This document shows positions 1 through 28,564 of a DNA stretch of 28,564 bases, piece by piece (position 1 is the first letter of the stretch; each line of letters opens with the position of its first letter). The stretch spans positions 1 through 28,564 of IMG/VR virus record IMGVR_UViG_3300030098_000476; one strand, 5' to 3'. The notes below the pieces were generated by a model. That model was not told where the DNA came from. It saw only the letters and a list, made by a program, of their open reading frames with translations, and did not search any database. The stretch is from a virus. Lineage: Duplodnaviria > Caudoviricetes. The position numbers were made by a program, and so were the translations under genes.

Positions 1-152
1 TAAGCGTACAAGATGTTGCATTAGTTATGAAAAGGCTAACTGATTTACAAACTGAACAAAATACTACTCTAAATAAAATTATAGAAATAGATGGTATTGA
101 ATATGGTTTCCACCCTGACTTAGAAGAAATTACATTAGGCGAATATGCTGAT
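1..152. repeat. Terminal direct repeat, left copy (circular overlap with 28413-28564)
   Basis: 1-152 matches 28413-28564 except at positions 33, 35, 38, 80 and 96. Confidence 0.97.
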
Positions 153-461
153 ATTGAAACATACATTAAATTAGGAATAGATAAGTACTTACCTGAATTA
201 TGTGCTATTTTATTTAGACCTGTAATTGAAAAGAAAAACAATATATACACGATTGAAGCGTATAATGGCAATATAAAAATTAGGAGTGAAATATTTAAAA
301 AAATGCCTGCAGAACAAGTGCAGAACATGCTGGTTTTTTTTTGGACTTTCGTAAACAAATTATTTCAGATTTTGCCATCGTATTTGATGCAGAGGACGGA
401 GGAAATGAGCACGCAATCGCAAGTGAAAGCTTCGCAGAAAAATGGGGTTGGTTCGGAGTAA
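27..461 (+). CDS. Tail assembly chaperone (gpG-like), 3' part; true start is 28232 across the circular junction (~213 aa)
   Basis: In frame with the ORF from ATG 28232 (69 extra codons). Contains a T9 run at 334-342 leading to an overlapping -1 frame ORF. Confidence 0.65.
   Translation: MKRLTDLQTEQNTTLNKIIEIDGIEYGFHPDLEEITLGEYADIETYIKLGIDKYLPELCAILFRPVIEKKNNIYTIEAYNGNIKIRSEIFKKMPAEQVQNMLVFFWTFVNKLFQILPSYLMQRTEEMSTQSQVKASQKNGVGSE
333..344 (+). other. Putative -1 programmed ribosomal frameshift site (T TTT TTT)
   Basis: GTT TTT TTT TGG in frame 0; the -1 frame is open to 601. Confidence 0.7.
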
Positions 462-601
462 TGCACAGACTTTGTAACCAAGATGTTAGTAAACTAGAAA
501 GTGTAACGAGTTTAAAATTGTTAGAATGTTTGACTTGGTTAAGTTACGAAACAGACTTGAACTCACAACAAAAAGTAAAATTGAATAATGAGCGTATATA
601 A
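341..601 (+). CDS. Tail assembly chaperone frameshift extension (gpT-like)
   Basis: -1 frame ORF beginning at the slippery run, with only a TTG start. Its stop overlaps the next gene. Confidence 0.65.
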   Translation: MDFRKQIISDFAIVFDAEDGGNEHAIASESFAEKWGWFGVMHRLCNQDVSKLESVTSLKLLECLTWLSYETDLNSQQKVKLNNERI

Positions 602-1196
602 TAAAACATACAACAACGTAGTCAACACTTTACTGCTAATGGCAGAAAAACACTACGGAATACAAGCAACTTCAGTAGGAGATGTGTTTGAAATAGATTT
701 ACAAAAGCATACTAAATTCCCATTACTACATATCAATCCTGTAAACGTAGAAACAGGTGATGCTACTCTAACATATAACTTTCAAATATTTATAATGTCA
801 ATGGTTACGCAAGAAAGTAATTGGACAGAGAATAGAGCTCCTGCAGAAGGCAATGCTGCAAATGCTTTTAATAAACTTTACAAGCCATTGACAAACGAGC
901 AAACAGTATACAGCGAAATGCTACAAATTGCAACAGATTTTATAAGTATGTTAAGACATTCAAAATTCCAATCTATGAATAGTGAAGAATTGATTAAACC
1001 TGATGGATTTCCTATTGCTACTAATGATATAAACTTTCCTATATACTTTACAGAAGGACAATTTACATTAGAACCTTTTGCAGAAAGATTTGATAATCTA
1101 TGCGTAGGTTGGGTATTTAATATTGGCGTTTTAGTACAAAATGATTTTAACTCATGTGGTGTACCGAACCCACAACAAAGAGGAGCAGGATTCTAA
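588..1196 (+). CDS. Putative tail terminator/completion protein
   Basis: 202 aa in the tail module; beta-rich pattern (FPLLHINP..LTYNFQIFIM..EPFAERFDN..GWVFNI). Confidence 0.5.
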   Translation: MSVYNKTYNNVVNTLLLMAEKHYGIQATSVGDVFEIDLQKHTKFPLLHINPVNVETGDATLTYNFQIFIMSMVTQESNWTENRAPAEGNAANAFNKLYKPLTNEQTVYSEMLQIATDFISMLRHSKFQSMNSEELIKPDGFPIATNDINFPIYFTEGQFTLEPFAERFDNLCVGWVFNIGVLVQNDFNSCGVPNPQQRGAGF

Positions 1197-1285
1197 TGAT
1201 TGAGTATTTAAAAAAAATAAATAAAATAAAATTAGGTAAAATAGAAATACAAATAATACCACCAACAATAAGAATAAAAATATGA
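1196..1285 (+). CDS. Small basic hypothetical protein, 29 aa (MIEYLKKINKIKLGKIEIQIIPPTIRIKI)
   Basis: Not in the ORF track. Fills the gap exactly, with a TAATG overlap upstream and an ATGA overlap downstream. Confidence 0.55.
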   Translation: MIEYLKKINKIKLGKIEIQIIPPTIRIKI

Positions 1286-1632
1286 AATACGAAGATGTAC
1301 TAGAAAAATTAGAAGCAATAAGCATTAATCTTGAAAGCTATACAGACTACCCACAAGCAGCTACAAACAATGCAAAGCGTGCTAGAAAATGGAAAGAAGA
1401 AAATGGCTCTGATTGCGGAACTCGTGTGGGCTGGACTAGGTCAGCGCAGTTAGCTAATAGAAAACCAATTAGCAGAGATACAATTGCACGTATGGCTTCA
1501 TTTAAAAGACATCAACAAAATAAAGATGTACCCTACTCAGAAGGTTGTGGCGGATTAATGTGGGATGCTTGGGGTGGTTCATCAGGAATAAATTGGGCAA
1601 TTAATAAACTTAAACAAATAGACAAAAAATAA
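1282..1632 (+). CDS. Phage hypothetical protein (YxDYP..GTxVG..RMASF.RH..WDAWGG domain)
   Basis: 116 aa ORF; motif resembles a domain I recall in phage head-morphogenesis proteins. Confidence 0.6.
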   Translation: MKYEDVLEKLEAISINLESYTDYPQAATNNAKRARKWKEENGSDCGTRVGWTRSAQLANRKPISRDTIARMASFKRHQQNKDVPYSEGCGGLMWDAWGGSSGINWAINKLKQIDKK

Positions 1633-1636
1633 AATT

Positions 1637-2086
1637 ATGGCAGAATTAACAACAACAATTACAGAATCAGTAATATTGAATGGCTCAATACGAGGTTCTT
1701 CAAATGTATTAACTACATCTAATATAGTTGATGTATACGAAAGAATATTGACTTTAGCACACTCTAATACTACTACAATAGTAACATTTGGTTCAACACC
1801 TCATTCTTCAGCAGGAGCAGTAGATGTAGAGAATGCTAAATATGTAAGAGTAACAAATTTAAGTACAACTGATGATATGATATTAGCTTTTGTAACTTCA
1901 GGAACAAACTATCAAGTTACTGTAAGGGCAGGTGGTTCTCACGTATTATATCAAGCTGAAGATGCAGTATTAGGTGAAGCAGACTCAACTCCAGCTTTCA
2001 GTGGATTAGCAGATGTAGTGACAATACAAGCTAGACCTAGTGCTACTACAGATGTACAATGTGAAATATTTATAGCATTAGTATAG
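1637..2086 (+). CDS. Hypothetical virion protein
   Basis: 149 aa, Thr/Ser/Val-rich, within the structural module. Confidence 0.55.
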   Translation: MAELTTTITESVILNGSIRGSSNVLTTSNIVDVYERILTLAHSNTTTIVTFGSTPHSSAGAVDVENAKYVRVTNLSTTDDMILAFVTSGTNYQVTVRAGGSHVLYQAEDAVLGEADSTPAFSGLADVVTIQARPSATTDVQCEIFIALV

Positions 2087-2616
2087 TGAAGCTAAAAAAC
2101 GTAGAAAGGTATTTAGATAGTTTTGGTAAATATACAATACAACAAGCAAGACAAGTATTAACCAAAAAGAAAAAGAACGTATCTAAAGATTTATACAATT
2201 CTTTACGTTTTGTCGTAAGGCACACTAAAGATGGATACGAGATTGGGTTTTACATGCTTCCTTATGGTGCTTTTGTAGACAAAGGTGTGTCAGGAACAGA
2301 CAATCAACAAATATTCAGAAATGTTGAAGGAAAAGAAGTTATATCGCCTTTTAAATATACTACAAAAAAACCACCTGCAGGAATATTATTTAAGTGGATA
2401 AAAAATAGAAGTTTAAAAGGTAGAGATAAAAAAACAGGTAGGTTTATAACTGACAAATCATTTTCTTTTGCTTTACAAAATAGCATATACAAAAATGGTA
2501 TGAAAGGAATTAGTTTTTTTTCAAGACCATTAGAATTAGGTTTAAAAAGATTTGGAGAAGATATACTCAAAAGTCTTAGTAAAGATATAGTAAAAGAAGT
2601 AAAAAATAATACATAA
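2086..2616 (+). CDS. Putative neck/tail-completion protein (HK97 gp10-like)
   Basis: GTG start; basic 176 aa with L.NSL, YGAFVDKG and C-terminal GMKGISFFSRP motifs. Confidence 0.55.
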   Translation: MKLKNVERYLDSFGKYTIQQARQVLTKKKKNVSKDLYNSLRFVVRHTKDGYEIGFYMLPYGAFVDKGVSGTDNQQIFRNVEGKEVISPFKYTTKKPPAGILFKWIKNRSLKGRDKKTGRFITDKSFSFALQNSIYKNGMKGISFFSRPLELGLKRFGEDILKSLSKDIVKEVKNNT

Positions 2617-4067
2617 TGGCAACTGAAATTATACAACAACCTCTATACACTTTTGTACCTGTCGGTCAAGAGTTAATTTATACAGTAGCAAATCCTTCTC
2701 AGGTAGCTACAAAGAAACAAGTAAAATTTGTAGCTGAAGTTTATATCAGTGCAGATGTACCGCCAACAATGACAGGCTCAACAAATAAAGTGGCTACATT
2801 TAAAACTACGCCGAACAATGCAGGAGTCGGTATTTTTGATTTAAGAGAGGTCATAGAAACTTTTGTAAAAGCAGACAATCTAGCATACGAATTATCATCA
2901 TTCAAAACAGAAACAGTTACTAGTAATGATTATATTCCTATACATATAATAGATAAAGCAAGTAGGGCGGCAAACTCTATAAAATATTTAGGTATAAAAT
3001 TTAGTACAGAAAGATTCAGTTCTGTTTCAAATAGCATAATTCAGTATGATGAAGTTAATTCAGAAATAAGAAGAATTTTTAATGGATATATAAGTTATAA
3101 TGAAGTCTTAAGACATGGTACAGGTGCTGAACAATACTACTATGGTTATAATATGAAAAGATTTAACTTGAATGGTTCAACAAAAGAGTTTTTAACAAAT
3201 GCACCTAATACACAATATGCAAATCAAAATGACTACGGAACTGCTGCTATAATGTTAGGTATTAATGGTTTGTTTCCTGCTACAGATGGTGCTGTAAGAA
3301 TTAAATTTACATATCATACATATTTGTCAGGTTCATCAAATGAGTTCTACGAAATAAAACAACCTAATGGGGGTCCTGCTTCAAATTCGCAAATGTCTTT
3401 AATATACAACAATATACTTTTCTTTGGAGTATTTCCTGGAAATTTAAAAGGTTGGAGCACAATGTATAATGGTATAGGAACTGATATAGATTTTTATACA
3501 TTTAAAATTGAAGGAGATGGTGGTGTAGATTTAAGTAAAGAATATACGATTAAAGTAAATTGTCCTGAATCAATACCGGGAGGTTCTAGTGCGTTTCCTG
3601 TAACACCTAAAAAAGGATATGAGCCAATTAGATTATGTTGGTTGAATCAATGGGGTGCTTGGGATTATTATACATTCACTTTAAAATCAACAAAAACGAT
3701 AACTACAAAAGGCACAACATACCATCAGTTAGGCGGTTCTTGGAACAATAATTTATATAGGTACCAGATGCACAAAGGTGGCAAAAAAACATTCAGAGTC
3801 AATGCTACTGAAAAATTAAAAATAAATACAGATTACATTACAGAAGATGAAGCGGTTTGGTTAGAAGAATTAATGAACAGTCCAGAAACATATATGCTTC
3901 TGAGAGGATATGATACAGATGAAAGTAATTCTATATATAATGACTATGTATGCCCTGTAAGATTAATTACAAATTCTTATGTTAAAAAAACAGTAGCAAA
4001 TGATAAGTTAATACAATATACATTTGAAATAGAAAAATCAAAAATACTTAGAACTCAATCTATATAA
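2616..4067 (+). CDS. Tail structural protein (distal tail-like)
   Basis: 483 aa; C-terminal WLNQWGAWDYYTF..INTDYI..WLEELMNSP region; directly before the large tail-tip gene. Confidence 0.55.
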   Translation: MATEIIQQPLYTFVPVGQELIYTVANPSQVATKKQVKFVAEVYISADVPPTMTGSTNKVATFKTTPNNAGVGIFDLREVIETFVKADNLAYELSSFKTETVTSNDYIPIHIIDKASRAANSIKYLGIKFSTERFSSVSNSIIQYDEVNSEIRRIFNGYISYNEVLRHGTGAEQYYYGYNMKRFNLNGSTKEFLTNAPNTQYANQNDYGTAAIMLGINGLFPATDGAVRIKFTYHTYLSGSSNEFYEIKQPNGGPASNSQMSLIYNNILFFGVFPGNLKGWSTMYNGIGTDIDFYTFKIEGDGGVDLSKEYTIKVNCPESIPGGSSAFPVTPKKGYEPIRLCWLNQWGAWDYYTFTLKSTKTITTKGTTYHQLGGSWNNNLYRYQMHKGGKKTFRVNATEKLKINTDYITEDEAVWLEELMNSPETYMLLRGYDTDESNSIYNDYVCPVRLITNSYVKKTVANDKLIQYTFEIEKSKILRTQSI

Positions 4068-4068
4068 T

Positions 4069-6981
4069 ATGTCAGTACAACTAAGTTTATACCCACAGCA
4101 ATATGACGGTACTTTTAATAGTATAACAGTTAATGCAACTAATATGTGTGCAGATGCTGAATTTGGTTTTACTTGGCTAAATGCTGTAAATAATTATACT
4201 ACTGTTTCAGCTGCAACAACTTGGTTCAATATGCCTTTGAAAATGGCGCAAGATTTGAATATAACCGCTTCACCTATGCCTATGAATGAATGGTTAGTAG
4301 GTGCAAGACTTGCATCAGATATGTTTACAGGAATAGTCGGCTCTGATAGAGTGTTGTATTTAGGTCAAGCAACAGTAACAAGCACACTAGGAGAAGCGTG
4401 TTTGATACAAAGAATAACAGGATTAACAGTAGGTGCTCAATATAGGTCTGAAGCATTTTTTTCAATAGATGGTGGAACTGCTGAAGTTTCACATTCTATT
4501 ATCGATAGTGCCAATGGCTTAAATGCACCTGTATTAAATCAAGTTACAACGTATGCTAACGGACAACATTCTGATGCCAAACTTTTTACAGCACCTTCTG
4601 ATGAAGTTATAATTGGTATAGCATTCAAACCTGCTTCAGGTGCTACATCAAATACTATTCAGTTTGATACTAATGTTAGTTATACAGGGCAGCAATATGT
4701 ATGGAATGTTAGCTTAGAACAACAATCAGGCTCAGGTGCTATTAATCAGCTTGCAGATGGTCAGGTTATAGTAGATTTATATGAAGATGAAAACATACCT
4801 TTAACATTAAGTATAGATGACTTTACTAATGTAGCAGAGAAAGTACAATCTTACTCAAAGGCGTTTAAATTACCAGGAACTAAACGAAACAATTTGATAT
4901 TTGATAATATATTTGAAATAACTAGAACAGCCCAAAAAACATTATTATTCAATCCTTATCTTAGAACGCAATGCTGCTTAAAAGAAAATGGTATAATTTT
5001 ATTTGAAGGATATTTAAGACTAATAGATGTTCAAGACAAAGAAGGAGAAAGAAGTTATAACGTAAACTTATATTCTGATAATATAGCGCTGGCAGATGTA
5101 TTAAAAGATAGGACATTTAGAGATATAGGTTTTGAAGAACTAGAACATTTATACGATAAGTCAAATATAAAAAGAAGTTGGAATACAGCAGGTAATGCAA
5201 TAGCTTGGACAAATTCAAATATGTCAGGTTTTAGAACAGACTATCAAACATTAAAATATCCTTTTTGTGATTGGAATCATCAATTCAAAATAGCAGATGG
5301 TTCAGATGGTACTAATGCAGAAATTGGTATGCCACAACTTAACACTTTGCAAGAAGCATTTAGACCTTGGATTAGTTTACACTATTTAGTAAATAGAATA
5401 TTTGATGCTACTGATTTTACGTATGTAAGTGAGTTTTTTGAAAGTGATGATTTTAAAAATATGTATATGGACTTTAATTGGGGTTCTGAAGTTACTCCAG
5501 GTTCATTTGATATTATGGGTTATAGAAGCACTAGAGATAGGGCAATTAATTTTAGTCTATCCCCATTATACAATTTAACAGGTAGTTATTTAAAATTACC
5601 TCCTTCGACATTGCCATCAGGACCAGCTATACTACAATCAGGCGACCCATATCCTGTTGAGTTAGGTCATTCAGCAACAGACTTTACAGCAGGTACAGGT
5701 TCGGTCTGGACAGCTCAATTTGATAATCAATTATACAAGGTAACTTGGCAATATCAATTTAGAGAAACGACAGGTTCAGCTTCTTGTACAGTTTCTTATA
5801 GATGGATACACGAAACAGCAGCAGGTGTTGCTACACCCATACCTGGACAAGGAGATACTGACGTAATTTCAACTGCTAAGCTTGAAAGTGATAGTTTTGA
5901 AATATATTTAGCAATAGGTGATAAAATATATTGTGAAGCAAAAGTAGATTCAGGCGCTGCTTATGTTGAAAGGGCAGCAGTTGGTATAGCATCTTCAACA
6001 GCTACAACTACAAACGACACACTACTAGGAACGCTTAGAGGAGATTTAAAGCAATGGGATTTTCTTAAAGGATTAATAAATCTATTCAATCTAGTTACTA
6101 TTCCTGACCCTGATAATAAAAATGTTATAAAAATAGAACCTTATCCTACTATATTTAATCAAGATATTGTAGACCCTACTTCAGCAATAGGTACAACATT
6201 AAGTGACAGAATTATACAACACGATTGGACAGACAAAATAGATGTATCACAAATTGTCTTAAAACCTTTGACAGACTTGAATAAATTTACAATATTTAAG
6301 TATGAAGAAGAAAGTGATGATTATATGTTTAATAATTATAAGCATTCAGTACAAGGTTATTTATATGGTAGTAAAGTTTATGATGCAAGTGGTTTTGACA
6401 CGTTAGCAGGAGAAGATGAAATAATTGCTTCACCATTTGCAGCAACTATTATGAAGCCATTAATGACACAATATGAAGAACTTATAGTACCTACAATGTA
6501 TTCGTTAAATGATGATGGTACTACTTCAGGTATAGAAAATATGCCTAGAATATGCTACAATAATGGAGTAATAGATTTAACATCATCAGGAACCAGCTAT
6601 TATTTACCGCAACAAAATGGTGGTGCAAGTGCTAATGAAGAAGAATATCTAAGATTCAGCCACTTATCACAACTACCTGCTACAGGAACGCCCACATCAG
6701 GAACAGTAAGAGATTTAAACTATGCTGTAATACAATTAGTGGTGCCAGGTGTTTCAGCTCCAATAAATAATTTATACAATATGTATTGGGCTCCTTATTA
6801 TAATGAATTATACAATTCAGATACAAGGACTATGAGTATAAAAGTTGATTTAAACTCAGCAGATATTGCAAGTTTTCAATTTAGTGATAGAGTGTTTATA
6901 AAAAATAGAGCATTTAGAGTTAATAAAATTGACTATAAGCCAGGAGATTTATCAACAGTTGAATTTATTTTAATACCTTAA
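4069..6981 (+). CDS. Large tail tip/baseplate hub protein
   Basis: 970 aa; DLYEDENIPLTLSI..SYSKAFKLPGT..EGYLRL core with beta-rich insertions. Confidence 0.6.
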   Translation: MSVQLSLYPQQYDGTFNSITVNATNMCADAEFGFTWLNAVNNYTTVSAATTWFNMPLKMAQDLNITASPMPMNEWLVGARLASDMFTGIVGSDRVLYLGQATVTSTLGEACLIQRITGLTVGAQYRSEAFFSIDGGTAEVSHSIIDSANGLNAPVLNQVTTYANGQHSDAKLFTAPSDEVIIGIAFKPASGATSNTIQFDTNVSYTGQQYVWNVSLEQQSGSGAINQLADGQVIVDLYEDENIPLTLSIDDFTNVAEKVQSYSKAFKLPGTKRNNLIFDNIFEITRTAQKTLLFNPYLRTQCCLKENGIILFEGYLRLIDVQDKEGERSYNVNLYSDNIALADVLKDRTFRDIGFEELEHLYDKSNIKRSWNTAGNAIAWTNSNMSGFRTDYQTLKYPFCDWNHQFKIADGSDGTNAEIGMPQLNTLQEAFRPWISLHYLVNRIFDATDFTYVSEFFESDDFKNMYMDFNWGSEVTPGSFDIMGYRSTRDRAINFSLSPLYNLTGSYLKLPPSTLPSGPAILQSGDPYPVELGHSATDFTAGTGSVWTAQFDNQLYKVTWQYQFRETTGSASCTVSYRWIHETAAGVATPIPGQGDTDVISTAKLESDSFEIYLAIGDKIYCEAKVDSGAAYVERAAVGIASSTATTTNDTLLGTLRGDLKQWDFLKGLINLFNLVTIPDPDNKNVIKIEPYPTIFNQDIVDPTSAIGTTLSDRIIQHDWTDKIDVSQIVLKPLTDLNKFTIFKYEEESDDYMFNNYKHSVQGYLYGSKVYDASGFDTLAGEDEIIASPFAATIMKPLMTQYEELIVPTMYSLNDDGTTSGIENMPRICYNNGVIDLTSSGTSYYLPQQNGGASANEEEYLRFSHLSQLPATGTPTSGTVRDLNYAVIQLVVPGVSAPINNLYNMYWAPYYNELYNSDTRTMSIKVDLNSADIASFQFSDRVFIKNRAFRVNKIDYKPGDLSTVEFILIP

Positions 6982-6983
6982 AT

Positions 6984-7853
6984 ATGAGTAAATATAATCA
7001 TCCAACAGTTAGTGCAGCACCAGGATTTAGTGTATATCCATTAGAAGTTAGTGAAATAGGAATAGTTACATTTACAGATGATGGTACAACTGAAATTAGA
7101 CCTACACAATTACAATGTGAAAGGTATGGTTATGAATTTGATGTTACGACAGGTACTTGCTACGCTTTTAAACCTTCTTTTAAATTAATTGAATCAATAG
7201 GTAAGACTACTAACTTTGTAAAAGGTCAAGATAATACACTTTCTAGAGGTGTAGAAAATACATCTATTACAGGTCAATCAAATACAGTTTTAAACAATAC
7301 TAGAAGCAATGTAATAATAGGTAACAATCACACTATTAATAAAAACCTCAATAATGGTATTGTTACAGGAACTAAGGCAAATGTAACAACTTCAGGTTCA
7401 TTAACAATGGGTGGTAATCAACCGACAGATAATTTATCTGAAAGGCAAACTATAATATTACAGTACGGCTGTCAGACTACAGGAACAGCAAATGTTTCAG
7501 CAGGTATAAATAATGAATCAGGAGTTAGATTTGTATTACCGCAAGACGCTATATGTTATTTTCACGCAGATACAATAGCAGTTAGAACAGGGGGTTCTTC
7601 AGGAACAGGTGCTGTTGGTGATTATGCTTCTTATGTTGAACGTGGTGTTTTAATAAATAAAGGCGGTACAACAAGTATTCAAAGAGAAAGAGATACAATA
7701 AAGACTTCAGGAACTGTTACAAATTGGCGAATATTAGCAGCAGCAGGTTCAGGACAAACATTAGCGTTACAGTGTAGAGGAAACACGAATCAGACATTAG
7801 AATGGAATATGACAGTTAGAATAACAATGATACAAACAGACGTAAGTTTATAA
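6984..7853 (+). CDS. Tail fibre/receptor-binding-like protein
   Basis: 289 aa with Asn/Gly/Thr beta-helix-like repeats (GQDNTL, GQSNTV, GNNHTI). Confidence 0.5.
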   Translation: MSKYNHPTVSAAPGFSVYPLEVSEIGIVTFTDDGTTEIRPTQLQCERYGYEFDVTTGTCYAFKPSFKLIESIGKTTNFVKGQDNTLSRGVENTSITGQSNTVLNNTRSNVIIGNNHTINKNLNNGIVTGTKANVTTSGSLTMGGNQPTDNLSERQTIILQYGCQTTGTANVSAGINNESGVRFVLPQDAICYFHADTIAVRTGGSSGTGAVGDYASYVERGVLINKGGTTSIQRERDTIKTSGTVTNWRILAAAGSGQTLALQCRGNTNQTLEWNMTVRITMIQTDVSL

Positions 7854-7864
7854 AAAAATAAGAT

Positions 7865-9337
7865 ATGGCAACTACAGAAACATTAACGTTCAACGTAAAA
7901 TCTAATATAGGAAAAACAGCAAAAGATGCATCAGAATTAGCTAGTGAATTTAAGCTAATGGGCGTTTCTTTAAATGATGTTAGAAATGGCTTTAGAGCTA
8001 TCGCAAGAACTGCTGCAGCTTCATTCGCAACTATTAACAAAGCAATAAAGACATCTATCATTGGTGTATTTATAGCAGCAATAGCATCATTAGTAACTTA
8101 TTTTACTCAATCAAAAAGAGGTGCAGAACAATTAGGTCAAGCATTAGCAGGATTAACAGCGGGATTTAATGTTTTAGTTGATAGAGTTATACAATTTGGT
8201 GAAGGTTTAGGTAAACTACTTAGTGGTAATTTAAGTGGCTTGACACAAATGAAAAATGCTTTTAAAGATATAGGGGTTGAAATAGCAAATGACGTGAGAG
8301 AAGCTACTGCATTAGAAGAAGCATTTCAAAGATTGAAAGATTCAAATAGAGAATTAAATGTTGAAACAGCAAGACGTAGAGCAGAAATTGAAGCGTTAAA
8401 ATTAATTGCTGAAGATACAACAAAGTCAGAAGAAGAAAGATTAGCAGCAGCTGAAAAGGCATTTAAAATTGAAAATGATTTATTAGCACAACGTATAGCA
8501 AATGCAGAAGAAGCAGTTAGAATACAAAGAGAGCAAAATGAACTAAACGAAAGTAGTGAAGCGGATTTAGATGCTTTAGCACAAAGAGAAATAGAGCTAT
8601 TTAATATTAGGCAAGAAAGTACAACAAAACAAATTGAATTAAATAACAAAATCAACTCTATTAAAAGAGAAGCAGAAGCAAAAGAATTAGAAGCACTACA
8701 AGCCCTTAAAGACGCAGAAGCTGAAAGATTAGGCGAGTTAGAAAGAATATCTACAAGTATAGAACAAGCATACGACAAACAACAAAAAGCTATCACGAAT
8801 TTAATGGACACTGAAAAGCAATTTTTTAATGAAAAGGTAGAGCAAGATATGACTATTCAACAATTAAGTGAGCAAAGAGTTGAATGGGCTGCAATGTCAG
8901 ACAAAGAAAGAATGATGATAGCTTCAACTACTGCTAAAAATATGGCAAAAATATTAGGAGAAGAAAGTGAAGCTGGTAAAGCTTTTGCTATTATGGCAAC
9001 TACAGTTGATACTTTCCAATCTGCACAATCAGCTTACAAATCTATGGCAGGTATTCCTGTTGTGGGTCCTGCGTTAGGAGCAGTAGCAGCAGCCGCAGCA
9101 GTAGCAGCAGGTATGAAAAATATTGCAGCAATTAAAAGTGCAAAAAAAGGAGGCGGTGGTGGTGCTTCAATACCTGCATCAGCACCTGCAGCAACTCCAG
9201 CACCTCAAATGATGTCAGGTGAGTTTGACTTAACAGGTGGAATTGAACCTGAGCCTACTAAGGCGTTTGTAGTGACAGATGAAATGACAGACAGTCAGAA
9301 TCAATTAGCAAACATTAGAAGGAGAGCAACAATTTAA
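7865..9337 (+). CDS. Tape measure protein
   Basis: 490 aa; Ala-rich, long coiled coil, hydrophobic segments (IIGVFIAAIASLVTYF; IPVVGPALGAVAAAAAVAAG). Confidence 0.75.
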   Translation: MATTETLTFNVKSNIGKTAKDASELASEFKLMGVSLNDVRNGFRAIARTAAASFATINKAIKTSIIGVFIAAIASLVTYFTQSKRGAEQLGQALAGLTAGFNVLVDRVIQFGEGLGKLLSGNLSGLTQMKNAFKDIGVEIANDVREATALEEAFQRLKDSNRELNVETARRRAEIEALKLIAEDTTKSEEERLAAAEKAFKIENDLLAQRIANAEEAVRIQREQNELNESSEADLDALAQREIELFNIRQESTTKQIELNNKINSIKREAEAKELEALQALKDAEAERLGELERISTSIEQAYDKQQKAITNLMDTEKQFFNEKVEQDMTIQQLSEQRVEWAAMSDKERMMIASTTAKNMAKILGEESEAGKAFAIMATTVDTFQSAQSAYKSMAGIPVVGPALGAVAAAAAVAAGMKNIAAIKSAKKGGGGGASIPASAPAATPAPQMMSGEFDLTGGIEPEPTKAFVVTDEMTDSQNQLANIRRRATI

Positions 9338-9341
9338 AAAT

Positions 9342-9371
9342 CAAATAAATATTAATTAAATACATTATATA
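9342..9371 (+). promoter_or_regulatory. Putative phage late promoter, copy 1
   Basis: CAAATA-N13-TACATTATATA, ending 2 nt before ATG 9374. Confidence 0.7.
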
Positions 9372-9373
9372 AT

Positions 9374-10099
9374 ATGCCTTGCGAAAAATGTGATAACGGA
9401 AAATACAAATGGGGAACTAGAGGTTCTTGTGAATATGAAACAGCACAAGAATGTGATGAAGCCAACAAAGATTATTATGAAGAAATGAAAACTACTAGAA
9501 TTGTTGAGTTAGTAATATCTGATGAAAATCAAGAACTTGCTATCGATGCAATAAGTTTAGTGGCTAATCCTGCTATTGAGCAAGATATGGTTTATTTCAA
9601 TAAAAAGAAAAACAACTTGACATTAGCTAAAATAGATGAAGAAAAAAGAATGCTAGTAAGTCCTGCATTGATACCTAATAAGCAAATATTTAGATACGAC
9701 CCAAATACTGATTCAGAATACTACGTTTACTTCAGTCCTGAAACAGTACGTAAAGCATCTGAATTATACTTAAAACACAACAATCACCACAAAGCTACAT
9801 ACGAACATCAAGACAGAGTGAGCGGTGTTTTAACTGTGGAATCTTGGATAAAAGAAGGCGATATGGATAAGTCAAAAATGTATGGTTACGATTTGCCAAA
9901 CGGAACATGGTTCGTTAAGATGAAAATAAACAACACAGAGCTTTGGAATAAAATAAAAGCAGGTGAATTAAAGGGCTTATCAATTGAGGGTTACTTTACA
10001 GATAAAATGGAAGAAATGTCTGAAAGAACTCCTACAAACGAAGAAATACTATCGGCTTTGAATGAGATAATAAAGGAAAATCAAATAACTAACAAATAA
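9374..10099 (+). CDS. Prohead serine protease (XkdF-like)
   Basis: AISLVANPAIE, ALIPNKQIFR, TYEH, ESW, GTWFVKMK, GELKGLSIEG motifs; precedes scaffold and capsid. Confidence 0.8.
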   Translation: MPCEKCDNGKYKWGTRGSCEYETAQECDEANKDYYEEMKTTRIVELVISDENQELAIDAISLVANPAIEQDMVYFNKKKNNLTLAKIDEEKRMLVSPALIPNKQIFRYDPNTDSEYYVYFSPETVRKASELYLKHNNHHKATYEHQDRVSGVLTVESWIKEGDMDKSKMYGYDLPNGTWFVKMKINNTELWNKIKAGELKGLSIEGYFTDKMEEMSERTPTNEEILSALNEIIKENQITNK

Positions 10100-10111
10100 T
10101 TACATTATATA
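10082..10111 (+). promoter_or_regulatory. Putative phage late promoter, copy 2
   Basis: CAAATA-N13-TACATTATATA upstream of ATG 10124. Confidence 0.7.
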
Positions 10112-10123
10112 AAAAAAGAACCT

Positions 10124-10909
10124 ATGGACATCAAAGAACAAATATTAGTAGCTCTTGGTCTTAATAAAGACGAAGAAGTTAAATTAGCATTTCAAGCTAA
10201 AACCGAAGATGGTACTATGTTAGTATCTACTGCAGAAGAATTAGAAGCAGGAGTTGACATATCAGTAATGACTGATGATGGTACTACAATTTTATTACCT
10301 GTTGGAACATATAAATTAGATACAGGAGTATCTTTCAGGGTAGAAGAAGAAGGAATAGTTGCTGAAGTTATCGAGAGTGAAACTGAAGAAGAAATCGAAG
10401 CTGGCGATGATAAAGAAGAAATGACTGCAGATGAAGCGTATGAAAAAGCTGAATTTGAAGATAAAAATGAAGATTTAAAACATAAACCAGGACATGAAGA
10501 TTATGCAGAAGAATTTCCTGAAACACCTGCAGAAAAAGCAGATTGGGCAAAGACTTATGAAGAAATGAAGCAAAAAGTTCAAAACCTAGAAGACGCAGTT
10601 GCAGATATAAAAGCAAAAATGGGGGAAGGAATGGAAGAAGAAGTTGATTTGTCAGAAGAACAAACTGAAGAAAAAACTGATTCACCGAAAACTGTTACAA
10701 CAAAGACTACTGAGGTTGTTGAATTTTCTAAAGAGGAAGTAGAAGCATTAAAAGAAGAAAATGAAAAACTAAAAGCTGAATTATCTTCTTCTCCTGCTGA
10801 ATCACCTCTAAACACAAACAAGTTTAGTTCAGACAGAAAACCTTTAAGTAGGAAAGAATACAACAAACTTTCTAGACAAGAAAGATTTTTATACAATTTA
10901 AACAAATAA
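10124..10909 (+). CDS. Capsid scaffolding protein
   Basis: 261 aa, very acidic, coiled coil, basic C-terminus; between protease and capsid. Confidence 0.7.
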   Translation: MDIKEQILVALGLNKDEEVKLAFQAKTEDGTMLVSTAEELEAGVDISVMTDDGTTILLPVGTYKLDTGVSFRVEEEGIVAEVIESETEEEIEAGDDKEEMTADEAYEKAEFEDKNEDLKHKPGHEDYAEEFPETPAEKADWAKTYEEMKQKVQNLEDAVADIKAKMGEGMEEEVDLSEEQTEEKTDSPKTVTTKTTEVVEFSKEEVEALKEENEKLKAELSSSPAESPLNTNKFSSDRKPLSRKEYNKLSRQERFLYNLNK

Positions 10910-10933
10910 TATTAACAAAAAAAATAAATTAAA

Positions 10934-11848
10934 ATGGCGTTAACAACAACATCAAATTTTAGTGGTAAAGCAGCTGGATTTTATATCTCAGCAGCTCTTA
11001 AAGAGGCTAAATCTTTAGACTTCTTAACTACTATTGAAAACATCAAATTTAAAAGTAACATTCAGAAAATGAATGCAACAGGAATGGTAAAAAATGCAGC
11101 GTGTGACTTTAGTGAAGCAGGTACTCTTGCATTAACTGAGAATGTACTTGAACCAAAATTATTAATGATTAACACGGATTTATGTAAGAAAGATTTACTA
11201 GATTCGTGGGAAGCATTACAAATGAGAGCAGGAGCAGGTGCTCCACCTCCAGCATCTTTTGAAGATTATGTAATTTCTTATTTAAGTGGAATTATAGCAG
11301 ATGGAGTTGAAGGTGATATATGGGCAGGTGATAATGGTGCAGGAAGATTCTTAGGATTCTTAGATGCAGCAGCAGGTACTATTGCTACAGGTGCTGGTAT
11401 CGTTGCTTCATCAGCTTCAGCAGCTTATACTACAGGTAACATCATAGCTAACTTACAGACTTTAGTTACTGATTGGTCAGCAGCTTCAAGTGCAGTTAAC
11501 ACAATGTACAAAGAAGATACGTACATATACATGAATAAAAAGACTTACTCTATGTATATTTCTGCAGTATCTACATTAGGATATGTAAATGCTTACAACA
11601 TGAATGGTGACTATGAGCCTGTATTTGAAGGACACAAGATAGCTGTTTGTCCAGGTATGCTAGATAATAAAGTTGTATGTGCTGAGAAATCTAACTTATT
11701 CTTTGGAACTGACTTATTATCTGACCACACTAGAATCCAATTATTAGATATGGGTAACTTAGATGGTTCTGATAACTTAAGAGTAGTTGCTAGATATTCA
11801 GCAGGTGTTCAGACAGGTATCAACGCTGACATCGTTTATCAATCATAA
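10934..11848 (+). CDS. Major capsid protein
   Basis: 304 aa after the scaffold; SNLFFGTDLLSD and DGSDNLRVVARY motifs; followed by a hairpin. Confidence 0.8.
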   Translation: MALTTTSNFSGKAAGFYISAALKEAKSLDFLTTIENIKFKSNIQKMNATGMVKNAACDFSEAGTLALTENVLEPKLLMINTDLCKKDLLDSWEALQMRAGAGAPPPASFEDYVISYLSGIIADGVEGDIWAGDNGAGRFLGFLDAAAGTIATGAGIVASSASAAYTTGNIIANLQTLVTDWSAASSAVNTMYKEDTYIYMNKKTYSMYISAVSTLGYVNAYNMNGDYEPVFEGHKIAVCPGMLDNKVVCAEKSNLFFGTDLLSDHTRIQLLDMGNLDGSDNLRVVARYSAGVQTGINADIVYQS

Positions 11849-11861
11849 ATAAATTAAATGA

Positions 11862-11886
11862 AAGTGGGGGTATTATACCCTCACTT
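11862..11886 (+). terminator. Hairpin after the capsid gene (weak terminator or mRNA stabiliser)
   Basis: AAGTGGGGGT-ATTAT-ACCCTCACTT 10-bp stem; poor U tail. Confidence 0.5.
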
Positions 11887-11912
11887 CCTTAACCTTAAAA
11901 ACATAAATAAAT

Positions 11913-12494
11913 ATGGCATGCGGAACATTAACAAAAGGTAGAGGGCTAGATTGTAATAGAATATCAGGCGGAATTAAGAATGTTTATTTTGCAGTATATG
12001 ACCAAGTATTATCTACAACTTTAGGTACAGGAGCTGACTTAGGTAGTATTACAGATATTGATATGGGAACAAGTAGTTTGTATAAATACGTAATGCCTTT
12101 AGGCGTTGCTAGTTTGACAGACACTATTACAGGTTCACGTGAAAATGGTACTATCTTTTATACTCCTACAATAAACATTATACTTAATAGACTAACAAAA
12201 GAAGACCAAAATCAGATAAAATTATTAGGTGCTACTAAAACTATTATATTTGCTGAATTAAATGCTACATTGACTTCAAGTGGTAACACAGTTATTGTAT
12301 GCTTAGGTAGAGTTAATGGTATGGAACTTAATACAGGTACTATGGATAGTGGTGCTGCATTCGGTGATAGAGGGGGTTATACATTGACATTTGACGGCTT
12401 AGAAACTGAACCATTTTTAATGGTAAAAGATTATACATCTACTCCATTTGACAATGCAGATAGTAGTAATCCAATACCGATTGTATCATCTTAA
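11913..12494 (+). CDS. Major tail tube protein
   Basis: 193 aa; GGIKNVYF, SRENGTIFYTPT, SGAAFGDRGGYTLTFDGLE motifs. Confidence 0.65.
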   Translation: MACGTLTKGRGLDCNRISGGIKNVYFAVYDQVLSTTLGTGADLGSITDIDMGTSSLYKYVMPLGVASLTDTITGSRENGTIFYTPTINIILNRLTKEDQNQIKLLGATKTIIFAELNATLTSSGNTVIVCLGRVNGMELNTGTMDSGAAFGDRGGYTLTFDGLETEPFLMVKDYTSTPFDNADSSNPIPIVSS

Positions 12495-12519
12495 AACATT
12501 TTGTAGTTTTAATATAGCT

Positions 12520-12570
12520 TGATGAGGGTGGTAAGGTTCGACCTTATATAGAGTAATCTAGCGTTCATCA
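12520..12570 (+). ncRNA. Small multi-stem structured element of unknown function
   Basis: TGATGAG/TTCATCA stem enclosing TAAGG-TTCGA-CCTTA and TAGA-GTAA-TCTA hairpins. Confidence 0.4.
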
Positions 12571-12576
12571 TAAAGA

Positions 12577-12603
12577 AGGGTAGCTTCGGCTACTCTTTTT
12601 TTT
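12577..12603 (+). terminator. Rho-independent terminator
   Basis: AGGGTAGC-TTCG-GCTACTCT with a cUUCGg loop followed by a T run. Confidence 0.9.
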
Positions 12604-12610
12604 ATATAAG

Positions 12611-12640
12611 CAAATAAATAGAAAGTTTTTACATTATATA
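12611..12640 (+). promoter_or_regulatory. Putative phage late promoter, copy 3
   Basis: CAAATA-N13-TACATTATATA just after the terminator and 2 nt before ATG 12643. Confidence 0.75.
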
Positions 12641-12642
12641 AT

Positions 12643-13188
12643 ATGATACAAGGTAAAACCAAGTCAGCATTACTAAGCAACACAGATGGAATAATAGTTA
12701 CAGAGGATAATAGAATCTATCAGTTTTATTTACCACCATGTCCTGCAGCAATAGAAGGTCGTAATGTGCCTAAGACACAAATTAGATTATTATTTAAGTT
12801 CATAAACCAAATGGACAAATCTGTTCAGTATGCATACAATAAAGGTGGTAGTTCTAATATATTTGATAGATATACAGCAATACAGTTTAGTTACGAAGCT
12901 ACATTAGATTCAAATAGTGTATATAATGGTGAAACAAGTTTTAAAATGGCAGGAACTTATGTTTATGAGGTTTACGAAGTATCTTGGGATGGTACGGTTA
13001 GTTTAACACCAACAACAGCACCTGCTACAGAAACGCAAGTTTTAGAACCTGCAGATACAGCAGGTGTAGTAAGAGGATTAGTAACTAAAGGTCTGATGTA
13101 TTTAACAGACGTTGATGGAACACAAGAAGTACAATATACGCAACACCCTGAGCCAAGTGGTACAAATTATATATACTACGGACAATAA
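12643..13188 (+). CDS. Hypothetical virion protein
   Basis: 181 aa beta-rich ORF directly upstream of the portal. Confidence 0.55.
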   Translation: MIQGKTKSALLSNTDGIIVTEDNRIYQFYLPPCPAAIEGRNVPKTQIRLLFKFINQMDKSVQYAYNKGGSSNIFDRYTAIQFSYEATLDSNSVYNGETSFKMAGTYVYEVYEVSWDGTVSLTPTTAPATETQVLEPADTAGVVRGLVTKGLMYLTDVDGTQEVQYTQHPEPSGTNYIYYGQ

Positions 13189-13197
13189 AAATAAATT

Positions 13198-15258
13198 ATG
13201 AAAGATAACATTTTAAATATCAACTTAGAAACAGAAACAGCACCTCACGTAATAGAAGAAAGAGGTAAAGATTGGATTAGTTATGGAACAGAAAATTGGA
13301 ACAACTTATATCCGCAGTTTTTAATTGATTTATACTACAATTCTTCAACTCAGGCAGCTATTATTAATGCAACAGCAGAAATGATAGCAGCAGAAAACTT
13401 AGTAATAGAAGATGAAGAAGATAGAAATATTGATGCTAGAGTTAAATTAAGCCATTTCATGGATAGAGCTAACTCGAAAGAAAGCCTACATGAAGTAATA
13501 AAGAAAATAGCATTTGATTTTAAACTTCAAGGTGCATTTGCACTTAATATAGTGTGGTCTAAGGACAGAACTCAGATAGCAGAGATATATCATATACCTG
13601 TTGAGAAGATAAGGGCAGAGAAGCCAAATAAAATGGGTAGGGTAGAAGCGTTTTATGTATCATCTGATTGGAGAAATACAAGAATCAACAAGCCTTACAG
13701 AGTACCTGCATTCAACACTAATGACAGGACTTCTGCAAATCAAATTCTTTATTCAGGTCTTTATAGTCCTAATATGAACGTATATCACACTCCTGATTAC
13801 GTAGCCGCTAACAATTGGGCATTAGTAGACCAAAAGGTTGCGGAATACCATTTAGCTAATATTTCTAATGGATTTGCAGGTTCATACTTCATCAGCTTTG
13901 CTAACGGTATACCAACAGCTGAAGAGCGTTATCAAATAGAACAAAGTCTAGCAGATAAATTCACAGGAGAAAAGGCAGCAGGACGATTTGTATTGACATT
14001 CTCAGACGATAGAACAAGAACTCCGGAAATAGTACCAATCAGTATGTCTGACGCAGATAAGCAATATCTAGCATTACAGGAACTTTTGGTTCAGAATATA
14101 TTGACAGGTCACAGAGTTACTTCTCCTATGCTTATGGGTATTAAGAACGAAACAGGATTAGGTTCAAATGTAGACGAACTTAATGCAGCAGCAAATTTTT
14201 ATCTAAATACTGTCGTAAAACCTTATCAGGACCATATTGTAAAAGAGCTAAGAAAGATATTTAAGGTAAACAACATGGATATGCCTGTTAACTTCGTTCA
14301 GTTAAAACCTATTACAGTACAGTTTACAAGTGAAGATTTAAAAGGTGTAATGACGCAAGATGAAATAAGAGATGAATTAGGTTTAGAGCCATTAGATTTA
14401 GAGATAAGAGAAGATTTTGCAAAAGTTGGTAGTATGGTTACAGACGGTAAAGATGGTAAGATAGATTTACCGTTGTATGAAACAAAAGAGGAAGCTGAAG
14501 CAGAAGCTGAAAGAATAGGATGTAAAGGTTCGCATATACATACTATGGATGGTAAGGAGTATTATATGCCTTGTGAAAACCACGACCAAATAAAACAAAT
14601 AAATGCTCAGTGTAATTGTAAGTTAAGTAGTGAAACAGAACTTACAGAACTTTCTAAATTTATAAAAGAATTTGGAGAAGATATACCTGAAGATTGGGAA
14701 TTAGTAGATGAAGAAGTAGTAGATGGTGAGCATCAGGATTTTAACTACGAAACTGAATTAAATAAAGCTGTAAACGAAAAATATGATTTTGCAGTAAGCA
14801 CAGGAACAGCAAGACCAAATGCAAGAAGCGAACAAGATGGCTTGAACAGGTCAGGCAATGATTTTTACAAAGTTAGATATGTATATACTAAAGATAATTT
14901 TTTAAGTCAAGAAGGAGAAACTAGAGATTTTTGCCGCCAAATGATGTCAGCTAATAAAATCTATCGTAAAGAAGATATTTTACAAATGACAGATAGGAAA
15001 GTTAATCCGGGCTGGGGACCTCGTGGAGCAGATACTTACTCAATCTGGTTATGGAAAGGAGGCGGAAACTGTCACCATTTTTGGTTAAGAAGAATTTACA
15101 AAACATCTCTAAGAGGTGCAAAAAGTAAAATTAACGACAATCAAATTATTAGTTACACTAAAGCACTATCAGAAGGGTTCACAGCAGAGCGTAATGATGC
15201 ACTTGTAGCAAGACCACCAAAAAGAATGATTAACCAAGGATTTTTAGAACCAAGATAA
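13198..15258 (+). CDS. Portal protein with C-terminal MuF-like extension
   Basis: N-terminal ~400 aa portal-like (ILTGHRVTSPMLMGI, MTQDEIRDELGLEPL); C-terminal TRDFCRQM..KGGGNCHHFW. Confidence 0.75.
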   Translation: MKDNILNINLETETAPHVIEERGKDWISYGTENWNNLYPQFLIDLYYNSSTQAAIINATAEMIAAENLVIEDEEDRNIDARVKLSHFMDRANSKESLHEVIKKIAFDFKLQGAFALNIVWSKDRTQIAEIYHIPVEKIRAEKPNKMGRVEAFYVSSDWRNTRINKPYRVPAFNTNDRTSANQILYSGLYSPNMNVYHTPDYVAANNWALVDQKVAEYHLANISNGFAGSYFISFANGIPTAEERYQIEQSLADKFTGEKAAGRFVLTFSDDRTRTPEIVPISMSDADKQYLALQELLVQNILTGHRVTSPMLMGIKNETGLGSNVDELNAAANFYLNTVVKPYQDHIVKELRKIFKVNNMDMPVNFVQLKPITVQFTSEDLKGVMTQDEIRDELGLEPLDLEIREDFAKVGSMVTDGKDGKIDLPLYETKEEAEAEAERIGCKGSHIHTMDGKEYYMPCENHDQIKQINAQCNCKLSSETELTELSKFIKEFGEDIPEDWELVDEEVVDGEHQDFNYETELNKAVNEKYDFAVSTGTARPNARSEQDGLNRSGNDFYKVRYVYTKDNFLSQEGETRDFCRQMMSANKIYRKEDILQMTDRKVNPGWGPRGADTYSIWLWKGGGNCHHFWLRRIYKTSLRGAKSKINDNQIISYTKALSEGFTAERNDALVARPPKRMINQGFLEPR

Positions 15259-15260
15259 TT

Positions 15261-15833
15261 ATGGCATACGTATTATTCATATCAGAACAAAAACTCAAAG
15301 ACAGCACAGCAATCAACCTGAACGTTGATGTAGATTTATTATTACCTTATGTAAGGCAAGCACAGAAGTTGTATGTCGAAGCTAAACTAGGAACGAAACT
15401 TACGCAAAAATTAAAAGATTTAATTACCGCAGGAACTTTAGGTAATGTAGGTAATGAAGCGTATAAATCTTTAGTTGATGATTACATAGGTGACATGTTG
15501 CCGAATTGGGCTTTTTATCACGCAGTACCTTTTTTAAGATTTAAAATAGAAAATGGTAATATTTATTCAAAGACATCTGAAACAGGAACTGCTTTAAGTA
15601 CAGACGAAGCACAACACCTTAGAGAAGAAGTAAGAAATACTGCTGAATATTATACAGAACGTATGATTGATTATGTTAGAAACAATATAAGTAGTTTTCC
15701 TGAATATAATCAAAATAGCGGTGCTGATGTTAATCCAGACCCTAATGCATATTATAATGGTATGAATCTTGAAAAACCAAGACAAGGAACTGAGATAACT
15801 TTGAGAAACTTTTTAAATGCTTCTGACTATTGA
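15261..15833 (+). CDS. Putative head-tail adaptor protein
   Basis: 190 aa helical protein after the portal (LFIS..LK..NVD..PY..AQ..LGT.L). Confidence 0.55.
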   Translation: MAYVLFISEQKLKDSTAINLNVDVDLLLPYVRQAQKLYVEAKLGTKLTQKLKDLITAGTLGNVGNEAYKSLVDDYIGDMLPNWAFYHAVPFLRFKIENGNIYSKTSETGTALSTDEAQHLREEVRNTAEYYTERMIDYVRNNISSFPEYNQNSGADVNPDPNAYYNGMNLEKPRQGTEITLRNFLNASDY

Positions 15834-15835
15834 TA

Positions 15836-15952
15836 ATGAAGAAATATTACAAACCAAAAAAAACTAACATAACTAAATTGAAATCATATTTAGATAAAAA
15901 TAATACAAATGGACAACGTAAAAGACACAGTACAAGTAGCTGTAGCAAATAG
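15836..15952 (+). CDS. Small basic hypothetical protein, 38 aa
   Basis: MKKYYKPKKTNITKLKSYL...; starts 2 nt after the previous stop; not in the ORF track. Confidence 0.4.
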   Translation: MKKYYKPKKTNITKLKSYLDKNNTNGQRKRHSTSSCSK

Positions 15953-16067
15953 CACAGCAATAGGATTCAGTATTACAGATTGTAATGAAATCCTCACATT
16001 CGTATCATTAATACTAGCAATAGCGTTTACCATTTACAAGTTTTTTAAATTTAACAAAGATGCCTAA
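15909..16067 (+). CDS. Small membrane protein, holin-like, 52 aa
   Basis: MDNVKDTVQVAVANSTAIGFSITDCNEILTFVSLILAIAFTIYKFFKFNKDA; hydrophobic helix plus basic tail, upstream of the endolysin. Confidence 0.6.
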   Translation: MDNVKDTVQVAVANSTAIGFSITDCNEILTFVSLILAIAFTIYKFFKFNKDA

Positions 16068-16191
16068 GAAAAGAAAGCTCAACTCAAAGAACCCTAAATA
16101 TTTAAGAAATGTTGAAAAGGATATTAAAGTTCGTAGAGAACTTGCTTGCGAAGCTAAAGGTTGTAAAGTTTACAAAGTATATTCCCTTTAA
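16060..16191 (+). CDS. Small basic hypothetical protein, 43 aa
   Basis: MPKKRKLNSKNPKYLRNVEKDIKVRRELACEAKGCKVYKVYSL; fills the gap before the endolysin. Confidence 0.5.
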   Translation: MPKKRKLNSKNPKYLRNVEKDIKVRRELACEAKGCKVYKVYSL

Positions 16192-16192
16192 T

Positions 16193-16555
16193 TTGGATTT
16201 AACATATTTTACAATCACTGAATTTGATAGTCCTGATGAATATGGCTCAGGTTATAGAATGAACAAAGATTTTCTAAGAAGATTAGATACAGCTAGGGGT
16301 ATAGCTGGTATTCCTTTTAAAATTAATTCAGGGTACAGAACAGCACATCACAATGATACTGTATTAGGTGCTAGAGTAGGTTCAAGCCACAAAAAAGGAT
16401 TAGCTGTTGATATAGCGTACAAAGGTAGTAGAGAAAGGTATTTAATTATTAATGCTTTAATGATAGTAGGCGTAAACAGATTTGGAATAGGCAAGACTTT
16501 TATACATGCTGATGTTGATAAAAACAAAGATGAAGATGTTATATGGCTATATTGA
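16193..16555 (+). CDS. Endolysin, peptidase M15 family
   Basis: INSGYRT..HN, SSHKKGLAVDI and FIHAD Zn-peptidase motifs. Probable TTG start at 16193; the track extends it to 16109. Confidence 0.85.
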   Translation: MDLTYFTITEFDSPDEYGSGYRMNKDFLRRLDTARGIAGIPFKINSGYRTAHHNDTVLGARVGSSHKKGLAVDIAYKGSRERYLIINALMIVGVNRFGIGKTFIHADVDKNKDEDVIWLY

Positions 16556-16591
16556 GCCACTAATTTTGAATATTAACCAAATAAATATATT

Positions 16592-16777
16592 ATGAAATTT
16601 ATTTTAACACAATTATTGAAATCAAAGAAAGTATGGTTAGGTATATCATCTATTATTATACCTATGATTGCAAACTTTTTAGGAGCTGATGAAGAAGCTG
16701 TATCTAAGATATGGTATTCACTATTAGCTATGTTATTAGGACAATCTGCTGCAGATTTTGGTAAAGAACGAAAGTAA
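16592..16777 (+). CDS. Holin
   Basis: 61 aa, two hydrophobic segments, KSKKVW N-terminus, next to the endolysin. Confidence 0.7.
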   Translation: MKFILTQLLKSKKVWLGISSIIIPMIANFLGADEEAVSKIWYSLLAMLLGQSAADFGKERK

Positions 16778-17486
16778 TAGATATAGACTAAAACCACACG
16801 AGATTGTGGCACTAGAAAAGATGAGGGAATCCGAGACTAGAAATGTTCTAGTCATCGGTGACCTTCATGAACCATTTTGCTTAGATTCATACTTAGAATT
16901 CTGTATAGACCAATACTATTTCTATAATTGCACGGAGGTAGTCTTTATAGGCGATATAATCGACAATCACTATTCAAGCTACCATGAGTCCTCAGCTGAC
17001 GGATTAGGTGGCTTAGACGAGTTAGAATTAGCTATTAAGCGTATAGCACGTTGGCGTAACGCATTTCCGATGGCTACTGTTATAATCGGTAACCATGACC
17101 GCATTATAATGCGTAAGGCACAAACTTCTAGTATTCCTAGCAAATGGATTAAATCATACAAAGAAGTATTAGAAGTACCTGATTGGAACTTCGTTGAAAG
17201 ATACGAGAAAGACAACGTACAATACATTCATGGAGAAGGTGGTACGGCGAGAACCAAATGTCGTGCTGATATGATGAATACAGTACAAGGACATTTACAC
17301 ACACAAGCATACTGCGAACATTATGTTGGTAAGCGTTTCAGAGTATTTGGAATGCAAGTTGGTTGCGGTATAAACCACAAAAGTTACGCGATGGCGTATG
17401 CAAAATACGGAAAAAGACCAGCCGTGGGGGTAGGAATTGTCAGCAATAATGGCAAAACTCCCATAAATATTCTGATGCCTTTATAA
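16758..17486 (+). CDS. Calcineurin-like metallophosphoesterase
   Basis: GDLH, GDIID, GNHD, HG and GHLH motifs in canonical order. Confidence 0.9.
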   Translation: MVKNESNRYRLKPHEIVALEKMRESETRNVLVIGDLHEPFCLDSYLEFCIDQYYFYNCTEVVFIGDIIDNHYSSYHESSADGLGGLDELELAIKRIARWRNAFPMATVIIGNHDRIIMRKAQTSSIPSKWIKSYKEVLEVPDWNFVERYEKDNVQYIHGEGGTARTKCRADMMNTVQGHLHTQAYCEHYVGKRFRVFGMQVGCGINHKSYAMAYAKYGKRPAVGVGIVSNNGKTPINILMPL

Positions 17487-17547
17487 AATTTTCACACTAA
17501 TTTACTAGATATAGATACACTTTTTTGTTAAAAAAAACGTTAAAAAG

Positions 17548-17578
17548 TTTGTTAATATAAAAAAAGTATGTATATTTG
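17548..17578 (+). promoter_or_regulatory. Bacteroidota housekeeping-sigma promoter (early promoter)
   Basis: TTTG (17548-17551), 19-nt spacer, TATATTTG (17571-17578); matches the -33/-7 consensus TTTG..TAnnTTTG. Confidence 0.85.
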
Positions 17579-17587
17579 TTCCATAAT

Positions 17588-17909
17588 TAGTTCATTGAAA
17601 TAGTAGTAAACGAATCTTGAATATAGGAAACTAGACGCGCACCCTAGCGATGAGGGTTAAATATGTTATACGCTTTATAAAATAAAATAGCAACAATGTT
17701 ATTCTAATACTTGGCGAGGTATTAAACATATTTAAACGATGGGATTAGGCTCTGTGATAGCATATAAACCGAAGCGAGGCAAGTGGTATTATCACATCAA
17801 ATAAAGGTTTGATGTAAAGGCTCAAAAGGTTGATAATAAATCGTACTCAGTATGTGGACGTGCTAGTAAACGAAGTACTACAAGTTGACACTACTATTTC
17901 AATTAACTA
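17588..17909 (+). ncRNA. Large (~320 nt) structured RNA, unassigned family
   Basis: 20-bp terminal inverted repeat (1 mismatch) enclosing at least 8 internal stems with G-U pairs and GNRA-type loops; no credible ORF. Confidence 0.7.
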
Positions 17910-17938
17910 TAATAATTATTAACTTAAATAAAACAGAA

Positions 17939-18196
17939 ATGAAATCAAATTTTAAAATGCTAGAAGCAACAGGAAAACAAGAAGCTATTATATCTATATG
18001 CGATGTAATGGCAGAAAACCCAGTATGGCTTAATAAATGTAAAAGCGATTTATTTGCTTTACTTAATGACTTATCTACTACTAGGCAGCGTTCTATGTGG
18101 TTAGATTGTCTTACTTGGAATCAGGTAAGAGATTTATTTATTGAGATTAAAACTGAATACTACAACTTTAAAGATATTACACAATGGAACTTTTAA
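17939..18196 (+). CDS. Early hypothetical protein
   Basis: ATG 17939 after an A-rich leader; the track's TTG 17885 falls inside the RNA stem. Confidence 0.65.
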   Translation: MKSNFKMLEATGKQEAIISICDVMAENPVWLNKCKSDLFALLNDLSTTRQRSMWLDCLTWNQVRDLFIEIKTEYYNFKDITQWNF

Positions 18197-18456
18197 GCGA
18201 ATATTGGGTACTCAAAGGGTGCTATGATGCAGTATCTGTTCATGATTATAATACTGATACTAAATGTGTTGATTATAGAATGTCAGGAGGTAGTGTTGTA
18301 GTTGTAGGAACTAAAGAACAGATTAGAGATAAATTCAGATATATGTTAAGAAACCACGGCTGGCAATTAAGAGATAGCTTTGCTATTGACACAAGACCTG
18401 AATGGTTAAAAATATATAATGATAAAAAAGAATGTCTAATTTTAAATGCAAGATAA
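18184..18456 (+). CDS. Early hypothetical protein
   Basis: 90 aa, overlaps both neighbours. Confidence 0.6.
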   Translation: MELLSEYWVLKGCYDAVSVHDYNTDTKCVDYRMSGGSVVVVGTKEQIRDKFRYMLRNHGWQLRDSFAIDTRPEWLKIYNDKKECLILNAR

Positions 18457-18662
18457 TGGCAAAAGAAACTGAAATAATAAAAAGAATGAATGATATAAAC
18501 ACATTCCAAGCACACGAAAACGAAGTATGCCTAAGAGGAACAGATGAATATGGCAAAGACTTTACAGTTTGGTGGGATAGTTACGACTTCATAAATTGGA
18601 TAGACAAAGAACAATTAGATTATATTAAAGAACAATTAACTAAATACATACAAGAGAAATGA
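18456..18662 (+). CDS. Early hypothetical protein
   Basis: Probable start MAKETE via a TAATG overlap. Confidence 0.6.
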   Translation: MAKETEIIKRMNDINTFQAHENEVCLRGTDEYGKDFTVWWDSYDFINWIDKEQLDYIKEQLTKYIQEK

Positions 18663-18958
18663 AAACAACAATAAGTTTATACGAATTTAGAAGATGGTTT
18701 GAAATGCACAGACCAAACAATTTTAGCTATGATGGTCTTAATGCTTTATATGATATGCTAACTAGCTATGAAGAAGATACAGGAGAAGAAATAGAATACG
18801 ACCCAATAGCGTTCTGTTGTCAATATACAGAATATGATAATATAGCAGAATTTTGGTTAGATTATAACCAAGAAGATTATCCTGATGAAGCAGCTATAAT
18901 GAATGTTACATCTTATTGGGCATTTGGAGATGAATCTTTTATAATACGACAATTTTAA
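18659..18958 (+). CDS. Acidic early hypothetical protein
   Basis: 99 aa; NNFSYDGLNALYD and EYDPIAFCCQYTEY motifs; Asp/Glu-rich. Confidence 0.65.
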   Translation: MKTTISLYEFRRWFEMHRPNNFSYDGLNALYDMLTSYEEDTGEEIEYDPIAFCCQYTEYDNIAEFWLDYNQEDYPDEAAIMNVTSYWAFGDESFIIRQF

Positions 18959-19005
18959 TTCAAATAATTTTTATATTTTTAACAAAATTTTAAACATAAA
19001 CAGAA

Positions 19006-19398
19006 ATGAAAAGAGAACTATTAAAACAAAAGTACGAGAAGTACGAACTAACTGCTGACGATGTTTTTAAACATCAGCATTACATTATTATCACAAGAAG
19101 TGGTATAGAAAAAATTCAAGCATTAGAAAACATACATATTAATTATGATGTAATAAAATGCGAGCCGAACTTTGCTTCAGTCAAAGCAACAGCAATAAAA
19201 GAAACAAATACTATACAGACATTTGGTTCAGCTTTAAAGGGTAACAGCTTTAAAGATGGTAATACTAATACTTGGTATGTTTTAGAGATGGCAGAAAAAA
19301 GAGCAATGTCAAGAGCAGTATTGAAGCTGACAGGATTCTATGAGCTAGGTGTATTTGGCGAAGATGAAGCAGAAGATTTTAAAAAGAGTAATAACTAA
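19006..19398 (+). CDS. Putative single-strand annealing protein (Rad52/Sak-like)
   Basis: TFGSA..MAEKRAMSRAVL motif, acidic tail, next to an SSB-like gene. Confidence 0.5.
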   Translation: MKRELLKQKYEKYELTADDVFKHQHYIIITRSGIEKIQALENIHINYDVIKCEPNFASVKATAIKETNTIQTFGSALKGNSFKDGNTNTWYVLEMAEKRAMSRAVLKLTGFYELGVFGEDEAEDFKKSNN

Positions 19399-19410
19399 AT
19401 AATAAATAAA

Positions 19411-19746
19411 ATGAGCTTAACAATTAACGGAACAATTAAAAAGATTCTAGAACTAGAACAAGGAACTTCTAAGTCAGGAAAAGAATGGCAAAAACAAAAC
19501 GTAATAATAGAACAAAACGTTGATAGAGATTGGAACAAAGATGTTGTAATCAGTGCTTTTGGCGTAGATAAAATTAATCAATTAAATAAATTCAGCGAAG
19601 GAGATACAATTGACATTATGTGTAATGTATATTCAAGAGAATACAACGGAAGATATTACACAAGTTTAGATGGATATTGGTTCGCTAATAAAAATGCTGA
19701 AGTACATAAAAACATACAAGAAGATGAAAACGACCTCCCTTTTTAA
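19411..19746 (+). CDS. SSB-like protein (DUF3127-like)
   Basis: GTSKSGKEWQKQ, SREYNGRYYT and C-terminal NDLPF tail. Confidence 0.75.
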   Translation: MSLTINGTIKKILELEQGTSKSGKEWQKQNVIIEQNVDRDWNKDVVISAFGVDKINQLNKFSEGDTIDIMCNVYSREYNGRYYTSLDGYWFANKNAEVHKNIQEDENDLPF

Positions 19747-19747
19747 A

Positions 19748-20257
19748 GTGCAGCAGCAAGAATACTTTGATGCATTATGCCAAATGACAACAAATATGTT
19801 ACAATTACCTGAGGGTTCTTTAGCATCTAGGTCTAGGAAAAAGCACCTGCAATTACCTAGAATGGTTGTAAGCGTTGTTGCAAGTATGGTAGATGAAACA
19901 CATTACAACGTTATTGCAAAAGGTATTAATAGAGATAGAACCTGTATCAATTATTATGTCAATATGCACAAATCTAATTACAGAACATATCCTGAATATA
20001 GAGATTTATTCAATAAGATATATGATAAATACGATAATATAAAAAAATCAAAAAAAACTTTTGAGGATATTATCGAACTCAGAAATCATTTATCTGCTCA
20101 TGGTGTAATTAGTAGTGAAAAGAAACAAGTATTGATTAAAGTTACATCAGGTAAAGTTAGCGTAAATATAAAAACTACATACGCAGATTTTTCCAATACG
20201 TTAGAAAAGATTAATTTTGCTCTTACAGATTGTAACTATAAATTACACATACGATGA
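19748..20257 (+). CDS. DNA-binding protein with a DnaA C-terminal-like HTH
   Basis: SRSRKKHLQLPRMV..IAKGINRDRTCINY resembles DnaA domain IV. Start uncertain (GTG 19748, or ATG 19724/19670). Confidence 0.55.
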   Translation: MQQQEYFDALCQMTTNMLQLPEGSLASRSRKKHLQLPRMVVSVVASMVDETHYNVIAKGINRDRTCINYYVNMHKSNYRTYPEYRDLFNKIYDKYDNIKKSKKTFEDIIELRNHLSAHGVISSEKKQVLIKVTSGKVSVNIKTTYADFSNTLEKINFALTDCNYKLHIR

Positions 20258-20871
20258 AACACTTATTGAGCAGTACAGCTTTTTTGGTTTTGAATAAAGG
20301 GTTAGCAAGACAAATAGGATTGAAAGCAGCAGTCCTACTTGCTGACCTTATTTCAAAGGAAGAATACTTTATTGCTAATGGTATGACAGACGGTTGGTTT
20401 TTTAACACTGAAGCCAATATAGAAGAAGATACAACACTTAACTCATATCATCAAAGAAAGTGTCTTAAAACTCTTAAGGACAAAGGATTAATACAAGTTA
20501 AGCGTAAAGGTATACCTGCGAAACAGTATTTTAAAATAAATGAAGAACAAGTCCTTCAAATTTTAAACAACTTGTCAGTTAAAAATTATACATCTATTAA
20601 TAAGAATAAAATAATAACAATAAAAAATAAATACTTTAAAAAGCCAAAATTGGAAGAAGTTTTAGAATATTGTTTAGAGCGTAATAATAATATAGATGCA
20701 GAATCTTTTATAAACTTTTATGAAAGTAAAGATTGGAAAATAGGAAAAAACAAAATGAAAGATTGGAAAGCAGCAGTAAGAACTTGGGAAAAAAGAAAAC
20801 AAAACAAGCCAACAATGTCAAAACTTGATAGTCAGATAAGTGCTTGGCAAGAAGCAAAAAAATTATTATGA
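20254..20871 (+). CDS. Replication initiator/replisome organiser
   Basis: N-terminal winged HTH (LKDKGLIQVKRKGIPAKQYF), low-complexity linker, C-terminal FINFYESKDW..KMKDWKAAVRTWE. Confidence 0.7.
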   Translation: MKHLLSSTAFLVLNKGLARQIGLKAAVLLADLISKEEYFIANGMTDGWFFNTEANIEEDTTLNSYHQRKCLKTLKDKGLIQVKRKGIPAKQYFKINEEQVLQILNNLSVKNYTSINKNKIITIKNKYFKKPKLEEVLEYCLERNNNIDAESFINFYESKDWKIGKNKMKDWKAAVRTWEKRKQNKPTMSKLDSQISAWQEAKKLL

Positions 20872-21230
20872 AATATCTAAGTCAAGAGAACATACAAGAA
20901 TTAACTGAAAAGGTATTAGACCTATTAGCAAAAACATCAGTAGAAATAGGACATAAAACAGATGCAAAAACTTTGGCAAGTTTGAGTAAAATATTTGCAG
21001 TTGATTTACAAAAAGAAACTAGATTCAAAAAATTAACGTTTAATCAAATAGAAGATGCGTTTCATATTGGCGTAAGGTTCGGTAAAGATGAACCATATAT
21101 GAACATAAGAACTTTTTACAAATGGGTATATGCCCATAAAAAAACAATAGACGAAGCGTATTACAAAGTACACACATTAAAACAAAAAAATGTATTATAT
21201 TATCAAGAACCAATAAAATTAATAAAATGA
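20868..21230 (+). CDS. Hypothetical protein, possible helicase loader
   Basis: ATGA-coupled to the initiator; function inferred from position only. Confidence 0.45.
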   Translation: MKYLSQENIQELTEKVLDLLAKTSVEIGHKTDAKTLASLSKIFAVDLQKETRFKKLTFNQIEDAFHIGVRFGKDEPYMNIRTFYKWVYAHKKTIDEAYYKVHTLKQKNVLYYQEPIKLIK

Positions 21231-21286
21231 TAGGATGGGTAATAATAACCGCAATAGTAATGTGGATAATCAGAGAACTGAAATAA
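21227..21286 (+). CDS. 19-aa membrane peptide (MIGWVIITAIVMWIIRELK)
   Basis: ATGA overlap with the previous stop; single hydrophobic helix; not in the ORF track. Confidence 0.4.
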   Translation: MIGWVIITAIVMWIIRELK

Positions 21287-21303
21287 TAACTAAATTTAAA
21301 GAA

Positions 21304-21630
21304 ATGAAAAAAATACTTATTACAGAAAATCAGGTTAAAAGCCAATCAGATGCTATATTATGGCACTTGAAAAGGTATGGTAACATAACAAGTTATGAAG
21401 CTATCAAAGAATACGGAGCTACTAGGCTATCAGGTATTATATTTAACCATAGAAAAAATGGTTATAAAATAGATAGCATACCTATACACAGGAAAACTAG
21501 ATTTGGAAGAACTGTTACATTATCTAAATATGTATATAATGAACCTAATAAAGAAATGAATTTATTTAAGAGTTGTGAGGTATACAATAGTACAAAGCCA
21601 TATACAATAGGTGGTTACGATGAATATTAA
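21304..21630 (+). CDS. Winged helix-turn-helix protein
   Basis: ILWHLKRYGNITSYEAIKEYGATRLSGIIFNHRKNGYKI; probable start 21304. Confidence 0.7.
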   Translation: MKKILITENQVKSQSDAILWHLKRYGNITSYEAIKEYGATRLSGIIFNHRKNGYKIDSIPIHRKTRFGRTVTLSKYVYNEPNKEMNLFKSCEVYNSTKPYTIGGYDEY

Positions 21631-21633
21631 CAA

Positions 21634-21699
21634 AAGGGGGTAGTAATTGAAACTTATAACAATGAGCGGTTATACTTTGTGGATTTTACGTTCCCCCTT
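21634..21699. other. Long interrupted intergenic hairpin
   Basis: AAGGGGG/CCCCCTT, GTAA/TTAC and TATAAC/GTTATA nested stems. Confidence 0.55.
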
Positions 21700-21704
21700 A
21701 TATT

Positions 21705-21923
21705 ATGAAAATTAATTATAGAAAATTATACGAAAAAAAATATGGTAAAATACCAAATAAATGGGAAGTTCACCATATAGATTTTAATCACAATAATAAC
21801 AATGTTGATAATTTAATTGCTGTACCATCTGTAGTTCACGTTGTTATACATCAAAGTGGTTATATTCCGAGAGATGAAATAGAAAATCTAATACAAATAT
21901 ATGAAGACAATAAACAAACTTAA
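21705..21923 (+). CDS. Small HNH endonuclease-domain protein
   Basis: EVHHIDFNHNNN..DNL..H...H motif. Confidence 0.8.
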   Translation: MKINYRKLYEKKYGKIPNKWEVHHIDFNHNNNNVDNLIAVPSVVHVVIHQSGYIPRDEIENLIQIYEDNKQT

Positions 21924-22308
21924 AAAAGAGCTTGATAAATGGTTCAGTCTTTATATACGTTTGCGTGATGCGAATGAATATGGTATGGTACAATGTTTCA
22001 CTTGTGGTATAGTCAAGCCATACAATAGAGGAATGCAATGCGGACATTTTCAAAGCCGAACACACCTCTCAACAAGATTTGATGAACAGAATTGTCAACC
22101 TCAATGCGTAGGCTGCAATATGTTCAAGCAAGGCGAACAATACAAGTTTTCATTACAATTAGATGCTAAATATGGCGAAGGAACAGCACAAGAACTACAA
22201 TTTTTTGCACATCAAACAGTAAAGTTTACTAGAGTAGATTATCAAGAAAAGATAAGTTATTACAAATCTGTTGTTAATAAATTGAAAAAAGATAAGATTT
22301 TAGAGTAA
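21901..22308 (+). CDS. NinG/Rap-like recombination nuclease
   Basis: FSLYIRLRD, CFTCG, CGHF.SR, TRFDEQNC..QCVGCN motifs. Confidence 0.8.
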   Translation: MKTINKLKKELDKWFSLYIRLRDANEYGMVQCFTCGIVKPYNRGMQCGHFQSRTHLSTRFDEQNCQPQCVGCNMFKQGEQYKFSLQLDAKYGEGTAQELQFFAHQTVKFTRVDYQEKISYYKSVVNKLKKDKILE

Positions 22309-22317
22309 CTTTTTTTT

Positions 22318-22325
22318 TACCTTTG
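22318..22325 (+). promoter_or_regulatory. Bacteroidota -7 promoter element
   Basis: TACCTTTG in the intergenic gap, 4 nt before ATG 22330; no clear -33 box. Confidence 0.5.
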
Positions 22326-22329
22326 GCGT

Positions 22330-22686
22330 ATGAATGTTGCTATATACGCAAACGAACAACACAAACAAGCAGTTGAAACATATCTCAACTTTTGTGATGA
22401 ATTTGTTAATGAAGTAAGCAACAAAACAAGATACGACAATTACAAAGAAGTTTTAGATGTTATAATTGAATATCATAATAATTATGGCAAAGGTAAACGA
22501 GAAAATAATTATTGGGATTGGCTGATGATTATACCTATTAATGTATCAGTTATGACACAGGGATATTTCGCAGGTATAGAAACAAAAAGAAATACAGCAA
22601 AAATAAGAGCATACAGAGTTGTTTTAGCAGAAATGCTTGAACAGCTAATTGATAAAATAGAAAAACTCGAACCAACTGATGAATGA
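22330..22686 (+). CDS. Hypothetical protein
   Basis: 118 aa ORF coupled to the sigma-like gene. Confidence 0.6.
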   Translation: MNVAIYANEQHKQAVETYLNFCDEFVNEVSNKTRYDNYKEVLDVIIEYHNNYGKGKRENNYWDWLMIIPINVSVMTQGYFAGIETKRNTAKIRAYRVVLAEMLEQLIDKIEKLEPTDE

Positions 22687-23251
22687 TATTTACATTGAAA
22701 TATCTAAATTGTCAGACAAGTTCAGAGAAATGTGTTACGGTATTACAAATGACAAAGAAGATATTGACAATGTAGTACAAGAATTGATGCTTTATTTCTT
22801 ACAGATGAATCCTGATACTATAAAAAAAATATGGTTACAAGACGGACAAAAAGGAATAATAAGATATGGTGCGGTTGTAATCAGAAGGGCATTAACATGT
22901 AAAAACAATGCGTTCTATTATAAATACAAAAAGTACAATACACATCTTGATAGCAGTATTCACGTTAGTAGTATTACTACTGATTTTAATTATGTATATG
23001 ACCATCGTATTAATTATAAAACTTTGGAAAATATTCCAGAAGAAACTCAAACAGACAAATCATATTATTTTAAAGAAATAGACGATGCTCTTGAACAATT
23101 AAATTGGTATGATAAAAAAATATTTGAATTATATTATTACGAAGGTAATACTCTAGATAGTCTTGCAAAAAAAACAAAAATCAGTAGGAACAGTTTATTT
23201 ACTACAATAGACAAAGTAAGGAACATTCTTAAAATTAAATTAAATGAGTAA
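22679..23251 (+). CDS. Phage RNA polymerase sigma-70/ECF-like factor
   Basis: Region 2-like DIDNVVQELMLYFL; region 4-like LEQLNWYDKKIFELYYYEGNTLDSLAKKTKISRNSL. Confidence 0.7.
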   Translation: MNDIYIEISKLSDKFREMCYGITNDKEDIDNVVQELMLYFLQMNPDTIKKIWLQDGQKGIIRYGAVVIRRALTCKNNAFYYKYKKYNTHLDSSIHVSSITTDFNYVYDHRINYKTLENIPEETQTDKSYYFKEIDDALEQLNWYDKKIFELYYYEGNTLDSLAKKTKISRNSLFTTIDKVRNILKIKLNE

Positions 23252-23351
23252 AGTAAAATTATACAATCCTGTAAAGAATAATACTTGGGTAATGATGTTT
23301 GGCTTTGAAGCACCAAAAGATTATAAATACAAAAGAAGATGGACTAAATGA
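23244..23351 (+). CDS. Small hypothetical protein, 35 aa
   Basis: MSKVKLYNPVKNNTWVMMFGFEAPKDYKYKRRWTK; overlaps both neighbours; not in the ORF track. Confidence 0.5.
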   Translation: MSKVKLYNPVKNNTWVMMFGFEAPKDYKYKRRWTK

Positions 23352-23755
23352 GATTTTTTGTACCTGATAACATATATCAAGATAGAATAACAATATGCAA
23401 ATCTTGTGAACATTATTTGAGCCTACTAGGTAATTGTGGTATATGCAAATGTTTCATGAAAATAAAAGCACGATTAGCACCTATGGAATGTGCAGATAAT
23501 CCTAAGAAGTGGGAAAAAACTACAGATATTGAAGTGCCTGATGATTTACCTGAAGATGTAATAGAAGAAATAAAAAATGTATGGCAAGATATACAATCAG
23601 GAGTTGCAAGTCATGTAGAAGCAAAAAGAAAAATGGTTGAATTGTATAACGCAATATACAATACAAGTTACAATCCTAATACTAATTGTGGGTCTTGCTT
23701 ATCTGCTTGTCGTGATGGAATACAAAAATTATATAATAAATACAATACAGAATGA
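23348..23755 (+). CDS. Cys-rich putative metal-binding protein
   Basis: ICKSC, CGICKC, MEC..KKW and NCGSC motifs. Confidence 0.65.
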   Translation: MRFFVPDNIYQDRITICKSCEHYLSLLGNCGICKCFMKIKARLAPMECADNPKKWEKTTDIEVPDDLPEDVIEEIKNVWQDIQSGVASHVEAKRKMVELYNAIYNTSYNPNTNCGSCLSACRDGIQKLYNKYNTE

Positions 23756-23904
23756 TGAAATACGCACTTATAGTAATGGCGATTATTGCCTTAATATTTT
23801 TATTTGCAGCAATTATGATTGAAGCAGCATTTAAAAAACATGAAAGAAATAAATTCTATAAAAACTTAAATAAACATAATAATGAACGAAAAAGACATTC
23901 CTGA
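23752..23904 (+). CDS. Small membrane protein, 50 aa
   Basis: MMKYALIVMAIIALIFLFAAIMIEAAFKK...; ATGA overlap with the previous gene. Confidence 0.5.
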   Translation: MMKYALIVMAIIALIFLFAAIMIEAAFKKHERNKFYKNLNKHNNERKRHS

Positions 23905-24100
23905 ATACTACAAAGGTGCTAATGGCTATATGGCAATAGATGTCGTGCAAAACTTTGACCTTACATATAATATAGGAACAGCAGTAACATATTTACTCAG
24001 AAGTAAGAATAAACATGATGATGGTGGAATACAAGATATTAAAAAAGCTATAAATCATTTACATTTTGAACTAGATAGATTGTATAATGACAATATATAA
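23882..24100 (+). CDS. DUF3310/SaV-like protein
   Basis: PEYY..AIDV..YNIGTAVTYLLR..K..QDIKKA..L motif. Confidence 0.7.
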   Translation: MNEKDIPEYYKGANGYMAIDVVQNFDLTYNIGTAVTYLLRSKNKHDDGGIQDIKKAINHLHFELDRLYNDNI

Positions 24101-24347
24101 ATGCGAATGCTGTAAAGAAACAAAAGAAGTAGGTAAAGCTACTATCGTACACAGAGAAGGTAAATGGGTATGCAAAGAAGCTGTATGCAGTTGTGGTAAA
24201 TATATGGACAGTGAACCTGAAGATGGAATACCTAATTTACACAGAACAGAAGAATCACTTAGTAGAAATAAGAAACGTGATTACCTTTGGGATAGTGCAA
24301 AAGAAAAACTAGTAGGAGAAAGAGGTATAAACGAGGACTTTAAATAA
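24087..24347 (+). CDS. Zn-ribbon hypothetical protein
   Basis: YKCECC..CSCGKYM. Confidence 0.6.
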   Translation: MTIYKCECCKETKEVGKATIVHREGKWVCKEAVCSCGKYMDSEPEDGIPNLHRTEESLSRNKKRDYLWDSAKEKLVGERGINEDFK

Positions 24348-24370
24348 AAATCAAATAAATACATTATATA
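24341..24370 (+). promoter_or_regulatory. Putative phage late promoter, copy 4
   Basis: TAAATA-N13-TACATTATATA, 2 nt before ATG 24373. Confidence 0.7.
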
Positions 24371-24372
24371 CT

Positions 24373-24933
24373 ATGAAGATAAAAATAAGCAAATTAAAAC
24401 CAAACGAAAGTAATCCTAGAATAATAAAAGAACCTAAGTTCAGGAAGTTAGTACAAAGCATAAAAGACTTCCCTGAAATGTTAGATTTACGACCTATTGT
24501 TGTTGATGAGGAAATGACAATACTAGGAGGTAATATGCGTTACAAAGCATGTATACAAGCAGGAATCAAAGAAGTGCCTATCAAGATTGCTGAAGGATTG
24601 ACTGATGAACAAAAAAGCGAATTTATTGTAAAAGATAATGTAGGATTCGGTGAATGGGATTGGGATAGTTTAGGTAATGATTGGGATAATGTAAAACTAG
24701 GCGAATGGGGTATGGATGTATGGCAACCTGAAGAAGCAGTTGATTATTCTGTATTAGATGATATAGATTTAGGAGATACATTAGAAGATAAAACAGCAGG
24801 AGTAAAAAGAGCAATCTGTATAGAATTTGATACTTTGATATATGATGAAGCTAGTGAATTAATAAAAAAATCTAGAGAAGAAGGTAATGATGTCGGAGCA
24901 ATAGTATTACAAGCATTTAAAAATGTATCATAA
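24373..24933 (+). CDS. ParB/Srx N-terminal domain protein
   Basis: LKPNESNPR..LVQSIKDF..RPIVVD..ILGGNMRYKA..DN..GEWD. Confidence 0.85.
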   Translation: MKIKISKLKPNESNPRIIKEPKFRKLVQSIKDFPEMLDLRPIVVDEEMTILGGNMRYKACIQAGIKEVPIKIAEGLTDEQKSEFIVKDNVGFGEWDWDSLGNDWDNVKLGEWGMDVWQPEEAVDYSVLDDIDLGDTLEDKTAGVKRAICIEFDTLIYDEASELIKKSREEGNDVGAIVLQAFKNVS

Positions 24934-25651
24934 AGAACTCGATATATATTGTAGTTGTATATCTACAAACAGACCTGATAATGTGAAAGCACTTGAAGAA
25001 AAAACAGGTTTAAAATTTACTTATTATACAAGAGTAAATGAATCTGAAACATATTTAAAAGAAGGAGCAAGTAAAGTTGTAGAAGTTGATGGTAATATAT
25101 GCGTAGCTAGAAATCAAGCTATAAAAGATGCGCAAGGTAAATTATGTTTACAAATATCTGATGACTATAAAAAAGTAAACCTAGTTATTGGCAACAACGG
25201 AACATACAGAAAAAAAGAAATATCATTTTTGAAAGCTATACAAATAATGGTAGATAATTTTAAAAAATTAAAAGGTAGTTACGCAGGAACAGCAATAACA
25301 GATAACTTGTTTTATTATACAGGTAAGCAAGTTCAACAAAATAAATTAATTGTAAATGATTGTATAATAGTAGACGGTAAAATGTTATTTGATGAGAAAG
25401 CAGATTTAAAAGAAGACTACGATATGTTCATAAGACAAGTTCAAGCAGGAAACAGAGTTTTGCGTTTTAATCTTCTTCTAATGACATTTCCGCATAGAGG
25501 TAACAAAGGTGGTGCAAATGATTATAGAACTTCAGAGAGAGAGTCTAAATGCAATAAATACATATTACAAAAACATTATGGTATTGTAAAACCGCATAGT
25601 CGTAGAGAAAATCAACTAGAAATAGATTACAAAAAATTATTAAAAAAATGA
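24923..25651 (+). CDS. TET-associated glycosyltransferase-like (GT-A) protein
   Basis: STNRP, ARN, LQISDD, FDE..KEDYD and NKGG motifs; coupled to a TET/JBP gene. Confidence 0.65.
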   Translation: MYHKELDIYCSCISTNRPDNVKALEEKTGLKFTYYTRVNESETYLKEGASKVVEVDGNICVARNQAIKDAQGKLCLQISDDYKKVNLVIGNNGTYRKKEISFLKAIQIMVDNFKKLKGSYAGTAITDNLFYYTGKQVQQNKLIVNDCIIVDGKMLFDEKADLKEDYDMFIRQVQAGNRVLRFNLLLMTFPHRGNKGGANDYRTSERESKCNKYILQKHYGIVKPHSRRENQLEIDYKKLLKK

Positions 25652-26457
25652 AAACACTTAAATTACAAAAAATAGAACACACTAGGAAAGTAGGTAATCG
25701 TTGTGAATATATAGAACCCAACGTAACTGAAAACTGTCTGTTAGAAGTTGATGGCGAAATAATAGGATTCTACATAAAAGATGTAGCTGAATATAGTGAA
25801 CGCATGAGCAAACTATTAGCAGTAGCAGACAAAGAGTTTAGAAGCGATAATGTGCCAAAGTCTTTATTAGAACGTAGTGATGTGTTCAGTAAAGTATATT
25901 CAGAAGGTATGACTCGTAAACAAGCAAAGAAAGAAGGAACAATACAGATGAGTGCAATATTAGGAAGCGTAGCACCAAAACCTCATATGCGTAGACCATA
26001 CCCTACAATATCAGCAGTACACAGAGATAAGAAAGCTCAGACATTCATCAAAGCAATGTGGGGTTGTTGTTTAGAAGCAGAACAAATCATCAAGAAACTA
26101 ACACCTGAAATATATAAAAGGCAAGTTGAATTATTTCAAGATATAAAAAAAGAATGGCGATTTGGTAATATGTATACAAGTAGTATATCTAATTTTAATA
26201 TCTCAGCACCTTTTCACAGAGATACAGGAAATATAGTAGGAACAGTAAACACAATACTCACAAAAAGAAACAATGCGAATGGTGGTTGTTTAAATGTGCC
26301 TGACTACGATGCAACCTTTGAACAAGCTGACAATTCAATGTTAGTATATCCTGCTTGGAAGAACGTACACGGAGTAACACCGATAAAACAAATCAGCGAA
26401 GATGGGTATAGAAATAGTTTGATATTCTATCCTCTCAAAGCATTTAAAGGAATATAG
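25648..26457 (+). CDS. TET/JBP-family 2-oxoglutarate Fe(II) dioxygenase
   Basis: H190-R-D192, GGCLNVP, H241 (VHGVTPI), R255 (YRNSLIFY). Confidence 0.8.
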   Translation: MKTLKLQKIEHTRKVGNRCEYIEPNVTENCLLEVDGEIIGFYIKDVAEYSERMSKLLAVADKEFRSDNVPKSLLERSDVFSKVYSEGMTRKQAKKEGTIQMSAILGSVAPKPHMRRPYPTISAVHRDKKAQTFIKAMWGCCLEAEQIIKKLTPEIYKRQVELFQDIKKEWRFGNMYTSSISNFNISAPFHRDTGNIVGTVNTILTKRNNANGGCLNVPDYDATFEQADNSMLVYPAWKNVHGVTPIKQISEDGYRNSLIFYPLKAFKGI

Positions 26458-26458
26458 A

Positions 26459-26812
26459 ATGAACAAAAGTAGACACATAAAAAAGGAAGCAATGCTACAA
26501 GCGTTAGAGAATAGTTTAGGAGTAGTAACAGTTGCTTGTAAACAAAGCGATACGCCACGAAGCACATATTACAAATGGTTAAAAGAAGATGAAGATTTTG
26601 CTAAGTCAGTTAAGGAAATAGAGAATATTGCATTAGACTTTGCTGAAAGCCAATTACATTCACAAATGAAAGATGGTAACACTTCAGCTACAATCTTCTA
26701 TTTGAAAACAAAAGGCAAGAAGCGAGGGTATATAGAACGTAGCGAGTTAGATTTAAGTTCAGGCGATGAGCCGATTAAAATTAACGTAAACATCAAAGGA
26801 GTTGAACATTAA
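26459..26812 (+). CDS. terS: Terminase small subunit
   Basis: HTH (RSTYYKWLKEDEDF), ATIFYLKTKGKKRGYIER; upstream of terL. Confidence 0.8.
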   Translation: MNKSRHIKKEAMLQALENSLGVVTVACKQSDTPRSTYYKWLKEDEDFAKSVKEIENIALDFAESQLHSQMKDGNTSATIFYLKTKGKKRGYIERSELDLSSGDEPIKINVNIKGVEH

Positions 26813-28112
26813 TGCAATATTTACACACACGCAAGAACAAGCTATTGAATATCTCTTTGACAAAGAAACTACAGAAGTATTATTCGGAGGTGCAGCAGGA
26901 GGTGGTAAGTCTTGGGTAGGTTGTTCGTGGTTAATACTGATGTGCTTAAAATATCCTAAGACAAGATTCTTAATGGGTAGGAGTAAACTTGATTCACTTA
27001 AGAAAACAACACTTAATACATTTTTTGAAGTCTGCGAAACTTGGGGGATAAAAGCAGGTAAGCATTACAACTTCAATGGGGGTTCAAACATTATAACTTT
27101 TTTTAATAAGTCAGAGATAATGCTTAAAGATTTATTCTTATACCCTTCAGATAGAAACTTTGATAACTTAGGTTCATTAGAAATAACAGGTGCATTTATA
27201 GATGAAGCAAATCAAATAACTGAGAAAGCAAAAAATATAGTAGCATCAAGATTAAGATACAAACTAGATGATTACAATTTAATACCTAAAATGCTAATGA
27301 CTTGTAACCCTGCTAAAAATTGGGTATATACACAATACTACAGACCTGCAAAAGACGGTAAACAAAAAAAGCATAGGAAGTTTATACAAAGTCTAGTAGA
27401 TGATAATGAGTATATTTCTAAATATTACAAAACACAACTACAAACTCTTGATGAATTAAGCAAACAAAGATTACTGTATGGTAATTGGGAATACGATGCG
27501 AGTGATGACGCATTAATTAATTACGATTCTATAATTAACCTATTCAATCAAAAAGGCGTAGCAGGGCAGAAATACATATCTTGTGATGTGGCACGTTTTG
27601 GAAGCGATAAAACAATTATAATGTATTGGGAAGGGTTATACCTTAAAAAAACAATAACGTTGCTTAAATCGGCTATAAATGATGTTGTAGAGCAAGTTAG
27701 GGCATTACAACAGGAATATGCAGTTAATCTTAGTAATATTATAATAGATGAAGATGGTGTAGGTGGTGGTGCTAAAGATTTTTTGAGATGCAAAGGTTTT
27801 GTCAATAACTCAAAAGCATTGAAGAACGAAAACTACCAAAACTTAAAAACGCAATGTTACTATAAATTAGCTGACTTAATAAATAAAGGGCAAATTGGCA
27901 TAGATTGTCCTGATGTTAATGTGCGTAATAATATTATAGAAGAACTAGAACAAGTTAGAACAAAAGACGCAGACAAAGATAACAAGTTGCAAATAATACC
28001 TAAAGAAACAGTAAAAGCCATACTAGGACGTTCACCTGATTATTCTGATGCATTAGCTATGCGTATGTATTATGAAATAGATGGTAACTACGGAAGGTAT
28101 TTTGTGCAATAA
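26802..28112 (+). CDS. terL: Terminase large subunit
   Basis: Walker A GGAAGGGKS, Walker B AFIDEA, TCNP, nuclease DVARFGSD and SPDYSDA. Confidence 0.95.
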   Translation: MNINAIFTHTQEQAIEYLFDKETTEVLFGGAAGGGKSWVGCSWLILMCLKYPKTRFLMGRSKLDSLKKTTLNTFFEVCETWGIKAGKHYNFNGGSNIITFFNKSEIMLKDLFLYPSDRNFDNLGSLEITGAFIDEANQITEKAKNIVASRLRYKLDDYNLIPKMLMTCNPAKNWVYTQYYRPAKDGKQKKHRKFIQSLVDDNEYISKYYKTQLQTLDELSKQRLLYGNWEYDASDDALINYDSIINLFNQKGVAGQKYISCDVARFGSDKTIIMYWEGLYLKKTITLLKSAINDVVEQVRALQQEYAVNLSNIIIDEDGVGGGAKDFLRCKGFVNNSKALKNENYQNLKTQCYYKLADLINKGQIGIDCPDVNVRNNIIEELEQVRTKDADKDNKLQIIPKETVKAILGRSPDYSDALAMRMYYEIDGNYGRYFVQ

Positions 28113-28154
28113 GAAAGGGGGGCAAGCATTTTAGTAAACTTTAGAACCCCCCTT
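28110..28154 (-). terminator. GC-rich hairpin, better terminator on the minus strand
   Basis: AAGGGGGG (28115-28122)/CCCCCCTT (28147-28154); minus strand continues UUUCUUAUU, plus strand has only TT. Confidence 0.5.
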
Positions 28155-28180
28155 ACGACAAGAGAAAAACAGAAATGAAG
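28112..28180 (-). ncRNA. Candidate antisense small RNA (~70 nt)
   Basis: Lies between a minus-strand promoter and a terminator; 5' UUCAUUUCUGUUUU is complementary to early gene starts. Confidence 0.45.
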
Positions 28181-28183
28181 CTG

Positions 28184-28213
28184 CGAATATACAAACTTTA
28201 AACTAAATACAAA
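28184..28213 (-). promoter_or_regulatory. Bacteroidota-type promoter on the minus strand
   Basis: TTTG (28213-28210), 18-nt spacer, TATATTCG (28191-28184); one mismatch to TAnnTTTG. Confidence 0.5.
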
Positions 28214-28218
28214 CTTTT

Positions 28219-28229
28219 TACATTATATA
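28219..28229 (+). promoter_or_regulatory. Putative phage late promoter, copy 5
   Basis: TACATTATATA, 2 nt before ATG 28232; upstream hexamer degenerate. Confidence 0.65.
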
Positions 28230-28231
28230 TT

Positions 28232-28564
28232 ATGAAGGTCAAGATTAAAAAAGGCAAAAAAACTAAAGATTACAACATTATAAATAGTTGGTCAGATGTA
28301 ACACTAGATAAGTGGTTAACACTAATCGGTTACGAGAATCTTTCAGGCAGTGAAGAAGCATTAAAAGTAGTTAAATTATTTTCAGATATTCCTACAAAAT
28401 TAATTAAGCAATTAAGCGTACAAGATGTTGCATTAGTTATGAAACGACTGACTGATTTACAAACTGAACAAAATACTACTCTAAATAAAATAATAGAAAT
28501 AGATGGTGTTGAATATGGTTTCCACCCTGACTTAGAAGAAATTACATTAGGCGAATATGCTGAT
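28232..28564 (+). CDS. Tail assembly chaperone, 5' part (continues across the junction to 461)
   Basis: MKVKIKKGKKTKDYNIINSWSDVTLDKW... is open to the window end and in frame with ORF 27..461. Confidence 0.7.
   Translation, partial: MKVKIKKGKKTKDYNIINSWSDVTLDKWLTLIGYENLSGSEEALKVVKLFSDIPTKLIKQLSVQDVALVMKRLTDLQTEQNTTLNKIIEIDGVEYGFHPDLEEITLGEYAD
28413..28564. repeat. Terminal direct repeat, right copy
   Basis: 147 of 152 positions identical to 1-152. Confidence 0.97.

Follow-up and report, generated by a model that had tools for sequence, protein, structure and literature searches.

The locus and its putative production signals

The window, that is, the whole stretch of 28,564 nucleotides analysed here, is a linear virus record of 28.6 kb that is 95% complete and carries portal, terminase, endolysin, and replication genes on its plus strand. 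The phage's host is probably a Bacteroidota bacterium, because SD-like sites occur at 1 of 39 open reading frames and because the promoter considered below is of the TTTG/TANNTTTG type. Between a metallophosphoesterase gene, which ends at 17486, and a run of small open reading frames, which begins at 17939, sits a non-coding RNA (ncRNA) element. The features of this locus are as follows.

16758-17486, plus strand: metallophosphoesterase gene, the upstream neighbour, given for context only (phrog_221, E 2e-46)
17548-17578, plus strand: promoter of the Bacteroidota housekeeping type, with TTTG at -33 and TATATTTG at -7; predicted start at A17583
17588-17909, plus strand: the whole ncRNA, closed by the terminal stalk P1 (17588-17607 with 17890-17909)
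17590-17600, plus strand: boxA-like motif at the 5' end of the RNA, with two differences from GYTCTTTAANA
17939-18196, plus strand: first small open reading frame downstream, 85 aa, of no family and not fixed across copies of the RNA

Elsewhere in the window, positions 24373-26457, before the small terminase subunit, hold ParB-like, glucosyltransferase-like, and phrog_6059 genes (the last labelled queuine tRNA-ribosyltransferase). These genes are patchy among relatives and are probably a DNA-modification module.

Motif scans and a profile search recovered full-length copies of the RNA on 35 other contigs, as well as one cut copy. The alignment comprises 28 distinct copies, with seven near-duplicates and the fragment left out. 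The aligned copies are 287-356 nt long and share 39-99% identity (median 50%). They contain no conserved open reading frame, the longest plus-strand stop-free run in each being 26-54 codons.

A sequence-only reading of the window had proposed a large structured RNA as the first transcript of a host-type promoter, and the -7 box on which it relied (TATATTTG, 17571-17578) does stand ahead of the RNA. Promoters of the TTTG/TANNTTTG type are described for Bacteroidetes, and the numbering given in that source (PMC6847099) would place the start at A17583, five bases 5' of the terminal stem. By itself, a TTTG..TANNTTTG match is no more frequent than chance would give (two matches, against 2.8 expected). 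Across the family, a strict TANNTTTG lies 7-19 nt upstream of the RNA in 21 of 28 copies, with near-matches in six and none in L303, and a host-type promoter precedes 27 of the 28. A perfect TTGACA-17-TATAAT also overlaps the 3' arm of P1 (window 17885-17913); it is partly kept in some window-type copies only and is probably there by chance.

Every one of the 28 copies begins with a boxA-like motif, although the starts of the copies were themselves set by this motif, and five homologous loci were found through it, most having been found through internal motifs. The motif is exact in three copies and has one or two differences in 25, measured against a consensus (GYTCTTTAANA) that is gamma-proteobacterial and may not be the host's. 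Position C4, critical according to the source of that consensus (10.1101/091223), is invariant. Among the promoters of RNA-less relatives, 1 of 75 has such a motif. In rRNA, according to PMC8632103, boxA recruits a chaperone ring of Nus factors, and RNase III cuts the duplex that joins the flanks. A terminator-like hairpin follows only two of the 28 copies, so most copies could remain part of the mRNA that continues downstream, as its 5' leader.

In L303, a type I hammerhead lies directly before the RNA, with its predicted cut about 17 nt upstream. This hammerhead (L303:898-947) and a near-identical one at about 2134-2183 of L066 each end a small open reading frame in a variable early region. 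A link between hammerhead and RNA was rejected, since L066 lacks the RNA.

The fold and its covariation

The terminal pairing that had been proposed for the RNA is borne out, with 19 of 20 positions paired. No other repeat of its kind exists in the window (20 nt, at most one mismatch, less than 600 nt apart), and such a repeat arose in none of 50 dinucleotide shuffles of the window. A terminal helix occurs in every class of the RNA, with a sequence that differs class by class. Folding energy is moderate and alike on the two strands (z of -2.59 on the plus and -2.92 on the minus strand), and therefore leaves the strand open. The homologues fix it: their model helices contain 52 G-U cells against 8 A-C cells, which agrees with the plus-strand RNA first proposed and favours RNA as the functional molecule. 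The window also has an exact 11-nt direct repeat within the RNA (17604-17614 and 17864-17874), of which the second copy alone is conserved from class to class.

In the comparative model, compensatory changes back a core in which a long stalk leads to a five-way junction tied by two reciprocal pseudoknots. An irregular stalk (P1-P3) opens into a purine-rich internal loop, followed by P4, the closing helix of a junction from which four arms branch (P5, P7, P8, and P9). P7 and P9 are hairpins of 2 bp. In PK1, the P7 loop is paired to the strand immediately 5' of P9; in PK2, the P9 loop is paired to the strand immediately 5' of P7. P5 and P8 vary in both length and content. The window's elements are as follows.

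Within 17622-17877, plus strand: P3 (17622-24 with 17875-77) and the purine-rich internal loop (17625-30 opposite 17867-74)
Within 17622-17877, plus strand: P4 (17631-34 with 17863-66) and P4b (17636-37 with 17859-60)
17638-17756, plus strand: P5 arm, consisting of P5a (17638-41 with 17753-56) and P5b (17643-47 with 17745-49)
Within 17638-17756, plus strand: variable domain of P5, with an 11-bp helix (17657-67 with 17725-35) and hairpins at 17686-17703 and 17705-17724
17760-17855, plus strand: pseudoknot PK2 (P6), 17760-65 with 17850-55, the latter being the loop of the 2-bp hairpin P9
17769-17844, plus strand: P7, a 2-bp hairpin (17769-70 with 17778-79) with a 7-nt loop, and PK1, 17774-77 with 17841-44
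17787-17838, plus strand: variable arm P8 (17787-94 with 17831-38), with an inner hairpin at 17795-17814
17847-17858, plus strand: P9, a 2-bp hairpin around the 3' strand of PK2

P4 is paired in 111 of 112 cells of sequence-only MAFFT alignments, through seven different sequence pairs and with double changes at all four of its base pairs. For PK2, 166 of 168 cells are paired when the alignment is anchored on invariant motifs; its register needed this anchoring, and the raw alignment gives 70.5%. Motif-anchored alignments likewise show pairing in 106 of 108 cells for P8 (in the 18 copies that share the linker before it) and in 53 of 56 cells for P9, which uses four different dinucleotide pairs. 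P7 is paired in 56 of 56 cells and changes from C-G to U-A in six copies. PK1 is paired in 97.3% of cells, has one double change only (in L113), and is the weakest link of the topology. Over the whole 30-pair core, 90.9% of 828 cells are paired, versus 27-36% when the pairing is slid, and double changes occur at 18 of the 30 pairs; a one-column misalignment of P6 lowers this tally, which was obtained from the sequences from which the model was derived.

When all column pairs were scored against a tree-based null, pairs of the model ranked first, second, sixth, ninth, and tenth of 37,675. None passes a family-wise test at E<0.05 on its own, the best having an E of about 0.11. At the level of whole helices, covariation across the 28 aligned copies is strong. 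The score of P4 was matched by one of 200 tree nulls and none of 200 column permutations, and that of P3 by none of either 200; P5a and PK1 each have a p of 0.06. The minimum number of pair-type changes under parsimony is 7 for P3, 11 for P4, 12 for P5b, 12 for P6, 2 for P7, 4 for P9, and 1 for PK1. About 25 bases are invariant, and they cluster at the junction and pseudoknots. The element is almost certainly a real structured RNA.

All the stems named in the sequence-only reading are present in the sequence; about half of its inner helices were kept, and about half gave way to a different, covarying core. In the 11 window-type copies, the 11-bp helix 17657-67/17725-35 is paired in 107 of 118 cells with 14 double changes, AATAGCA/TGTTATT in 71 of 71 with three, and ACATCAAA/TTTGATGT in 88 of 88 with six; TAATACTT/AGGTATTA also holds (86 of 88 cells, no double changes). 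Five other stems are probably not part of the functional fold, to judge from the alignment, because they show no double changes in these 11 copies and compete for bases of better-supported helices. These are TAG-GAAA-CTA (55 of 84 cells paired over all 28 copies), ACCCT/AGGGT (42 of 53 cells in the window-type copies), AATCTT/GGGATT (62 of 66, and 107 of 167 over all 28), TGTGATAG/TTATCACA (78 of 88), and TAGTA/TACTA (41 of 53). The two pseudoknots and the long-range core had not been part of the earlier description.

One copy, L342, resembles the L310 class in its 5' part and at its 3' end, but its P8 arm is like that of L315. Comparison of these sequences suggests that recombination swaps whole arms inside the RNA.

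An accessory gene in a swappable slot

The RNA was intergenic at all the loci that were annotated, where it interrupts no gene, and genomes that have it carry one copy each. Copies follow terminase (terL), major capsid, NinG, RusA-like, or phosphoesterase genes. The genes downstream are unrelated from copy to copy, with a small open reading frame usually within about 40 nt. In L109 and L119, the promoter and the RNA lie in reverse orientation between terL and the gene that follows it; they have no gene downstream on their strand, and copies of these types point into the end of the opposite-strand terminase gene.

Among the best 80 of 595 loci found through the upstream gene, 79 lack the RNA behind the same promoter, and the lone RNA-bearing relative (L001) is identical to the window. 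A sister with 93% identity (L002/L003) has a 95-aa open reading frame in the RNA's place behind the same promoter, and in L004 the slot is empty. The RNA is missing altogether from the genomes of three relatives that are 93-100% complete, while G012 lacks it at the window's slot and carries it elsewhere in its genome. Proteins encoded in the 1.5 kb behind this promoter fall into 44 clusters, of which 21 are singletons. Of 49 proteins from the slot and its neighbourhood, none matched a known anti-defence family, so a counter-defence role for the slot is by analogy only. The usual occupants of the slot are small proteins, which suggests that an RNA can fill the role of a host-takeover gene.

No phage protein among those of the window tracks with the RNA. 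A dedicated phage protein partner was considered and rejected, as the two genes absent from the RNA-less sister are also absent from the RNA-bearing G012. On this comparative evidence, the RNA gene appears to be accessory, dispensable, mobile as a promoter-RNA cassette, and independent of its neighbours.

Searches of characterised genomes added little. Three different copies had no blastn match over the RNA among 50,697 annotated phages. A pattern scan of GTDB returned eight matches, none of them real, with a pattern that admits only 22-52 nt across P8 and would therefore miss window-type copies. Further pattern scans returned mostly chance matches, and 199 such loci gave no model match. A search of sequencing runs listed no carrier of the RNA.

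The family probably crosses host phyla, a conclusion that rests on one genome, G001, since the copy there sits in a T4-like phage with sigma-70 promoters and SD sites. This phage (204 kb) has SD sites at 23 of 30 open reading frames, against 0-3 SD-like sites in nine other stretches, and ten sigma-70-type promoters in 19 kb. Its copy of the RNA has a TTGACA-17-TATAGT promoter. Only two units in G001 combine a sigma-70 promoter with boxA, both of which lead into non-coding sequence, and one of them is the RNA. The second (G001:C1, about 199040-198550, minus strand; L540 from 15540 downward) covers about 490 nt of non-coding sequence, with a stem-closed structure of about 130 nt and two tRNA-like elements ending in CCA that were missed by ARAGORN and Rfam, and possibly represents further undescribed RNAs. 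ARAGORN detects 28 tRNAs in G001 (L531-L540), one with a CTA anticodon; the tRNA cluster, at 27 kb and below, lies about 90 kb from the RNA. G001 also encodes RtcB, an RNA ligase, a poly(A)-polymerase/CCA-type enzyme, RlaP, NAD synthase, a protein kinase with a PP2C phosphatase, and a ligand-gated ion-channel-like protein.

Relation to known RNAs and possible function

The description of the element as a plus-strand phage ncRNA of no assigned family stands: it has strong covariation and a host-type promoter, and no Rfam family, tRNA, tmRNA, or conserved open reading frame accounts for it. Rfam models had no match on the window RNA (E up to 5) or on sets of five (E up to 2) and 11 loci (E up to 5), and further Rfam 15 scans at the gathering score were also empty. 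ARAGORN found no tRNA or tmRNA in the window and 11 loci, a T-arm pattern was present in 0 of 28 copies, and no tRNA lies near the RNA in the window, 11 loci, and five longer stretches. There was no match to models of group I or II introns, RNase P, glmS, HDV, twister, pistol, or hatchet (E up to 5); circularly permuted forms of introns and RNase P were compared by eye only, with consensus motifs. Motif likenesses were considered for the P7/R element of group I, domain V of group II, helix 43 of 16S, and the tmRNA resume region, but these were rejected since the bases involved covary as part of P4 or PK1. Reverse transcriptase (PF00078) was absent from five carrier records, four of them less than 40% complete, and reverse transcriptases were also lacking among the 27 window proteins scanned and beside the loci annotated. 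With no adjacent reverse transcriptase in these records and loci, a retron, DRT, or Abi ncRNA is not supported.

In outline, the nearest known RNA is raiA, which shares with the present RNA a comparable size class, a closing P1, a compact two-pseudoknot core, variable peripheral stems, and a function likewise unassigned. According to PMC12968392, raiA has an average length of about 200 nt, reaches 253 nt in its largest solved form, occurs mainly in Bacillota and Actinomycetota bacteria, and makes both pseudoknots with one linker strand. Here, in contrast, two 2-bp hairpins exchange loop-strand pairings, and the RNA was found on phage contigs only. The raiA linker UUAGA(C/A)GUAA occurs in none of the 28 copies and the Rfam raiA model has no match; the likeness fails on sequence and topology.

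ROOL and GOLLD are nearest in lifestyle, being large, pseudoknotted, phage-borne, and likewise unassigned in function; 10.1101/2024.12.08.627333 describes them as cage-forming RNAs of 659 and over 800 nt, with ROOL non-essential. They provide a precedent for orphan phage RNAs as a broad category, and tRNA islands are frequently found close to them. The likeness fails on size (287-356 nt here), model (no match), and tRNA context, as the present RNA lies away from tRNA islands in a promoter-boxA cassette of its own. An rRNA leader offers a parallel, with a boxA-like motif directly following a housekeeping promoter and a long helix that brings the two transcript ends together. Here, however, what lies between the ends is not rRNA, the motif is exact in only 3 of 28 copies, and the motif itself is inside the stalk.

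Fremin et al. 2023 (PMC10690425) used covariation to find candidate RNAs in IMG/VR intergenic regions. The models of that work are 29-151 nt, so the whole RNA is not among them, and six motif strings of the RNA had no match in three of its six supplements. An unnamed fragment of the RNA may sit in that catalogue. The literature covered, which excludes most subscription papers, contained no description of the RNA. The RNA family and its fold appear to be new and undescribed, and the fold is unlike those of the families tested.

Large structured RNAs of a new class seldom come to light, and many of those known earlier proved to be ribozymes, riboswitches, or unusual assemblies. What makes the present fold unusual is a set of two 2-bp hairpins, the loop of each being paired to the strand immediately 5' of the other. 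The RNA also appears, from its sequence signals, to borrow the production signals of host rRNA. With about 300 nt and 28 diverse natural variants, it is directly testable.

The RNA probably acts in trans. The gene appears dispensable, mobile, and independent of its neighbours, and no protein tracks with it; therefore, a trans-acting RNA is suggested, whose partner would come from the host or not be needed. The best explanation, although it falls somewhat short of an even chance, is that of a free-standing accessory ncRNA gene of a new class, produced in an rRNA-like manner and acting as an early decoy for a conserved host factor. Host RNA polymerase would start at 17583, and the boxA-like motif would recruit host Nus factors, aiding co-transcriptional folding. 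The P1 stalk could then be cut like the rRNA leader-trailer duplex, by RNase III, freeing a core of about 270 nt from downstream mRNA. Such cutting would account for release of the RNA despite the scarcity of terminators, which follow just two of the 28 copies. The invariant junction bases would form a binding surface, and the RNA would act early in infection, in trans, by binding a conserved host factor. The target could be a defence protein that senses or cuts RNA, a factor of translation or transcription, or a nucleotide signal. It should be widely conserved, since the family seems to span host phyla.

As for mechanism, a decoy or binder is a plausible proposal from these sequence features, held with a little less than even confidence. 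A related joint claim is more tentative still: that the RNA is a protein-free phage effector, in which a reciprocal double-pseudoknot of about 270 nt, made through the host's rRNA route, would disarm or redirect a conserved host component across phyla. This wording covers a sponge for a defence protein or immune nucleotide, as well as a previously unrecognised ribozyme.

In the last case, the invariant double-pseudoknot core would be an active site for cleaving or joining RNA, whether in cis or with host or phage RNA as substrate, and P5 and P8 would be expendable. Ribozymes typically have a conserved core, a variable periphery, and double pseudoknots, and the RNA matches this style, with its invariant bases concentrated at the junction and pseudoknots and with free variation in P5 and P8. 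Its lack of need for a phage protein, its apparent independence of host phylum, and the presence of hammerheads in the same cassettes would also fit. A ribozyme is nevertheless unlikely. No intron or known ribozyme model matches, no gene is interrupted, and small self-cleavers would need neither a promoter-proximal boxA head nor a closing stalk of 10-20 bp.

Covariation is blind to whether a pairing is intramolecular or intermolecular, and the loop-strand pairings could instead build rings or cages, by analogy with ROOL and GOLLD, which give the precedent of phage-borne pseudoknotted cages. An RNA-only oligomer or scaffold of this kind is improbable: the RNA is half the size of ROOL and GOLLD or less, lacks Rfam similarity, and has no tRNA near any copy checked. 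It could also coexist with the decoy explanation.

Similarly improbable is a cis-acting leader of an early operon, whether a put/EAR-type antiterminator, a riboswitch, or a translational enhancer. The RNA does come first on the transcript, with a small open reading frame usually close behind and a terminator only rarely. However, the downstream genes are unrelated between copies, and sister phages run the same operon without the RNA. The L109-type and L119 copies have no gene on their strand to regulate, which weakens the antitermination leader offered among the options of the sequence-only reading; its broader view, that a promoter of host type drives an ncRNA, is supported, and its suggestions of a decoy role and of release via the terminal stem stand as proposals.

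A DNA-level or selfish element (a MITE, origin, or packaging signal) or a chance fold is very improbable, despite the 20-bp terminal inverted repeat, patchy distribution, and many insertion sites, because the promoter outside the repeat travels along, the pseudoknots covary, G-U cells far outnumber A-C cells, and relatives replicate without the RNA. A MITE or non-autonomous transposon was rejected specifically, as the repeat arms differ between classes and each genome carries one copy.
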